Assembly (NCBI GenBank): GCA_038861545.1
Contig: JAWCCZ010000004.1
Coordinates: forward strand, 160,001-224,000
DNA length: 64,000 bases
Source of the DNA: Thermofilaceae archaeon
Lineage (GTDB): Archaea; Thermoproteota; Thermoprotei; Thermofilales; Thermofilaceae
Direction of reading: 5' to 3'
Shown: one piece after another, positions 1 through 64,000 of the stretch
How positions within the stretch are numbered: the first letter of the stretch is position 1
How the letters are laid out: each line of letters begins with the position of its first letter
Translations under genes and position numbers: made by a program
Notes under the pieces: generated by a model
The model's database searches: none
What the model saw: the letters and a program-made list of their open reading frames with translations, nothing else
Told to the model about the DNA's origin: nothing

Positions 1-32
1 GCGCTTATAACCTCATACTTAGCTTATAACTG

Positions 33-1970
33 ATGTCGGTAAAAGCAGCGGCTCTCTTGCCGATATTGATTTGCTGCATTAATATATGTTTAGCAGGCTC
101 CAGCTCAATTATTAGACTAGAGGGGGCGGTTACAGATATGATTCCTTACGACGATTCGTTCATCATAGCTTTTAGCAACGGTACTTTAATACGCCTCTGC
201 AAGGAAACGGTTCTCTGGAGAGTAAGCACCAACGATAAAGGGTTGCCAGTTCTCCTGCAAACCTCAGAGCCTTATGGCTTCCTAGTTTTTACGAATACTG
301 GCTGGATCGGATTGATCTCGCCAAGAGGCGAGATCAGCGGTTGGCAAATGCTGCCTGTGGGAATGGATCCTATAAGCAGAGGTTACTATTCATTGCAATA
401 TAATAATGGTACAGCTGTAATATTTGTTGGCAACCGAGCCTATATTTTAAAGCTCCCAGATCTCGGAGTAGTAGCCTCTGATAGCGTCACTAATAGATAT
501 GTGAAATGTTCTGTGAGCGATAATGGCGATTTCATCTTTCTACTAGGCATAAACACTTTTTGCTCTTCTTGCATTCAAGCTGACCAACGCCTGATAGTAG
601 TGAAGCAGGTTAGCCTTGGCAACAACATAATAAGGTATACTCAGAACCATGTGAAAGACGCGGCTGTCAACTGGGAGGGTGCAAAGCTGCTCATAGCTAA
701 TTGGAGTGCGTTACTTATATGCGATTTGAAAGCAGATAAATTCCAAGTCCTGGACAGCATACCTTTCTTGCACCAAGCGAAGCACTGGAAAAGCTGGGGC
801 TTTTCACCTAATAGTAAGTTCTTCCATTACACTTATTTGAATGGAAATTATTTGGAACTATATGTATTTGACCTGGAACTAAGAGTCATGGGTTCACGTC
901 AGTTAGGCCTCGAATTTCAAAACGTCGTTTTCACGAGTGAAATTGACGACACTGGTAACGTGCTTATCCTTTGCCAAGATCCTTCATTGGAAAGCTCCCA
1001 TTACATTTTGCTAGACTCTGCCTTAAATGTAGTGGTAAGCGGTTCGTGGCCAGGACAAGTTAAAGGTATAGTTTTAGCTGAACACGCCGGAGTTTTCTCG
1101 GAGAAAGGTGCACTCATCTTGGAAAATAAAGTTCTAGCACCTACCGAGAAGTTTCTAGTCCTTGTGAAAACTGTGAAGAGAGACTACTCGCCAGTTCCAG
1201 GAGTTTTGATCTGTGCGAACAATACTTGTGGGTTCACTTCAGCTAGTGGCACAATACTGTTTAACCTCCAAAAGGGGTTCGTTACACTTAATGCGTCCCA
1301 CAAAGCGTTTGCACCGTATTCCGCAACGATCAGCATTAATGATAATAAAAACATAATGTTAACACTTCAACAGATTTTTCTCCTAAATATAAGTGCACGG
1401 TTCGATAACGGTACAGTTCCTAAACTCTGTAGAATCCAAGTGTTTGAAGGAAATGCATCTATAGAAATTAGCGAAGCAGTAGGCTGCTCTACACAAACTA
1501 AGCTCCCAGAAGGAAACTATACAATTTTAGTAACTACCGAAAATATAAGTGAAAAACGCTCCTTCAGTTTATTCAGTGATACAGCGGTCGAATTAATGCT
1601 GAAGGGCACATTCCCCTTGCAGATAGTAATCGAAGATGAAGAGGGAAAGCCTTGCAGAGCCACCGTAACTGTTAGCAGTGAAAGCGATAGGATGGCTACA
1701 GTGAATGGATCAACTATTCAGGTAGCTCTTCCTAAGGGGAGATATATTATTGAAGCAACAGCTCCAGGCTACAGCAGCATTAGAAGCGAAATCTCGGTAC
1801 CAAATTCTACTGAAGTTAAGCTCGTGCTAACTAAAGTGGAAAAACCGAGAACATGGCCTATGGACCCAGCTTATATTGTAATCCTGGTTTTCGTTGCCTG
1901 TTTAGTGGTTACTCAGCTGCTTCTCATAAGAAATAGGAAAAAACTAATGCATAGTAGCAGTAGGCGTTAA
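33..1970 (+). CDS. Secreted, C-terminally membrane-anchored surface protein (beta-propeller-like N-half plus PEGA/carboxypeptidase-regulatory-like repeats)
   Basis: N-terminal hydrophobic signal; repeated LPxGxYxI..A.GY beta-sandwich motifs; many N-x-S/T sequons; C-terminal TM helix followed by RNRKK. Confidence 0.65.
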   Translation: MSVKAAALLPILICCINICLAGSSSIIRLEGAVTDMIPYDDSFIIAFSNGTLIRLCKETVLWRVSTNDKGLPVLLQTSEPYGFLVFTNTGWIGLISPRGEISGWQMLPVGMDPISRGYYSLQYNNGTAVIFVGNRAYILKLPDLGVVASDSVTNRYVKCSVSDNGDFIFLLGINTFCSSCIQADQRLIVVKQVSLGNNIIRYTQNHVKDAAVNWEGAKLLIANWSALLICDLKADKFQVLDSIPFLHQAKHWKSWGFSPNSKFFHYTYLNGNYLELYVFDLELRVMGSRQLGLEFQNVVFTSEIDDTGNVLILCQDPSLESSHYILLDSALNVVVSGSWPGQVKGIVLAEHAGVFSEKGALILENKVLAPTEKFLVLVKTVKRDYSPVPGVLICANNTCGFTSASGTILFNLQKGFVTLNASHKAFAPYSATISINDNKNIMLTLQQIFLLNISARFDNGTVPKLCRIQVFEGNASIEISEAVGCSTQTKLPEGNYTILVTTENISEKRSFSLFSDTAVELMLKGTFPLQIVIEDEEGKPCRATVTVSSESDRMATVNGSTIQVALPKGRYIIEATAPGYSSIRSEISVPNSTEVKLVLTKVEKPRTWPMDPAYIVILVFVACLVVTQLLLIRNRKKLMHSSSRR

Positions 1971-1999
1971 GTATGGGGTAATAATTAGAGAGCCCTGCT

Positions 2000-2536
2000 A
2001 TGGACCCAAAGACAATCGCAAATATTTCACTTTTTACCGCTCTTGCAGTGTCATTTAGGCTTCTAAAACACGTGATAGCAGGAGCCTTTCAGCTAGTTAA
2101 TTTTCCCTTATCCTTTGCTATGATTGCCGGCTATTTTTCTGGATCGCTGGCAGGCATGCTAACCGGCGCGCTATCCTTCTACTTAAGCGATCTTTTACTC
2201 GGGCTAGGCCCATGGACTTTAGTTAACTCTACGCTAGCAGCTGGTATTGGAGCTGTTTGGGGAGTGCTTCGTAAAAGCCGCTCCATGGGGTGGCCTCTCT
2301 TCATCTTAGCTTTTATTTCAACCTTCGCATACGACGTTCTCTCTTCCTTCCTCCTCTATATGTTGTTCATACGGGAAACTTGGTATGCATTAGTTTACGC
2401 ACTTATAGGTTTATTTCTCCCTAGTATGGGTGGCTATATGGTGGGAGTAGGCCCTATAACGGAGACATTGACAGCTGGAGTTACCACCTTAGTTATTTCC
2501 AGGGTAAGAAAAGCCTTTGGGACAGAGAAATTTTGA
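2000..2536 (+). CDS. ECF transporter substrate-specific (S) component
   Basis: 178 aa, about 6 TM helices, N-terminal IAxxxLFxALA motif, SDLLLGLGPWT motif. Confidence 0.7.
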   Translation: MDPKTIANISLFTALAVSFRLLKHVIAGAFQLVNFPLSFAMIAGYFSGSLAGMLTGALSFYLSDLLLGLGPWTLVNSTLAAGIGAVWGVLRKSRSMGWPLFILAFISTFAYDVLSSFLLYMLFIRETWYALVYALIGLFLPSMGGYMVGVGPITETLTAGVTTLVISRVRKAFGTEKF

Positions 2537-2539
2537 AAA

Positions 2540-3415
2540 TTAAAGTAGAGAACTGACTGCATTTGCGAGTGGTTCCGCTACACTTATCTTTGAGGTGGGT
2601 GAGGGTATAGTGTCCGTAGCCACTATATCGCTCACCCCTGCATTGTAAAGTTTATCCAGCGCGCTTGAAGCCAGGATTGCATGTGTACAGGCAGCATGTA
2701 CTCTTTTGGCACCGTTCATCAACACAGACTTTGCCGCTAACATTAAAGTGCTTCCAGTGCTTATTATATCATCTACTATAAGTACGTCCTTACCTTCAAC
2801 TTCAATGTTTTTAGGTAAAAGCGAAAGCTCACCTGTAGTCCGATCTCGACGTTTTTCTAGGTAATCGTAGCTAGCCTTTAATAATTCTGCTATGGCCCGA
2901 GCCCTGTGGATAGCTCCCTTATCCGGGGCAAGCACTAGCGGTTGATGTAAAGTCCCCTTAAAGTACTCAGCTAGCTGCACTATCGGTAAAACATTAAGGT
3001 GAGGTATATTCAGCCATTCGTCCAAGGAGGAAGGGTTGTGCACATCTACTGTAATAAACGCATCGGCACCGGCTACTTGGAGAGAACGTAGAATGACTCC
3101 AATGCTAATGGGTTCCCCTTCCATAAAACGCTTATCCTGGCGAGCGTAAGCTAGGTAGGGAACAACGACTACAACCTTAGATGCTCCGGAGTTTTTAACA
3201 GCATCAATCGCTAGAAGTAGTTGGATAAAGCGCTCATCTTGAGGGGGGTGTGTAGAATGTACAAGAATGGCTTTTCCTTTAATTTTTTGAGGGACTCTTA
3301 CATACTTTTCTCCATCTGGAAAAGATTTCTCCTCGATTATGATCAAGTCTTGGGATAGGGTTCTAGCCAATTTAGCGGCTAAACCCAGAGATGAACCCGT
3401 AGCTATTACCGTCAC
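2540..3415 (-). CDS. prs: Ribose-phosphate pyrophosphokinase
   Basis: FPDGE, PYLAYARQDK, APDKGA and VDDIISTGST motifs. Confidence 0.95.
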   Translation of the reverse strand: MTVIATGSSLGLAAKLARTLSQDLIIIEEKSFPDGEKYVRVPQKIKGKAILVHSTHPPQDERFIQLLLAIDAVKNSGASKVVVVVPYLAYARQDKRFMEGEPISIGVILRSLQVAGADAFITVDVHNPSSLDEWLNIPHLNVLPIVQLAEYFKGTLHQPLVLAPDKGAIHRARAIAELLKASYDYLEKRRDRTTGELSLLPKNIEVEGKDVLIVDDIISTGSTLMLAAKSVLMNGAKRVHAACTHAILASSALDKLYNAGVSDIVATDTIPSPTSKISVAEPLANAVSSLL

Positions 3416-3428
3416 GAAGACCTTGTGT

Positions 3429-5711
3429 TTAAACCCCAGATAAGTTTAACCCGGCTATAACCGCCTGCCCGAGGGCTATTCCACCGTCGCCCGCCGGTAT
3501 TCCGCGAGGAAGAAGAACATTTTTTAACATATTCTTTAAACCTTTGACTAGGTACTCGTTCACTGCAGCACCCCCCGCCAGTAAAACTTGTGGATCAGAA
3601 CAACCTGAAGCTTCTCTAGCTAACAGGCCAAGAGCCTCGCCGAGCCTAACCTGTGCTGTATAAGCTAGATCTTTAACACTATTGTTTCCGATTGCATCAA
3701 TCAGCTTCAGTAGGAAATCCCTAACGAGTACTCTATTGCCTTCCACCTCGATCTTTAGATTATCTAGGAGCCGCCCACCTCTGGCAGCTGCCTCAAGCAT
3801 AACAGCTGGTTCACCCTCATATGTCCTTTCCCAACAAATACCTAAAGCTGCGGATACAACATCAAGAAACCTCCCAACGCTTGAGGTTCTGGGGGAAAGA
3901 CCAATACTTTTTACTGCCACAGCTAACTCGGATAATCCTCCGGGTACAGCTTTGCTAAGACCCAGTTTACTGCAAGCCTTGATTGCTTCCTTCGCGCCGA
4001 TTTCAAGAGACAACGTCGCCGCGAGTATCCGTGCTGGATATATTGTGGCTCGGTCGCCTCCTGGGAGAGGTAAGTGGTCTAAATGCCCTAGTCTTTCATA
4101 ACCAGCGTATGTAACTAATAGGACTTCCCCACCCCACATGGTCCCATCTTCTCCGTAGCCTGCCCCATCGACAGCTACGCCAACAATCGTCTCGTCGAGT
4201 GGTATACTGTTAGATACCATGCATGAGACAATGTGAGCATAGTGGTGCTGAACCTTGACATGGGTGATACCGCGTTCCGCTGCCAGGTTAGATGCTAGAA
4301 GTGTTGTAGGGTAGTTGGGATGTTTATCTGAGACTATGACGTGAGCCTTTACTTTGTAGACCTTCTCTAGGAAACTCAAAGATGAAAGGAGGAAATCCAA
4401 GTTTTCCCTATAGTCCATGTCGCCCGTATACTGTGTGAGGACTACCTTATCGTTAAACGCCACGGCGCCAGCATTGGATAAGTGAGCGCCGAGTGCTACA
4501 ACCTCGTATCTCGTTTTAAATGGAATTTTAATCCATCGTGGAGCGTAACCTCTAGCTCTTCTAAGCATCTGTGGTTTACCGTCGGTTAATCTTACTACAC
4601 TGTCGTCTACCCTATTTATGATTTCTCTATTATGGAGGAGAAAGTAATCAGCGATACCTTTCAGTTCTCTTGTAGCCTCCAAACCTATGCATATAGGTAG
4701 ACCCAGCTTGTTACCACTTGTCATTATAAGGAACTTGTCTTTAGTGTTATTTATTATCAGGTAGTGAAGCGGGGTATAAGGAAGCATCACACCTATATCT
4801 GCTAATCCCGGGGCTATAAGGTCGGAAATGTGTGCTCCTTCCCTCTTCGGTATTAGTACTATGGGTCGCTGAGGTGATTTCAACAATTTAATGTGACCCT
4901 CAGTTGGGCACGCAATTGCTCTAACTACATCCAAGTTAAGTGCCATCAGAGCTAAAGGCTTACGGGGTCTACGCTTTCTAACTCTCAATTTGTTCACGAC
5001 GGTATCATCTGAAGCTAAAGAGGCTAGATGGAAACCCCCTAAGCCCTTTATCGCGACTATGTTTCCTTCATCAATTAACCGAGCAGCCTCTATAATCGGA
5101 TTTTCGCAGGAAACATCTTCGCCTGAAGTATTTAGTAATCTAAGACTCGGCCCACACTTGGGGCAACTAATGCCTTGTGCGTGAAAACGCCTAGTATCAC
5201 TCCAATTACTGTATTCTTCTAGGCAATGGTTGCACATTGGAAAATCCCTCATAGTGGTATTCGTCCTATCATAAGGAGTGGTATACATCATTGAAAAACG
5301 AGGTCCGCACCAAGCGCAAGAGTTAAAGGGATAGCTGTACCACCGAGATCGAAGATCTAGAACCTCTGTTAAGCACTCATCGCAGACTCCTATATCAGGA
5401 GGTATTTGTGATCTTTCGGCAACCGAACTCCCGCTTTCGAGGATTTTAAAAGATGTATAGCCCCGCGGCTCCACATATTGAATTATTATATCTTCGAGTT
5501 CCGCTGGCGGAGGAATATCCAACTTTAAAACTTGGAAAAATTTCTCTATTAACCCATCCGGACCTTCGACCCATACTTCTACCTCTGATCCACCGAGATT
5601 CTTTACATAACCCGTAACTCCGAGTTTAACAGCTACTCTATAAATAAAAGGCCTGAAACCGACTCCCTGCACTACACCGGTGATTCTAACTATCGCGGCT
5701 TTTCGGTTCAT
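3429..5711 (-). CDS. hypF: [NiFe]-hydrogenase maturation carbamoyltransferase
   Basis: GVVQGVGFRPF acylphosphatase domain, CxxC zinc fingers, KGLGGFHL, QHHYAH, GDGGIALGQ. Confidence 0.96.
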   Translation of the reverse strand: MNRKAAIVRITGVVQGVGFRPFIYRVAVKLGVTGYVKNLGGSEVEVWVEGPDGLIEKFFQVLKLDIPPPAELEDIIIQYVEPRGYTSFKILESGSSVAERSQIPPDIGVCDECLTEVLDLRSRWYSYPFNSCAWCGPRFSMMYTTPYDRTNTTMRDFPMCNHCLEEYSNWSDTRRFHAQGISCPKCGPSLRLLNTSGEDVSCENPIIEAARLIDEGNIVAIKGLGGFHLASLASDDTVVNKLRVRKRRPRKPLALMALNLDVVRAIACPTEGHIKLLKSPQRPIVLIPKREGAHISDLIAPGLADIGVMLPYTPLHYLIINNTKDKFLIMTSGNKLGLPICIGLEATRELKGIADYFLLHNREIINRVDDSVVRLTDGKPQMLRRARGYAPRWIKIPFKTRYEVVALGAHLSNAGAVAFNDKVVLTQYTGDMDYRENLDFLLSSLSFLEKVYKVKAHVIVSDKHPNYPTTLLASNLAAERGITHVKVQHHYAHIVSCMVSNSIPLDETIVGVAVDGAGYGEDGTMWGGEVLLVTYAGYERLGHLDHLPLPGGDRATIYPARILAATLSLEIGAKEAIKACSKLGLSKAVPGGLSELAVAVKSIGLSPRTSSVGRFLDVVSAALGICWERTYEGEPAVMLEAAARGGRLLDNLKIEVEGNRVLVRDFLLKLIDAIGNNSVKDLAYTAQVRLGEALGLLAREASGCSDPQVLLAGGAAVNEYLVKGLKNMLKNVLLPRGIPAGDGGIALGQAVIAGLNLSGV

Positions 5712-5771
5712 GCTAAGCTTCTCAAGTTCGGTGAAACTGAGCCTTTTTAAGCTGACCGTTTTTACTCGCCT

Positions 5772-7211
5772 GTGGTGCTGCTGCTTCGGCTTGGAGAAAT
5801 CACAATAAAAGGAAAGAAGACGCGGAAAAAATTCGAGAAACTATTACTGGCTAACATAGAAGATGCATTCACTTCAGGTAACATACAATACAGAATTAGA
5901 AAAGAGTGGGGAAGGATATTCGTCTATACTAACGCAGAAGAAAAGGCAGTCGAAGTTCTAAAACAAATTTTCGGTATTAAGTCTATCTCGATAGCATATG
6001 AAACCAAGTTTGAAGAATTTGACGATCTAGTTCTTAAAGCGAAGGAATACTTTGTTGACAAAGTAAAAGGTAAGAGGTTCGCCGTTAGGGCCAGGAGAAT
6101 AGGACAGCATAGTTTCACTTCATTAGATGTTGAAAAAGCTTTGGGAGCCGCGTTGCTTAGCTTCGGTGCAGGTGTAGACCTTAGAAATCCGGAGGTCACG
6201 GCTTACGTGGAAATAAGAGGACATAGAGTATATTTTTACACGAATTCGATAAAGGCTTATGGCGGCTTACCGATAGGAAGCGAGGGAAAAGTTATAGCAT
6301 TAGTATCGGGCGGCTTTGACTCTCCAGTTGCGGCGTGGTACGCTTTACGCAGAGGGGCTGCAGTGCATTACCTTCTTTGCAAGATCGGAGGAGATACCCA
6401 AGAGATTGCAGTGTTACACGTACTGAAGACTTTAGCTGATAAATGGAGTTATGGTTACAGGCCAAAACTTTACGTTGTAGATTTTAATGAAATACTGAAG
6501 GAAATGAAAAATAAATGTAACGCCTCTCTGCTCAACTTGATACTTAAGAGATACATGTATAGAGCAGCGGAAGTTATAGCTGCTAGAGAAGGCGCTGAGG
6601 CTATAGTCACTGGCGAATCTTTAGGCCAAGCATCCTCACAGACTCTTAGAAATCTTTATGTGTCATCGCTGGCTGCAAGATTGCAGATACTAAGACCCCT
6701 CATTGGTTTTGATAAAGATGAAATCGTCTCGATAGCTCGCGAAATAGGAACCCACGATGCCTCTGCCAGGGTAAAAGAGTACTGTAGTGTCTTCAGCGAA
6801 CATCCGAAAACCCATGCATCTATGGAAGAAGTAGAGGCAGAAGAAGCTAAACTAGACCCAGCGTTGCTAAGTAAAGCGCTCGAAAACGCTAAGGTTTATG
6901 ATTTGAGAAGTGTAAAAATTGAAGAAAAACTGGAGGGGTTAGAAGTTGACAGGGTTCCCGACGACGCTGTTATAATTACGTTTGAAGCTAAAGAATGGGG
7001 TCAACAGTATCCACCTAGCTCTATACGAATGAGTTTCGACCAACTCCTCGAAAACGTTGGTAAGCTAGATCCATCTTCTACCTATGTGCTTGTGTGTGAT
7101 GAAGGAGCACTGAGTCTGGAAGCCGCCTATATCTTAAGAAAACTTGGAATTAACGCCTATAGTTTTAAAGGGGGGATCAGGCGCTTGAGACGTTTAGCCT
7201 CAGCAACTTAA
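5772..7211 (+). CDS. thiI: tRNA 4-thiouridine synthase (THUMP + PP-loop + rhodanese)
   Basis: RLGEITIKG, GGLPIG, SGGFDS, TGESLGQ, C-terminal rhodanese-like LVCDEG. Confidence 0.93.
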   Translation: MVLLLRLGEITIKGKKTRKKFEKLLLANIEDAFTSGNIQYRIRKEWGRIFVYTNAEEKAVEVLKQIFGIKSISIAYETKFEEFDDLVLKAKEYFVDKVKGKRFAVRARRIGQHSFTSLDVEKALGAALLSFGAGVDLRNPEVTAYVEIRGHRVYFYTNSIKAYGGLPIGSEGKVIALVSGGFDSPVAAWYALRRGAAVHYLLCKIGGDTQEIAVLHVLKTLADKWSYGYRPKLYVVDFNEILKEMKNKCNASLLNLILKRYMYRAAEVIAAREGAEAIVTGESLGQASSQTLRNLYVSSLAARLQILRPLIGFDKDEIVSIAREIGTHDASARVKEYCSVFSEHPKTHASMEEVEAEEAKLDPALLSKALENAKVYDLRSVKIEEKLEGLEVDRVPDDAVIITFEAKEWGQQYPPSSIRMSFDQLLENVGKLDPSSTYVLVCDEGALSLEAAYILRKLGINAYSFKGGIRRLRRLASAT

Positions 7212-7215
7212 TTTT

Positions 7216-7944
7216 ATGCGATGGACTCAATTATCCTCTTATTGTTATCTAAGTCCCGTGGGTTTAGCTGAAGACATCGATGAAGTTATTACACGTCTTA
7301 GCTCAAGGCTAGACCCCCCACTGAGTAAAAGGTTAGAAATTCTTGGGGCTAAGCTTAAGGAGCTTGCTCTTCGCCATATGGTCAGCTCCAACCACACAGT
7401 TATGGAGCTCGTAATAGCTAAACACCTTTTAGAAAGAGGCTATGAAGTAGAAGTAGAATACGAGCTTGCCCCCAACTTAGTATGCGATATATTTGCAACC
7501 CGTAATGGCAGGACAATAATAACGGAGGTTGAAACAGGCTTTGTACCTCCTGAGAATTCTACGGACCCCATGGCTTACAGAATGGCTAGAGAGCTCAGTA
7601 AGGTAGCAAGATACAGTAAGCACTCAGATGAGTTCGCGATGGCTATACCTCCCTTTCACATCCTCCAGCTTCCTTACGTGCTTTTCCTTCCACCTGAGGA
7701 GCGTGACCGGTGGGGAATAAAGTACTTTAAAAACCTAATAGATGCTTATTACTCAAAACCCCCCGTAGACTTCGATGAACTAATGACAGCTAAGTTACAC
7801 TACGTTTATGTGGTCCTTGTGGATAGCCTACAGATGATTGAACTTACTGCTGGAGAATATTATAACTTCTTCGTCGAGAGACCGGCATCTCTCCTATGGC
7901 GTACCGGTTGGCCTTTGAGTATCCCACCTTTAGAGGAAGATTGA
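7216..7944 (+). CDS. Conserved hypothetical protein, PD-(D/E)XK-like fold (start may be GTG at 7258)
   Basis: H...E...GYEVEVE...CD...EVET pattern of restriction-endonuclease-like folds. Confidence 0.5.
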   Translation: MRWTQLSSYCYLSPVGLAEDIDEVITRLSSRLDPPLSKRLEILGAKLKELALRHMVSSNHTVMELVIAKHLLERGYEVEVEYELAPNLVCDIFATRNGRTIITEVETGFVPPENSTDPMAYRMARELSKVARYSKHSDEFAMAIPPFHILQLPYVLFLPPEERDRWGIKYFKNLIDAYYSKPPVDFDELMTAKLHYVYVVLVDSLQMIELTAGEYYNFFVERPASLLWRTGWPLSIPPLEED

Positions 7945-7997
7945 GAAACCCAATCATGCGTCAAATATATTTACTTCGTAATTGGAAAAATAAAAAC

Positions 7998-8546
7998 ATG
8001 GAACACGTGGTAGTTTTAATTCCGGGAATGTTGGGTGCAGGCTGCACCTCAGTGGCGCAGGAGCTTGCTAAGCGCACCGGCCTTCGAATAATTAATAGCG
8101 AGTACATTATTAGAGGAATTGTAAGCGAAAAACGCGTCTCATTCACGGAGCTTGCCAACATGGCTAGGGATGGCGAGATAGACCTTGAAGATTTAGTTAG
8201 GAGTATCGCTGTCGATCATGTGAGAGAGGGGGGTGTCATCGTTGAAGGCCGTACAGCTCTGATGGTTCTTAACCAGCCAGTCACGCTGAAAGTTTTTCTG
8301 TACGCGGACAAGAGAGCAAGAATTGAGAGAATTGCTAAAAGGAGAAACATTAGCGCAGAAGATGCTCGAGAAGAAATCGAGCATAGCGATGCTGATAGGA
8401 ACAGGCTTACAGAAAGATTTTACAAGAAGCCGTACACTGATCCAACTCTCTACGACATAATGCTTGACACTACGAATCTCGCTTTCAGTGATGCTGCAAC
8501 AATAATAGAAAGTATATTAAAGCAGCGTATCCCCTTTAAAAGGTAA
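7998..8546 (+). CDS. Cytidylate kinase-like protein
   Basis: VIVEGR, LKVFLYA..RIERI, D..R...FY and YDIMLDTT motifs; P-loop degenerate (GMLGAGCT); ATG 7998 preferred over 7896. Confidence 0.75.
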   Translation: MEHVVVLIPGMLGAGCTSVAQELAKRTGLRIINSEYIIRGIVSEKRVSFTELANMARDGEIDLEDLVRSIAVDHVREGGVIVEGRTALMVLNQPVTLKVFLYADKRARIERIAKRRNISAEDAREEIEHSDADRNRLTERFYKKPYTDPTLYDIMLDTTNLAFSDAATIIESILKQRIPFKR

Positions 8547-8697
8547 ACACTAGGATCCTAAAAATCACTCTTTTACTTTAAATTCCCTAAACTGTGGCGC
8601 CGATAATCCTTTATGAGCGTTCCTAACACTCCTCTTGCATTCATGATGAATCGTCAGAACTCTTTAAAGCGTCACTATAATTAACCCTAGAGAGAAG

Positions 8698-9495
8698 ATG
8701 TATTTAATAGCCCGTGTGGAAAAAGTTTCTAAGTTATGTGAGAACGTTAATGAATATTTGCTTAGGCTCACGAAGAAACTCGGTTCCACACCAGGCCAGT
8801 TTGTTATGGTTTGGATACCGCGTGTAGGTGAAATACCGGTGAGTGTTGCATGGGAAAACGACACTCTTCTTAGACTTATAATAGCTAGAAAGGGAGCTGT
8901 GACAAACTACATACACGATAACATTGGTGAAGGTAATAGGTTTTTCTTACGAGGACCTTTAGGAAAAGGGTTTGAGATCGTACGAGGCAAAGTGTTAATC
9001 GTGGCGGGGGGTTATGGAGCGGCCCCTATGCTCTATCTGGCTTCAACGCTTAGAAAAACCGGTTCACAGGTAACCGTAGCCCTGGGGTTCCGAGAGAATA
9101 GTAATGTTATGCTAGTAAAGGAATTCGAGAAGTTAGCAGATCAAGTGTTTGTGGCTACGGAAGATGGAAGTGTGGGATTTAAAGGCCAGCTGAGCAACTT
9201 GGTTTCCAGTATTTTATCAAGCTCTCATTACGACATAGTATACACCTGTGGTAAGGAACAAATGATTGAATGTGTTGTCCATATGGCTATAAAGGCTGGA
9301 ATCAAAGTGCAGGCCTCCCTGGAAAGGTTGATGAAGTGCGGTATAGGGATATGCGGTTCATGCGCTTTAGAACCGCAGGGTCTTCTGGTCTGCCGGGATG
9401 GGCCTGTTTTTAACGGCCACGAGCTTATTCAGCTTGACGATTTTGGAAAGTGGTGGTGGAATGCATCTGGAAAGAGAATTCCGCTCCCCACGTAG
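8698..9495 (+). CDS. pyrK: Dihydroorotate dehydrogenase electron transfer subunit
   Basis: PGQFVM, GPLGKGF, AGGYG, MKCGIGICGSC...VCRDGPVF 2Fe-2S motif. Confidence 0.92.
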   Translation: MYLIARVEKVSKLCENVNEYLLRLTKKLGSTPGQFVMVWIPRVGEIPVSVAWENDTLLRLIIARKGAVTNYIHDNIGEGNRFFLRGPLGKGFEIVRGKVLIVAGGYGAAPMLYLASTLRKTGSQVTVALGFRENSNVMLVKEFEKLADQVFVATEDGSVGFKGQLSNLVSSILSSSHYDIVYTCGKEQMIECVVHMAIKAGIKVQASLERLMKCGIGICGSCALEPQGLLVCRDGPVFNGHELIQLDDFGKWWWNASGKRIPLPT

Positions 9496-10813
9496 CTTAG
9501 ACCTTATCATTTCAGGAAAGATCTATGTTGAAGGTAGATTAATTGATGCAGCTATCGGCGTTGAGGGAGGAAAAATAGCGTGGATAGGTAAATCATCATG
9601 TGCACCCTTCGCGGAGAAGGTAGTCCGAGCGGATGAGAAAACTCTCATACTGCCGGGGATGGTTGACATGCATGTTCATATGAGGGATCTAGACGAGTCT
9701 GATAAAGAAGACTGGTACACCGGTACACTATCTGCACTGATCGGCGGCGTAACGTTTATTGCTGACATGCCGAACAATCAACCACCTGCACGTAACTTAG
9801 AAGTCTTGAAGATGAAGGAAGAAGTGGCTAGCAAAAGGGCTTTAGTAGACTATGGTTTTTACGCTGGAGTGCCACTCCAAAGCAGGGAACTAGAGCGCAT
9901 GTCTACTTTCGGATTAATTGGATTAAAAGTTTACCCAGAAGATCAACTACATAAGGAGCTTATAGATATACTTAGAGAAGCTAAACGACTAGACCTTCTC
10001 ACAGTTGCCCATGCCGAAGACCCCTTAATATTGAACTTTGCCAGCAAACTTGAGAAAGGGGGCTTTGATAGACACTCGCTGATACGACCAGCTGAAGGCG
10101 AGGCGCTCGCAATACGTAGATTAGCTTTACTAGGCTCGAGAATAGGCTTTAGGCTACATTTAACTCATGTAAGCTCAGCAGCGGCTTTAAAAGCAGCAGT
10201 CGAAACAAAGATAAAAGTTGGGGCATCTATTGATACAGCTATTCATTATCTCCTCCTTGATTCAAGTTCTGCTAAGAAGTTTAAGGGCATAGCGAAGGTA
10301 AACCCACCACTTCGTGGAGAACATGATGTGAGGATAATCCGATGTGCTTTAAAGACCGGTATTATCGATGCTATTGTTACAGACCATGCCCCTCATAAAG
10401 TAGAGGAGAAGACCATTGAAAGTTATGAAAATGTTCCTGCGGGTTTTCCAGGTCTTGAGTTATGCCTGCCTCTGTTGACGACGCTTATAGCCCGTGGTGA
10501 AGTGCCCTTAAACACATTAGAGTTGTATTCAAGCCGTCCAGCAAAACTTCTCAGAGTGCCAAAAGGTCGAGTTGAAGTAGGCTTTGATGCGGATTTCGTG
10601 TTCATGAATTTAGGGGAAAAGTGGAGAATTAAAGGTAAGGATCTGAAAAGCAAAGCAAAGTATACCCCTTTCGAGGACTTTGAAGTGGTTGGAAGGATAA
10701 GAAAGGTTTTCGTAAGGGGAGTGCAAGCCCTTGAGGATGAGGATATACTGGTGAATAAAGGATATGGTAGAAGATACTGGTCTAAGAGTGAGATTGACTT
10801 CCTTGGAGCTTAA
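9461..10813 (+). CDS. pyrC: Dihydroorotase
   Basis: DMHVHMR, DMPN, KVNPPLR, TDHAPH; ATG 9461 follows a GGTGG RBS. Confidence 0.9.
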   Translation: MHLEREFRSPRSLDLIISGKIYVEGRLIDAAIGVEGGKIAWIGKSSCAPFAEKVVRADEKTLILPGMVDMHVHMRDLDESDKEDWYTGTLSALIGGVTFIADMPNNQPPARNLEVLKMKEEVASKRALVDYGFYAGVPLQSRELERMSTFGLIGLKVYPEDQLHKELIDILREAKRLDLLTVAHAEDPLILNFASKLEKGGFDRHSLIRPAEGEALAIRRLALLGSRIGFRLHLTHVSSAAALKAAVETKIKVGASIDTAIHYLLLDSSSAKKFKGIAKVNPPLRGEHDVRIIRCALKTGIIDAIVTDHAPHKVEEKTIESYENVPAGFPGLELCLPLLTTLIARGEVPLNTLELYSSRPAKLLRVPKGRVEVGFDADFVFMNLGEKWRIKGKDLKSKAKYTPFEDFEVVGRIRKVFVRGVQALEDEDILVNKGYGRRYWSKSEIDFLGA

Positions 10814-11675
10814 AAATCCTCTTATAGTCGCTTCAGGAGTTCTCGGGGTCAGTGTAGGTCTTATGAAAAGGGTTGAAGAAGCTGGCGCAGCTGCTGTGAC
10901 TACAAAGACTGTAACTTTGAAAGAAAGAATAGGTCACTCGAATCCGGTGATCTATGAACTGGAATATGGATTGTTGAACTCGATGGGATTGCCAAATCCA
11001 GGCGCCCTTGAGATGGGTTTAATAATACGCGAGGCGAAGAAAATGCTGAGAATCCCAGTAATAGCCAGTATCGGAGCAACTGCTCCAGATGAGGCTGTAA
11101 AAATGGCCGAATATTTACTAGGAGTTGACGCGATTGAGCTTAATGCTTCATGCCCGCATACGAAAGGTTACGGTATTGATGTAATGTCCGATCCCAGCTT
11201 AATATCAGAAATAGTGTCAGCGTTAAAGAGTTTCTCTCTTCCAGTGTTTGTTAAGCTCTCCGTTCACGGTGACCTGAGACTAGTTGCAAGCAAGGCTCTC
11301 GATGCCGGAGCTGATGCACTAGTAGCTATAAACACGCTTAAGGGGATGGCTATCAACGTGTGGGCGAAAAAGCCGGTACTAGGCGGAGTTTATGGGGGTT
11401 TATCCGGTCCAGCGATCCACCCGGTTGCCGTTCGAGCCGTATACGAGCTTTACGAGGAATTTCCTGGCTTTCCGATAATCGGCGTGGGAGGTGTTGAAAA
11501 CTGGAAGGACGCCGTCGAGCTCATGCTAGCGGGCGCATCAGCAATAGGCGTGGCATCAGCACTTAGACGGGGATTCGAAATAATAGGCTCAATTATAAAA
11601 GGTATGAAGAATTACCTGATCAGCGAAGGTTTCTCCAGCATAAAAGAGATAGTAGGCTTAGCTCACCGCTGCTAA
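10764..11675 (+). CDS. pyrD: Dihydroorotate dehydrogenase catalytic subunit
   Basis: LNSMGLPNPG, ELNASCPH, INTL, GGLSGPAI, IIGVGG. Confidence 0.94.
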   Translation: MVEDTGLRVRLTSLELKNPLIVASGVLGVSVGLMKRVEEAGAAAVTTKTVTLKERIGHSNPVIYELEYGLLNSMGLPNPGALEMGLIIREAKKMLRIPVIASIGATAPDEAVKMAEYLLGVDAIELNASCPHTKGYGIDVMSDPSLISEIVSALKSFSLPVFVKLSVHGDLRLVASKALDAGADALVAINTLKGMAINVWAKKPVLGGVYGGLSGPAIHPVAVRAVYELYEEFPGFPIIGVGGVENWKDAVELMLAGASAIGVASALRRGFEIIGSIIKGMKNYLISEGFSSIKEIVGLAHRC

Positions 11676-14317
11676 AGCGTATGCATTTCAGAAAACATTT
11701 TCATTAACCGCTCGTGGAACTTAGCCATCATTAGCCTCTTATCCTCCATAAGGACAACGTCACTGAGCCCCTCTAGCACAATGTTGTAAGCAAAAGGCGA
11801 AGGAACTTTCAACTCTGGTGTCTCGATGAGCCTTATCTTTCCGTTCTCGATTTGTCGTAGGACTTCCCTTGCGTGCTCTAGATCCATGTAATCTTCCAGT
11901 ACCTCTCTGTACGTCTCCTTAAGCACTGGAAAGTCATCGCCGAGCTCTCTTACAACCTTTAGCAGCGTCTGTGCGTTCATTTGCTGTCTCTCTACGCTTA
12001 TTTCGTGACCCTTATAATTCCGGAGAATCATTAATGCCCTCGTAGCAACATGCCTGAATCTTCTTCTTATAAGCTCAGTATTAGTGATAGATTTTTTCAG
12101 TAAATCCTCAACTTCGTTGCCCTTTATGTTGCTTAATGTCACTGGAGGTTTAACTCCAGGTGGATATATGATAGCGAAACCATTGTCGTGTACAGCTACT
12201 CCAACATTAACACCGATTTTAACTGTGGCCAAGTAGGCAAGCGCGTGGGAAAGAGCATCGTTCGTCCTACGACCATAAAGGGCATGAAAAACATGGTGGA
12301 ATCTTCCCTCTTCATCGATGTACTTTTCGGCTAGGATTACCCTGTGAGAAGGGTGTTCGTTTACGCTGATTGCTTTAAGGAAATTCATCATTTCCAGAAA
12401 ATATTCGTAAATGGCTTCTGCTGCTATTTCATTGGCGTGACAGTTCTTAGCGATATATTTGACTATTCTTTCCTTTGGAATGCCTTCCTTAAGCCACTTG
12501 AATATTTTATCCCTGAATTCTCCAATTTTAACAGCTAAATCGTAGCTTAATGGAAGCATTTCTGAAAACCAGCTCGGTACCGTGGGTTTCATGTCGTAGG
12601 CCGGCTTGACCAATACACGGTTTCCTTCAGAACTAATAAACTCATACACTCTGCCTCCCAATACAAACCGATCACCGGGGACTAGTCTCTCGAGAAATTC
12701 CTCTTCAATGTTGCCAACGTACTTGCCTCCTGTAGTGTGAACCTTTATATTGACTTCCTCCGGTATAGTACCCACATTTAAAGTGTAAATAACTCTGGCG
12801 AACTTCCCCCTTCTACCAAATACTCCTTCGTTTTCATCGAACCATATTTTCCCATAGACTTTATGGTTCTCTAAATTCGAATAATTTCCTGAAAGATACC
12901 TAAGTGTTCTAATAAAATCATCTTTAGAAATATTTCTATAACAATAACTACGCTTTATTAGATTAAATGCTTCATCAACTTGCCATTTTCGTTCTATAGC
13001 CATACCTACAATCTGTTGCGCTAATACGTCAAGGCAGTTTTGAGGAATGTGCACTCTATCTAGGTGGTTTTTGTACGCTTCTTTAACCATAACCGCTACT
13101 TCTACTAAATCATCCCTGTCAACGCAAACCATCCTCCCCCTAATTACATCATGCAGTCTATGCCCGCTGCGTCCTATGCGTTGCAAACACCTTGTTACCG
13201 ATTTTGGCGAACCTAACTGTATGACAACGTCTATATAACCAATGTCTATCCCGAGTTCAAGAGACGTAGAACTTACTACTGCCTTTAACTGTCCAGCTTT
13301 CAGTTTATCTTCAACTTCATGTCTGACTAGCTTAGATAAGGAGCCATGGTGAGCCATTACCTGTGATTCATCAAAACCACCCTTCTCTTTAGCAATCATT
13401 TTTAGATGAAAAACTACTCTTTCAGTACCACTACGCGTATTGGTGAAAACTAGCGAAGTTTTATATTTTTTGACTAGATCATAAAGCAGTTCATACATCT
13501 CTGCTTGCAGAATATTTGAGGGGGTGTGCACCAAGCCAGGGATTGGGCAAAGAACCTTGATGTCCTTTCTTTTCATGTATCTAGCGTCAACTATTATGCA
13601 ATCTCTCGGCCGCCCGTCGTCATTGTAACCTACCAGGAAGAGCGCAACTTCTTCTAGAGGGTTTATAGTCGCGGAAAGCCCTATGCGCGTGAATGAATGT
13701 GTAACTAATTCTTGAAGGCGTTCTAAGCTTAAAGCCAGGTGGACACCTCTTTTGCTTTCAGCTAGGCTGTGTACTTCGTCTACGATCATCCATTCAACTC
13801 CTTTCAGTTTCTCCTTAAACCTTGGCGCTACAAGCGTTATGGCTAAAGTCTCCGGTGTAGTAATCAATATGTGAGGAGGTTTCCTAAGCATTTTCTGCCT
13901 ATCATTAGAGGGCGTATCCCCAGTTCTAACCGCATGCCTAATCTCGGGTAGCTTAACCCCTTCTTCCTCAGCCAGTTTCCTTATCTCGCTCAGCGGCTCC
14001 TCAAGGTTCCTAAAGATATCATTGTTCAAAGCTCTCAAGGGGGATACATAAACTGCATAAACCTCATCTTCAAGTTTTCCTTCCAGCGCTAGTTTGATGA
14101 GCTCACTTATCACAACAAGAAACGCCGTCAAAGTTTTCCCTGTGCCGGTAGGACTTGATATTAACACGTTTTTCCGCGAGTAGATTGGAAGTATGCCGAG
14201 CCTTTGGGGGGGCGTTAAATCCTTATACCTTCGGGAAAACCACTCAGCTACAAGCGGATGAAGTAATCTCAGAACCTCCTCTTTAGTATACTCTTTTGTA
14301 GCGTAACTGATCATCAC
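11672..14317 (-). CDS. lhr: Lhr-family SF2 helicase (no Cys-rich tail)
   Basis: PTGTGKT, SPLRALNND, DEVH, GLSAT, HHGSLS, LELGIDIG, QRIGRSGH. Confidence 0.93.
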   Translation of the reverse strand: MMISYATKEYTKEEVLRLLHPLVAEWFSRRYKDLTPPQRLGILPIYSRKNVLISSPTGTGKTLTAFLVVISELIKLALEGKLEDEVYAVYVSPLRALNNDIFRNLEEPLSEIRKLAEEEGVKLPEIRHAVRTGDTPSNDRQKMLRKPPHILITTPETLAITLVAPRFKEKLKGVEWMIVDEVHSLAESKRGVHLALSLERLQELVTHSFTRIGLSATINPLEEVALFLVGYNDDGRPRDCIIVDARYMKRKDIKVLCPIPGLVHTPSNILQAEMYELLYDLVKKYKTSLVFTNTRSGTERVVFHLKMIAKEKGGFDESQVMAHHGSLSKLVRHEVEDKLKAGQLKAVVSSTSLELGIDIGYIDVVIQLGSPKSVTRCLQRIGRSGHRLHDVIRGRMVCVDRDDLVEVAVMVKEAYKNHLDRVHIPQNCLDVLAQQIVGMAIERKWQVDEAFNLIKRSYCYRNISKDDFIRTLRYLSGNYSNLENHKVYGKIWFDENEGVFGRRGKFARVIYTLNVGTIPEEVNIKVHTTGGKYVGNIEEEFLERLVPGDRFVLGGRVYEFISSEGNRVLVKPAYDMKPTVPSWFSEMLPLSYDLAVKIGEFRDKIFKWLKEGIPKERIVKYIAKNCHANEIAAEAIYEYFLEMMNFLKAISVNEHPSHRVILAEKYIDEEGRFHHVFHALYGRRTNDALSHALAYLATVKIGVNVGVAVHDNGFAIIYPPGVKPPVTLSNIKGNEVEDLLKKSITNTELIRRRFRHVATRALMILRNYKGHEISVERQQMNAQTLLKVVRELGDDFPVLKETYREVLEDYMDLEHAREVLRQIENGKIRLIETPELKVPSPFAYNIVLEGLSDVVLMEDKRLMMAKFHERLMKMFSEMHTL

Positions 14318-14425
14318 TCAGCTTCTAGCAAGCTAATCCCTTTAAAAAGTATCTGTTAAAATAAAAAACTGAAGGCATAAATTAAATTATTCAAAGTTTA
14401 TATAATTTTAATTAACTTTATGTTC

Positions 14426-14965
14426 CTAAAATCTAGTTCTAGCGTAATTTACTAATCCTTCCTCACTAACTTTTCTGCCACATTTTTCAATGCTGTGCAG
14501 ACAAGAGCTCTCAAGCTTACGCGCGGCAGCTCTTATGCTACCACATTCGAGAAATACCTTAAGTATTTTCAGCTCCCCTGGTTCCAGCTTTAAATTCATA
14601 ATAGCTAAACTGGCCACTTCAACAGGGCTCTTATTGTAGTTCCAGCTGAATTCGGTTTCAGTACACAGCTGACCTACTTTTAATAGAGTGTTAGATCTAA
14701 CGTTTGGATAGTGCTGCCTTAAAGCCTTGATGAAGTCTTTATAACTGTCGAAGCTGTCGCGTAGAGCGCTTTCCTCGGTAAAATTGATGAACTTCTTACT
14801 CGTAGCTTCAATTACTCTGACTTTTCCGAGTACGAAAACTTCTCAACATACAAGTACTTCGTCGCCGACTCTATACTTGACATTATTTAACCTGATAGTT
14901 GTAAACCTTAGCCCCTCAAGTAAGTCCCTAAGGTATCTCTTAGAGAACGCTAAAGGACGCGGCAC
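14426..14965 (-). pseudogene. ASCH domain + HTH protein interrupted by an in-frame TGA at 14843-14845
   Basis: Manual translation from GTG 14965: MPRPLAFSKRYLRDLLEGLRFTTIR...VGDEVLVC*EVFVLGKVRV...ALRDSFDSYKDFIKALRQHYP...GSIRAAARKL, in frame with the 14426-14617 ORF. Confidence 0.75.
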
Positions 14966-14991
14966 ATGTTTCAGTGTTTCTTAGATTAACT

Positions 14992-16026
14992 TTACCCTAT
15001 TGCCTTCTTGGCCAGTAATCGCATTAAAGCCTCCACTTGTGGCTTCAGTGGCTCAGGTATTTTTTTCACGCCCAGTTCGAGAAAACCTCGAACTAGAAGG
15101 GTCGTAGCCTCTTCTTCAGTGAAACCTTTAGACATTAGATACCCTAACTCCTCCTCTGATATTTTACCAATGGCAGCCTCATGCGTTAGTTGTGACCCGC
15201 CGCTAAGCGAGCGGAGAACGGGAACTGTCTCCACATAGGCGTCTGGAGCTACCTGTAGGCTACGACACTCTATATGTCCTCTCGTACCAGCTACTCTTGC
15301 CTCAATCTCCGCTGGTAAACTTATATAGCTCCCTCTACCGGCTACTATCCTAGACACTATTTCTCCTATGCTTCCCTCCTCTGCTAGAACTATGCTAGAG
15401 CTCAGTATGGATTTAGAATTAGAACCTGCGACGTAGATTGTTGAAATTGAAGCTGAGGCCCCTTTCTCCAGTTTAGCTCTAGTTGTTGAAGAAATAGTTG
15501 TTGGAGACCTGAGACACGTATACAAATAATCGTAGTTGGAATCCCTTTCGGCAATAACCCCTTTTTCTGCTACCACTTCAGTCTCCTTCATCCAACTATG
15601 CGTCATAAAGTAATGCAACTTGGCACCATAACCCAAGAAAACCTCGGTATAACCCTCATGGGTTGTGCCGGAATTCACACTAGAGCAAGCTGAGGTCAAA
15701 GTGACTTCGCTACCCCTATCGACAACAATTATATTATGAACTTTTTGTGAACCTTCACTTACGACGAAACAGAGCGTTAAAGGTACGTAAATTTTTACGC
15801 CAGAAGGTATGTAAACAAAAGCTCCATTTTCTTTCATTTGTCTTTCTGGTAGAGCTGTCCAAAGTAGTTTCTTTACCCAATCTCGGTTAATGGCCTTGCT
15901 AAGCGGCTCCAAGATGAAACCTTTAGAAGCTAAGCTATCAGCTACTACCTGTCGTATAACTTCATAGTTTCTTTGCAAATATACCGCTGCACCCCCAGAT
16001 TTCAGTATCTCAGCTACAATGTTCAT
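14992..16026 (-). CDS. SufB/SufD-family Fe-S assembly protein
   Basis: GHIECRSL, VPVL, LTHEAAIGKI..EELGYLMSKGF. Confidence 0.9.
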   Translation of the reverse strand: MNIVAEILKSGGAAVYLQRNYEVIRQVVADSLASKGFILEPLSKAINRDWVKKLLWTALPERQMKENGAFVYIPSGVKIYVPLTLCFVVSEGSQKVHNIIVVDRGSEVTLTSACSSVNSGTTHEGYTEVFLGYGAKLHYFMTHSWMKETEVVAEKGVIAERDSNYDYLYTCLRSPTTISSTTRAKLEKGASASISTIYVAGSNSKSILSSSIVLAEEGSIGEIVSRIVAGRGSYISLPAEIEARVAGTRGHIECRSLQVAPDAYVETVPVLRSLSGGSQLTHEAAIGKISEEELGYLMSKGFTEEEATTLLVRGFLELGVKKIPEPLKPQVEALMRLLAKKAIG

Positions 16027-16739
16027 ATACCGTCACCGCGAAAAACTCCATAGCCTTTTCTCTTTATGGTATCCAAGATATGAGTTAGATCCCCGCTCTC
16101 AACTATTCTACCGTCAATCATTACATGGGCAACATCTACGCGTCTCAGATGCTCAGTTATTAGCCCGGCATGTGTAACTAGTAGAATAGATGCTCCAATA
16201 TCAATTAAAGCATTGATTGATTTGCCGACAGTTTTAAGGCCCTCGAGATCCACGCCGCTATCTGGTTCATCGAGAAGCGCTAACCTAGGTCTCTGCAGAA
16301 GAACTAACGCCAGCTCTGCTCGCTTAGCTTCCCCTCCGCTAAACCCTCTGAAAAGTTCTCTCTCCATCAAGCCGTTAACTTGCAGGTCGGAGATCAGATC
16401 CAATGATGATCCAAACATTTTACATAACTCAGTAGCCAAGCTTGAGAACTTAACGCTTAAAGGCCTAAGGTGTTGATGCATTAAAGCTATTCCAATCCTA
16501 GCTTTTTCATAAGGCCTTAAGTCCATTAGATCTTGTCCATCAAAGATTATGCGTCCTTTTGTCACACGATATCCTGGCATTGAAACTATGGCTTTTAGCA
16601 ACGTACTTTTGCCGCTACCGTTAGGGCCTAACAAAACATGTATCTCGCCCGCTTCTACGCTTAAATCGACCCCCCTTAACACTTCCCGTTCGTCCACTTG
16701 AACATGTACATCTTCCAGCCTAAGCAACGGATAGTTCAC
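16023..16739 (-). CDS. sufC: Fe-S assembly ABC ATPase
   Basis: GPNGSGKST, GFSGGEAKR, LDEPDSGVD. Confidence 0.9.
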   Translation of the reverse strand: MNYPLLRLEDVHVQVDEREVLRGVDLSVEAGEIHVLLGPNGSGKSTLLKAIVSMPGYRVTKGRIIFDGQDLMDLRPYEKARIGIALMHQHLRPLSVKFSSLATELCKMFGSSLDLISDLQVNGLMERELFRGFSGGEAKRAELALVLLQRPRLALLDEPDSGVDLEGLKTVGKSINALIDIGASILLVTHAGLITEHLRRVDVAHVMIDGRIVESGDLTHILDTIKRKGYGVFRGDGI

Positions 16740-16824
16740 ACCACTGGCATACTGATCATCTCTTTATGGTTTTCTTCTAACCTGCACTATAGTTTAATTT
16801 TTAATCTCAGGATAAACTTTAGAG

Positions 16825-16837
16825 AAGAACTTATAAG
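16825..16837 (+). promoter_or_regulatory. BRE/TATA promoter for the downstream C/D sRNA
   Basis: AAGAAC-TTATAAG ending about 25 nt before the C box. Confidence 0.5.
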
Positions 16838-16860
16838 CTGCACGTGTAAAGATATCACTC

Positions 16861-16917
16861 AAATGATGACTCGAAACCCGGAACGACCGATGAAAGTGGC
16901 CGTCGCGACTGATTTTT
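16861..16917 (+). ncRNA. Box C/D sRNA
   Basis: C box ATGATGA 16863-69, D' ACGA 16883-86, C' CCGATGA 16887-93, D CTGA 16909-12; intergenic, with TATA upstream and a T-run downstream. Confidence 0.75.
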
Positions 16918-16988
16918 CTAGCTGGCCACACCCTGCGTAGATGGTTACTATATAGCATAGACTTATAGGTATGCTTTCCTCGTGAGAT

Positions 16989-17240
16989 GTGAATCGTATG
17001 TCGGAAAAATTTGCGGTTAGCATTGAGAGAGAAACGTGTATAGCTGACGGAGCTTGTGTCGCGTTATGCCCAGAGATCTTTGAGTTAAACGAGAATGATG
17101 GAAGAGCTCAGATCACTAAGCAATGGCGTTTACTAGATGAAAAGCTTGGGGAAGGCATTATCCCTGAGCAATATGAGGAATGTGTTAGAGTAGCTGCCGA
17201 AGCATGTCCAGTACAAGTGATATCAGTTAAGTTAAGGTGA
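16989..17240 (+). CDS. Monocluster ferredoxin (CxxDxxC type)
   Basis: CIADGACVALCPEIF...AAEACPVQVI. Confidence 0.9.
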   Translation: MNRMSEKFAVSIERETCIADGACVALCPEIFELNENDGRAQITKQWRLLDEKLGEGIIPEQYEECVRVAAEACPVQVISVKLR

Positions 17241-17254
17241 TATCAGTTAAGTTA
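17217..17254 (+). repeat. Tandem duplication, 18 bp identical with 20 bp period
   Basis: GTGATATCAGTTAAGTTA at 17217-34 and 17237-54. Confidence 0.9.
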
Positions 17255-17301
17255 GATAGAAAGTATATAATACAGCTGGACCTGAAACTCAGATTTTAAA
17301 A

Positions 17302-17949
17302 ATGTTTCCAATAAGTGATGAGGTTAAAAAGAAAACCACCCCAATTTTAACATATTTTTTAGTGCTAAGCAATGTTTCAGTATTCGCGTATTCGCTTATA
17401 CGAGGAATAGACGTATTCATTGATTCATATGGGTACAGGCCTATTTATCTAGGGCAATGCATACGATTAGAGACTTTACTTACTTCGCTTTTCCTTCACG
17501 GCGGCGTGGAACACCTTATAGGGAATCTGTTATTTCTATACGTTTTCGGTAGAAGTGTGGAGGACGAGATCACTCCACTACCCTTTATAACACTGTATTT
17601 GGTAAGCGGTTTAGCTGGTAACTTACTACATACAGCTTCCGTCTACTTACTATCACCATCTTTAACGGGGACTGAATTGACTAAGCCGGTTATCGGCGCC
17701 TCCGGTGCAATATCGGGGGTTTTGGGTGCTTACATCGTGCTTCATCCCCACGCGCGTATAAAGACCGTAGTCGTGTACTACTATTTACTTCTTTTACACA
17801 TTCCAGTCCGTTTTTATGTTTTAACTTGGTTTTTATATCAGCTTGCAATAGGCATCTTAAGCCTAGGCTTCCCTCTAGGCATCGCAGCTTGGGCTCACGT
17901 AGGTGGGTTCGCCGCTGGCGCTATGATTGGCACCCTGATTAAAAAGTAA
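17302..17949 (+). CDS. Rhomboid intramembrane serine protease
   Basis: FLHGG..HL.GN, GASGA catalytic Ser, AHVGG catalytic His. Confidence 0.92.
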   Translation: MFPISDEVKKKTTPILTYFLVLSNVSVFAYSLIRGIDVFIDSYGYRPIYLGQCIRLETLLTSLFLHGGVEHLIGNLLFLYVFGRSVEDEITPLPFITLYLVSGLAGNLLHTASVYLLSPSLTGTELTKPVIGASGAISGVLGAYIVLHPHARIKTVVVYYYLLLLHIPVRFYVLTWFLYQLAIGILSLGFPLGIAAWAHVGGFAAGAMIGTLIKK

Positions 17950-17970
17950 AATAAATTAAGTTAGCAAGAG

Positions 17971-18798
17971 CTATAGCTGTAGGATCTCCCAGTTCCTGCC
18001 ATTATACAGAACTGCTTTGGGTTGCGTAGAAGGGTAATAACGGCACGAGAAAACCGATATTAATTTTCCATCAAAGTAAACATGTAAACCATTGGGAAAA
18101 TACTCGTGAGCCCTTGTGACAGTTTCCAGACCACTCTTCTCAAGGAAGCTCTCTAAAGCTACCCTTCCAAACAACTGTGAACCTCCGCCACGAGGGTTAG
18201 AGGCAAACGAGTCAATGCTCTCGTCCGGATCATTCCATAAAAGCTCAAATGCTCGCTTGTCTGATGGAAGGACATCACCTTTGACTAACCTTAGTACATC
18301 CCTTGCAGAATGTATACCCCTAGCTATACCCCCATGCACGGCAAAAACAGAAGAATTGATTATTGCGGCGTATGGCATAAGGGAGAAAAGTTTAGCATAC
18401 AATTCATATATTTCTGAGCCGTACTCTTGAACTATTTCCCAGTAAAAACCGTACTCGTAATTCATTAAAGGTGATTCGTGGTTACCCCTCAATAGAATCA
18501 CTTTCTCGGGTTCCTCTGTTTTCCTTGAAAGCAGAAAATTGATGTTAGCGGCCTGGTAAGGCCCCCTATCCACATAATCGCCCAAAAATAAATACACATC
18601 TGCTTCCATTTTAAAAGCTGCAACCGATGAAATGACATCCCCGTGAGTATCGCCTACCACGAGCACCCTTCCTTTAAGATCTATTAACTGCTTCTCGCCT
18701 TCAAGCACTGAAAACGCATTTTCTAGTAGTTCAACTAGTTCATTAAGCTTCATCTTTGAAAACTCCTTTAACACGTTAATGTGCACGCTACCCGCCAA
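17971..18798 (-). CDS. PPP-family Ser/Thr protein phosphatase
   Basis: GDTHG, GDYVDRG, LRGNHE, VHGG, LLWNDP, RAHE. Confidence 0.92.
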   Translation of the reverse strand: MAGSVHINVLKEFSKMKLNELVELLENAFSVLEGEKQLIDLKGRVLVVGDTHGDVISSVAAFKMEADVYLFLGDYVDRGPYQAANINFLLSRKTEEPEKVILLRGNHESPLMNYEYGFYWEIVQEYGSEIYELYAKLFSLMPYAAIINSSVFAVHGGIARGIHSARDVLRLVKGDVLPSDKRAFELLWNDPDESIDSFASNPRGGGSQLFGRVALESFLEKSGLETVTRAHEYFPNGLHVYFDGKLISVFSCRYYPSTQPKAVLYNGRNWEILQL

Positions 18799-19030
18799 GA
18801 GGGTTCCCGCGGCAGTGAACTATGCCTTTAACACGTCTAACAAAGTTGGGACAAAAATAGCATTGAATAAAAGACACAGGCTTTCCTAAAACTGGACACT
18901 CAACGATTTCACGTTTCATTTTTGAAATAAGCTTCGGAGAAATGCCGGTTAACTTCCCCTTTAACTCGTTTGAGATTTTTATTGGCTTATCGGTTTCTCT
19001 TACCTGTATCTCATACTTATGGTCTAGCAT
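18788..19030 (-). CDS. Small Cys-rich hypothetical protein
   Basis: CP..C..CP...C motif; overlaps the phosphatase start; GGAGG RBS upstream. Confidence 0.6.
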   Translation of the reverse strand: MLDHKYEIQVRETDKPIKISNELKGKLTGISPKLISKMKREIVECPVLGKPVSFIQCYFCPNFVRRVKGIVHCRGNPLGG

Positions 19031-19094
19031 TCTCCTCCAAGAAAAGGCTGAGTAATAGAGAAGTATAAATATGGTGTTATAGAAAGTTCGTTAG

Positions 19095-19757
19095 ATGCCG
19101 CTATATCTTCGTTGGCTCGTTGACTTGGGGGGCCTTACAGGTTATTTGAGCGTGTTCCTAGTCTCAATGTTCGGTAACTTGATACCCTTTATACCGATTC
19201 CCTACTTAGCCGGGGTTGCAATTTATTCAGCTCTACTCCCCTGTAACCCCCTTCTAGTAGGGATACTTAGTGGACTCGGGGCTGGATTCGGAAAGCTGAT
19301 AGTTTACCTTTTAGGTAGAGGGGCTAGGGTACTTTTAAAGGAGGATACATCAACCAAGTATGAAAAGTTTGGTAAACTATTAAAAGGATACGGCGCGTTT
19401 GCGGTTTTTATTTTCGCGGTTACGCCATCCCCCGATGATGCAATTATTATTCCGCTGGGACTTATGAAATACGACGTGACTAAGTTCCTAGCAGGCGTGA
19501 TTGCAGGTAAAGTGGTACTAAGTATAATAGTTGCTTATGGTGGACGATTTATTGCTGGCATGCTAGTGGAAGACCTCATTTGGGGAACCACTATAAGCGT
19601 AGTAGCGTTCATCATAGTAATGGTTGTCTTAGTTTTCATTGATTGGGAGACCGTACTTGGACTTGTTGGAGAGAAAGGAATTATGGGATTCCTCGAAGAA
19701 ATAAGGGAAAAGGGGTTTCAAGCTCTTATGAAATCTGGGAAATCTCAGACCCCTTAA
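19095..19757 (+). CDS. DedA/VTT-family membrane protein
   Basis: Hydrophobic; GA.FG..I.YLLG and TPSPDD..IIPLGL motifs. Confidence 0.8.
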   Translation: MPLYLRWLVDLGGLTGYLSVFLVSMFGNLIPFIPIPYLAGVAIYSALLPCNPLLVGILSGLGAGFGKLIVYLLGRGARVLLKEDTSTKYEKFGKLLKGYGAFAVFIFAVTPSPDDAIIIPLGLMKYDVTKFLAGVIAGKVVLSIIVAYGGRFIAGMLVEDLIWGTTISVVAFIIVMVVLVFIDWETVLGLVGEKGIMGFLEEIREKGFQALMKSGKSQTP

Positions 19758-20124
19758 AGGCTATAGCGGTTACTTCAACCAACGCACCTCCAGGCAAAGC
19801 TGAAACTTCGACTAGCGCGCGAGCTGGAGGATCCTTAAAAAACTGTGTATATACTTCATTGAACTCCTTATACTGGTTTATGTCTCGCAGAAAAACCAAA
19901 ACCCATACTACATCCTCCATCGAAAAACCTGCCTCTTCAATTATCGCCTTGAGGTTTTCAAGAACCCTGCGTGACTGCTCCTGTATGCCGCCTTCTACAA
20001 GCTTCCCTGTGATAGGATCTAAACCTATTTGCCCAGAGATGAATAGAAAGTTTCCGGTTTTTACGGCCTGAGAATACGGTCCAATAGGTTTAGGAGCCCT
20101 TCTTGTGTAAACCCTATTAGCCAC
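19726..20124 (-). CDS. ridA: RidA-family enamine/imine deaminase
   Basis: APKPIGPYSQA, ISGQIG, FNEVY, PPAR, LVEV. Confidence 0.93.
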   Translation of the reverse strand: MANRVYTRRAPKPIGPYSQAVKTGNFLFISGQIGLDPITGKLVEGGIQEQSRRVLENLKAIIEEAGFSMEDVVWVLVFLRDINQYKEFNEVYTQFFKDPPARALVEVSALPGGALVEVTAIAFKGSEISQIS

Positions 20125-20147
20125 ATTGCAAAGCCCTAGTAAAAAGT

Positions 20148-21086
20148 TTAAATAATTTTAGCCTCTGTCACTTCCACTGGCCTAATTTTATCCATTATAT
20201 CGCGAGCCCTGTTTCTAACCCTCCATCTTTCCCTTAAGCCTTCGAAACCCTGCCGCTCAACCCGGAAAGATACTGCTGCAGCAGCTATAGCTGCAGCTTC
20301 CTCGACCGATAACCCCCGGCTGTACTCGATAGCGAATACTGTGAGGAATATATCTCCAGCACCAGTAGCGTCGATTACTTGAGATGGCTCGGCCGCAGGA
20401 ACGTAGATCAGGTTATTTTTCCAAGCGACGTAAGCGCCGTCGCTTCCCATCGTAACAAGTACTATACTTGGACCGTGCTCAGCTATCCACTTTGCACTAA
20501 GATGAGGATCTAAACCTGTAAGTATTTTAGCTTCCTCAGCATCCGCGTGAACTATGTTCGCATGGCTAAGTGCCTTGAGTGCTGCATCGTTTCTAACTAA
20601 CTTTAGAGGTTCCTTTATTTTCGTTGGTCTAAGGTAACCTTGAAGATCTATTGCTGTAAGAGTAGCTCTTGAACGTATAGATTCAAGCGCTTCGACTTCA
20701 ACCTCACTTGCGACCGAGCCTACTAGAGCTATTTTTTCTTCGAAATCTACGAGATCCACGTCAACTCGTTTTATATTCTCAGCTTTTGCTAGTAAAGTTA
20801 GCTCTCTATCGCTATCCTTGTATGTCAGCTTAAAGCGGGTGGTTTTAGTCCCTTTGACAACTCTGACATATGAAATATCTATGCCGTTTCTAGCTAACAA
20901 CAACAAGTATTCATCTGGGAAATCTTCACCAACTTTAGAAACTATAACCGGTTTCGCCTCATGCCTAAGGGCGGCGAAGGATCCATATACGACGGTACCT
21001 CCCAGGCTCTGCCACCTTCTGTTACCTTTAATTACGGTATCAAGTACTATGTGACCTACCAAAACTACCTCCGCCATGTTATTCAC
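20148..21086 (-). CDS. PfkB-family carbohydrate/nucleoside kinase
   Basis: GG motif, VG.DF, VTMGSDGA, DATGAGD. Confidence 0.88.
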   Translation of the reverse strand: MNNMAEVVLVGHIVLDTVIKGNRRWQSLGGTVVYGSFAALRHEAKPVIVSKVGEDFPDEYLLLLARNGIDISYVRVVKGTKTTRFKLTYKDSDRELTLLAKAENIKRVDVDLVDFEEKIALVGSVASEVEVEALESIRSRATLTAIDLQGYLRPTKIKEPLKLVRNDAALKALSHANIVHADAEEAKILTGLDPHLSAKWIAEHGPSIVLVTMGSDGAYVAWKNNLIYVPAAEPSQVIDATGAGDIFLTVFAIEYSRGLSVEEAAAIAAAAVSFRVERQGFEGLRERWRVRNRARDIMDKIRPVEVTEAKII

Positions 21087-21501
21087 CCATCACCTCAATC
21101 AGTACTCTCCTATGACTCCTAGGTCCGTCTAGCTCCACTAAGAATATGTTTTGCCACGTACCTCGTACGAGGTTCCCGTTTATCACGGGAAATATTCTGC
21201 TTGCTGCTAAGAAAGCCGATGCTAAATGCGCAGCTGCGTTATCATCTATTCTATTGTGCTCCCAGCCTCCGTCGGATGGGTAATCCTTCTCAAGTTTCCT
21301 AAGGATATCGTTCTTAAGACCACGTTCATGCTCATTAGCTATGATGGCCGCTGTCGCGTGTGGAGCGAAAACAAGGCATAAACCGTTCTTCACACCGCTT
21401 TCCGAGACTGTTCTCTCGACCTCTGCTGTTATATCGACGAGCTCCCGTTTCGAGCGTGTATTGACCAACAGCTCCTTAAAATAAACTTTCAAGGCAACCA
21501 C
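21079..21501 (-). CDS. YjbQ/UPF0047 protein
   Basis: PHATAA...NE, DNAAAH, GTWQ.IFLVELDGPR. Confidence 0.92.
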   Translation of the reverse strand: MVALKVYFKELLVNTRSKRELVDITAEVERTVSESGVKNGLCLVFAPHATAAIIANEHERGLKNDILRKLEKDYPSDGGWEHNRIDDNAAAHLASAFLAASRIFPVINGNLVRGTWQNIFLVELDGPRSHRRVLIEVMGE

Positions 21502-21573
21502 CGCTGCAGTCTCGCAGCTGGGTAAGGCCTGCTACTTAAAAAGTTATCCGGTAAACGTGGCTTTGAATGTATT

Positions 21574-22353
21574 TTAATGGGGAGAAACAGTAGTGTAATG
21601 ACCCTCTAGACCCTTCACCATTTCGAATAGTGTATCAAGTGCTCCTAAAGTTACTTTGACTCCCGCTTCTGCTGCCCGTAGAGCTTCCTTCAGCTTTAAA
21701 CCTATGCCACCGGTTACGTCCAGACCGCGGCTGCCTTGCTTCACCAATTCAAGGTCGTCGCGGGTGAAGTTCTTGATAAACGATGATCGAGAATCAGCTC
21801 GGGGATCCAAGGTATAAACGCCGTCTACATCCATCAGAAAAACAAGCTTTGAAGCCCCTAATCGTATTGCTAGCTCGCTTGCCAAAGTATCTCCAGATAA
21901 TATTGCAAGGCTTTCGCCTTTCCTGGCTAAACCGCCGTAGGTTACTGGAATAACTCCCATGCAGAGAAAAGCCCTAACTAACTCCACGTTTAGCAGGCAG
22001 TCACCGTTTTCGTCAAGTCTAGCGATTGCGTATGTTGGTAATCCAACTACCGGTAGCCCATGTTTACGCATTGATGCGATAACCTCTAAATTGAGTAACG
22101 TCATCCAGTATGTTACATCTGTTATGAGATTTAACTGAGACCCAGTAGAGAGAGCAACCGCGTAATGACCATAGCTACCACCTCCATGTACTATTAGCAA
22201 CTTAATGGACTTAGCAATTTCTGCGAGTTTTATAGATGCCTCCTCCAAAGCATCCTTCCTGAGAGTAAATGGTTTTTCCTTGTCTGTTATGAGAGACCCC
22301 CCTAGCTTGACTATTACCAACTCGCGCCCTTCACTGATTGAGCCCGCTTTCAC
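21574..22353 (-). CDS. Isopentenyl phosphate kinase
   Basis: KLGGSLITDK, HGGGSYGH, SGD, DVDGVY, DVTGGI..K. Confidence 0.88.
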   Translation of the reverse strand: MKAGSISEGRELVIVKLGGSLITDKEKPFTLRKDALEEASIKLAEIAKSIKLLIVHGGGSYGHYAVALSTGSQLNLITDVTYWMTLLNLEVIASMRKHGLPVVGLPTYAIARLDENGDCLLNVELVRAFLCMGVIPVTYGGLARKGESLAILSGDTLASELAIRLGASKLVFLMDVDGVYTLDPRADSRSSFIKNFTRDDLELVKQGSRGLDVTGGIGLKLKEALRAAEAGVKVTLGALDTLFEMVKGLEGHYTTVSPH

Positions 22354-22414
22354 TGTCGTTACCTGAGAACGAACGATATAAAAACGCGCTTATCGTATGA
22401 ATGGAAAAATCGAG

Positions 22415-23428
22415 TTAAAACTCCCTTGTAGCTACAAAATCTGCTAAGGCTTTTAGTAAAGCTTTACCCTCCGTATTGGGGAGTTTTTCGATTGATTTCA
22501 TCGCTTCATGAGCATAACGACTTCTAAGCGCCTCGGCCCGCTCTTTAGCTTTCGTATAAGTTATCAGTTCGATAGCTTTCTTTAACTCGCTAGCCTTTAT
22601 GGAGTCTTTGCGTAGAATAGAGGTAAGTTCATTCTGTTTATTGAGCTCGAGTTCTTCTAGAGCTAATATTACGATAACGTTGCCTAGTTTATGCTCCTCG
22701 ATATCCTTACCTACACGTTTGCCTGTAACCTCTTCACGTCCAAAAATATCTATGATATCATCACCTATTTGAAAAGCTAAGCCTAGGTTCCTCCCATACC
22801 CACCTAGCATATTGACTATTTGAGAACTAGCGCCCGCTGACATGGCCCCGAATACACAAGCAGTCTCTATCAGCGCGCCTGTCTTTTTGAAAACCATGTC
22901 TATGTAATCGCTTAGTTTAACGTTGCTCTTCCTCTTCTCCTTAACATAAGGTTCGTCCTCTCTTCCAGCTTGCTCAAATAATACGTCAAGTCTTTCGCCT
23001 TCCACAAGTAACTTTAGTGTCCTAGCCATAATGTCGTGGAAAGCTACAGGGTCCTTCGTATCGTCAAGCGCTTGAGCAATAGATTCGCGATAATGAACGG
23101 CAACGAGAATCGCCATGGTTACTCCATACTTTTTCCATAAAGTTGGTCTACCCCGCCGCAGTTCGCTATGATCTATGATGTCATCGAAGATTAACGAATA
23201 ATTGTGGGCAAGCTCTACGGCTGCTGCGGCTGGTATCGCGCTATCCACGTCGCCACCCGCTGCAAGCGAAGACGCGAATGTAAGTGCGGGTCTCAGCCTT
23301 TTACCCCCTGTTTTCATCTGATAGAGAACCGCTTCATGAAATTCGACATCTGTATCTTTTAAAAGGTACCTTTCAAGAGCCGGCTCTACTCGGCTTCCGA
23401 GTTCTGAGAGTTTATCTACTACCTCCAC
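22415..23428 (-). CDS. Polyprenyl (geranylgeranyl) diphosphate synthase
   Basis: GGKRLRP, DDIID...RRG, KTGAL, AFQIGDDIID. Confidence 0.92.
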   Translation of the reverse strand: MEVVDKLSELGSRVEPALERYLLKDTDVEFHEAVLYQMKTGGKRLRPALTFASSLAAGGDVDSAIPAAAAVELAHNYSLIFDDIIDHSELRRGRPTLWKKYGVTMAILVAVHYRESIAQALDDTKDPVAFHDIMARTLKLLVEGERLDVLFEQAGREDEPYVKEKRKSNVKLSDYIDMVFKKTGALIETACVFGAMSAGASSQIVNMLGGYGRNLGLAFQIGDDIIDIFGREEVTGKRVGKDIEEHKLGNVIVILALEELELNKQNELTSILRKDSIKASELKKAIELITYTKAKERAEALRSRYAHEAMKSIEKLPNTEGKALLKALADFVATREF

Positions 23429-23511
23429 AGCAGCTGGGTAAATTTCATGCTAAAATACGTTATCGGTTAAGTGGCAACGTCTTTAAACCTCGCCGTAGCA
23501 GCTAAGGTGAA

Positions 23512-24366
23512 ATGAGAAAAAATGTGTTTAAAGCTCAGCTGAGTGTGGTTTTAAGCACAGGATTCCTTGGAGGAGTGGGTGGATTTCTGCTTCACGTTAG
23601 CGGGATATCGGAGATGATGGAGGGGCCGTTTGTTAAGGAGGAAGGCGTCGGTCCTGCAACTATAAATGCGTTAATTTTAGTGGCGCTCCTTCTCATAGGG
23701 GCTTTGCTACTGCTTATTATATCCAAGATTAAGTTGAGTTTCATGAAAATCCTGGGCTATTTCTCCTTCTTTACAGCTACCTTTATCGTCTGCCTAGTCT
23801 ATCTTTATGCTTTAAACGCGCCCCTGAACATTCCCGAGCCAGTTTCACTGCTAGTGGCCATCATAGTCTTGTACTTAGTAACAGCCCACCCCCTCTCCCT
23901 TACAACTGCCGCTGCACAAGTGTGTATTGGTTCACTTTTAGGGCCACTCATAGCCTCGATGGTTCCCAGCTCAAGTCTTTTGGCAATGTTAATTGCCGCA
24001 GCCCTGTATGATATTTTCTCTGTGTATAAAGGTCCTTTAAAGGCTTTACTAGATCAGTTTACTGAGCATAGTAAAGAACTACCGGAAAAGAAAACTCGCT
24101 CCTCTCCACTTGTACCCTTTGCTATCAACCTTGGGGATGCGGCGATCGGTATGGGGGACATAGTGTTTTACAGTTCTCTGAGTTCTCTTTCTTTAACAAC
24201 TCCCACTTTAGATTTAATTAGGTTTACTCTAATACTTGTATCTATGTTCATAGGATTACAGCTTACCTTTAAATTGCTTGAAAAATATCGTTATGCTCCA
24301 GCTCTTCCATTACCCATTACAATATCAGTGGCTACTTACATCTTATACAACCTAGTCAGAGGTTAG
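23512..24366 (+). CDS. Presenilin/GxGD intramembrane aspartyl protease
   Basis: YD motif (ALYDIF), GMGD and PALP in a multi-TM protein. Confidence 0.88.
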   Translation: MRKNVFKAQLSVVLSTGFLGGVGGFLLHVSGISEMMEGPFVKEEGVGPATINALILVALLLIGALLLLIISKIKLSFMKILGYFSFFTATFIVCLVYLYALNAPLNIPEPVSLLVAIIVLYLVTAHPLSLTTAAAQVCIGSLLGPLIASMVPSSSLLAMLIAAALYDIFSVYKGPLKALLDQFTEHSKELPEKKTRSSPLVPFAINLGDAAIGMGDIVFYSSLSSLSLTTPTLDLIRFTLILVSMFIGLQLTFKLLEKYRYAPALPLPITISVATYILYNLVRG

Positions 24367-24428
24367 GGTCAGACCGCCCATCGTTAAACTACATTTATTT
24401 TTCAGTCACCAACGCGTTCCTCATCCCC
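24366..24428 (-). ncRNA. Box C/D sRNA with two guides to 16S rRNA
   Basis: Minus strand: GGGATGA-GGAACGCGTTGGTGA-CTGA...CGATGGGCGGT-CTGA-CCC; guides complementary to 16S UCACCAACGCG and ACCGCCCGUCG (16S sequence recalled). Confidence 0.8.
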
Positions 24429-24440
24429 AAAGCTGGCATG

Positions 24441-24683
24441 TTAAGCGGATATTAATGTAGTGCTCTTAGATACCCCTGGGATTTTCCTTATAGACATAAC
24501 CACTTCCTCTAACGTTTTCAAATCAGGTACTTCTAGCTTAGCTACGACATCATATTCACCATAAACTATGTGAGCCTCAACCACGGATTCTATCTCGTAT
24601 AGTTTCCTTAAAACTTCGTACTCTCTACCGGCTTCAACGATTAAGATAAGGTATGCTACTACTTTCGCCTCACTTGAGGCCAT
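24441..24683 (-). CDS. Lrp/AsnC ligand-binding domain protein
   Basis: VYGEYDVVAK...IRKIPGV.KSTTLI. Confidence 0.88.
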   Translation of the reverse strand: MASSEAKVVAYLILIVEAGREYEVLRKLYEIESVVEAHIVYGEYDVVAKLEVPDLKTLEEVVMSIRKIPGVSKSTTLISA

Positions 24684-24794
24684 ATATTGAAAACCCTCTT
24701 ACCTTTATAAAAATTTATTTTAATGCGAATAATGATTCAAGACCTTTACAGCTGAGTGCACCACGTTTTTATTGCGGCTAGAAAACACATTCTC

Positions 24795-25214
24795 ATGGAA
24801 CCCTTAATGTATAAGGGTTATAGCTTCCCACGCGACCGAAAATATAGTGAAAAGCACTCATGGATTAAAGTAATTGAAAGAGATACCGTCAGAGTAGGTA
24901 TAACAGATTATGCACAGAAGAAACTAAAGGCTGTAGTTTTCATAGAACCGCCTGAGGTGGGTGTTCACCTTAACGCCGGAGATCTTCTAGCCACGTTAGA
25001 ATCAATTAAAGTGGTCAGTGAAGTATATGCTCCACTTAGTGGCATCGTAGTGACATACAATTCGAAACTTGACGATGATCCTGGTTTACTTAACCGGGAT
25101 CCTTATGGCGAAGGATGGATAGCAGAGCTGAAACCCGATAACCCCACGGACGTCGAAAAATTGCTGAGTGCAGATGAATATGCAGATAGGATAGTCAAAA
25201 AGGAGGAGAGCTAA
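24795..25214 (+). CDS. gcvH: Glycine cleavage H-like lipoyl carrier
   Basis: YSEKHSWI, VGITDYAQ, ESIK lipoyl Lys, NRDPYGEGW; ATG 24795. Confidence 0.88.
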   Translation: MEPLMYKGYSFPRDRKYSEKHSWIKVIERDTVRVGITDYAQKKLKAVVFIEPPEVGVHLNAGDLLATLESIKVVSEVYAPLSGIVVTYNSKLDDDPGLLNRDPYGEGWIAELKPDNPTDVEKLLSADEYADRIVKKEES

Positions 25215-27340
25215 CCCGATAAAAGTATTTTTACGTCTATTGCTAGGCCTCCCTTACCTTTCTCGTAGACGAAAAAGGGGTTAATGTCTATGTCATTTAT
25301 CTCGGGAATGTCTATCGCAAGCTGAGAAACTCTTACAAGAGCATCGATGATGGCTTCGATGTCACATTCAGGTTGATCCCTGTAGCCTTTGAGCAACCTG
25401 TAAGATTTTGTTTCCTCTACCATCTCCTTAGCATCTTCGATCGATAACGGGGCAACCCTAAAGGCCACGTCTTTAATCAGCTCAACAAGCACACCTCCGC
25501 TGCCAAATACAATGACAGGTCCGAAGAAGGAATCCCTGTGCATTCCTATTATACTTTCAAAGCCTTTTGGAGCCATTTTCCTTACCGCTACACCTCTAAC
25601 TTCCGCTTCAGGAGCCTTTATTTTTACATTCTCCATTATCTTCTTGAATGCTTCAGTTACCTCCTTAGCATTGTTTAAGCCTAGTACTATACCCCCTACT
25701 TCGGTTTTATGAATTATCTGAGGTGACTCAACCTCGAGGACAACTGGGTACCCTATTTCATTTGCTATCCTCACGGCTTCCTCTGGAGATTCAGCCAGCT
25801 GTTTCTCCAGTACTGGTATACCGTAGGCCTTAGCTACGCGAGCGGCTTCAAAAGGCGTCAAAGCTTTCCTCCCCTCGGCTAAAGCCTTCCTTACGATTTC
25901 CCTAGCAACTGGATCAGCCTTTAGATTCGGGAATGTTTTCGGTTTAGCTAGCTTCTCCTTAAGCCTCTTATACCTGTAGATCGCGCCCATCGCGGCCAAT
26001 GCCTTTTCGGGAGACTCATATGCTGGCACACCTTCGCCAGTTAAACGCTGCATTTCCTTTACACATTCTTCGCCGCCGATCAGGCTAACCATAATCGGCT
26101 TTTGCGTACCGGTTTCAACCCTTGCCTCAATTATAGCGTCAGCAATCTCTCTTGGGTTAGTCACAGCTGTATGACAGTAAAGAACCACTACAGCGTCAAC
26201 TCGGTTATCCTTTAAGAGCTCAACTAAAGCACCCTTATACTGCTCTTTTAACGCCATCCCAGTTAAGTCGACTGGGTTATATACACTGCCGAAAGGCGGC
26301 ATGTAGTTCCTCAATCTCTCCGCTAAATCTCTTGGTATATCCATCAGTTTAACGCCATAAACCTCAGCTGCATCAGTGGCCATCACTCCTGCGCCGCCCC
26401 CGTTTGTTAGGATTACTACATTTTCACCTCTAGGTTGCGACGCCTTAGCTAAAGCTACAGCCCAGTCGAACAACTCGATGAAAGTCGGAGCTCTTATCAC
26501 ACCACATTGGGTTAACGCTGAGTCAACCACAGCGTCGGAGCCTGCTAACGAGCCTGTATGAGATTTAATCGCTCCCAGTGCCCGCTCGCTTCGACCTACC
26601 TTGAGAACCAGTATTGGTTTCTTCAACGATATTTTTGAAGCCACTTCCATGAAGTTTCTACCACTCTCTATACCCTCTAAGTACGCGGTAATCACCTTAG
26701 TATGGGGATCATTGCCAAAGTACTCGATAAAATCAACCTCATTTAAATCAGCTTTATTGCCGAGACTAACTAGGTCGGATAACCCGACCCCTTTAAGTAC
26801 GGTCCAACCAACAAGTGCAATACCGAGGGCGCCGCTTTGAGAGATAAATGCAATTTCACCTTTAAGAGGTAAGCCCTGGCAGAAACTTGCGTTCATGTTG
26901 CCAACAGTATCACAAACCCCCACTATATTAGGACCAAGAATTCTAAAGTTATACTTCCTAGCTATTTCAATAAGCTTCCTTTCGGCATCAACCTGACCAA
27001 CCTCTTTAAAGCCTGAAGTTATGATAGCCACAGATTTTACTCCTTTCTTCCCACATTCCTCTAGAACCTGTGGCACGAGGAGGGCTGGCACGACAATAAC
27101 AGCTAAGTCCACATAAACCGGTATCTCCAGTATGCTGGAATAGCAACGCAAACCTAATACTTCGTTGGCGTTAGGATTAACCGGAAAAATACGGTCGCGC
27201 GGAAATCCACCCTCAATTAAGTTCCTAACTACCTGATAGCCTACTTTCTTGGGGTCGCGAGAAGCACCTACTACAGCTACAGTTTTAGGCCTCAGTAATT
27301 TCTCGATGATTTCGACAGTAGTACCATTCATCCCCATCAA
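25211..27340 (-). CDS. Acetate-CoA ligase (ADP-forming), fused alpha-beta
   Basis: VVGAS..P.KVG, GPN, SQSGALG, SHTGSLAG phospho-His, NPVD, HKTEVGG, DINP. Confidence 0.9.
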   Translation of the reverse strand: MMGMNGTTVEIIEKLLRPKTVAVVGASRDPKKVGYQVVRNLIEGGFPRDRIFPVNPNANEVLGLRCYSSILEIPVYVDLAVIVVPALLVPQVLEECGKKGVKSVAIITSGFKEVGQVDAERKLIEIARKYNFRILGPNIVGVCDTVGNMNASFCQGLPLKGEIAFISQSGALGIALVGWTVLKGVGLSDLVSLGNKADLNEVDFIEYFGNDPHTKVITAYLEGIESGRNFMEVASKISLKKPILVLKVGRSERALGAIKSHTGSLAGSDAVVDSALTQCGVIRAPTFIELFDWAVALAKASQPRGENVVILTNGGGAGVMATDAAEVYGVKLMDIPRDLAERLRNYMPPFGSVYNPVDLTGMALKEQYKGALVELLKDNRVDAVVVLYCHTAVTNPREIADAIIEARVETGTQKPIMVSLIGGEECVKEMQRLTGEGVPAYESPEKALAAMGAIYRYKRLKEKLAKPKTFPNLKADPVAREIVRKALAEGRKALTPFEAARVAKAYGIPVLEKQLAESPEEAVRIANEIGYPVVLEVESPQIIHKTEVGGIVLGLNNAKEVTEAFKKIMENVKIKAPEAEVRGVAVRKMAPKGFESIIGMHRDSFFGPVIVFGSGGVLVELIKDVAFRVAPLSIEDAKEMVEETKSYRLLKGYRDQPECDIEAIIDALVRVSQLAIDIPEINDIDINPFFVYEKGKGGLAIDVKILLSG

Positions 27341-27429
27341 GCTGGTGCATATCAGGCTATTTTTAAACCTTAAGTACTTACCAGGCCGGACATGAAAAAT
27401 AAATTTAATCGATTGGCCTTATACCGAGT

Positions 27430-28782
27430 ATGAAAATAGCGGTTATAGGTTATGGGACAGCTGGCATGACCGCAGCAATCTATGCTAAGCTAACATGTAG
27501 GAAAAGCGAGGTTGAAGTTTTCGAGAAAAGACCTTATGCTGTATACCACCCGTGCTCTTTACCTGACGCTATAGCAGGTTTAATACCGCTTGAGTCTATC
27601 ATAGAAGAAAAAGTCACAATACCAGGTATTAACGTTCGAACTTCAACAGTAGTTGAAGAAATCGATACTGAGGGTAGAAAACTTAAAGCTAGGGATTTAA
27701 AGAGCGGAGAGGTTCTGTACAGGGACTACGACAACCTGATTTTAGCAACCGGTTCAAGACCGTTTATTCCTAGATCAGTGAACATATTAGAAAGCAGCTG
27801 CGTTTACACGCTCCGGTTAGTGGAAGACGCTAAGTTTATCAGCGAAGCAGCTACAAAGTATAATTCAGTCGTAGTGGTTGGCGGGAGCGCTCTTGGGATC
27901 GAAACTGCTTATGCTTTGAAAATAAGGGGTTTAAACGTCACACTTGTAGAGTACTTTCATCAACTAATGCCTGGTAAGCTGGATTTCGAAATAGCTAAAA
28001 TAGTCGCCGAGAAACTGAGCTCTAAAGGTATTAATCTTATGCTCGGTGAAGGAGTAGTTGAAGTAAGCGGAGCACCTGGGACAAAGAAAGTAACTACCTC
28101 TTCAGGTAGGGAATTAGAGACAGGGTTTGTCGTATTTGCAACCGGTATTAAACCGGACATAGATCTTGCCAAGCAGATAGGTGCCGAGATAGGTCAAACA
28201 GGCGGTATCAAAGTTGACGAGCATATGCGAACAAGCATTGACGGTGTGTATGCGGCAGGCGACGTAGCAGAAGTTAGGGATTTAATCACCGGCAAGCCCA
28301 CTCTCAGCCAATTTGCAAATACAGCATTAATTATGGGACGAATAGCTGGGATAAATGCCGTCGGTGGCGATACGTATCTAAGAGGAGTATTGCAAAACTG
28401 GATAGTTAACCTGGAAGGCTTTAAATTTGGAAGTGTAGGATTAACTGAAGAAAAAGCCAAGAAAGCCGGAATAGACGTGGTCTCTGTATCTGTAACTGCT
28501 ATGGATAAACCCTTGTTTTATCCAGGCTCCGAAAATATCACCGTTAAGCTAATAGCAAATAGCGAAGGAAAGTTGATTGGTGTACAGGTTGTCGGAGGGG
28601 GTAACGTCGTCGAGAAACTGAATGTTCTATCCGCTTCAATTTTCAGTGGTATGACCGTATCCGATTTGCCTTACCTAGAGTTCGCTTACGTACCTTCGCT
28701 TAACGAAGTTGTCCATCCAATATACACCGCTGCTGATGCGCTACTCAGAAGGCTTCAAAGAAAAGCCAAAATAATGCAGTAA
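27430..28782 (+). CDS. NADH oxidase / CoA-disulfide reductase family flavoprotein
   Basis: GYGTAG, redox Cys in YHPCSLP, ATGS, YAAGD, FAYVPSL. Confidence 0.85.
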   Translation: MKIAVIGYGTAGMTAAIYAKLTCRKSEVEVFEKRPYAVYHPCSLPDAIAGLIPLESIIEEKVTIPGINVRTSTVVEEIDTEGRKLKARDLKSGEVLYRDYDNLILATGSRPFIPRSVNILESSCVYTLRLVEDAKFISEAATKYNSVVVVGGSALGIETAYALKIRGLNVTLVEYFHQLMPGKLDFEIAKIVAEKLSSKGINLMLGEGVVEVSGAPGTKKVTTSSGRELETGFVVFATGIKPDIDLAKQIGAEIGQTGGIKVDEHMRTSIDGVYAAGDVAEVRDLITGKPTLSQFANTALIMGRIAGINAVGGDTYLRGVLQNWIVNLEGFKFGSVGLTEEKAKKAGIDVVSVSVTAMDKPLFYPGSENITVKLIANSEGKLIGVQVVGGGNVVEKLNVLSASIFSGMTVSDLPYLEFAYVPSLNEVVHPIYTAADALLRRLQRKAKIMQ

Positions 28783-28836
28783 TCGCAGGTCCAGCGTTCA
28801 TCATAGTTCAGACCTCACTCACACGCTCATTCTTGC
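28781..28836 (-). ncRNA. Box C/D sRNA
   Basis: Minus strand: C AGAATGA (28827-33), D' CTGA (28808-11), C' ATGATGA (28798-804), D GCGA (28783-86); AAAAA-TTAAAA promoter upstream. Confidence 0.7.
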
Positions 28837-28879
28837 TTAGAGACAACTCACTAATTTTAATTTTTCCCTTCCTTACTTA

Positions 28880-29266
28880 TTACAACTCTAAGCTATCTAG
28901 CTCCGTAATATAAAAGCCCTTATTTAAGTTTAGAAGTAACCACGCTCTAAATTCCTCTCCTTCTTCAGAACTAAGCTTAACGATAATTCTATCACCTTTT
29001 TCTTCTACCAGTAAAGGATTTAATGTTCCTATTATCCTCTTCACCATTTTCTCGTAAAAACTATAATGCATATTGAAGAGTAAAAAACCCTTCTCCCTTA
29101 ATACCAGTATTTCTTCCTCCATGAGCGGAAACTCGGAAATTCCCTGCATAGCATCTAGAGATCCACTAACCCAAGAAAAACTATAACGCTTAGGAATTAA
29201 ACCTCCGCTAATTGTTAGCCTACACTTAAGTGCTTTTAACAACCACCTGAGAATATGCCAAATCAA
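28880..29266 (-). CDS. Hypothetical protein (true start probably near 29200)
   Basis: Co-oriented ORF after the vWA gene; GGAGGT RBS near 29200. Confidence 0.55.
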   Translation of the reverse strand: MIWHILRWLLKALKCRLTISGGLIPKRYSFSWVSGSLDAMQGISEFPLMEEEILVLREKGFLLFNMHYSFYEKMVKRIIGTLNPLLVEEKGDRIIVKLSSEEGEEFRAWLLLNLNKGFYITELDSLEL

Positions 29267-30294
29267 CTCATAATTCCAACATAGTTTCCTTTTGTAAACT
29301 TAGCCACACTAATCAGAAGCTTTGTTCCGCTTATTAATGGTTCAACATCCTCAGCTGATACTCTGTGCCTAGTATTTATTACAACTGTTTCGATCTTATT
29401 TCTGGCGATTAGTGAAGCAACATCCAGCACCGAGCGCACGGCTGGATCTAATGAGATATAACTTGAGTCGCCTCTTTTCCTCTCAAGAGGCACATTTGCA
29501 TTACCATCGCTGATAACTACAAGAACCGGCTCGTAACCCTTCCGTCTCTCCCTTAGAGCCATGTTGTAACCCAGGTACATTCCAGCGGCTAGCGGGGTGA
29601 AATCATCTAACCCAACGCGCACTATTTTGCCCAACATTAAGTTGAAATTCGTGGTAGGGTGCTGGACAATGGTTGCACTGGAACCCTTACATACGATCAA
29701 AGCTACACGGTCTCTGTACCTGCGAGCCTCTTTCTCTATAGCTTTGAGCGCGGTCATTATTCCCCTTATAGAGTACGCCATCGAAGCACTGGAGTCTAAG
29801 ACTATCACAAGCGAGACCCTAGCCCTACCGCTAAGTAGCTTAGCCATGAGCGATTCCCAGCTTATGGTGGGAAATTCCATCCGAGAAGCACTTTTCCTGA
29901 GAGTCGCAGGAAAGTGTATCTTGAAGTATCGCTTCTTCGGCAAGGTAGAATCAACTGTAAGAGAAGCCCCTTCCATCCTTCTCTTACCCTTATACCTTGC
30001 GCTTTTACGCGAAACATTGATCGCTAACTCTGTGAGCTGACTTGGCTCAACCCATCCCCCGAGAATTTTCAAACCCCTAGAGAGAGATAAAAAGTTCCTC
30101 TTGAAGTCTATGGAGGAAGAATAAGCTACGTAGACCGCCTTACGAGTTTTAAGCAGGGCCCTTTTACCTGAGTATATCGAATCTTTATTGAGAAGCATGC
30201 TTAGGATGAACCATATTACAGCTGCAAGCGCAGCCAGTACTAAGTCTATGAATGCTAAGGCTATTAGAAGCGCTCCCATGAAAAGCGTTAGCAA
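29263..30294 (-). CDS. ChlD-like vWA domain protein with an N-terminal TM hairpin (frame open up to 30348)
   Basis: MIDAS DSSAS, RDRVALI, TPLAAG, ISDGNANV. Confidence 0.8.
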   Translation of the reverse strand: MLTLFMGALLIALAFIDLVLAALAAVIWFILSMLLNKDSIYSGKRALLKTRKAVYVAYSSSIDFKRNFLSLSRGLKILGGWVEPSQLTELAINVSRKSARYKGKRRMEGASLTVDSTLPKKRYFKIHFPATLRKSASRMEFPTISWESLMAKLLSGRARVSLVIVLDSSASMAYSIRGIMTALKAIEKEARRYRDRVALIVCKGSSATIVQHPTTNFNLMLGKIVRVGLDDFTPLAAGMYLGYNMALRERRKGYEPVLVVISDGNANVPLERKRGDSSYISLDPAVRSVLDVASLIARNKIETVVINTRHRVSAEDVEPLISGTKLLISVAKFTKGNYVGIMS

Positions 30295-30322
30295 TACATC
30301 GGCTTTCCTCGATAATCTAAGG

Positions 30323-31426
30323 TTAGAAACTCCACCTGGGAAAAAACTTTACCTGCTCTTTCTTTTCTTCTCCAGCTTTTTCCACCTTCTGCACGGGAAG
30401 CTTTTTACCTGAGACTTCGCTAAAAGCTGCTCGAAGCTCCTCTTTAGTGGGTGGCGGTTTTAATCCCTCCGCCCTTGTTCGGTGCCCCAATGCCAGCCTC
30501 AACCCTTCTATCGCATCCTCCTCAATAACTTCGTACCTCCCGTTCAGTGCTGCTAGAGCCCTAGCAACTTTTACAGCTACGATATCCGGCCTATAACCAT
30601 CAACTTCTAACCTTGCACAAACTTTTGAAATTAAATCTACTACCGAGTCGCTAACCTTTATTTTAGGAAGAAGTTCCTTCGCAATGGCTATTCTGGCTTT
30701 TATCTCTTCTTCTGCGGGCACCCACTTACTGATAAACAACTGAGGCTCGGATTCCAGCTCTAAATTCCTTTTTACTATTTCCATCCTCAACTTAGGGTCG
30801 TGTACAGTCTCTAGTTTTACACTTATAGCAAATCTGTCTAAGAGCTGAGGTCTAAGCTCGCCCTCTTCCGGATTCATTGTTCCTATCAGTATGAATCTCG
30901 CAGGATGCTTAAGAGATATCCCTTCCCTTTCCACGACGTTCCAACCAAACGCGGCTGAATCGAGGATCGAGTCTACTACGTGATCTGGGAGCAAATTAAC
31001 CTCATCGACATAAAGGATCTGTCTATTAGCCCTGCCAAGTAGACCTGGTTCGAAGACTAACCTACCTTCCCTAAGGGTTCTCTCAATGTTTATTGTACCC
31101 AAAACCATGTCCTCTGTAGCGCCTATCGGTAATTCAACTATCGACATCGGTACTTCGCTGATAAGTAGTTTCTCTCCGTGTTCCCATTTTGACCTGCATA
31201 AGTCACACATACCCTCAGGTGACTCGGGATCACAGTTGAATGGGCAACCTTTTACCACTTTTATAAGTGGTAAAAGGTTGGCGAAGCTTCTGACTATACT
31301 GGATTTACCTGTGCCCTTGGGACCCATAATTAATAAACCCCCAATTGATGGATCAACGGCTAAGACAAGAAGCGCCGTCTTTAGGTCATCCACTCCAACA
31401 TAAGCTGGGAAGGGTAGTAATCGCAC
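30323..31426 (-). CDS. ChlI/BchI-type AAA+ ATPase
   Basis: GPKGTGKS, CPFNCDP, GATED..LG, FEPGLL, YVDEVNLL, MNPEEGELRPQLLDRF. Confidence 0.92.
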   Translation of the reverse strand: MRLLPFPAYVGVDDLKTALLVLAVDPSIGGLLIMGPKGTGKSSIVRSFANLLPLIKVVKGCPFNCDPESPEGMCDLCRSKWEHGEKLLISEVPMSIVELPIGATEDMVLGTINIERTLREGRLVFEPGLLGRANRQILYVDEVNLLPDHVVDSILDSAAFGWNVVEREGISLKHPARFILIGTMNPEEGELRPQLLDRFAISVKLETVHDPKLRMEIVKRNLELESEPQLFISKWVPAEEEIKARIAIAKELLPKIKVSDSVVDLISKVCARLEVDGYRPDIVAVKVARALAALNGRYEVIEEDAIEGLRLALGHRTRAEGLKPPPTKEELRAAFSEVSGKKLPVQKVEKAGEEKKEQVKFFPRWSF

Positions 31427-31496
31427 TCCATTACACCACTGTTAATATGCAGAAAATTAACTTATAAGCACTGCGCTAGATTTACGACTACTCTCA

Positions 31497-32024
31497 TTAA
31501 CGTAAGTGGAAAGTGATTTTTTCGTAACCGGTTACCCTTTCGCCTTCATCTATACGCATAATTATTATCCTGTCACTGATTATCTCGGAAGTTCCAGAAC
31601 ATTCAACCTCACTAACCTTCGAGTTAGGCGGGAGTACCCAGTACACTTCATAGGGGTATTCGGAAACCTCAGCCTCATACAAGTTTTCATAGTAGTTAAT
31701 ACCTTTCCGAGGCTTGCCTCTAAAGTGTATGAAAAACACTAGATAAGGCTCCTCCGGATTACCTTTAAACCCTAAGTTAGCTCCGATTACTAATGGTCTT
31801 ACACGTTCACCATTAATGACGGCTTCTTCCTTATCTAAGTGCGCCTGCATATTATAAGCTAGCTCTGAAAGCTCTTTATTCAGCCGCTCTATATTCCTGC
31901 TCACTCCCGCGTAGTACCTATTATAATCTAAGTACTCAAAAACTATAATTTGATTAAACTCTAAACTTTCACTTACGGTAAAAAAACCGCATGCGTGAAT
32001 TGGCTCTGCAGACTCTCTACTCAA
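31497..32024 (-). CDS. Hypothetical protein
   Basis: 175 aa ORF starting 10 bp after the PDO stop. Confidence 0.65.
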   Translation of the reverse strand: MSRESAEPIHACGFFTVSESLEFNQIIVFEYLDYNRYYAGVSRNIERLNKELSELAYNMQAHLDKEEAVINGERVRPLVIGANLGFKGNPEEPYLVFFIHFRGKPRKGINYYENLYEAEVSEYPYEVYWVLPPNSKVSEVECSGTSEIISDRIIIMRIDEGERVTGYEKITFHLR

Positions 32025-32033
32025 TTCATCCCC

Positions 32034-32711
32034 CTAGAGCCCGCTGGGCTCTACTCCGTTAGCTTTCAATATATACGATATAAAATGTACGTCGGGAGCC
32101 GCTCCCTCAAATTGAACTCGATCCTCCCCCTCAACCTCGATAATAATCTTCGGCACAGCATAGACTCCATATTTATCTGCTAAGTCAGAGAATTCTAAGG
32201 CTTCAATCATGTCACCATAAATCAGCCGGTTTACCATCGCAAATCTATGAGCGGCTCTAACCGCTAATGGACAGTAAGGACAAGATGGAGTTACAAACAC
32301 TTTTATTCTCGTTTTCATTGTAACGTATTTCCTTAACACCTCCTTAAGCCTTGGAGAGAGATTACGTGGCTCACCTCTAGAAACATCCTGAATATCCTCA
32401 ATTAATGATGCAAACTCGTATCCTGCAGGAGTTCCAAAGAAACGAATATTATACTGTTCGGCTCCATGCACAATTAAAGCAGGATACATAGGCACCTCCA
32501 GTCGAGAGGCTTCTTCGGATTCACTGGTATACTCTTCAACTTTAATCTTGTCAGAGACCTTTGCCAAAAGATCTAGGATCTCCCTTATATCATCACAGTG
32601 TTTACACCCCTCTTGGGAGTTAGTAAAAAAGAGCAGCTTTACAGGGTTGATTAAGGTTTTAAATGCATCGTGTAGCTCCTTCACTAAATCATCGCCGTAT
32701 TCTATAGGCAT
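32034..32711 (-). CDS. Protein disulfide oxidoreductase (two thioredoxin folds)
   Basis: CKHC and CPYC, FFGTPAGYEF, GVYAVPK. Confidence 0.9.
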   Translation of the reverse strand: MPIEYGDDLVKELHDAFKTLINPVKLLFFTNSQEGCKHCDDIREILDLLAKVSDKIKVEEYTSESEEASRLEVPMYPALIVHGAEQYNIRFFGTPAGYEFASLIEDIQDVSRGEPRNLSPRLKEVLRKYVTMKTRIKVFVTPSCPYCPLAVRAAHRFAMVNRLIYGDMIEALEFSDLADKYGVYAVPKIIIEVEGEDRVQFEGAAPDVHFISYILKANGVEPSGL

Positions 32712-32806
32712 AGAACCGTTAATTTTAGCACATGTTTAAATTTAAACGTATCTGAAGGTTATAGATCAACTTTGAGATATCGATACTCTTGTAAGGGTGG
32801 ATCGCC

Positions 32807-33643
32807 TTGACAACACAAATTGCATTAGGTTTATTTTTAACTGTAGTGGCTGCTTTTCTTGCTAAGAAATACAAAGCGTTAAGTAATGGCGGAATTGCAG
32901 CAGCAGTGCTACTAGCCTTAACGCTTTTAGCCACAAGCTGGGAGGGGTTCGTCCTAATGTTCCTGTTTTTCTCGTCATCCTCGGTTTTTACTTTAATCGG
33001 CTACAAGAAGAAAAAGGAGCGGGGAGCCTCTGAGAAAGAAGGGGGAAGAAATATTAGTCAAGTGTTGTGTAGTGGTGCTGTACCAGCCGCGGTTTCTGGC
33101 TTATGTTATGCCGTTAATGGGCTGCGGGGAGCCGCTGCATTAGCCGTAGCTTCAACCATAGCTTTCTCGAACGCGGATACATGGGCCTCTGAACTTGGAT
33201 CCCTCAGCTCAGCAACACCTCGCTTGGTAACAAATCCTTACAGAAAAGTCCCGCACGGCGTGTCGGGGGGTGTCACGCTTCTAGGCGAATTAGGAGCCGT
33301 GATGGGCTCTGCTTTCATAGCTTTTCCGGCTAGCCTGTTACTCGCTTTTGCTAAGAATTATGGGTGGAGTTGGGCTTCAGTTAACATTGACCCATTTAAC
33401 TTCGGTGTTGCCGTCCTCCTTTTAGGATGGGGTGGAGAAGTTCTAGATAGCATACTCGGTGCATTAATACAAATAAAGTATGTGTGCCCTAAGTGTGATA
33501 CATTTTCGGATAACCCCATCCATATATGCGGCTTCAAAGCTAAACCGGTGTCAGGGTTGCCCTTCGTAAAAAATGAGACTGTTAACCTAATAAGTGAGAT
33601 GGCTTTAGCTCTCTTGGCTTTAATTATTTCACTACATCTGTGA
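32807..33643 (+). CDS. DUF92/TMEM19 membrane protein
   Basis: RNISQV, ADTWASELG, GVSGGVTLLG, DSILGA, NETVN. Confidence 0.88.
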   Translation: MTTQIALGLFLTVVAAFLAKKYKALSNGGIAAAVLLALTLLATSWEGFVLMFLFFSSSSVFTLIGYKKKKERGASEKEGGRNISQVLCSGAVPAAVSGLCYAVNGLRGAAALAVASTIAFSNADTWASELGSLSSATPRLVTNPYRKVPHGVSGGVTLLGELGAVMGSAFIAFPASLLLAFAKNYGWSWASVNIDPFNFGVAVLLLGWGGEVLDSILGALIQIKYVCPKCDTFSDNPIHICGFKAKPVSGLPFVKNETVNLISEMALALLALIISLHL

Positions 33644-34007
33644 AGTCGAAGCCCACAGGGCCTAGCTCCTGTACGTCAAGTTCTAACTCTACTTTGTGTT
33701 CACCAGGAGTAAGCCCTTTACCTAGCTCGAAAAATATAGTAAGCTCATCCCCAACAGCGACATAAATCGATCTTCCTGCCGCCTCAGACGCTCTCATTCT
33801 CTCCCCCTTAAATTCAATCAGAATCCTTTCCGGAGACACTTCTTCGCCGTCAATTATAGCCCGCAATCTACCCCGCACGCTTCCACCACCTAAAGTATTC
33901 CTGAGTTTTATCCTAGCGCCGTCGAGTATTCCATCACCGTTTATATCTACGTTTTCCAAGCTACCCTTAACATATAATTGCCTAAGGAGATATCTAGGAA
34001 TGAACAT
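33624..34007 (-). CDS. Hypothetical beta-sandwich protein
   Basis: 127 aa, GGAG RBS, LLRQLYVKGSL motif. Confidence 0.65.
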   Translation of the reverse strand: MFIPRYLLRQLYVKGSLENVDINGDGILDGARIKLRNTLGGGSVRGRLRAIIDGEEVSPERILIEFKGERMRASEAAGRSIYVAVGDELTIFFELGKGLTPGEHKVELELDVQELGPVGFDFTDVVK

Positions 34008-34035
34008 GTTCTCCTATCTAAAGATTACTTCCACA

Positions 34036-35043
34036 TTAAAATGATTTGCGACTGTAGAAACTTCTTACTCTCTCTGAAAGCTCGCATGCCTTGCATAAAT
34101 CCCCTGAAGAGGGCATACCGCAAATCTTGCATGTTCTAAAATCACTTACTTCTTTACATATCCCAGTTAAAAGCTCTTTAAGAGCAAGTACCCTATACTT
34201 AACCATGGGATCTTCAAGCTCGATATAGTTAAGCCATCTGCGTACCACATTACGTATAGAGTAAACTATGTAGGGGCATTCAACATAGGGGCTTTCAATT
34301 GTGTGAAGAAGAGCATATGTCATCACTTCTTTTTCAGGAGTAAAGTAGAATGGTTTAACTCGTGGTACTAGAAGTTCATGGGCCTTTATATCGACAATTC
34401 CCTCTTTTAAGAAAGCAGTCAAGTTGGCTTGGATAGCGTTCATCAGGAAAGCTTGAGCCTCATCGTCTAAATTATGAGCTGTAGCCAGCTTATCGGCCCC
34501 GAGGTCAAGCGCGATACGATTAAGTAGGTACCGTCTAAACACTCCACAAGCCGAGCAAGGCTTTACTGATAACCCTTCCATCATTAGCGCAAAAACCACC
34601 TCGTCTAGCGTGAAGCCGAATCCCTCCTTGAAGGAGGTGACACATAGCCTAACCCCCCAAGCTCGCGCATACTTTTCTGCGGCGAGCTGCTTATACTCCC
34701 GGTATCCGCTTATACCTTCATCCACAAGGACTGCTACCAACTCAACTCCAAGCCGGTCCCTATACTTAGAAAGTAGGTAAAGCAGTGTTAGGCTATCTTT
34801 GCCTCCCGATACAGCAACTGCAACCCTATCGCCGGGCTTGAAAAGCTTAAATTTTTCCACTGTTTCAAAAAACCTGCGCTCGAAATACTGAGAAAAGTGA
34901 TACTCACAAAGGTGTAGCCCTAGATAAACTGATTTAACTGCTGCCTCCTTAGAGCAAATGCTGCACTTAACCAGATGGCTCCCCTGTTTCCATAACAAAT
35001 GAATTAAAAATATAGTTATAGATACTAATTTGATGACAAACAT
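34036..35043 (-). CDS. ttuA: TtuA/Ncs6-type tRNA 2-thiolase (true start about 34975-35000)
   Basis: N- and C-terminal Zn fingers, SGGKDS, CSACGVFRR, TAHNLDDE, ECPY. Confidence 0.88.
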   Translation of the reverse strand: MFVIKLVSITIFLIHLLWKQGSHLVKCSICSKEAAVKSVYLGLHLCEYHFSQYFERRFFETVEKFKLFKPGDRVAVAVSGGKDSLTLLYLLSKYRDRLGVELVAVLVDEGISGYREYKQLAAEKYARAWGVRLCVTSFKEGFGFTLDEVVFALMMEGLSVKPCSACGVFRRYLLNRIALDLGADKLATAHNLDDEAQAFLMNAIQANLTAFLKEGIVDIKAHELLVPRVKPFYFTPEKEVMTYALLHTIESPYVECPYIVYSIRNVVRRWLNYIELEDPMVKYRVLALKELLTGICKEVSDFRTCKICGMPSSGDLCKACELSERVRSFYSRKSF

Positions 35044-35302
35044 GATAAACTTGGAAGAAATTGTTACTGTAAGGGTTGGAAAAAAGGGTATTACTAACGA
35101 ACTTCTTAAAGAGTTAGATAACGTGCTCCGAGCCCGCGGTCTTGTAAAGGTACAATTCCTGAAGAACTTTCGGGATGCATACGGGATTAATCGTGAAAAT
35201 AAAGCCGAGATTGCTGCTGATCTTGCTCAAGCTCTTGGAGCCAAAGTAGCTGAATCAAGAGGCTACACTATACTTTTGAAAAAGGTGAAAAAGCATGGCT
35301 AA
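35042..35302 (+). CDS. YhbY/CRM RNA-binding protein
   Basis: VRVGKKGIT, LVKV.FL, RGYT. Confidence 0.85.
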   Translation: MINLEEIVTVRVGKKGITNELLKELDNVLRARGLVKVQFLKNFRDAYGINRENKAEIAADLAQALGAKVAESRGYTILLKKVKKHG

Positions 35303-35900
35303 TTACTATACCCACCCAACAGCTATTGTGGAGGAGGGGGCGGACGTAGGTATTGGTACTAAAATCTGGCATTTCGTGCACGTGAGAAAAGGAGCTAAGC
35401 TGGGCCCTAATTGTAATGTGGGTAAATGCGTCTATATAGATAGTGGAGCTGCAATAGGAAAAGGCGTGAAAATACAGAATTTTGTCTCAGTGTATAAAGG
35501 TGTTACCATAGAGGATGAGGCTTTCCTAGGACCCAGCGCTACTCTCACAAACGATCGGTACCCGCGAGCCTTCAGCGAATCATGGGAATTGGTTCCCACG
35601 ATAATTGAAGAAGGTGCATCCATAGGTGCTAACGCCACCATAGTATGCGGAGTTAAGATCGGTAAATATGCAATGGTTGGAGCTGGCTCAGTAGTTACTA
35701 AAGATGTACCCCCACATGGTCTAGTCTTAGGAAATCCCGCTAAGCTACGGGGCTTTGTTTGCTATTGCGGTAGGACGCTGAGGAAACTCGAAACGCTGAG
35801 GAAACAGCATGTAGTATTCAGGTGCGAGTATTGTGGGAGAGAGATTGAGATTTCCATGGACGATTACCTCAGGCTAGTAATTGAGAAATCAGTCAGTTGA
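35295..35900 (+). CDS. Hexapeptide-repeat N-acetyltransferase (WbpD-like)
   Basis: IWHF, VKIQN.VS.Y.GV, TND..P, GASIGANATI, GNPA, C-terminal CYCG/CEYC. Confidence 0.88.
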   Translation: MANYYTHPTAIVEEGADVGIGTKIWHFVHVRKGAKLGPNCNVGKCVYIDSGAAIGKGVKIQNFVSVYKGVTIEDEAFLGPSATLTNDRYPRAFSESWELVPTIIEEGASIGANATIVCGVKIGKYAMVGAGSVVTKDVPPHGLVLGNPAKLRGFVCYCGRTLRKLETLRKQHVVFRCEYCGREIEISMDDYLRLVIEKSVS

Positions 35901-36689
35901 ACCTGTTCCCTGAACCAAGCGTTTCAGTAAATCTACAGTACCGAAATCATATATGCCGACGTTTAAATCCACAGCATAAACCCTCATAGAGCTCACGTCA
36001 ACCCGCTTTAAGAGGGGAGATAGGAATCGAGCCCTAGGGACATTTACCTCAGTACCAGGCATCAGCGGTGAGGAGGCTGGAAGGACAAACATCACGGATT
36101 CTTCAATGCTGCCTCTAAGGAAACATTTTAACTTAATAGTGACGCCTAACTCGTCTCTCAAAATTATAGCTGGGTGCTCATGCGCGATAATTGTGTACCT
36201 AATATCCTGACTCCAAGCATCAAGCGGTAGCTCTTTATGCCCATGAGCAAAGAGGTACCCTTCCTCTATATAGTAGGGGTCATGAAGTGGAATTTCAAGA
36301 CGTTTAAGGATTGGTATAAGGAAGTTGTCATGATTCCCTCTTACTACATGTAACTTTAAACTCCTAGACTTCAATGTGGAAAAGAGGTCTAGGGTCTCGC
36401 TCCATTCCTGCCTTAACGCGCTACCGAACTCATGTTTTACATCCCCTAGAACAATTAACTCTTCAGCACCTGTTTCCTCAAGAGCTCCTAAAATGAAGTT
36501 TTTAATAAGCCTGTACTGGACAGCCGGTATAAAAACCCCTGCATCCTCTAACGCTTGCTCGTACCCTAGGTGCAAATCTGCAATTACAAGAATGCCGGAA
36601 TCCTCTAAGAACAGGGCATTACCAACAATTGATATCCCGTGATCTACTACCATTTCGGGTATCTGCTTTACATTATCCAGCTTATGCAT
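35889..36689 (-). CDS. Metallophosphoesterase (COG1407 type)
   Basis: ADLHLGYE, LGDVKH, GNHD, HGH, HEHP. Confidence 0.88.
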   Translation of the reverse strand: MHKLDNVKQIPEMVVDHGISIVGNALFLEDSGILVIADLHLGYEQALEDAGVFIPAVQYRLIKNFILGALEETGAEELIVLGDVKHEFGSALRQEWSETLDLFSTLKSRSLKLHVVRGNHDNFLIPILKRLEIPLHDPYYIEEGYLFAHGHKELPLDAWSQDIRYTIIAHEHPAIILRDELGVTIKLKCFLRGSIEESVMFVLPASSPLMPGTEVNVPRARFLSPLLKRVDVSSMRVYAVDLNVGIYDFGTVDLLKRLVQGTGSTD

Positions 36690-36693
36690 GCCT

Positions 36694-37035
36694 CTAAGCC
36701 GACCCCTTATCTCGGATGATAAACCTGGGGTTGCTTATACGTTCGCTTTTGCATTTCGGACATTTAGATGGCCTCTTCGGTTTATTTAAGTCCTTGAAGG
36801 TATATCCACAACTCAGGCATGAGGGAGGTTCCATTAACAGTATACTGCTAGTACCACGTAGGCTGCGCGCAATGTGGGCAAGGTCTTCGTAAATGATTTT
36901 AATCTCGCTCGGTTTTATGCCTAGCGCACTAGCAATCTGTTTAACATCAAGCGGTTTAGCTGTTAAAGAAAGCAGTTCGATAATCTGTTCTCGCCTACTC
37001 AAGTTAACCTCCCTTAGTAAGCTGCAGGATTGCAT
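36694..37035 (-). CDS. HTH + Zn-ribbon transcriptional regulator
   Basis: RREQII, DLAHI, CLSCGY...[12 protein letters not shown]. Confidence 0.85.
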
Positions 37036-37480
37036 CCTCTTGATTCAGTTCAACGCCGCAGAAGGAGCAAAACATCCTGAGAGGTCTTAAAGACTTTATT
37101 ATAAATTTAGGTTTCACAGGCTCTCTCGGCTGGTTTGTTATACAGTTTGGATTTGCGCACTTTAAAAGCCCTTCTATTACATGAGGAACTTGAACTTTGA
37201 CCTTCTCCGCAACTTCGTAGTCCTTAACGATGTTAATTGTAGCAGAGGGGGCTATCAAGGCTATCTTGCTAACTTGGTCTTGCCGAAGCTCTACACCTTC
37301 GATTTTCACTATATCTTTTCTGCCCAGCTTATGACTAGGCACGTTCATGACTACTGCTATTGTTAACCCCTCGCTGCCGTCTAATCCAAGTATTTTAAGA
37401 ACATGAAGCGCCCTGCCAGCGTCTATGTGATCGATTACGGTTCCATTCCTGATTTTACTTACTTTGAGCTCCTTTCCCAT
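37004..37480 (-). CDS. pyrI: Aspartate carbamoyltransferase regulatory chain
   Basis: [23 protein letters not shown]...CSFC. Confidence 0.95.
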
Positions 37481-37521
37481 ACACTCAAGTGCCCTGTCGA
37501 AGTTTAAAAACCTCCTTCCCT

Positions 37522-38445
37522 TCAACCCTTCAATATGAGCTTGAGTAAGGCCATTCTCACTGGAACGGCAAAGTAGGCCTGCTTAAAGTACCAAGCATAA
37601 CTTGTTTGATCCAAGCTATATGGTAGCTCGTCAACTCTAGGAAGAGGATGAAGCACAGTTAGGTTTTCGTTCGCATCCTTGAGTAGAACGTCGCTCACTA
37701 CGTAACTACCTTTAACTTTCTCGTACTCTATCGGGTCAGGGAAACGTTCTCTTTGAATCCTAGTTACATACAATACGTCTAACTCACATAAGACCTTTGT
37801 AACTGTAGAAGTTTCTTCGTAGTAAATCCCCTTTTCCTCAAGGAACTGGAGAGTTTCAGGTCTACATGAAAGCTGGGGAGGCGAAATTAGGTAAATTTTC
37901 TTAGGTTTAAATATGCTTAAGCCTAGTATGAAGGATCTTGCCGCACGCCCGTATTTAAGATCCCCCAGAACCCCCACAGTCAAGCCATCTATATGGCTGT
38001 GAGCCCGTCTAATTGTATAAAGGTCTATCATTGCTTGAGTTGGATGATCTCGTGTTCCATCCCCCCCGTTTATAACTGGATGTTCGGCAATCTCTGCCGA
38101 GAACCTAGCCGCCCCCTCTAGGCGGTGCCTTATCACTATAATATCCGCGTATGAATCAAGCATCCTCACGGTATCTGCTAAGCTTTCTCCCTTTGCCCTG
38201 GAAGATGCATCTTCGGGCGGTAGGTCTATGTAAGCTCCTCCAAGCCTCAGCATAGCCGTTTGAAAACTCAGCTTAGTCCTTGTACTTGGCTCGAAAAAAG
38301 CCGTCGCCATTACATAGCCGTTAAGTAAGTCCAACTTTTTCCCACTTGTTAATACGCTTAGAATTAAGTCGGTTTCCTCAAATAGCCTTTCCAAAGCCTC
38401 TCTTTGGAAATCCGTTATTGTTAATACATCCTTGCCAGCGAACAC
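37522..38445 (-). CDS. pyrB: Aspartate carbamoyltransferase catalytic chain
   Basis: [23 protein letters not shown]. Confidence 0.96.
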
Positions 38446-38458
38446 TGCAACCTCCCGT

Positions 38459-39019
38459 TTAACTTGACGGAGAATTTAAGCTTGTGTGGAAAGCGTATAC
38501 GAGTTCTTTAAGCTTAAGTAGCGCATGTAAAGCAACTCCATTATTGTTTAAAGCGGATTCCGCTCCTTCCTCCCTATCTATAACGACCAATGCATCCCTA
38601 ACCTCAAGCTCAGCTTCCCTTAGCACTGCGACGGCTTTAAGTATTGAAGACCCAGTCGTCGCTACGTCATCGACTACCACCGCTACCGCTCCTTTACTCT
38701 CCACGTGGCCTTCAATCATTTTTTGAGTGCCATGCTCCTTAGGTTTTTTCCTAACATAAATCAAAGGTTTATCAAGAATATAAGAGCATAGAGTGGCTAA
38801 GGGTATCCCACCACTCTCCACACCGGCTATGTAATCACAGTTGAACTGCTTAATTAGTTCAGCAAGCTCCGCAACCACTACTTTAAGCTCTACTGGGTGA
38901 GAGTATAGTCTTCTCACGTCAACGTACAAGTTACTAGTTTTTCCTGAACTCAGCTTGAACGTGCCGTGGAGTAAACATCCTGCTTTACTCAAAGCTTCTA
39001 TAACTTCAGTTTTACCCAT
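38459..39019 (-). CDS. pyrE: Orotate phosphoribosyltransferase
   Basis: [22 protein letters not shown]. Confidence 0.94.
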
Positions 39020-39722
39020 TCAAACACCCATCCCACTTAGAGGTTTGTTTTTTAATTATGGCGTTTATCTCGTCACGTGCGACCTTGCATGCGCGACTTG
39101 GATCTTCGCTCAACGTCACCGCTCTACCGATTATCTCAAAATCTGCTCCAGCCTCTATAGCTGAGCCGGGCTGCGGCCCCTGTGCTCCGATTCCGGGTGC
39201 TAGCAGCGTTAGCCTAGGCGCAAGCCTGCGGACCCTTCCAATTATATCCGGCTTAGTCGCCGGTACAACGCAACCCTCAGCTCCAGCATCAATAACAGCC
39301 TTAAGCAAGTCTTCAAGGTGAGCGTCGATAAGTGTAGATTGAGGATGGCTCATAGCTATCAACCCAAAGAGGTTCGGCCTATTGGACAGCTTGGATAACT
39401 CCTGTATTCCACCTTGAAAAACGTGTACTATTGCACCGTCGAAACCCAGTTCCTTAATCAGTATAAGCTCCTCAGACACCACGTAGGGTATGTCAGCCAA
39501 TTTCATGTCACATAGCATGTAAAGAGCCTCGCCATACTTCTCGCATAAGTTTCTGATTATTTCAGGTCCCCATCGAAGCAGAAAAGGAAGCCCTATTTTA
39601 AGGCCAACCGCGTACTCTTTGATGAACTCTATAATTAAGTAGGGTTCAGCTGGTATGGTGTCAAGCGCTACGATAACCCTAGTTCCCTTCTCATGGGCTA
39701 GCCCCCACAGCTTACCAAGCAT
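39012..39722 (-). CDS. pyrF: Orotidine-5'-phosphate decarboxylase
   Basis: VALD, DMKLADIP, MSHP, PGIGAQG, IIGR. Confidence 0.94.
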   Translation of the reverse strand: MLGKLWGLAHEKGTRVIVALDTIPAEPYLIIEFIKEYAVGLKIGLPFLLRWGPEIIRNLCEKYGEALYMLCDMKLADIPYVVSEELILIKELGFDGAIVHVFQGGIQELSKLSNRPNLFGLIAMSHPQSTLIDAHLEDLLKAVIDAGAEGCVVPATKPDIIGRVRRLAPRLTLLAPGIGAQGPQPGSAIEAGADFEIIGRAVTLSEDPSRACKVARDEINAIIKKQTSKWDGCLNG

Positions 39723-39821
39723 CAACGCGACCTTTACAACATTGCATAAAAACATTCTGAAATACTGAAAATAACTTGAGCATTAAGAGAATCCTTAATA
39801 ACTTGTTTAAGCGGCTTTTAG

Positions 39822-40289
39822 TTGGTGGAACTAAGCGTTTCTGTTCAACCTATTGAGAAAATGTATAGAATTCTTCTTCCCAAATCAGTAGCCAGCTCAA
39901 TTATAGAACACATAAAAGGAGAATACCCCATCGAGGCTTGCGGAGCCTTACTTGGTCACGTAACCAGTAATTTCTGTTTTATCGATGAAACAGTCCCTCT
40001 AAGAAACATACTGGCCTCAACTACTTCTTTCTGGTTTGATGTTAGCGAGTGGATGCAGGTGATAATCAATGCTCGTAAGGTAGGTCTGGAGTATATTGGG
40101 CTTTATCACAGCCACGCACGCGATGAACCCCTTCCCTCGCTAAGCGATAGACATAGAATGATGGAATGCCCGGGCGAATGCTGGTTAATCGTAGCCTACA
40201 AACCCGGCTACCCAGTAAGGTTTGCGGCTTATAGAATAGATGACTACGGCTCTTCGATTTCTTCAATACCAATCGTGATCGATTTTTAA
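39822..40289 (+). CDS. JAMM/MPN+ metalloprotease
   Basis: E in PIEACG plus H-x-H-x7-S-x2-D (HSHARDEPLPSLSD). Confidence 0.88.
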   Translation: MVELSVSVQPIEKMYRILLPKSVASSIIEHIKGEYPIEACGALLGHVTSNFCFIDETVPLRNILASTTSFWFDVSEWMQVIINARKVGLEYIGLYHSHARDEPLPSLSDRHRMMECPGECWLIVAYKPGYPVRFAAYRIDDYGSSISSIPIVIDF

Positions 40290-40325
40290 ACGTTAGAGGA
40301 ATATCTCTCTTCAATACAGGATATC

Positions 40326-41297
40326 GTGTCCGAAGTTTTGTTAGAAACTAAAAAGGAAGTCTCGCTAGAGAAGCTTGAATCGCTTACACGGAAAGCTAAT
40401 GAGTTGAGGGCTAACCTCAACGCATTGTTGAGAGCTATAGAATCTAAGTATTCATCAGATCCCCGCTTCGGCAGCCTTGTCAAGAACCTATTGAAAGCTA
40501 TACGTCCCCCTGAACCCATAGACAATAGCTTAATTGTAGCCTCTAATAGTCTTGAAAAGTACGTCACAGAACTTGAACGAGGAGTGAAAACTCTAACGGA
40601 GTACGCAGTAACCTTGGATAAAATTTACAGCGAGCTAGGGAGATTGGAAAACGAGGTAAAGGAACTAGGGAAGTGGGAGGAACTGCTGAAAGAACTTGCG
40701 CCACATCTGTCAGCAGAAGCCACGAGGTTACTTTCCAGTGCTCATAAACTTATACAACAACCACCTTTCGACGACGTTAAAAGATTCTCAGACGAGATTT
40801 TAATACTCTCTAAGGAGATTAGGAGCCATAATAGAGTCTGTAAATCGGTTTATCTCAATCGTGTAAACGAACTTTTAAGTTCGGCTTCGCAACTGTATAA
40901 AGCTGTTAAAAGGATAGTTAAAGCTCAGCCATTTTCAGAGAGAAGTGAGATCAGATCCTACGAAGAAAGCCTCAGGAAGCTGGTTGAAAAACTCGAATCA
41001 GTTAACCGGAGACCGTTAGAGGAGAAATTAGATCTAACCTTGGTTAAAAGAGAAATCGAAAAAATCGAGAAAGAGATCTCAAATATCGCTGAGGGCTTGC
41101 TTAGCGGCGAGGAAAATTCTCTTATCAAAGAACTGGAAAAACTCACTAGATCGCTAGATAACAGACTTGTCAGTTACTCTACGCTACTCGAAGCCCTTTC
41201 AAGGAGGACCGACATGTCGGTGGATAAAATAGCGTATATGTTATATGTGCTGGAAAAACGTGGGCTGATCACACTTCAAATCCGGTTAAGCTCCTAG
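40326..41297 (+). CDS. All-helical/coiled-coil protein with a C-terminal winged-helix-like segment
   Basis: E/K/L-rich heptads; C-terminal YSTLLEAL...IAYMLYVLEKRGLITLQI. Confidence 0.6.
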   Translation: MSEVLLETKKEVSLEKLESLTRKANELRANLNALLRAIESKYSSDPRFGSLVKNLLKAIRPPEPIDNSLIVASNSLEKYVTELERGVKTLTEYAVTLDKIYSELGRLENEVKELGKWEELLKELAPHLSAEATRLLSSAHKLIQQPPFDDVKRFSDEILILSKEIRSHNRVCKSVYLNRVNELLSSASQLYKAVKRIVKAQPFSERSEIRSYEESLRKLVEKLESVNRRPLEEKLDLTLVKREIEKIEKEISNIAEGLLSGEENSLIKELEKLTRSLDNRLVSYSTLLEALSRRTDMSVDKIAYMLYVLEKRGLITLQIRLSS

Positions 41298-43729
41298 ACT
41301 TTCAAGGTGAAGGTGACTTCAGGGTATTCTGGAACCTCTTCTTCACCTTTACCATAATATCTCACTTCAACTTCCCGTACTCTCAGTGTACCGGCTATAT
41401 CCGTAATACAGGCTTTCAGGTAATCAGCTAGATCTAATGGCGCATACAGGATTACTTGAGAAATCTGCGTGTTGAGAGGAACACCCAGTTTGCTTTTAAC
41501 CCGCCTGATCGCCGCAATAGTTTTAATAACCATTTCACCTTTTTGGATGATAACTTCATCATATGGCTCAGGCTTAGGCCACGGTGAAACAGTTATGCTC
41601 TCCCACCCTATATGCTTCGCATATATATTTTTGTAAAGCTCTTCGGCTATATGAGGCGTAAAAATAGAGAGCATTTGTAAAACTTTAAGTAGAACGTCGT
41701 ACATTGTCTTCAGGGCTGCCTCCTTGCCTGGCCCACCCGCTACCCTGTATTTAACAGCTTCAAGATAATGATCGCAAAATACATGCCAAGTGAACTCGAC
41801 TAACTCGCTGGCTGCGCTTATATAGTCGTACCCTTCAAGCCTCTCCGTCACAGTTCTTATCAATATTTGTAACTTCCCATGTATCCATTTATCTAAAAGC
41901 TTAGAGTCGACATCAGCAGTTGAAAAACTTGAGTCAAGGTCTTCCAAGCACATCTCAACGAACCTTGCTGCATTCCAGAGTTTGGTAAGGAACCTTTTAG
42001 CAAATTCAACTCCTTCCCAAGTGAACCTGATATCCGATCCTGTGGTGGCAGCTAAAGCAACCCATAGTCTAAAAGCATCAGCTCCATACTTATCGATCAC
42101 TTCAGCTAGGCTGACGTAATTCCCATAGCTTTTATGCATCATCCTACCATCCGTACCCCTCACCATTCCATTGATCAACGCGATTTTGAACTGAGGTTCT
42201 TCAAAAAGTGCAATCCCTCGAACTAAAAGGTAGTAATCCCAAGTCCTTATAATGTCATAACCGTTCGGTTGTAAATCCGCAGGGAACAATCGCCTATCCA
42301 TCGCATCCGGCCATCCGGCTTGTATGGCTACCGTTATACTAGAATCCATCCATGTATCCATAACGTCGCTTTCTCCGATAAAGTCCTGTGAACCACACAG
42401 CGGGCATTTTTCAATTCCGGGGGCATCCCTCCTAGGATCAACGGGCAACCAATCAGGCTTGGCCACTATAACTTCTCTGCAATTCTTGCAGTACCACACA
42501 GGGATCGGGGTGGCAAACGCCCTCTGCCTTGAGATAACCCAATCCCAGTCAAGAGAATTAACCCAGTCTTCCAGTCTCTTATAGGCATGAGACGGGATCC
42601 ATGTAATCAGTTTAGCTTTTTCTAGGATAGCAGATGCTAGATCCCTTGTTTTGACAAACCATTGGATTTTAGGTATGATCTCGATTGGCGTGTGACATCT
42701 CCAGCATGTGCCTATACTGCTTTTCACGTCTTCCGATTTAACATATAGACTATGCTGCTTTAGGAGCTCGAGTATTTTGCTTCTAGCCTCCTTCACGCTC
42801 AATCCCTTTAACGGGCCAGCCTCCGCGGTCATCTCACCCCTCTCGTTAACAACTACCCTGATAGGTAACGAATGCTTTTTCTGCCACTTTACATCCTCTT
42901 TATCCCCGTAGGTGCATATCATAACAACTCCCGTCCCAAATTCGGGATCTACTTCCTCCTCTGCTATAATTGGTACCTCTCTACCATAAATTGGCGTCAG
43001 AGCCGTACGTCCGATCAGTGTTCTATAGCGCTCGTCTTCTGGGTGTACAGCCAGAGCTACGCAAGCCGCAACAAGCTCGGGACGTGTCGATGCAACAACT
43101 ACCTCGCCACCCTCATTTAACAGGAACTTGAAGTAGTGGAGTTCCCTACTGGTCTCCACATACTCGACCTCAGCCTCAGCTATAGCTGTTTCGCAGCGAG
43201 GACACCATGTAACCGGGTGCTCTTCTCTGTATATTAGACCCTTCCTATACATTAGGATGAAACTAAGCTGTGTTCTTCTCCAATAATCTGGGTTCATCGT
43301 CATGTACTCAGTGGTCCAGTCTATACTGCAGCCCATAGCCTTGAGCGAGGCGCGCATAGATTCTATCCATTTTAACGTGTATTCCCGACATAGCTTAAGA
43401 AATTCGTTGATAGGTATTTCTCTCTTGGTTTTACCTACGGTTCTTTCGACACGAACCTCTGTGGGGAGGCCATGGCAGTCCCAGCCCATTGGAAAGAAAA
43501 CGTTGTAACCCCTCATGCGCTTAAATCTTGCAGCGAAATCAATGTATGCGAAATTCAGCGCGTTACCGACATGGAGCTCTCCACTGGGATACGGGGGAGG
43601 AGTATCTATACTGTAAACTGGCTTGCTGCGATCATTACGATCAAACGCGTATATGCGCCGCTCTTCCCAGAATTTCTGCCATCTAGCCTCAACTTCTTTG
43701 AAATCATACCTTTTTGGTAAATGCTCCAT
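41294..43729 (-). CDS. valS: Valine-tRNA ligase
   Basis: DTPPPYPSGELHVGN, DW.ISRQR, MHKS (KMSKS variant); ATG 43729. Confidence 0.95.
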   Translation of the reverse strand: MEHLPKRYDFKEVEARWQKFWEERRIYAFDRNDRSKPVYSIDTPPPYPSGELHVGNALNFAYIDFAARFKRMRGYNVFFPMGWDCHGLPTEVRVERTVGKTKREIPINEFLKLCREYTLKWIESMRASLKAMGCSIDWTTEYMTMNPDYWRRTQLSFILMYRKGLIYREEHPVTWCPRCETAIAEAEVEYVETSRELHYFKFLLNEGGEVVVASTRPELVAACVALAVHPEDERYRTLIGRTALTPIYGREVPIIAEEEVDPEFGTGVVMICTYGDKEDVKWQKKHSLPIRVVVNERGEMTAEAGPLKGLSVKEARSKILELLKQHSLYVKSEDVKSSIGTCWRCHTPIEIIPKIQWFVKTRDLASAILEKAKLITWIPSHAYKRLEDWVNSLDWDWVISRQRAFATPIPVWYCKNCREVIVAKPDWLPVDPRRDAPGIEKCPLCGSQDFIGESDVMDTWMDSSITVAIQAGWPDAMDRRLFPADLQPNGYDIIRTWDYYLLVRGIALFEEPQFKIALINGMVRGTDGRMMHKSYGNYVSLAEVIDKYGADAFRLWVALAATTGSDIRFTWEGVEFAKRFLTKLWNAARFVEMCLEDLDSSFSTADVDSKLLDKWIHGKLQILIRTVTERLEGYDYISAASELVEFTWHVFCDHYLEAVKYRVAGGPGKEAALKTMYDVLLKVLQMLSIFTPHIAEELYKNIYAKHIGWESITVSPWPKPEPYDEVIIQKGEMVIKTIAAIRRVKSKLGVPLNTQISQVILYAPLDLADYLKACITDIAGTLRVREVEVRYYGKGEEEVPEYPEVTFTLKV

Positions 43730-43856
43730 GGTTAACCCTAATTGCAGGCTTAGTAAAAATTTGCCCTTACGTTGGGAGGTCATACTCCCCGATGCATTTT
43801 CACCCCTGTACTATGGGAACAGTTTCCCTTTTATCTTTTACCGCATGCGCTAGCCC

Positions 43857-44693
43857 ATGAGATACGTTATCGACCATGCAACTGTGAAGAAACTAGCTTT
43901 GTACTTCAAAGATCCAGGTACTCAACAGTTGATTGACGTAGCTGAGGAAGTCGATCCGCAAGCCCAAATGGTGGAAAGTATACTGGAGAAATACGGTGCT
44001 TTTGAGAAAGCCGCGCTCTATATAACAGGTATTGCTGCGATTAGCTACATGCTGTCGGTTAAAGGCGAAGAACATTGGATGATCGCTGCTCAACAAGCTT
44101 CCTCGGATCCCGCGGTGGATCTTCTAAAATTTGCTAGTTTTTCGCCCAGCGTTAACTTTAACAGAGGAGCTAGACTCAAGCGTATAGAAAGACTTCTCGG
44201 GTACGAACATTTCTTCTACAGCAGGATCAGTCAGTATCTTGCAGATCTGAATATGCTGAGAAGCGACCTAGCTAGTATTTTAAAGGCAGATAAAGACGCT
44301 AAAACTGTAGTCTTTGCTGTAAAAATGTTCTACTATTCTGCGAGAAAAGCGGGGATCAATGTTAAAGTTCCCCTTGAAATACCCCTACCAGTGGACAGGA
44401 GAATCTGTTTAATTAGCCTTCTAAGCGGTATAATTAAGGGAGGCGCACCAACTTTACGGGACGCTAGAACGCTACTAATGAATGCCTCTGGCTTGGTGAG
44501 ACAGGCATGGGATACTGTGGGAAGAGAGAGTGGGATACCACCGTTAAGGATAGATGCCCTGCTCTGGTTGTTGGGAGGATGTTATGAGAAAAAGAGAGGG
44601 GCCGAGCAAGCCTTAGAAATAGCATCTAGCATGCTATCACCTAAATCCCCACGGGCCTTTCTAGCACTTCGACTGTTATTAGGACTTAAATGA
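43857..44693 (+). CDS. AGOG 8-oxoguanine N-glycosylase/AP lyase
   Basis: DPQ, SYML..KGEEHW, KTVVFAVKM, IPLPVD.R, IPPL.ID. Confidence 0.85.
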   Translation: MRYVIDHATVKKLALYFKDPGTQQLIDVAEEVDPQAQMVESILEKYGAFEKAALYITGIAAISYMLSVKGEEHWMIAAQQASSDPAVDLLKFASFSPSVNFNRGARLKRIERLLGYEHFFYSRISQYLADLNMLRSDLASILKADKDAKTVVFAVKMFYYSARKAGINVKVPLEIPLPVDRRICLISLLSGIIKGGAPTLRDARTLLMNASGLVRQAWDTVGRESGIPPLRIDALLWLLGGCYEKKRGAEQALEIASSMLSPKSPRAFLALRLLLGLK

Positions 44694-44777
44694 TGCCGTA
44701 AGCGCGCCCAACCAGTCGACTGCTCTCAAAACATGCAAGACTTATTTCTCTGAAAAAGACATTCAACTGGTGATCTA

Positions 44778-45140
44778 GTGATCATAGCGCTTAAAATTAA
44801 CGATTTGAAACTCCGTGTTTACTTAACACCATATTTCTCCCCTAAGACTTTCTCCAAGGTGGTGAACCAATTGCCCCTAAACCTACATGCACACGTTTAC
44901 GGGGATACATTAATAGCAGGTACGGGAATAGAGACCGCAGTTGAATCTCATAGGATTTTACTTTACGAAAGAGAACTCGCTTACTGGCCACCGGCAGCTG
45001 CGCTAGTTATCGCTTTAAGAGGTTCTACTAGCTTCGGTAGCCCTGTAAACCCTCTGGGATACATCATCAATGCAGCCGAAGAATTACGATATTTAAAAGA
45101 TGGGGAGTCGCTTAGGATCATTCTAGATTTTGACAGTTAA
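44778..45140 (+). CDS. Cyclophilin-like (DUF369) protein
   Basis: PKT...LPL, ELAYWPP, SPVNPLG. Confidence 0.75.
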   Translation: MIIALKINDLKLRVYLTPYFSPKTFSKVVNQLPLNLHAHVYGDTLIAGTGIETAVESHRILLYERELAYWPPAAALVIALRGSTSFGSPVNPLGYIINAAEELRYLKDGESLRIILDFDS

Positions 45141-45180
45141 TTTCAGCAATGCTTTTTGGAGTTTAAAGAGAGGGGTTCTT

Positions 45181-45753
45181 GTGAGGAGAGTTATATATTT
45201 TGTTACAACGAATGAGGGTAAACTACGCGAAGCCCGTATAGTACTTGGAAACTATGGATTTTATGTAGAAGCAGTAAATACTAGGAAGCTCGAGCTTCAG
45301 TCGGAGAGCTTAGAAGAAGTAGTGAGTTTCGCGGCAGCGCAGCTGATTGGTAAAGTAGTTGACCCGTTTATAGTTGAAGATTCAGGGTTGTTTATCCAAA
45401 GCCTTAATGGTTTTCCTGGTCCTTACTCCTCTTATGTGTATAAAACACTAGGAGTTAAGGGGGTGCTCAAGTTACTTGAGGACATAGAAGACAGGAAAGC
45501 CAAGTTTGTGAGCGTAACTGCTTTATGCTTCCAAGGAGAAATACGTACTTTTAGAGGCGAAGTTGAAGGAACTATATCTTTCGAGGCTAGGGGTTCTACG
45601 GGATTCGGTTTCGATCCGATATTTATACCGGCTGGCTACGATTTAACCTTCGCCGAAATGACCCTAAAGTTAAAATGTGAAATCTCGCACAGGGCGAAAT
45701 CGTTATCAGTGTTAGCTAATTATTTACTAGAAATAACCGGTTCTTCTAAGTAA
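45181..45753 (+). CDS. rdgB: Non-canonical purine NTP pyrophosphatase (Ham1)
   Basis: TTNEGKLRE, EDSGL, GFPGPYS, GFGFDPIF, SHR. Confidence 0.93.
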   Translation: MRRVIYFVTTNEGKLREARIVLGNYGFYVEAVNTRKLELQSESLEEVVSFAAAQLIGKVVDPFIVEDSGLFIQSLNGFPGPYSSYVYKTLGVKGVLKLLEDIEDRKAKFVSVTALCFQGEIRTFRGEVEGTISFEARGSTGFGFDPIFIPAGYDLTFAEMTLKLKCEISHRAKSLSVLANYLLEITGSSK

Positions 45754-45870
45754 CTTTAAAATTGGATCATTCAGTCTAAAATTACTGAATAATCTTAGGG
45801 GATATTAATTTCCAATTTTTAGAAGTATAAATATCGAGAAAAGTAATATAACCCTCAAGAAAACTGGATG

Positions 45871-45960
45871 CAGGGGCGAAACCGCCGGTGAGCGTGGGGC
45901 AGTGCCACCCGCACAGAGGGCGTAAAGCGCTCCACTGGCTTAAGCCGGCGGCGCTTAACC
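45871..45960. ncRNA. Unidentified GC-rich structured RNA candidate
   Basis: 62/90 G+C between AT-rich flanks; helices GCCGGTG/CACTGGC, GGGCG/CGCTC and TTAAGC/GCTTAA; TATA-like elements on both sides. Confidence 0.55.
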
Positions 45961-46015
45961 CTATTTATAAGTTTCGGGGAGTAGAATATTTTAAGTTCAT
46001 AGATCGGCACGCCTA

Positions 46016-46978
46016 TTGAAAGACATGGTCAGGAGTTCTATTTACCGAGCGCTTTCGATTTGTAAGGCTTTAGTTACAAGGAAGCCTTTAGCCCTCTGCG
46101 ACATCGGCGATTTGGATGGCTTAACTTGCGCTGTACTTTTCAAAATGAAATACAGGGAAGGCGTGCTGGTCTTAGCGTCACCCTCCGATGTGAAAAATAG
46201 TAGGATATTGCGTGCTGTGGAATGGACATTCGTGGCCGACTTGCCATGCCCTGGAAAAGCTGTGCTACGAGCTGATCATCATGCCACCAACACACCATGT
46301 GCTAGGCAAGAGTTTTACGATCCCAGAGCGCCGGCGGCGGCGGTTTTAGCCCTTAAGGCCCTCGGTTTGGAGGACTTTAAACAAGCGGAAAGACTAGTTA
46401 AGTTAGCTGTCGAAACTGACACGGCAAAAATTGAATCCAATGAAGCCCTTGCGTTAAACGATGCTGTAAAGGGTGCAGGCTATCGAGGTAAGCTCAGGCT
46501 GGCTGAAATGCTTTCAACTATGGAACTGGAAAAAGTGTTATCTAATGGAGAAGTTAAAAAATGGATAGAAAGGTATAGTAAGGTAAGGCTTGCAACCGAG
46601 AAACTGGCTTCAGAGTTACCAGATGTAGAACATTTCGTCGCAGTTTTCGAAAAAAATATGCAAATCTCTTACAGGTATCTCTCAATACTTATAGAAAGAA
46701 AAGGTGCAAAGTTTACTGCGATTATAGTGCCTAGAAGCTTCTCTATGATCAGAGTATACCTTGGGTCTTCAGATCAAGCTTACGATGTATCGATGTTGGC
46801 GGGAAAGCTGGGAGGGGGAGGGCACCCATTTGCAGCCGGTGCTTCTATTAGAGGATACCCAGTTTCTAAAATTATTAGAAAAGTGCTGAAGGAGATAGCT
46901 GCATTCACGGGGCAAAAGGAGCTTAACGTATATATGATCGGGGGGCAGGGATTTAGACTAACTCTATTTACTCCTTAA
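46016..46978 (+). CDS. DHH/DHHA1 phosphoesterase
   Basis: DLDG, ADL, DHH, GGGGHPFAAG. Confidence 0.85.
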   Translation: MKDMVRSSIYRALSICKALVTRKPLALCDIGDLDGLTCAVLFKMKYREGVLVLASPSDVKNSRILRAVEWTFVADLPCPGKAVLRADHHATNTPCARQEFYDPRAPAAAVLALKALGLEDFKQAERLVKLAVETDTAKIESNEALALNDAVKGAGYRGKLRLAEMLSTMELEKVLSNGEVKKWIERYSKVRLATEKLASELPDVEHFVAVFEKNMQISYRYLSILIERKGAKFTAIIVPRSFSMIRVYLGSSDQAYDVSMLAGKLGGGGHPFAAGASIRGYPVSKIIRKVLKEIAAFTGQKELNVYMIGGQGFRLTLFTP

Positions 46979-46983
46979 TTGCT

Positions 46984-48657
46984 TCACTGGAAAAGTGCCG
47001 CTTGAATCTCGCTACCTAATTCTATGTAAATTTTGTCAAGCCAATAACGTGCCGATCGTAAAACTTCGTCGAGGTAAGCTGTTCGAGCCCTTGAATCTAT
47101 CCTTGCTAGAAAGCCCATTAATGGTGCCATGTTAAGCGCAGGTAGCTCATGACCCTCATATGCTAACCACCTCCTTTCAACTGTTGCTAAAGCTTCTACT
47201 GTAGCACTTCCCTCTAACACTCGTTTGACCGCTTCCAGATCCTCGATAAGCAGCAACTGAGGTACAAGCACACTGGTTAGGAGCTTAGGTTTGGATACAT
47301 GGCCGGAGACCACTTTTATTAGTCTCCTCCGAAGCTTTCTGTATAATTCTTCATTAGGTTCCAGCATGTTCAGTGCTTCGAATAACTGTTGTGGAGGTTC
47401 AGAGAACGCAGAAGCACGCTTCAATAATTCTAGGAGTTCAATGCGTAGCGATTCGTATTTAAAGAATCCCAGCTTTTCATTTGCAACCGACTTTACAATT
47501 TTTGATGCGTATTCCTTGGCCAATTTAACGGCATCCCACTCGATGTGGTCAATCGTATCTTTATCCGAGTGGTAATAATCAATATAATTCCACATGGAAT
47601 GAATGGTAAGTGCTGGAACACCAATCCTACTAAAGGAGAAACTGTCGAAATAGGCTGAATCGAGTTCATATACCTTACCAGGACCCAATAGCTCTTTCAC
47701 CGCGTCGCGATATTCAGGACCACTCGCGCTAATGATTAAAGGTTTACGCACAGGCAAATCCAAATTGACGACTGCTACAATGTCGTTAAGTTCGCCTTGC
47801 TTCTCTGCAAATTCCACATATTTGCGGGATCCCCAAGACCAATACCATGCACTGTAGCCTGGCGCACCATATTCTTCAGCGCCAAAAGCCATGAATCCTA
47901 TGTCACGCTGGTAGGCCATTTCGTCTGCCAGCAGTAGAAGCAGTGCAACGCCAACCGCATCATCAGCAGCACCGCTAAGCCAGTGATCATAGTGAGCAGT
48001 AAGAAGCACACTCGGTTCACCGTTTACTACTATCACATTACTTGATTCAGCATCCTTTACATATTCAGTCTTTACGCTTAATTGAGCATAATGGACACGA
48101 TCGTCGAGAAACGATAAAGCTGACTCGCGCTTGATGGTCACTGCTGGTATGGGGGCAGGCACGTTAGGGCCCTCTAAATGGCTCGGCCAATAATTTATCA
48201 CGATTCTACGAAGCACATCTGCAGCGAAATCATAGAATACAACTCCCAGAGCTCCTGCTTCCACCAACATTGTGTACTGGGATGCTATAAAGTCAGGGTC
48301 TTCTGGAATCATTCCAGTAAGTGCTATTTTACCTTGTACTTTTGAAAGGTTTAGGCGGGAACCTACGCCAGCGTGCACAAGCTCTCCTTCGATATAACCG
48401 CTTGGTGAGTTGGGCATCGCAATAGCTTGTACGTGCTTCGCATCGACTAGCAGTTCCACTTCTTTTTCTAACCAGCTAACGCAGGTAAACCTTTGAACTT
48501 CAGCGCTTAAGCCTAGGTTCTCAAATTCCTCGGCTAACCATGTTGATAAAGCTTGTTCCGCACGCGTTCCTGGCGGAGCTTCACCATGTGCTGTTATTTC
48601 CGAGATTTTTTGCTTTAAGAAGCTAAAATTGAACACAGGGCTGTGCTTCAAGTACAC
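46984..48657 (-). CDS. M28-family peptidase with a PA domain
   Basis: AHYD, GAADD..G, AEE.G, NLD, YHS..D. Confidence 0.85.
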   Translation of the reverse strand: MYLKHSPVFNFSFLKQKISEITAHGEAPPGTRAEQALSTWLAEEFENLGLSAEVQRFTCVSWLEKEVELLVDAKHVQAIAMPNSPSGYIEGELVHAGVGSRLNLSKVQGKIALTGMIPEDPDFIASQYTMLVEAGALGVVFYDFAADVLRRIVINYWPSHLEGPNVPAPIPAVTIKRESALSFLDDRVHYAQLSVKTEYVKDAESSNVIVVNGEPSVLLTAHYDHWLSGAADDAVGVALLLLLADEMAYQRDIGFMAFGAEEYGAPGYSAWYWSWGSRKYVEFAEKQGELNDIVAVVNLDLPVRKPLIISASGPEYRDAVKELLGPGKVYELDSAYFDSFSFSRIGVPALTIHSMWNYIDYYHSDKDTIDHIEWDAVKLAKEYASKIVKSVANEKLGFFKYESLRIELLELLKRASAFSEPPQQLFEALNMLEPNEELYRKLRRRLIKVVSGHVSKPKLLTSVLVPQLLLIEDLEAVKRVLEGSATVEALATVERRWLAYEGHELPALNMAPLMGFLARIDSRARTAYLDEVLRSARYWLDKIYIELGSEIQAALFQ

Positions 48658-48691
48658 GTTAAATTTTTCCCTCTAAAACAGCTACCTTCGT

Positions 48692-48895
48692 ATGACGTCT
48701 CCTGAGAAAAAGGATAGAAAAGTCCTGGAAGATGCATTAGATCATATCGATTCTGCGATACATCTACTCCACACTTTTGTTAAGTTTCAACCTTGTAAGT
48801 TAGAGGAGGTTGAAGATATAATCGTCTTACTAGAAGATGCTGGAGACGCGCTTGAGAAACTATCTAGGACTTTATATGAAGAACAGGCCGATTAA
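48692..48895 (+). CDS. Small acidic helical hypothetical protein
   Basis: 67 aa ORF fills the gap; amphipathic helices; no competing ORF. Confidence 0.55.
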   Translation: MTSPEKKDRKVLEDALDHIDSAIHLLHTFVKFQPCKLEEVEDIIVLLEDAGDALEKLSRTLYEEQAD

Positions 48896-48922
48896 AAAAT
48901 AACAGAAAAAGTGTGGCCTAAA

Positions 48923-48985
48923 GCCCCGCTCAGATACCCCAGGACACGCTCACTACTCGGTCGGCATAACTTTCATCACAGGGGC
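48923..48985 (-). ncRNA. Box C/D sRNA
   Basis: Minus strand: GCCCC-T-GTGATGA-AAGTTATGCCGA-CCGA-GTAGTGA-GCGTGTCCTGGGGTAT-CTGA-GC-GGGGC; all four boxes, a 5-bp terminal stem and an upstream TATA. Confidence 0.85.
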
Positions 48986-49046
48986 ATGCTAGTAACTGGA
49001 TATACGCTTTAATTTTTAACCCTTCATTGGCAAGGTTAAGCGCGAG

Positions 49047-49469
49047 ATGCCTCTTAAATGGAGAAGGAGAGGATTTGACGCGGAAAGAAGGCTTGTTAAA
49101 CTACTGTCTAAGCGTGCTTCTGTATATGTATTTAGGATTCCGGTTAGCGGTGGAAGACCGCCGCCTGGCTCACGAGTTGCATTACCGGATGTTTTCATGG
49201 TAGATAACACGAGAGGAGAAATCATAGCGTTTGAGGTTAAGGCTACAAGTAAGACCAAGGTCATAGTAAGTACCGAGCAGATATCGAAACTCTTCAAGTT
49301 TCTCAATGCATTCAAACGATATGAAAAACGTACAGCTGTTATTGCAGTCTGGTTTTCGAGGGAGGGTAAATGGCTCTTTAAACGTATTGAGGACTCCCTT
49401 CAATACTCTGATTTGACACTCACATGTAGCGATGAATCCGACTGGAGTCCTTCGAAGACAAGTTTTTAA
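49047..49469 (+). CDS. hjc: Archaeal Holliday junction resolvase (Hjc/Hje)
   Basis: G..AERRLV, FRIPVSG, PDV, FEVK. Confidence 0.85.
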   Translation: MPLKWRRRGFDAERRLVKLLSKRASVYVFRIPVSGGRPPPGSRVALPDVFMVDNTRGEIIAFEVKATSKTKVIVSTEQISKLFKFLNAFKRYEKRTAVIAVWFSREGKWLFKRIEDSLQYSDLTLTCSDESDWSPSKTSF

Positions 49470-49495
49470 ATTTTAGTAGCAGGAAGAGGAGCCGG

Positions 49496-50836
49496 GTGAT
49501 ACCCTTGTCAGCTCGGCGTTTTGAACGGATAGGTGCACACTCTCATATTAAGGGGTTAGGAGTTAAAGATGGGAAGCCACAACAGGTTGCTGACGGCTTT
49601 GTTGGCCAAGTGGAAGCTAGACGCGCCGCTTACATAGTTGTTCAAATGATTAAAGCTGGTAGAATGGCTGGACGGGGTATACTTTTAGCCGGTCCCCCTG
49701 GTACTGGAAAAACGGCCTTAGCTGTAGCTATTGCGCGCGAACTGGGTGAAGATACTCCATTCGTAGCGATCTCTGGCTCTGAGATATACAGTGCTGAGGT
49801 TAAAAAGACAGAAGTTTTAATGAGAGCCATTAGAAGTGCTCTAGGCGCTAGGATAAGAGAGTATAGACGAGTTTACGAGGGTATGGTTAAGAAGCTAGAA
49901 GTAAAGTTTGATAGGCATCCGTATAACCCTTGGACACAGGTGCCTGTTGAAGGTATAGTTACGCTAAAGACTAGCAATGAGGAACGTACGTTTACAGTGG
50001 ATGGGAGCGTGATCTCCGAAATGCTTTCCAAGAGTATTTCGGAGGGGGATGTTGTTTGGATCGACGCTGAAACAGGAAGAGTTTATAAGTTGGGGCGAGC
50101 TAGTTCAGCTGAACGGAAATATGATCTCGGCTCTTCTAAACTGGTTGAAATTCCTAACGGCCCGATACTTAAAGAGAAGGAATTCGTGCACACTGTTACA
50201 TTACATGAATTAGATTTGATGAACTTGCGTAGCGGGAGCCTATTTTCAATGCTATTCGGAGGAGGAGAAGAAAGGGAGATATCACCAGACGTGCGAAGAT
50301 CAGTTGACGAAACTGTAAAGAAATGGATCGATGAAGGTAGAGCAGAGTTACTACCGGGCGTCCTATTCATAGACGACGTCCATATGTTGGATATAGAAGC
50401 TTTCAGCTTTTTATCACGAGCAATGGAAAATGAACTCGCACCGATACTGGTTTTAGCTAGTAATAGAGGCTTTGCGAAGATAAGGGGCACAGACTACGAA
50501 TCACCGCACGGCATTCCGCTTGACCTCCTAGACAGGCTTCTTATAATAGAAACTAAACCTTACACTAAAGATGAAATCAGAGAAGTACTACGCATTAGGG
50601 CTAGAGAGGAAGGAGTAGAGCTTGATGAAGAGGCACTTGAGCGGCTCACTGAGATAGGAACTGAGCGTAGTCTCCGTTATGCAGCACAGTTATTGACGCC
50701 CAGTAAGATAATCGCCGAGGAAAGAGGAAGTAAAAATGTAGATGCTGAAATTGTAAAGTATGCCGCCTCGCTGTTTGTCAGCGTGAAAGAATCTTCCGCT
50801 TACCTGAAGGAGTACGAGGAGAAGTTTTTAAGATAG
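49496..50836 (+). CDS. TIP49/RuvB-like AAA+ ATPase
   Basis: RIGAHSHIKGLG, GPPGTGKT, SEIYS.EVKKTE, IDDVHMLD, PHGIP.DLLDR, SLRYA. Confidence 0.95.
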   Translation: MIPLSARRFERIGAHSHIKGLGVKDGKPQQVADGFVGQVEARRAAYIVVQMIKAGRMAGRGILLAGPPGTGKTALAVAIARELGEDTPFVAISGSEIYSAEVKKTEVLMRAIRSALGARIREYRRVYEGMVKKLEVKFDRHPYNPWTQVPVEGIVTLKTSNEERTFTVDGSVISEMLSKSISEGDVVWIDAETGRVYKLGRASSAERKYDLGSSKLVEIPNGPILKEKEFVHTVTLHELDLMNLRSGSLFSMLFGGGEEREISPDVRRSVDETVKKWIDEGRAELLPGVLFIDDVHMLDIEAFSFLSRAMENELAPILVLASNRGFAKIRGTDYESPHGIPLDLLDRLLIIETKPYTKDEIREVLRIRAREEGVELDEEALERLTEIGTERSLRYAAQLLTPSKIIAEERGSKNVDAEIVKYAASLFVSVKESSAYLKEYEEKFLR

Positions 50837-51248
50837 AATAGCACTGAATGGCGGACAATATAATAATTAACTGCGCTACATCTAGCCTATAGAAACTCCC
50901 TTCATTTGCCTCAACCAAGTTGACTAATGGTAAAACTTTGACAGTCAAACCGTTTTGTACCTCTATTGAGACCATTGCATAGTAAGCGACAGTAATAGCT
51001 ATAGCGCTTGTTAACATAATCCAGTTGGCGAGTGCCCGTTTGCTGGATGAGAAGAGAGATGATATAATCCATACAATAATCATTATGGTGCCTACGCGCC
51101 ATGGTGCATACCACGGGTAGGAAGTAACGAATCTATATTTGCTTAGGTAATCTTCAAGGGGGCTTGAAACGGCTAGGCCGGCAATAGTTACCGTCACGAC
51201 GGTAGCCATTAAGGCATGCCTTACCTTTTTAAACTGTATATACTTCAT
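50778..51248 (-). CDS. Membrane protein
   Basis: 3-4 hydrophobic segments; 4-bp overlap with the upstream gene. Confidence 0.6.
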   Translation of the reverse strand: MKYIQFKKVRHALMATVVTVTIAGLAVSSPLEDYLSKYRFVTSYPWYAPWRVGTIMIIVWIISSLFSSSKRALANWIMLTSAIAITVAYYAMVSIEVQNGLTVKVLPLVNLVEANEGSFYRLDVAQLIIILSAIQCYSILKTSPRTPSGKRKILSR

Positions 51249-52009
51249 TCGTATACCACCTTTGTACCTACTCCTGTTAATTCCTCTAATTCAAAAGCTT
51301 TAGCTATCTTCTCTCGAGCCTCTATAGAGGTTGAATGAAGCGGAACTACGTTGGCTTTTCGAAGCTTAGCAAACTTTACCAACAATCTCAGACCGTAAGC
51401 ATCGAAGGAGCTTAAGTTAAAGCCTCCTATAATGCCTATCAGCTTGCCATTCAGCTTCTGTAAAGCTTTATCAATAGCCTGCAACGCTATATCTATCCCG
51501 TAGACTGAACAAGCGATGAACGCCACATAGCCCCTGAAGGTCCTAATTAGAACAGCCCTTTCGTTATAGATTGGTGATTGAAAAGGTACTAAAACTACTG
51601 GAATCCCTGTTAGTTGTTCCATCATATAGTATTTAGTTTTCGGTAGCGGGGGGAGGTAAAACGCTTCAATCTTCTTACTTCGCGTTAAATAAAGAAAAGC
51701 ACATACATGATGCGAACTCCACAGTGCAGCGATCGCCGCATCTACATTACTCAAATTCACACATAAAACCTCTGCGTTATGTATTAGTACATCCAGAAGC
51801 GGACCTCCGTCGAGTAGTAGCCTGAGCCTACTTCCTTCATCTAGATGAAGCTCAGCTAGGATGCCGATACCATGCGCCGGGAACGCGCCGGCTTCAGCGC
51901 CTCTATCGGATATAAGATCGTCTACAAGGACTGTTAAATCAAGTCCCAGCGCTGCGCTCAACGTCTTCACCGGTTTCCGATTCAATGTCTTCCATGTATT
52001 GTTTAACAA
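51245..52009 (-). CDS. Metallo-beta-lactamase-fold protein (COG1237-like) with degenerate metal motifs
   Basis: LTVLVDD, AHG, LLDGG, IIGGF, PLHST. Confidence 0.6.
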   Translation of the reverse strand: MLNNTWKTLNRKPVKTLSAALGLDLTVLVDDLISDRGAEAGAFPAHGIGILAELHLDEGSRLRLLLDGGPLLDVLIHNAEVLCVNLSNVDAAIAALWSSHHVCAFLYLTRSKKIEAFYLPPLPKTKYYMMEQLTGIPVVLVPFQSPIYNERAVLIRTFRGYVAFIACSVYGIDIALQAIDKALQKLNGKLIGIIGGFNLSSFDAYGLRLLVKFAKLRKANVVPLHSTSIEAREKIAKAFELEELTGVGTKVVYE

Positions 52010-52346
52010 AATCTTCTACCTCACTTAACCTCTGCCTTTGTGATGCTAAAAACTTTGATCCTTTTTCTGTCAATACGTAATAATCCCTGTAAAGCTCAGT
52101 ATAAATCGGGCCAACAATGTAAAGTGGTTTAACTAATCCCTCCTTTACCAACTCTTTAAGTCGATCATCAACTAGCAGAGAAAAGGGTTGAGACCCGAAA
52201 AAAGTCAGTTTCTCTTTCAAATTTAAGTTATTAGAAGTTAAATGATATAAATACTTATGTAGAAGCCTCCTTTCTATGGGTTTACTTTTGTATTTAAGTA
52301 CAAGTAATATCAGGCAATCAACGTCTTGGGGGGAACCGTTAACCAT
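51939..52346 (-). CDS. YwgA/SocA-like winged-helix protein
   Basis: LLHKYLY, PFS..V.D.L..L...GLV, Y.LTEKG. Confidence 0.6.
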   Translation of the reverse strand: MVNGSPQDVDCLILLVLKYKSKPIERRLLHKYLYHLTSNNLNLKEKLTFFGSQPFSLLVDDRLKELVKEGLVKPLYIVGPIYTELYRDYYVLTEKGSKFLASQRQRLSEVEDFVKQYMEDIESETGEDVERSAGT

Positions 52347-52626
52347 ACCGCAAGTCAGCCAAACGATTGAGGTATTAAAAAACTTATGTGAAATTTGCCA
52401 TGAAAGAGAAGCGACTAGAATCTGTAAAATATGTGGTAGGAAGACATGTAATGAGCATTGGGGAAAGGAAATGTGTAGAATATGTGAAGCAACTATATGT
52501 GAAAGTTGCGGCGAGAAGCTGTCCTTAGGTTACTGCACTGTATGTGGGAAACTTGTTTGTGCTTCCTGCTCGAAGGAAATCGGCGCAGCTGTAATTTGTT
52601 TACAATGTCATTCCAAGTTAACCTAG
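52276..52626 (+). CDS. Multi-zinc-finger small protein (true start likely near 52366-52385)
   Basis: Tandem CxxC/CxxH pairs: CEIC, CKIC, CNEH, CRIC, CESC, CTVC, CASC, CLQC. Confidence 0.75.
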   Translation: MGLLLYLSTSNIRQSTSWGEPLTIPQVSQTIEVLKNLCEICHEREATRICKICGRKTCNEHWGKEMCRICEATICESCGEKLSLGYCTVCGKLVCASCSKEIGAAVICLQCHSKLT

Positions 52627-52632
52627 CTAGAC

Positions 52633-53256
52633 CTAAACTAAGGAAACTTCATAACGAGGAGAAAAACGTGAGGGTTCTTTTACCACGCGGATACCTGCAT
52701 AGTCAGCTAGCCATAGTTTCAAGCTGTAGTTTTCAAGCTTGTAGCCAGCTGCTTTTAACTCTCTTTTTAATAGCCTCAATAAGTACTCGATACATGCTTT
52801 AATCCTAGCTCCCAGCTTTTCCAGCTCGTCTGCTTTTTCAATGTAAATCCCTAGTATCTTATAACTTACATACGTTCTGAAGTAATATATAGTGTAAACA
52901 AGTACAAGCGAAGTAGCTATAATGAAAAGAGCAATGGTAAAAATGACTGCGTTACTGTATGTGAAGGCAAAAATATAGACTACAATCGAACTGATTAGCA
53001 GAGCTATGTTAATAAAACTCAACTTTCTTGAAATTTTATCCATCTTCGAGATCTTTCTATAATTTTCAGAAGTTGTTGGAAGCTTAAGAATAGCCTCCAT
53101 GTCGCTTTTTAACTCATCCCATGGGTAAGGGAGCCTTACATTTAGTTCTCGGAATAGCCGTTCAACTTTGCTGAGATCCGTAACACGCCCAACCCTAAAG
53201 CCGTCCAAGACCTCTATAAGCGATCTTAGCCTTCTAGCTTTCTCAACGCTATCCAT
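52633..53256 (-). CDS. Two-TM membrane protein
   Basis: Central TM hairpin with basic flanks; ATG 53256 after GGTGG. Confidence 0.65.
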   Translation of the reverse strand: MDSVEKARRLRSLIEVLDGFRVGRVTDLSKVERLFRELNVRLPYPWDELKSDMEAILKLPTTSENYRKISKMDKISRKLSFINIALLISSIVVYIFAFTYSNAVIFTIALFIIATSLVLVYTIYYFRTYVSYKILGIYIEKADELEKLGARIKACIEYLLRLLKRELKAAGYKLENYSLKLWLADYAGIRVVKEPSRFSPRYEVSLV

Positions 53257-53866
53257 GTAACCACCTTTCAAGCCCTCTTCCCTCTCCAATTAATTCCCCA
53301 AGGAAACAGAAGTCATCTTCTATTAAGCTCCTCAAGCGTGGGTTATACAGCGCCGCAGCTGGATGTAGGGTCGGCAGCAGCATAAATTCGTTTCCACTAA
53401 AAATCACCCTTTTCACCTCGCCCCTTACTTGCATAATAGAGGAAAAACTCAAACCGGCCAGCTGAAAAAATAGGCGAGTGCTATGCCTTCCTAAGCTCAC
53501 AACTATTTTAGGTTCGATTGCTTTAAGCTGAGCTAGTAGGTAGGACTCACAGGCAGCAACTTCAGAATCCTCAGGATCCCTATTACTGGGAGGCCTGCAT
53601 TTCACAACGTTTGTTATAAACACTTTTTGCCTACTTAGCCCAGCTACTTTGAGCAAGTCGTTTAACAGATTACCTGCAGCTCCAACAAAAGGTTTCCCCT
53701 GCAGGTCCTCGTTAAAGCCGGGTGCCTCGCCAACTAGCATAACATTGGTACACGGGTCTCCTTCTCCTGGTACTGCGTGAGTTCTATAGGCTTGAAGCGG
53801 GCAACGAGTGCATCTACGCACCTCTTCCGCTATTTGATCAAGAATTGATTTTCTCGTTTCGCACAT
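53249..53866 (-). CDS. Family 4 uracil-DNA glycosylase
   Basis: CTRCPL, GEAPG..ED, PFVG, NVVKCRPP, HPAA. Confidence 0.93.
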   Translation of the reverse strand: MCETRKSILDQIAEEVRRCTRCPLQAYRTHAVPGEGDPCTNVMLVGEAPGFNEDLQGKPFVGAAGNLLNDLLKVAGLSRQKVFITNVVKCRPPSNRDPEDSEVAACESYLLAQLKAIEPKIVVSLGRHSTRLFFQLAGLSFSSIMQVRGEVKRVIFSGNEFMLLPTLHPAAALYNPRLRSLIEDDFCFLGELIGEGRGLERWLHG

Positions 53867-54290
53867 TTAAGTGCACCTCTAGTAAACCATCTTTCCCTTT
53901 AACAATTATTCTTGCCGTTTTCCCCTGTATCTGCTCTTTTAGTTTTAATGGATCGGGTGAAGGTTTATCCATTAGGGGTACCCCCCCGAGCATGCAGCCA
54001 ATGATTATTATCGGCTCGCTTTGTAGGTTAATTATTCCAGCTGGCGCTTTACCTTTTTTAGCAAGCCTGAGCAATATGTACGACCCCACTGTACTTCCTT
54101 TACCATGGGGAAATACCAGTAATCGTCCAGATATACTTTCACCATGGAGTTCATGTCCTTTCTCGACTATTTTACCTGAATCGGGATCGACTCCACCATA
54201 AAAAGAAATTGGCTCTTCGCTGAGTAGCAAGGGGGCCGTTGCTCTGCCTTCAACTAAACCTCTGCCATGCACTTTAATTAACTGTTCCAC
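53838..54290 (-). CDS. Aconitase X swivel subunit (phosphomevalonate dehydratase small subunit)
   Basis: ISFYGGVDP..G, FPHGKGSTVGS. Confidence 0.9.
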   Translation of the reverse strand: MEQLIKVHGRGLVEGRATAPLLLSEEPISFYGGVDPDSGKIVEKGHELHGESISGRLLVFPHGKGSTVGSYILLRLAKKGKAPAGIINLQSEPIIIIGCMLGGVPLMDKPSPDPLKLKEQIQGKTARIIVKGKDGLLEVHLNVRNEKINS

Positions 54291-54364
54291 GTGAACTCAC
54301 CTAAGCCGTTTCAATAACAGTACTCTTTAATGTTAATTTACGTTTAATAACGATACACATCAGG

Positions 54365-55549
54365 CTAGGAGAGGATATTATCTATTAAAACCTCGCGAGG
54401 GATTAAAGAAACACTGTAGCCCTGACTGCTTAGATAATACGCAGCCTTAGCAGAATCCGTCGAGCATGAAAAAATACCCATTCTCCTCAAATCGCATACC
54501 ACCATGCATGTATCGGCGTATATTTTTATTCCAGATTCTCGAAGTTTCTGAACTACCCAAGGCACTTTGGATATGCAAGATCTCGAAGTGAAAAAGATTG
54601 CCTGACACTTGACTCGTCTACCTTTTATGCGTGTATACAGTTCAGTCAATTCACTAGGAGATAAATGAGGACACCCTAAAACTATAGCATCCGATTCCTC
54701 TACGTTCCATTTACTTGCAGCTTCTTGCAAGTCTTTCACCCCTAAGCGTATGGCCTCTACCTCCCTTGACGGCTTAAACTCGGGAGACACCCCCTCAATT
54801 AGTAGTAAACCCACAGAGCTTGAGGCCCCAACCGCTGAAAGAAACAACCTTTGTAGTTTTGGTTCACGTAGTCCAACTGGAGGATTCAGTAGAACTGGAA
54901 CTCCGGATTTGATTAAATCCCCTATCACATATCCGAGAAGAGAGTACCAGCCTCTTCTCTCCACCTCTCGCTTAACTTCGCTTAAGTCGACAGATATCGT
55001 TGGTAGCCGACCCTCCGTGGTATGGAGACCTGTATGCGGTGCCCGGCCCACAATAGCCTCTAGGAGTGCTAGCGGTCCCCCTTCACGGTTCGTCCTAGCT
55101 CCCAACATGCTATTTGCATATAAAACCGCATTGCTCTCAGCCCAAGCGAGGTGCTCTCCAAACCTTGGAGGCGAGTACAAGTAGGGTGTGCATGTAAGTG
55201 TAACACGTGCACCCATACGTTTAAAAGCTTTAAGGACGCGCAGCTGTAAACTGTAGATTTCATCGCTTACCCCCATATCCCGATAATTAATTATGTCAAA
55301 ACCCGCGGGGTTAAGCGTCGTTGTAACTGAGAACCCTAACCCATTTCCGGATATTTTCTCAATGAACTCAACCCCCTCTAAACCTAAGTTCTTGTAGGAT
55401 ATACCCGATATATGTGCACTTGAGATTTTTACAAGCCTATCAGCTTCGAGAACCTCCGCTACTTTAACAACGGTTTGCATGGCCTTAGCTAACCACTCTC
55501 CTTTCTCTCCACTAAGGATACGCTCTTCATCCCTAGTTAGCTCAACCAC
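54365..55549 (-). CDS. Aconitase X catalytic subunit (phosphomevalonate dehydratase large subunit)
   Basis: AHISGISY, TCTPY, AWAESNA, GARTNREG, GCPH, DTCMVV, TDSAK. Confidence 0.9.
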   Translation of the reverse strand: MVELTRDEERILSGEKGEWLAKAMQTVVKVAEVLEADRLVKISSAHISGISYKNLGLEGVEFIEKISGNGLGFSVTTTLNPAGFDIINYRDMGVSDEIYSLQLRVLKAFKRMGARVTLTCTPYLYSPPRFGEHLAWAESNAVLYANSMLGARTNREGGPLALLEAIVGRAPHTGLHTTEGRLPTISVDLSEVKREVERRGWYSLLGYVIGDLIKSGVPVLLNPPVGLREPKLQRLFLSAVGASSSVGLLLIEGVSPEFKPSREVEAIRLGVKDLQEAASKWNVEESDAIVLGCPHLSPSELTELYTRIKGRRVKCQAIFFTSRSCISKVPWVVQKLRESGIKIYADTCMVVCDLRRMGIFSCSTDSAKAAYYLSSQGYSVSLIPREVLIDNILS

Positions 55550-55660
55550 TGCTGCCTATGCTGAAATCTGAACGTATAATGTTTTTCGCTTACCAGCAGA
55601 TAATTAACTTTCGCTCTATTAATCGTCCGAAACCTTTAAGTCAGCAGAACGTACGTCGAT

Positions 55661-56686
55661 TTGGTATCAATGAGCAAACGGGAAAGGCCCCAGGTAGAGG
55701 ATGAGGAGGGATTTGACAATGCGAGCGAAGGAGATACTAGCTTGGAAGAATTGGAGCTCGAAGATCTCGAAGGAGTGGGAAGAATTACTGCTCAGAAGTT
55801 AAAGCAGGCTGGTTTCTTTTCAATAAAAGACATAGCTTTCGCATCTGCCCACGACCTTGCCGAGATTTTAGGTTCGGAAGAACGAGCGATGAGTGTTATT
55901 CGATCAGCTCAGAAACTGCTTGGCTACGGTAAAATCTTTGTTACAGCCAGAGAATTTTACGAAGAGCGAAAGAATATCGCCTATATTTCAACCGGAGTGA
56001 AGGCTCTTGATGACCTACTCGAAGGCGGTATTGAAACAAGGGCTATCACAGAGCTTATAGGGGAGTTTGGGGCTGGTAAGACTCAGCTTTGTCATCAGCT
56101 TGCTGTTATGGTTCAGCTTCCCCGTGAGCGGGGTGGTTTATCAGGTAAAGCTCTCTACATTGACGCTGAAGGAACTTTTAGACCTGAACGCGTAATCAGT
56201 ATTGCAAGATACAGAGGCATAGACCCAGAAAAAACACTTGAAAATATCGTTTATGCTAGAGCCTATAACAGCGACCATCAGATGCTCATAATCGACGAAG
56301 CAAAGAAAATAGTGGAGGAGGAAAGCATTAAAATAGTACTCATAGATAGTTTAATCACACATTTTAGGGCTGAGTATCCTGGGAGAGAGAACCTTGCGGC
56401 TAGGCAACAGAAACTGAACAAACATATAATGCAGCTGGCAAGGCTGGCAGCGATATATGATCTTGCAGTGGTGGTAACAAATCAGGTGATGGCCGCACCA
56501 GATGTGTTTTTCGGCAACCCTCTTAAGCCGGCAGGAGGGAACATCGTAGCCCATGGCTGTACATATAGGTTATGGTTAAGGAAAGGGAGAGAAGGAAAGA
56601 GAATAGCTAGGATTATAGATTCGCCTAAACATGCCGAGAAAGAAGCAGTTTTCGCGATAGCTGAGGAGGGGGTTATAGATGCTTAA
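55661..56686 (+). CDS. radA: DNA repair and recombination protein RadA (no intein)
   Basis: Hh[36 protein letters not shown]. Confidence 0.96.
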
Positions 56687-58002
56687 GCTGGCTTTATTGA
56701 AGTAGTCCCACCCTCTTGAGCGTTATTTGAAGTAGTGAAAACTTCTATGCGGTAAACCAGTGGTTGAAAACCATGGTAAATTAACTCCTCTAGCAAGCCT
56801 TTACTGCTCAGCAGTTTATCGTTGACAAACACGATCTCCTTTTCAATATATGCCCTACCACCATCTTTCTTAATTACCCACATCACTTGGGCTTTTTTAT
56901 CTAAGGCATACATCTTCATAAGGGAGCAAACTTTTTCACCGACTTTCTCGCTTTTACAAGCAAACAAATACTCACTAAAGGCAACTAAGCTACTAGCTCC
57001 TTCAGAGTAATATTCTGCAACCCTATCCTTCGGAAGCACAACAACTTTCCTCCCATCCTGCTCTATCACCTCCTTTAACCTTCGCAGCAGTATGTATTCG
57101 ACAAAATCCTCGTAAGACTCTTCATTCCTGAGCGTAGATACTGGAACATAGAAGGTTTCATTAAGCATCTCCTTGTTTGTATCGGAAATTATTACATGTG
57201 TCTTCTCTGAATCCCTGCTGACCCTTTGAAAACCTAAATCAAAACGATTTGCGCATCTTCTACACATTGTCCAGTCACCAGGTAAGTGGACCTTCTTTCC
57301 GCACCTGTTACACTTTTTCCAGACTCCGCCTATGAACCTCCACTCCACCGATACGCCTCCTTCCTTATTTACATTAACGATAGCATAGTTTCCAATAATT
57401 TTTCCATCCCTATCTACTCTATCCAGTCGAGCTACATTAATGTAAGTTACGCCATTATACTTTACGTGAATCCCGCCAAGAGCATGGCTGTGGCCGAATA
57501 TGTGCACAATAGGTTTATAATATGATAATAGATAATTGACCTCAGGTAGCCCCGCGTGGTGACTAATGAGAGAAGCCTCTAATTTTCCTCCCCTGTCAAG
57601 AATACTGAATGGTGGATAATGTGTAACTAAAATTATAGGTTTAGAGAAAAGCCCTTTAAAAGGTTTTAGTGAAGCTCCATGTCCTATGAGCAACATACCG
57701 TTAAGTTCGAGTGGCCCTAGGGCTTCTAAATCCGCTATTAATGGTTCTTCGTTAACGATCCCGGAAGGGGCATTAGCATCCCAGTTCCCTCTAATATAAA
57801 GAACGGGTTTACCTAGCTTTGATAACTCTCCGATCACTTGGATAAATGCCTCCTCTTTCTGGGGATTCCCAAGATCCCCTGCTATTATTATTGCGTCTAG
57901 AGACCTCAAAATATCTTGCCCAATGCTAGCTGTAAGGGCTTTTACAGATTCCGTTCTTCCATGGATATCTGACACACATAGCATGTTAACTTCATTCCTC
58001 AT
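56683..58002 (-). CDS. Metallophosphoesterase with a Zn finger and an extra C-terminal domain
   Basis: SDIHG, AGD, GNWD, THYPP, FGHSH; CNRC...CRRC. Confidence 0.8.
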
Positions 58003-58095
58003 TGGTAAACCTCGTCGGCATGCCGCGACTACGCACTACCCTGGAGAACCATTCTAAAAATCTTCCTCACCCAGCGAAGCTATTTTACCCTCCTT

Positions 58096-59121
58096 ATGGT
58101 TGGCATTAGTGTGAAAATAAGCGTTGTAGTGCCTGCCTCTAACGTGTGCGAATCCTTGCACCGGCTGCTTTTAAGCTTAAATGAACAGAAGCTACAGCCA
58201 AGCGAGATTATAGTGGTTTTACCTAGACCTGTAAAATTAGATAAACTTAAAGAGATTATCCTTAAAGCTGAACCCGAAACCCGTGTAATCGAGCTTTCAA
58301 AGGATCCGGGTCCTATCAGAGCAAGGGTTTTCGGAGGCCTCATAGCTTCAAGTCCATTAGTAGCGTTCATCGATAGTGATTGTAAAGCTCCTCCGGAGTG
58401 GCTCGAAAAAATGGTAGCAGAGTTAACACAATGGAACGTCGAAGTAGTAGCCGGTTCAGTTAACGGAGCCAATATAGACAACTTCATAGCTAGGATGCAG
58501 GAAAGATCCATTATCACGCCGAACCCTAAACATAAGTATAAACTACTTAAAGACGACATAGGGCTGAACTTAATAGTTACAGCGAACATGCTTGTAAGAA
58601 AAGAGGTGCTTCTGGATGACGGAGTGGTTCCACCCAGCTATAAAAGGTACGGCTTCGAAGACCTAGACTTTGCAGTTCGTTTAACTAGGAATGGTTACAA
58701 GATTCTTTGCAGTCCGACAAGAGTTCTCCATTATAACAGAACCTCTTTCTCAGCTGTACTCAAGCGATACTACCAATATGGTCGAGGACTCCCCCTCTTT
58801 AGGAAAAGGGTAGGTAAATGTATTTACTCAAAAGTTGTATCCATGTTAGTTTACTTCTTTCTCATGATTTTAGTGTTAACGCTGACTTTACTAGTCTATA
58901 AACTGATTATGCATGCGATTACCGCTTTTTCACTTATAATTGTCCCGCTTTTAGCATACCACTTTTCTAAACTCAGCGATGGGGGATGGGAGCGCCTAAT
59001 ATACCCACTCACGGATCTAGCTCTGGCTACCGCTTCAGCAATTGGGGTACTTTGTATGGAATTTGAACTCTTGTTGAACAGGAGACATTATTGCATCCCA
59101 CTGCAGGACCTACGGTCGTAA
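58096..59121 (+). CDS. GT2 glycosyltransferase with C-terminal TM helices
   Basis: SVVVPA, FIDSD, FEDLDF..R. Confidence 0.87.
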   Translation: MVGISVKISVVVPASNVCESLHRLLLSLNEQKLQPSEIIVVLPRPVKLDKLKEIILKAEPETRVIELSKDPGPIRARVFGGLIASSPLVAFIDSDCKAPPEWLEKMVAELTQWNVEVVAGSVNGANIDNFIARMQERSIITPNPKHKYKLLKDDIGLNLIVTANMLVRKEVLLDDGVVPPSYKRYGFEDLDFAVRLTRNGYKILCSPTRVLHYNRTSFSAVLKRYYQYGRGLPLFRKRVGKCIYSKVVSMLVYFFLMILVLTLTLLVYKLIMHAITAFSLIIVPLLAYHFSKLSDGGWERLIYPLTDLALATASAIGVLCMEFELLLNRRHYCIPLQDLRS

Positions 59122-59154
59122 ACCATATATCCCCTCTAGGTAACCTCCACCTAA

Positions 59155-59257
59155 GCCCCGGTAGCTCAGCCTGGTTAGAGCGCCGGCCTCGTAAGCATGG
59201 GGCACAGCCGAGGACCAAGTCAGCCGGAGGACCCGGGTTCAAACCCCGGCCGGGGCT
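59155..59257 (+). tRNA. tRNA-Thr(CGU) with a 28-nt intron at 37/38 (59194-59221)
   Basis: GCCCCGG/CCGGGGC acceptor stem with U73, GCTC/GAGC D stem, CCGGC/GCCGG anticodon stem, CGT at 59190-92, CCGGG-TTCAAAC-CCCGG T arm; CCA not encoded. Confidence 0.92.
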
Positions 59258-59330
59258 TTCTTACAATTTTTACCTAGTAGGAAGTAACTTCCTACTTAAG
59301 CTTGGCCAGTTAAGCTACAATCTTTCCCTT

Positions 59331-60617
59331 TCAAGGGTAAGCTCGTCTTATAGTGCGGGGGAAAGGTACAGCGTCGATAATGTTATCGAGACCAGCTATC
59401 CACATAACTGTTCGATCTACACCAAGACCGAAGCCGGCATGCTGTACTGATCCGTACTTTCTCAAATCTAAGTACCATTCATAATCTTCTGGGTTTAAAC
59501 CAAACCGTTTTATTTTATCTACTAGCTCATCTAATCCTTCAATCCTTTCACCCCCACCGATAATTTCCCCGTAACCCTCTGGTGCTAGAAGATCGACGGA
59601 TAGTGTAACTTCAGGTCTTAAAGGATCATTTTTATGGTAGAAAGCCTTGATTTTCTCTGGGTAACGGCATATAAAAACTGGTTTATCGAACTCTTCTACC
59701 AGTACACGCTCTTCATCGGCCCCCAAATCATCCCCCCATTTTATATTCACACCTTTTCCTTCAAGAATTTCTATAGCCTCATCGTAGCTTATTCTATAAA
59801 ACGGTGGTTTACATATTTCTAACTGTTCAATTTTTCTCCCTAAAAGTTTTAATTCATCCTGGTTATCTTCAAGAACTTTTTGCACTATATATCCTATAAG
59901 CTCTTCTTCTATTCTAATTATTTCTTCGAACCCAGTCCATGCAACCTCGGCTTCGCAGTGCCAAAACTCAGTTAAGTGCCTTCTCGTCCTCGACTTTTCG
60001 GCTCTAAAGGATGGAGCTATTGTGTAAACCTTCTCCAAACTGTAAATTAGTGCTTCCAAGTAAAATTGAGACGACTGGGTAAGGTAAACCGTGCTTTCAT
60101 CAACATATTTAACTGGGAAAAGTGTTGCCCCGCCTTCTACAGCGGCAGTTACGAACATCGGGCATTGCACTTCATAGTAGCCATGCTTCCTAAAGTATTT
60201 ATGAAGCGCGCCGAATACTGTATGCCTAATCTTTAACGCGGCAGTCATCCTTCTACTCCTAACCCAAAGATGTCTAACGTTCATCAGGTATTCCCTTGAA
60301 TAGTCTTTCGTTATCGGGAAGCTTTTTGATGTTCCAACAAGCCTAAAAGATTTAGCTTCTAACTCTTTACCGCCGGGAGCTCGTGGATCGCTTCTCAAAG
60401 ATCCATTTACCAGGACCGAAGCTTCTATATCCGCTTTTCGGGCTTCATCAGCTATATCGTTCTTGAAAACGACTTGAAGAACACCAGTTGAATCCCTAAT
60501 TAACATGAAAACTTTATCGCGAAGATCTCTGAAGCGGTATACCCATCCCCTAACAGAGACATTTGAACCATCATCCATCACAAGGGTTTCCCTAATACTC
60601 TTGCAGTAGTCTTCCAT
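59331..60617 (-). CDS. asnS: Asparagine-tRNA ligase
   Basis: EGGATLF, YLTQSSQFYLE, AEKSRTRRHLTEF, EIIGGGERI, GFGLGVDR. Confidence 0.92.
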   Translation of the reverse strand: MEDYCKSIRETLVMDDGSNVSVRGWVYRFRDLRDKVFMLIRDSTGVLQVVFKNDIADEARKADIEASVLVNGSLRSDPRAPGGKELEAKSFRLVGTSKSFPITKDYSREYLMNVRHLWVRSRRMTAALKIRHTVFGALHKYFRKHGYYEVQCPMFVTAAVEGGATLFPVKYVDESTVYLTQSSQFYLEALIYSLEKVYTIAPSFRAEKSRTRRHLTEFWHCEAEVAWTGFEEIIRIEEELIGYIVQKVLEDNQDELKLLGRKIEQLEICKPPFYRISYDEAIEILEGKGVNIKWGDDLGADEERVLVEEFDKPVFICRYPEKIKAFYHKNDPLRPEVTLSVDLLAPEGYGEIIGGGERIEGLDELVDKIKRFGLNPEDYEWYLDLRKYGSVQHAGFGLGVDRTVMWIAGLDNIIDAVPFPRTIRRAYP

Positions 60618-60716
60618 ACTCAAAGCAGGGTTAATACCACAACTATATCTTTTGTGTCCTAGGTCTCCCTGCTGCGACACAAAATTTAATAGGGTAAACT
60701 TACCTGCGGTGGCGGG

Positions 60717-61034
60717 ATGAGTATGGAATACGTGTATGCAAGTTTACTGCTACACTATGCTAAAAAACCAATAACGGAAGATGCGCTACGCAGAATACTT
60801 GAAGCTGCTGGGATAACAGCGGATGAAGTAAGAGTAAAAGCCGTTGTAGCAGCTTTAAGCGGAGTAAATATTGATGAAGCTATAAAAAGTGCTAGTTTTA
60901 TAGCTCCAGCTGTTCCAGCCGCGGCTCCTGCTTCCGTGCCTGAATCGGCACAGGCTCCTGCAGCCGAAGAAGAAAAGAAAGAAGAAAAAAAGGAGGAAGA
61001 AGCTATAGAGGGATTAGCCGCTCTGTTCGGATAA
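60717..61034 (+). CDS. rpl12: Archaeal ribosomal stalk protein L12 (P1/P2-type)
   Basis: [11 protein letters not shown], Ala/Pro hinge, EEEKKEE...GLAALFG. Confidence 0.96.
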
Positions 61035-61763
61035 GATACGTAAACGATTTTCCAGCTCGCGCGGGTTATCAGTATACAACCTTATTCTCCCGGTAGATCC
61101 GCCTGCTGCTGGTATAGACCTTAACTTTATCTCTACATAGCGTCTCCGAGCATCAACTTTCATTTCCTCCACCTTCAATGGCGCTTTTAAGGGAATCCTA
61201 TCCTCCAGAATTAACCCTTTATCGGTTAACATATAATAGGCTGGTACCTCCAGCTTTCCACCCATTTTCTGTAAACTCTTGTTGATCACATAGTTAGTTA
61301 AGTAAGAGACCGTCATGAACGTGCCATACAGTGCTGTGAAGGCAGCAAAAAGTTGTAATCTTTGATTTTGAAAGAAGCTGAAGAAAACATCGCTCAAGCT
61401 TGTAACTAGTGTATCCCTTAACCCAGGTACTATGAAAACAAAGAGCAACGCAAATAGCACCAACGGTTGAATTATAAGTGGTTTAGCCTGTTTACTCAGT
61501 TCTTTCTCCAGCTCGCGATCTCTAGCTCTAAGTCGTGTTGCCTCTTCCTTGCTAATAGTTAACAGAGGCTTACCACTCTTGACAAACTCAGCATCGCGTA
61601 GGAGAGTTGCGGCACTTCGACCAGCTATGGCTGTGGTAACTATCAGCATGGCAACCATGTAAATTATAAAGAACCAAGATGAGAACTCGGGGTGATTCGA
61701 AGAAACGTAGGAGAATGCCACTAGCAATGCAAGCGAGATTAAAGCATTTATCCACGTTTTCAT
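61014..61763 (-). CDS. DUF2208-like crenarchaeal membrane protein
   Basis: 4 TM helices, D.EL..E, Y..TDKGL, RRYVEI. Confidence 0.65.
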
Positions 61764-61811
61764 ATACAGCAGGTTTACCAGGCTCCTTGAAAAACACTAC
61801 GTTTTAAGGCT

Positions 61812-64000
61812 TTAATCCCAGAACTCTCTAGTCCGCACGTAATCAGCTTCTGCTTTAGCGATTTCTCTAACTAATTCGTCATAATCCTTGCTAAGGCTAA
61901 GCATCCTAGCAGCTACGACAGGCCCCACTCCTCTACCCGCAAGGCAGAATAACGCTTTCTTACCGTAGCTCATAACAAGGATGGCGCTCTTTTGTGCGGA
62001 TTTAACAATTTTCATCTCGCTTTCCGTTAACTTCTCACTTCTCCTCCACTTCTTTAACACTTTAAGGGACTCCTCATCCCACGGGTTTAAAGCTGCAATA
62101 ACCTTGGATCCGCATGAGGGGCATCTGACCTCTTCGCCTACATCGCCTACGATTACTACATTACTCCACTTAAGGCAGTGAAGGCATACCAGTAGAAGCC
62201 TAGATTGTTCCAACCTCTTTCTAACAGATTTCAATATTAAAAGGGGTTCTGAGCCTTTAGCTATCAAGCCAGCTTTGTACGGTTTTTCGAACATGTTTTC
62301 GGTCATGGGAGATGGCGCATTCACTTGAACAGCACAAATTTTCTTTGCACCAACTTTAAGTTCATCGGCCAATTGCTTAAGAATTTTAAGGTCAAAACGT
62401 GTTGTTAATAATTCTTTTATAACTTCCTCCTCAAGCACGCTTCCCTCGAAAACCTCAGCTAGCTTCCTAGCTGGAATCTTGGGAGTACTACCTTTCCTTA
62501 CTACACCCATCCTCTGACACACGTGAAGTATTTTCCAGAGGTATGCACTAGATCCCTTAACAGCGACATGCGCGTTATCAAGTAGGTAGTCGATTCTTTC
62601 AGTTAAGAGTTCGACAAGCCATTCTCCATGAATCCTCTTAGGTGTTATCAGAACTACACGGTACGCATCAAAATAATATTTGGAGGAGATTCCGTAAAGC
62701 TTGGCTAAGGCGAAAGAGAGCAAAAGTCCGAGCAGAGCGTTAGCTTTAGTCCCTATACATGCATGTACTACCAGAAATCTATTGCTGACCTCGATTACAA
62801 TCTCTTTATCGCTTGGAACAACCCCTATAGCTTCTATCTGTTGCTCGACATAGTGTTTTAATGCATCAAGCAAATCTTCATCCACTCCATACTCTGATAC
62901 AAGCCTCCTAAGAGGTTCTGATAGAACTCTCCGCCTGAGTGCGCCAACTTCCCTAGCTACTTTATAAGGAACTGGCAAGTCTTCACCAACCCACGCAGGG
63001 ATAGCGGCTTCCGCTTCGCCCGAGGGGGTGACATACACTTTACACTCGTCTAATGATAGTTTGATGACTTCCCATACTCTACCCCCTAAGATGAACCTCG
63101 ACCCTTCCGCGATCGTTGACGCCGCAAAATCACCGTCGAGTGAGCCGACACGCTTACCCTCAGCTACGTCGACTACGTCGAAAGACTCTACATCAGGTAT
63201 GGTTGAAGCCGCTTCATAGTAATATGAAATACTCCGAGCTCCTTTGAACAGTCTGCCATCGCGAAATCTGAGTACTTTTATTCCCTCTAGGAAAAGGATC
63301 AACTTTTCAAGTTCCTGCATCGTTATGTTCCTGTAAGGGTAAGCCTTACTTACGACTTCGTAAACTTCTTTCAAACTTATACCATCATTTACTAGCAGCA
63401 TCCCTACAACTTGATGAGCCAAAACGTCGTAAGCATTCTCCTCAATTTCTGAGTCCTCTAAATCCCCGTGGGCTGCCCTTCTAGAGATGACTATCGATTC
63501 GGCTAGGTCATCTAAGTCGGAAGCTATTATACACCCCCTAGCTATACCCCCTCGGAAATGGAAGCTTCTGCCAACTCTTTGAATCAGCCTATTTACCTGT
63601 CTCGGAGACATGTACTGGACAACATACTCAATAGAGCCAACATCGATGCCTAGCTCTAAACTAGACGTTGCTATAACACCCTTTAGCTTTCCATTCTTCA
63701 AACCGAGCTCAACCGATATTCGTTCCTCTTTAGATAAGGAGCCGTGATGTACTGCGATAGAGTTTTCGAAAAACCTGCGGAGTTTCACTCCAAGCGCCTC
63801 GGCTGTATCCCGCGTGTTGACGAATATTAGGACATTCCTATGCTTTCCAAAGATTTCGGTCAAGAGCTTCATTTTCTCCTCAGACTCGTAACGAGAATCA
63901 ATGTATGCTACTTCTACCATATATTTGCGTCCTTCTTTGGCTTCAATTATTTCGAAGCCACGGTAACCAGTGAGAAATAATCCAGCAACAATCACATTGT
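61812..64000 (-). CDS. Second Lhr-family helicase with a C-terminal Zn ribbon (5' end outside the window)
   Basis: FVNTRD.AE, HHGSLS, LELGIDVG, QRVGRS.H, CLHC...CPSC; frame open to the window edge. Confidence 0.9.
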   Translation of the reverse strand, partial: NVIVAGLFLTGYRGFEIIEAKEGRKYMVEVAYIDSRYESEEKMKLLTEIFGKHRNVLIFVNTRDTAEALGVKLRRFFENSIAVHHGSLSKEERISVELGLKNGKLKGVIATSSLELGIDVGSIEYVVQYMSPRQVNRLIQRVGRSFHFRGGIARGCIIASDLDDLAESIVISRRAAHGDLEDSEIEENAYDVLAHQVVGMLLVNDGISLKEVYEVVSKAYPYRNITMQELEKLILFLEGIKVLRFRDGRLFKGARSISYYYEAASTIPDVESFDVVDVAEGKRVGSLDGDFAASTIAEGSRFILGGRVWEVIKLSLDECKVYVTPSGEAEAAIPAWVGEDLPVPYKVAREVGALRRRVLSEPLRRLVSEYGVDEDLLDALKHYVEQQIEAIGVVPSDKEIVIEVSNRFLVVHACIGTKANALLGLLLSFALAKLYGISSKYYFDAYRVVLITPKRIHGEWLVELLTERIDYLLDNAHVAVKGSSAYLWKILHVCQRMGVVRKGSTPKIPARKLAEVFEGSVLEEEVIKELLTTRFDLKILKQLADELKVGAKKICAVQVNAPSPMTENMFEKPYKAGLIAKGSEPLLILKSVRKRLEQSRLLLVCLHCLKWSNVVIVGDVGEEVRCPSCGSKVIAALNPWDEESLKVLKKWRRSEKLTESEMKIVKSAQKSAILVMSYGKKALFCLAGRGVGPVVAARMLSLSKDYDELVREIAKAEADYVRTREFWD

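Follow-up and report, generated by a model that had tools for sequence, protein, structure and literature searches.

The locus analyzed here raises the question of whether an AAA+ ATPase gene and the vWA ORF that follows it are two genes, or one gene read in two frames. It lies in the genome of Thermofilaceae archaeon GCA_038861545.1 (92% complete), contig JAWCCZ010000004.1, positions 160,001-224,000; this 64,000-nt stretch is herein referred to as the window, and all positions are numbered within it. In public records, the locus is represented by two genes, one annotated as "ATP-binding protein" or "Mg-chelatase subunit ChlI" and the other as a separate vWA ORF. From the comparison of orthologous sequences, it is probable that the locus is a single recoded gene, in which a ribosomal +1 shift would give rise to a short ATPase and a long ATPase-vWA protein.

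The locus and its two reading frames

The following features were located in the window:

30323..31426, minus strand: ChlI-type AAA+ ORF in the 0 frame, short product of 367 aa ending ...EQVKFFPRWSF
30340..30346, minus strand: proposed shift site TTT TTT C, 0-frame Phe-Phe and then the first base of CCC
30326..30348, minus strand: 23-nt stretch open in both frames, between the +1-frame TAA (30351-30349) and the 0-frame TAA (30325-30323)
29263..30339, minus strand: +1-frame portion of the long product, stop codon included, collinear with positions 404-617 of TIGR02442
30187..30303, minus strand: hydrophobic two-helix hairpin of 39 residues (ADVLLTLF...FILSMLLN), a predicted membrane anchor
29296..29811, minus strand: vWA domain (Pfam VWA_2, E 6.4e-08; VWA, E 7.9e-06; TIGR02031 BchD-ChlD, positions 406-580)
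29782..29796, minus strand: MIDAS motif D-S-S-A-S (DxSxS), the distal T and D being invariant too

The junction on the minus strand reads ...GTA AAG TTT TTT CCC AGG TGG AGT TTC TAA. The T6 run (30346-30341) is followed by C at 30340, and the AAA-frame stop lies five codons past TTT TTT C. From 30348, the +1 frame remains open for 361 codons, down to its stop at 29265-29263. Since both frames are open only within 30326-30348, a shift would be confined to this stretch. If the frames are joined after the two Phe residues, the protein has 720 aa and reads ...EQVKFF/PGGVSNLR... across the junction. The initial annotation had placed the T6 run at 30341-46 in a shared open stretch of about 23 nt, with the vWA frame extending to 29263, and the sequence and ORF coordinates confirm this.

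The two halves had been described as a ChlI-type ATPase and a ChlD-type vWA domain, and both assignments hold. The AAA+ ORF contains Walker A (GPKGTGKS, residue 35), Walker B (ILYVDE, 137), and the motif NPEEGELR (185). It matches the Pfam families AAA_lid_2, AAA_5, and Mg_chelatase, the PDB structure of ChlI 8osf (E 3.6e-102), and TIGR02030 BchI-ChlI (E 1.1e-119). The natural fusion found in a related species (L011, see below) matches BchI/ChlI in Foldseek with TM 0.9. Beyond the Pfam and TIGR02031 matches listed above, the vWA half has MIDAS residues that are invariant in 19 orthologues (D167, S169, S171, T233, and D263). Together, the two ORFs are collinear with the fused profile TIGR02442, the AAA+ half covering positions 2-338. 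Both Walker and MIDAS motifs are intact across orthologues at 40-90% identity and, judging from these sequences, purifying selection is acting on both halves.

A MoxR-vWA conflict or defence system was rejected as an identity of the locus: only a marginal AAA match (E 5.4e-05) was found by PADLOC, and the ATPase is of the ChlI type rather than MoxR, its Pfam bpMoxR match (E 1.5e-07) being far weaker than the ChlI matches. The ChlI-like gene is single in the window genome, the next match being a weak one to a 316-aa AAA+ protein (E 5.6e-8), and no separate small-subunit chlI gene was found in this 92% complete genome.

Frame relation and proposed shift site among orthologues

Of the 41 species genomes of the order, which includes uncultured Thermofilaceae and their relatives, 25 carry an orthologue; none was found in the 79 species genomes elsewhere in the class. 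Fused AAA+-vWA homologues of 780-860 aa are present in other classes. The junction is readable in 24 of the 25 species carrying an orthologue, and the junction counts refer to these 24 species. In 20 of them the frame is broken; a +1 shift is needed in all 20 and a -1 shift in none. The two frames always overlap in the frame-broken species, by 11-155 nt, and in L019 and L035 the doubly open stretch is only 11 nt, little beyond the heptamer.

In the other four species (L011, L017, L018, and L033), the two halves are fused in frame and encode proteins of 722-741 aa. The tree of the long products requires three independent changes between the broken layout and the in-frame one. All in-frame species keep TTT TTT C, and their +1 frame stops within 0-2 codons, immediately (C TAA) in L011, L017, and L018 and after two codons in L033. 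Thus, the in-frame species would make the same two products with the roles of the frames exchanged.

The sequence TTTTTTC is found in the same phase (0) at all 24 orthologous junctions. Each heptamer column carries 2.0 bits and the flanking columns at most 0.9 bits. Both Phe codons are TTT in all 24 species; among the upstream Phe codons of the same genes, 44% are TTT (107 TTT, 137 TTC). The run has six T in 23 species and seven in one. The alignment of orthologues, proposed initially as a check for a conserved frame break and slippery run, therefore supports the candidate +1 frameshift between the AAA+ and vWA halves: the break recurs in most species, always as +1, and the slippery run in every one.

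As the next 0-frame codon, 9 species have CCN, 9 CGN, 4 CTN, and 2 CAT (n = 24), and no slow A-site codon common to all 24 junctions was found. A hungry-codon reading was rejected for the window species, where the next codon, CCC, is not rare (9.5 per 1000 codons in the window genome; the CGN codons are each used at about 5 per 1000). No conserved RNA structure was found around the site, with a mean z of -0.17 downstream and -0.41 upstream.

In the long ORFs of the window genome, in-frame TTT_TTT_C is depleted (9 observed vs. 19.5 expected, z -2.6), this being one of nine tests, in which one unrelated class was equally depleted; the same heptamer is not depleted in the other two phases. The 8 other in-frame TTT_TTT_C sites of this genome meet a +1 stop within 0-8 codons and have no ORF downstream. 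One tRNA-Phe(GAA) gene was called by Aragorn, whose calls for intron-bearing tRNAs are inconsistent (e.g., a "Phe AAA" with a 43-nt intron). Synonymous changes (AGG/CGA and ACC/ACG in L003 vs. L004) preserve the tail of the 0 frame, PRW[ST]F, so the short product is under selection too.

Across the orthologues, the vWA frame has no conserved start codon. Its first ATG, GTG, or TTG lies at least 3 residues inside the first hydrophobic helix or beyond it in 17 of 19 species, and in L020 the first possible start is only at codon 83. The vWA ORF listed for the window starts with TTG at 30294, which has GAGG 12 nt upstream and is replaced by CTG in the sister species L002. Most of the possible vWA starts would truncate the conserved hairpin. 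The orthologues are thus neither all fused nor all arranged as two genes with a conserved independent start of the second.

Proposed mechanism, alternative explanations, and known recoded genes

Under standard decoding, the mRNA would yield a soluble 367-aa ChlI-type AAA+ ATPase. A fraction of ribosomes would shift +1 on UUU UUU C, where the P-site tRNA-Phe (anticodon GAA) could give up the G-U wobble pairing on UUU and re-pair with UUC, and the E-site tRNA-Phe could re-pair from UUU to UUU. The shifted ribosomes would produce a 720-aa protein consisting of the ATPase, a short disordered linker, the two-helix membrane hairpin, a middle domain, and the MIDAS vWA domain. By analogy with ChlI/ChlD and CobS/CobT, the two products may assemble into an ATPase ring with vWA adaptor arms, and such an assembly would be anchored to the membrane on its cytoplasmic side. 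We infer that the shift occurs, that it is ribosomal, and that its efficiency would be substantial; one signal could serve both layouts only if the efficiency is high or the ratio of the products is not critical.

The heptamer is also a homopolymer site, at which a polymerase dropping one U on T6 would create a subpopulation of in-frame mRNA (out of frame in the four fused species). We regard such transcriptional slippage as unlikely, and ribosomal slippage is favoured over it. Loss of one base yields exactly the +1 frame, and both layouts are explained equally well by slippage at either level. The rU:dA hybrids are weak, and weaker still at high temperature. The poly-A runs of related chlD genes permit slippage at either level (PMC3711429). 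Neither the phase nor the trailing C separates the two mechanisms, since conservation of Phe-Phe in both frames would give the same. However, six bases are short for productive slippage, and the run length is nearly fixed, whereas slippage sites usually vary and lengthen. The restriction of the heptamer depletion to phase 0 also speaks, as weak evidence, against slippage of the polymerase.

That these are simply two adjacent genes, with the vWA protein made by re-initiation after the AAA stop or from a non-canonical start and the in-frame species being secondary fusions, is quite improbable. This is how public records present the locus, the TTG of the window has a GAGG upstream, and two-gene AAA+/vWA pairs such as CbbQ/O and NorQ/D are common (10.64898/2026.10.09.757910). 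However, it leaves unexplained an invariant 7-nt block at synonymous positions in 24 species, its retention in the fused species, and the constant +1 relation, and it meets with candidate starts that are not conserved and mostly cut into the hairpin. An assembly or sequencing error in the homopolymer, or a decaying gene, is extremely improbable. All of the genomes are metagenome-assembled and the break does fall at a homopolymer, but the break recurs in 20 species-level assemblies and, within each 90% cluster, in many independent contigs, and both halves appear to be under purifying selection with intact MIDAS and Walker motifs. NCBI, JGI, ENA, and Logan assemblies contain the same AAA ORF of 365-367 aa, or of 354-355 aa with another start. 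The listed members of the 90% protein clusters include no fusion of about 720 aa, although long fusions might cluster elsewhere. When metagenome contigs were scanned with a gapped pattern, no population variants in run length turned up. Independent assemblies thus repeat the broken form, and the homopolymer error that the initial annotation had named as its possible undoing finds no support in them.

The single recoded gene can be compared with several known systems. The bacterial dnaX gene, of an unrelated protein family, shifts -1 on A_AAA_AAG with the help of stimulators. As with the gamma form of dnaX tau/gamma (mentioned in PMC8211752), the shift in the in-frame species would give a C-terminally truncated product.

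The closest likeness is to fs-chlD, the "magnesium chelatase" recoding cluster (Antonov et al., 2013, PMC3711429; Kuznetsov et al., 2022, PMC9227772; see also Antonov, 2020, Mol Biol Evol, as cited in PMC9227772). The premise of the initial annotation, that chlD-like genes can yield two subunits by frameshifting, is published. As is proposed here, one fs-chlD gene encodes a short ChlI-like and a long ChlD-like AAA+-vWA product; in both cases, a conserved slippery run lies where the two domains meet, homologues fused in frame are known, and no separate chlI is present. Orphan fs-chlD genes without CobN/ChlH or a tetrapyrrole pathway are known from anaerobic thermophilic bacteria (PMC9227772). 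Published fs-chlD shifts are mostly -1, on A-rich runs with downstream structure, whereas a +1 shift on UUU_UUU_C, without detectable structure, is proposed here. The locus also differs in having a two-helix membrane hairpin as its linker, in belonging to an order of uncultured Thermoproteota, and in the use of one site in both layouts within one order.

The site itself resembles the bacterial UUU_Ynn sites, which are known to be prone to +1 shifts by P-site slippage of tRNA-Phe, and the +1 site UCC_UUU_CGU found in influenza A PA-X and in related RNA viruses (reviewed in PMC5009743). Shared features are a core of UUU followed by C, re-pairing to UUC (proposed here) that improves pairing with anticodon GAA, and an apparent independence of downstream structure; CGN is the next codon in 9 of the 24 species here. 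In contrast to these sites, two UUU codons stand side by side here, the codon after them is not always a rare one, and the host is an archaeon. Only -1 frameshifting (fucA1) had been demonstrated experimentally in Archaea according to a 2021 review (PMC8211752), and no paper linking Thermofilaceae with chelatase frameshifting was found in the literature search. The production of two proteins from one gene is already published for the chlD family; the +1 signal together with the predicted membrane anchor and the lack of a chelatase partner probably makes this locus a new variant. The site is compact (7 nt) and invariant, the three natural switches of layout provide built-in controls, and the pair should be annotated as one recoded gene.

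Predicted membrane hairpin, possible client, and gene neighbourhood

The hydrophobic hairpin between the AAA+ and vWA domains is conserved in all orthologues, and in the window it has K/R residues on both flanks. In L011, a natural fusion, it is modelled by AF2 as two helices (residues 375-395 and 397-415, pLDDT about 90), and the proposed shift site falls in a disordered linker (residues 345-372). The hairpin is predicted to be a membrane anchor, and its topology is inferred. Canonical ChlD and CobT, in contrast, have a soluble Pro-rich or acidic linker between AAA+ and vWA.

As stated in the initial annotation for the window, no chelatase H/CobN gene is present: the search for CobN/ChlH (PF02514) found none in the window genome (92% complete), nor in 17 of the 25 orthologue-carrying genomes of the order. 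The 92% complete window genome likewise gave no match to the two tetrapyrrole markers searched, HemB (PF00490) and CbiX (PF01903). The client is probably not a tetrapyrrole. Since the motor is predicted to be membrane-anchored and CobN, HemB, and CbiX were not found, annotation as a Mg or Co chelatase is argued against and a membrane client is indicated; the ChlI/ChlD motor would thus occur here as a membrane-anchored machine. More tentatively, and with the balance slightly against the full combination, UUU_UUU_C may be a bare, structure-independent, and fairly efficient archaeal +1 signal used in both directions, serving a membrane-tethered motor with a non-tetrapyrrole membrane client. If this combination is true, no +1 frameshift in a cellular gene of Archaea would have been as well supported before, and the chelatase motor would have a new function.

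Some relatives have a canonical CobN with a ChlD paralogue, likewise a ChlI-type AAA+-vWA fusion (650-730 aa), which is in frame and adjoins CobN in 9 of the 41 genomes. It shares 30-37% identity with the vWA frame of the window, in the vWA domain only. This paralogue is distinct from the gene described here, and the window genome lacks it.

A gene for a 175-aa protein lies directly upstream and was found near the gene in 9 of 15 loci. It was considered as a client but rejected as a specific partner, as it is present in 37 of the 41 genomes of the order, including a genus without the AAA/vWA gene.

Organization of the ATPase and vWA frames

The minus-strand junction in the window reads ...GTA AAG TTT TTT CCC AGG TGG AGT TTC TAA. 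The following features define it:

31426-30323, minus strand: AAA+ ORF, 367 aa
30351-30349, minus strand: TAA in the +1 frame
30348 to the stop at 29265-29263, minus strand: open +1 (vWA) frame
30346-30341, minus strand: T6 run, followed by C at 30340
30325-30323, minus strand: stop codon of the AAA frame

Both frames are jointly open over 23 nt, and re-reading of the window sequence reproduced every coordinate of the frame break in the initial annotation. A +1 shift within the run would yield a 720-aa product with the junction ...EQVKFF/PGGVSNLR, identical whatever the position of the slip.

The upstream ORF encodes a genuine ATPase of the ChlI-type AAA+ class. It matches the Pfam families AAA_lid_2, AAA_5, and Mg_chelatase, the TIGR02030 BchI-ChlI profile (E 1.1e-119), and solved ChlI structures (E 3.6e-102). 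The Walker A, Walker B, and NPEEGELR regions are all intact. Both ORFs also align collinearly to the fused profile TIGR02442 ("putative cobaltochelatase"): positions 2-338 correspond to the AAA ORF and 404-617 to the vWA ORF. In the +1 frame, about 12 residues precede a 39-residue, strongly hydrophobic two-helix stretch, which is followed by the vWA domain with its invariant MIDAS motif DxSxS..T..D. In the AlphaFold model of L011, an orthologue that is naturally in frame (722 aa, mean pLDDT 84.9), the AAA+ module (residues 1-335, TM 0.9 to BchI/ChlI) is followed by a disordered linker (345-372) containing the Phe-Phe site, a helical hairpin (375-415), and the middle and vWA domains. Lys and Arg residues on both flanks of the hairpin suggest that both domains are cytoplasmic.

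Conservation of the TTTTTTC heptamer

Orthologues were found in 25 of the 41 species-level genomes of the window's order and in none of the 79 genomes from the remainder of the class; on this sampling, the gene is confined to its own order. Its named records are solely uncultured Thermofilaceae, Thermofilales, or Thermoproteales MAGs. No orthologue was found in one genus represented by 8 genomes, several of them in 1-4 contigs at 95-99% completeness.

The junction was readable in 24 species. The frames are broken in 20 of them, always requiring a +1 shift, with a frame overlap of 11-155 nt. In all 24 species, TTTTTTC is found at the equivalent position and in one shared phase, the AAA frame reading it as TTT TTT C. 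The comparison confirmed the frame break described in the initial annotation and supported its interpretation as a programmed +1 frameshift joining a ChlI-type AAA+ to a vWA domain. In the heptamer-anchored alignment, these seven columns are invariant and each flanking column carries at most 0.9 bits. Both Phe codons of the site are TTT in 24/24 species, versus 44% TTT among upstream Phe codons of the same genes. The stretch open in both frames shrinks to 11 nt in L019 and L035, barely more than the heptamer. Within the window's family, the 0-frame tail (PRWSF, PRWTF, PRWAY) is preserved by synonymous substitution, which indicates that the short product is under selection too.

The halves are fused in frame in only four species (L011, L017, L018, and L033), and the maximum-likelihood tree of the long products forces three independent layout switches, located on branches of 0.4-0.7 changes per site. 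All four retain TTT TTT C, and their +1 frame meets a stop immediately (C TAA in L011, L017, and L018) or two codons later (L033). In these species, the long protein comes from standard decoding, and the short ATPase would come from a +1 shift. Retention of both heptamer and early +1 stop is difficult to account for without a functional site and a need for both products.

Probable recoding and alternative explanations

Taken together, these data make recoding, at the ribosomal or transcriptional level, highly probable. Sequencing or assembly error, or gene decay, is extremely improbable: ATPases of 365-367 aa (354-355 aa from another start) occur in many independent NCBI, JGI, ENA, and Logan contigs, publicly annotated as "ATP-binding protein" or "Mg-chelatase subunit ChlI", and, at 40-90% identity, both halves still have intact catalytic and MIDAS residues. 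Two separate genes, with the vWA protein initiating independently, are also improbable, although the window has a TTG at 30294; this codon is CTG in a sister species (90% identical), and the vWA frame has no conserved start codon. In 17 of the 19 frame-broken species considered, the earliest possible start (ATG, GTG, or TTG) falls 3 or more residues into the first hydrophobic helix or past it, and in L020 it is codon 83, past the entire hairpin.

Ribosomal slippage, in which tRNA-Phe would slip +1 from UUU to UUC, is the probable mechanism. It is favored by precedent, since UUU_Ynn is recognized as prone to +1 shifts and influenza shifts +1 at UCC_UUU_CGU (PMC5009743), and by the T-run length, fixed at six in 23 species (seven in one). 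It is also favored by the depletion of in-frame TTT_TTT_C in long ORFs of the window genome (9 observed vs 19.5 expected from synonymous shuffles, about two-fold, z -2.6), not seen in the other two phases; this last comparison is weak evidence, as nine classes were tested and an unrelated one was just as low. Transcriptional slippage that drops one U would yield the same shifted frame and is the less likely route. No slow codon common to all species follows the site (CCN and CGN in 9 species each, CTN in 4, and CAT in 2), CCC, the next codon in the window, is not rare in the window genome, and no shared RNA structure was found around the orthologous junctions.

TTT TTT pairs are also under-used in frame in these ORFs (100 vs 243 TTC TTC), although single codons stand at about 48:52, and the rarest class is T6 with C or T next. 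In the window genome, Aragorn assigns an intron of 43 nt to a "tRNA-Phe (AAA)" (G000:C5:98650-98768), probably a mis-parsed intron-bearing tRNA, intron-aware calls in this genome being unreliable.

Client, neighborhood, and related systems

The ATPase gene is the only ChlI-like gene in the window genome (92% complete). The initial annotation noted no chelatase H/CobN gene in the window; genome-wide, CobN/ChlH, HemB, and CbiX were likewise not found. CobN is present in 9 of the 41 genomes of the order, and its contig carries a second vWA-matching open frame in 7 of the 9, a single frame of 650-730 aa where complete. These absences, and the separate vWA frame on most CobN contigs, indicate that the recoded gene is a paralogue of its own and that CobN is not its client. 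Some relatives carry canonical CobN with an adjoining in-frame ChlD-type paralogue besides the recoded membrane form, at these loci (genome:contig:positions):

G035:C19:7122-12154
G012:C50:25023-30536
G023:C97:7615-12946
G027:C37:5008-10394
G030:C8:22372-27691

CobN reads as two consecutive open frames in G023, G027, and G030. By analogy with ChlI/ChlD, CobS/CobT, CbbQ/O, and NorQ/D (10.64898/2026.10.09.757910), the recoded gene likely forms an ATPase ring with vWA-MIDAS arms gripping a client; this assembly would be held at the membrane through the hairpin.

Neither a specific partner gene in the locus neighborhoods nor a defense-system signal at the locus was found. The neighboring genes are:

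31497-32024, minus strand: 175-aa protein directly upstream of the ATPase, no Pfam or NCBIfam match
32034-32711, minus strand: protein disulfide oxidoreductase (TIGR02187, E 4.1e-66)
27430-28782, plus strand: pyridine nucleotide-disulfide oxidoreductase

The 175-aa protein, conserved in 37/41 genomes of the order, including those without the ATPase/vWA gene, is by this distribution a lineage-wide protein. The two flanking oxidoreductase genes are linked to the locus in the closest relatives only.

Production of short AAA and long AAA-vWA subunits from one frameshifted chlD gene, noted in the initial annotation, is published (PMC3711429, PMC9227772; reviewed in PMC5009743). A -1 shift on A-runs was tested in E. 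coli (PMC3711429), -1 types outnumber +1 types, and anaerobic thermophilic bacteria are reported to carry orphan genes that lack a large subunit or pathway (PMC9227772). The only frameshifting demonstrated experimentally for Archaea is -1 (PMC8211752). The window gene is a variant of this kind. It differs in its candidate signal (a bare UUU_UUU_C, +1), in the predicted membrane hairpin where a soluble linker is expected, in its lineage, and in that a single signal would serve both layouts among orthologues.

In-frame proteins of 775-880 aa with a ChlI-AAA+, a two-helix hydrophobic hairpin, and a vWA domain were found in other archaeal lineages (protein records P0013-P0044; loci L045-L051 and L060; one named record is from Candidatus Bathyarchaeota). 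The Phe-Phe site is absent from these fusions, and L045 has an in-phase A7 just 5' of the hairpin. Elsewhere in the phylum, three ChlI-vWA fusions of another family, in frame and with a soluble linker, share an in-phase TTT TTT C (L053:~2503, L054:~2492, and L055:~2491 in G452, G236, and G131, coding-strand coordinates). It lies about 130 residues past the ATPase with flanks that differ among the three, the +1 frame stops immediately (C TAA) in two of them, and it may give the wider family a second, cryptic short-product site.

Follow-up and report, generated by a model that had tools for sequence, protein, structure and literature searches.

A conserved structured RNA of about 90 nt, which matches no described family, heads the DHH phosphoesterase transcript in two genera of uncultured Thermofilaceae. 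We found it in the window, a 64,000-nt stretch of DNA from a metagenome-assembled Thermofilaceae archaeon, and all other carrier genomes are likewise metagenome-assembled and uncultured. [quoted passage not shown] The element lies between two genes of the same orientation and directly follows a predicted promoter:

45130-45753, plus strand: upstream gene for an RdgB/Ham1 XTP/dITP diphosphatase (Pfam Ham1p_like and NCBIfam equivalog matches)
45836-45851, plus strand: predicted promoter of the RNA, a purine-rich BRE-like stretch and the TATA box TAATATAA (45844-51)
45872-45874, plus strand: predicted transcription start at a pyrimidine-purine step ~21-23 nt past the TATA box, including GG 45873-74
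45873-45961, plus strand: the RNA element, a GC-rich island
46025-46978, plus strand: downstream gene for a stand-alone DHH-DHHA1 phosphoesterase, NrnA/TmPDE-like (Pfam DHHA1 match)

The GC content reaches 68.9% at 45871-45960, compared with 26.5% in the preceding 117 nt (45754-45870) and 43.8% in the whole window. An earlier note on this DNA had drawn attention to this GC-rich island behind AT-rich DNA, and its description is accurate as far as the composition, the quoted strings and the choice of the plus strand are concerned, while the stem and hairpin it preferred fail in the comparison with homologues described below. The strings GCCGGTG (45884-90), CACTGGC (45933-39), TTAAGC (45940-45), GCTTAA (45953-58), and ACA (45913-15) are all present, as is the upstream GAGAAAAG-TAATATA (45836-45850).

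The DHH gene probably starts at ATG 46025, where the N-termini of the orthologues align; the listed open reading frame begins at TTG 46016. The best solved relatives of its product are the TM1595 phosphodiesterase, NrnA, Rv2837c, and PggH. Several public records name DHH-DHHA1 orthologues (P0011, P0029, P0053, and others) “Fis family transcriptional regulator”, a name that looks wrong because these proteins carry DHH motifs and have NrnA/TM1595-type phosphodiesterases as their nearest solved relatives.

The element is conserved in sequence, structure, and position. By BLAST followed by a covariance model (R1), it is present in seven of 120 genomes of the class, one copy each; the window's genus accounts for two of them (of two genomes) and a second Thermofilaceae genus, g9, for five (of five). 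When metagenomes were scanned with the core 20-mer, ten model matches resulted, which contributed four further distinct sequence variants, and the alignment holds 11 distinct sequences. Covariance searches of the order (41 genomes) and the class (120 genomes) returned no element outside the two genera. No copy appeared in eight Thermofilum-type genomes (g6), five of which have an assembly of 1-4 contigs and a completeness of at least 95%. In every carrier genome the Ham1/RdgB gene (~200 codons), the element, and the DHH-DHHA1 gene (~315-320 codons) follow each other on the same strand. The DHH orthologues of the other examined Thermofilaceae genera are preceded by a plain TATA box and a short spacer, with no such RNA. 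Thus, the element arose in one lineage and is not general to the gene. In seven of the eight Thermofilum-type genomes and in one other genus, the DHH gene follows what appears to be one conserved upstream gene.

Within the element, an inner helix (h′ or P1) encloses a near-invariant core and a second helix (P2):

45882-45889, plus strand: 5′ strand of inner helix h′ (P1), CCGCCGGU, forming 8 bp with 45944-51
45894-45914, plus strand: near-invariant 21-nt core, consisting of the P2 5′ strand GUGGGGC, one A/U position, and GUGC-CACCC-GCAC
within 45894-45914, plus strand: candidate hairpin P3, GUGC-CACCC-GCAC, invariant
45915-45928, plus strand: joining region of 14-16 nt, in which GAGG and a 3′-terminal GC are conserved
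45929-45935, plus strand: P2 3′ strand GCUCCAC, forming 7 bp with 45894-45900
45944-45951, plus strand: 3′ strand of inner helix h′ (P1), GCCGGCGG, pairing with 45882-89

The core is identical in the seven genomes except for the A/U position, and the string that follows GUGGGGC and this position is GUGCCACCCGCAC. In one metagenome variant the first G of the core is replaced by A, which is compensated on the partner strand of P2. GAGG and GCGC-YY-CAC are also conserved across the 11 sequences, and the stems vary. The 21-mer also occurs once each in two bacterial contigs (L009 and L010), one of Geminicoccaceae and one of Ilumatobacteraceae, within GC-rich and apparently coding sequence, and we take these two occurrences as chance.

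Across the helix set, 96.3% of the cells are paired, compared with 32-49% when the partners are slid against each other; eight pairs change on both sides, and the covariation score is reached by none of 500 shuffles. In h′, three of the eight pairs are changed on both sides and every cell is still paired. Likewise, all cells of P2 are paired, with one compensatory exchange of G:C for A:U and three of G:C for G-U. P3 is a candidate hairpin of invariant sequence. An alternative CCC:GGG pairing predicted by energy loses one pair without compensation in three sequences, and the joining region at 45915-45928 could alternatively pair with the C-rich loop. For its composition, the sequence taken by itself has an unexceptional folding energy (z = -1.46, plus strand; -2.35, minus strand), and the case for structure is therefore made by covariation rather than by energy.

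The same alignment separates the helices proposed in the earlier note. Its 7-bp stem GCCGGUG/CACUGGC is absent from the homologues and already broken in the other genome of the same genus, and the UUAAGC/GCUUAA hairpin is equally missing from them. In contrast, the CCGCCGG/CCGGCGG helix, which the note had listed as an alternative, is supported by compensatory changes; the mutually exclusive switch that it was thought to form falls away, since the other helix is not conserved.

The plus strand is the RNA strand, because ~14 G-U cells of the supported helices would become A-C mismatches on the minus strand and because it is on the plus strand that the conserved TATA box stands 5′ of the element. 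A 43-codon frame (45888-46019) is lost in relatives, and we reject a coding reading on account of one- and two-base insertions and deletions together with the compensatory changes in the stems. Nor is a spliced mini-ORF seen, as a start codon is missing from the predicted 5′ exon.

No known RNA family accounts for the element. Searches of this locus and five homologous loci against Rfam 15 gave nothing at gathering score and matches at chance level up to E 10. The best local score was 19.6 bits (BSnc120) against a threshold of 114; other matches were to a miRNA and to ar14, and none recurs across loci. The earlier proposal of a promoter-flanked structured RNA outside the described families is supported.

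It is extremely improbable that a known RNA hides here in disguise, whether a tRNA in permuted or split form, a guide RNA of the H/ACA or C/D type, or part of the SRP or RNase P RNA, and this reading is already largely refuted. It draws on the tRNA-like length of the predicted 77-nt excised RNA, on the BHB-joined permuted tRNAs that exist in Thermofilum pendens (PMC3218864), and on the weak resemblances listed in the earlier note, among them tRNA-like arms on the minus strand. ARAGORN reports no tRNA, the Rfam tRNA model RF00005 has no match at the locus up to E 10, and the G-U pairs favour the plus strand. On doubled circles at a lowered threshold, ARAGORN gives inconsistent calls on both strands in five of 12 sequences. 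Moreover, the 7-nt loop formed across the circle junction, which reads CGCUUAA here, never has U at its second position and lacks U33 and UUC, and is thus neither a T-loop nor an anticodon loop. The resemblance to an H/ACA RNA does not survive comparison: the ACA at 45913-15 lies inside the core rather than 3′ of the lower stem, reads ACU or ACG in relatives, and the lower stem is followed by CGC. By eye, no K-turn is seen, and no G-A tandem stands beside a 3-nt bulge; C/D boxes, which had been reported missing before, are likewise not seen by eye. The likeness to the SRP Alu segment is equally superseded. The SRP and RNase P models are silent at the locus, and full-length copies of both RNAs are encoded on contig C9 of the genome. 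Antisense pairing of the core with the 16S-23S rRNA operon (-33.0 kcal/mol) is no better than for shuffled sequences (mean -35.3 kcal/mol; 52 of 60 shuffles equal or better). A BLAST-short search of the whole genome returned only 11-15-nt chance matches, none of them within the rRNA operon.

At the base of the element, the pairing has the form of a BHB:

45873-45874, plus strand: 5′ strand GG of outer helix h
45875-45878, plus strand: 5′ strand GGCG of central helix H, pairing with 45952-55
45879-45881, plus strand: bulge 1, AAA, with a predicted 5′ cut at 45880/45881
45881-45957, plus strand: predicted excised RNA of 77 nt (77-81 nt in homologues), delimited from the BHB geometry and probably circularised
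45952-45955, plus strand: 3′ strand CGCU of central helix H, pairing with 45875-78
45956-45958, plus strand: bulge 2, UAA, with a predicted 3′ cut at 45957/45958
45959-45961, plus strand: 3′ strand of outer helix h (CC, then C)

Read from the outside in, the base consists of GG:CC, a 3-nt bulge on the 3′ strand, the 4-bp helix GGCG:CGCU, a 3-nt bulge on the 5′ strand, and the 8-bp helix CCGCCGGU:GCCGGCGG. None of the 11 distinct sequences departs from this 3-4-3 spacing, whereas other joining regions carry insertions and deletions. Helix H always has four positions, with 97.7% of its cells paired and two of its four pairs changed on both sides (GGCG:CGCU, GGCG:CGCC, CGCG:CGCG, GGUG:CACC, and GGCG:CGUC). 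Its outermost pair is G-U in this genome and a G-G mismatch in G019. Bulge 1 measures 3 nt in 11 of 11 sequences, while its letters vary (AAA, AGA, GAA, GUA, GGC). Similarly, bulge 2 always places 3 nt between H and an invariant C, which is always followed by a second C.

The outer helix h is weak in part of the variants. Its innermost pair is G:C in all 11 sequences and the next in ten, while further pairs are inconsistent (77% paired over four columns). It comprises 4-6 bp in G009, G012, and G015, 3 bp in G019, 2 bp in the window's genus (G000, G001) and in L050, and 1 bp in L043. The BHB is fully canonical in G009, G012, and G015.

The fold with enforced BHB is the minimum-energy fold in two variants, and in four more it lies 0.4-2.9 kcal/mol above the minimum (37°C). 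Energy minimisation favours a 3-bp H with a 4-nt bulge in this genome, and for G012-type sequences and L050 the BHB fold lies 5-10 kcal/mol above a register-shifted pairing. A genome-wide scan found 1372 BHB-shaped pairings, as against 1324-1369 in shuffled DNA, and two GC-rich ones, as against 1-3; the element is the most GC-rich pairing of the scan. Shuffled DNA thus yields as many BHB shapes, so that the geometry in one genome proves nothing and we reject any significance derived from it. The argument is the conserved geometry.

The BHB begins at the predicted start of transcription. In all eight sequence types, as read by eye, a TATA-like octamer lies 20-22 nt 5′ of the G-run, and the sequence between the two varies. 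We place the start at 45872-45874 on the basis of the usual archaeal TATA-to-start spacing and of this fixed spacing across sequence types. Past the element, the DHH start codon follows after 14 nt in G019, 15 nt in G015, and 16 nt in G009. These spacers leave no room for a promoter, and consequently the DHH mRNA begins with the RNA in these three genomes. G012-type sequences have 49-50 nt at this place, this genome has 66 nt, and L043 has ~190 nt; no run of at least four T is seen directly past the element.

We consider it distinctly unlikely that the element is a stand-alone gene for a linear small RNA, with readthrough into the DHH gene and a BHB-like shape that is coincidental and left uncut. 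Its own promoter at a fixed distance fits such a gene, and so does L043, where the outer helix is lost and ~190 nt separate the RNA from the DHH gene. In this genome, moreover, the spacer that separates the RNA from the DHH gene contains TATA-like boxes (45965-71 and near 45987-95), from which the DHH gene could be expressed on its own. However, the RNA is not followed by an oligo-T terminator, merely 14-16 nt precede the start codon in three genomes, and the canonical BHBs of G009, G012, and G015 would be expected to be cut by the splicing endonuclease EndA.

The spacer itself (45962-46024, plus strand) contains the TATA-like TTTATAA at 45965-71 and ATATTTTAA near 45987-95 and is nearly identical in the sister genome; it may hold a second promoter for the DHH gene in the window's genus only. 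Fragments of the core recur right before the DHH start as GUGCCACCC in G015 (L003), and G012-type spacers (L005, L050) contain GCCACCUGCGC or CCACCUCACCCGC. These fragments may be due to chance or may serve as an alternative pairing partner of the G-rich strands of the element.

The position at the head of the mRNA also suits an unprocessed cis-regulatory leader, in which the core would be an aptamer or a protein-binding site and the bulged stem the plain closing helix P1. The earlier note had proposed a leader that regulates the DHH gene; the location is right, and regulation is a rival reading that we regard as possible yet somewhat unlikely. The element has the look of a riboswitch aptamer, with a covarying closing stem around near-invariant internal nucleotides at the mRNA 5′ end of a nucleotide-metabolising enzyme. 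Furthermore, transcription is predicted to start exactly at the stem, the element directly precedes the start codon in three genomes, and the solved DHH relatives act on pApA, pGpG, nanoRNA, and c-di-AMP-related substrates. The core might bind a small molecule, such as one of the nucleotides or dinucleotides that the NrnA-like enzyme handles, or a protein, for example in autoregulation. In contrast to a riboswitch, the element has no conserved expression platform, and its distance to the start codon varies widely (14, 15, 16, 49, 50, 66, and ~190 nt). No run of at least four T follows it, and Shine-Dalgarno-like sequences are not sequestered by the conserved helices. The element is also confined to two genera and absent from the orthologous genes in the other examined Thermofilaceae genera. 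Finally, a leader of this kind leaves the strict 3-4-3 spacing of the bulges unexplained.

BHB-dependent excision would account for this spacing, and we regard it as the most likely mechanism among the readings, with about an even chance of being correct. Archaeal EndA recognises the BHB independently of its context, so that cleavage is to be expected wherever a transcribed RNA forms a stable canonical BHB. The same genome encodes two EndA-family proteins (PF01974, alpha/beta type) and one RtcB (PF01139). Enzymes of the (alpha-beta)2 type have been reported to cut non-canonical motifs (PMC5829648).

Introns are probably common in the tRNA genes of this organism. Of its 45 tRNA matches, 37 span at least 83 nt, compared with ~75 nt expected, so that the majority probably contain an intron, and canonical BHBs are present at the anticodon loop. 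Applied to these tRNA genes, the canonical cut rule yielded 5′ splice sites at 36-38 in seven of them. One intron-containing tRNA gene lies in the window itself (59155-59257, plus strand; 103 nt; Rfam 57.4 bits) and is missed by ARAGORN.

In the model that we propose, transcription from the element's own TATA promoter would run on into the NrnA-like DHH gene, with the RNA as the extreme 5′ end. The crenarchaeal splicing endonuclease, a heteromer, would sever each bulge behind its second nucleotide and thereby free nt 45881-45957, and RtcB would close this 77-nt piece into a circle. RtcB may also ligate the ~9-nt 5′ exon to the body of the mRNA. The excised RNA is likely to be the functional product, because it retains the near-invariant core, in which the 7-bp P2 would enclose GUGC-CACCC-GCAC and a GAGG-containing strand. 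Alternatively, the core may be a site that controls splicing. Our comparison shows that the element and its helices h′, H, and P2 are conserved, that the promoter position is fixed, that RNA and DHH gene are co-transcribed in the second genus, and that the enzymes are present; cleavage, circularisation, and exon ligation, like any function of the core, are steps that we infer. Against the model speaks the 5′ exon, which at ~9 nt and with 6-8 bp to hold it would be difficult to retain until ligation in a hot environment.

In the three short-spacer genomes, a Shine-Dalgarno-like GGGUG or GGGG is free in spliced and unspliced RNA alike, so that no regulatory logic arises from splicing, and the sequence gives no sign that splicing alters access to the start codon. 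We rate it as very unlikely that the element is a regulated archaeal intron of a new class, whose core binds a small molecule or protein and gates the BHB so that splicing controls the NrnA-like gene, or that the excised 77-nt circle acts as an RNA in trans.

With regard to the earlier interpretation, a promoter-driven RNA in the DHH leader is borne out, the likenesses to known RNAs and the switch are not, and the BHB geometry had been overlooked.

BHB-dependent excision from a leader has a precedent in Haloferax volcanii, where EndA cuts a 46-nt BHB intron from the 192-nt 5′ UTR of HVO_1309 in vitro and the intron is found in circular form (PMC7714728). This leader is conserved among relatives (PMC7714728) and is the closest precedent to our element, as both place a BHB within the 5′ leader of a protein-coding transcript. 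In contrast to HVO_1309, the excised RNA predicted here is 77-81 nt long, begins ~9 nt from the predicted start, belongs to a crenarchaeal lineage, and has both a near-invariant core of 21 nt and an internal helix that covaries. The two share no sequence similarity, and their downstream genes are unrelated as far as tested, with an NrnA/TmPDE-like phosphodiesterase here. Further, cleavage was shown in Haloferax and is predicted here. Only two mRNA-associated archaeal BHB introns are named in PMC7714728, the HVO_1309 leader and cbf5. The latter is an intron of crenarchaeal cbf5 pre-mRNA (cited in PMC7714728 and PMC2738675) and resembles the element as a non-tRNA, non-rRNA mRNA substrate of the crenarchaeal splicing endonuclease. 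The cbf5 intron splits a coding sequence, and its removal is required to restore the frame, whereas the element lies upstream of the open reading frame and its removal is thus not needed for the protein sequence.

Release and circularisation of an RNA inside a BHB are also known from pre-16S/23S rRNA, tRNA introns, and the permuted tRNAs of T. pendens (PMC3218864), and the latter likewise have a single promoter close to the 5′ strand of the motif. Here, in contrast, the enclosed RNA is neither tRNA nor rRNA and has no match in Rfam.

The element is a new RNA family, compact and described by a covariance model of 99 positions, with a reach limited to two uncultured genera; if it is cut, it joins the small set of non-tRNA, non-rRNA BHB substrates. 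It would then be a further mRNA-associated case, unlike cbf5 and HVO_1309 in its promoter-proximal start and its conserved, covarying internal fold. If cleavage holds true, the splicing endonuclease would offer a route to stable circular RNAs or matured mRNA leaders in hyperthermophilic Crenarchaeota.

The genes for the two RNAs used above for comparison show an arrangement of their own. RNase P RNA and SRP RNA are encoded at 7540-7866 (minus strand) and 7953-8265 (plus strand) of contig C9 in this genome (G000), and the SRP match scores 84.6 bits here and 93.5 bits in G012, under the Rfam gathering score of 96.5. In all four Thermofilaceae genomes checked (G000, G009, G012, and G006), the two genes lie ~100-200 nt apart; they are divergent in the first three and adjacent in G006.
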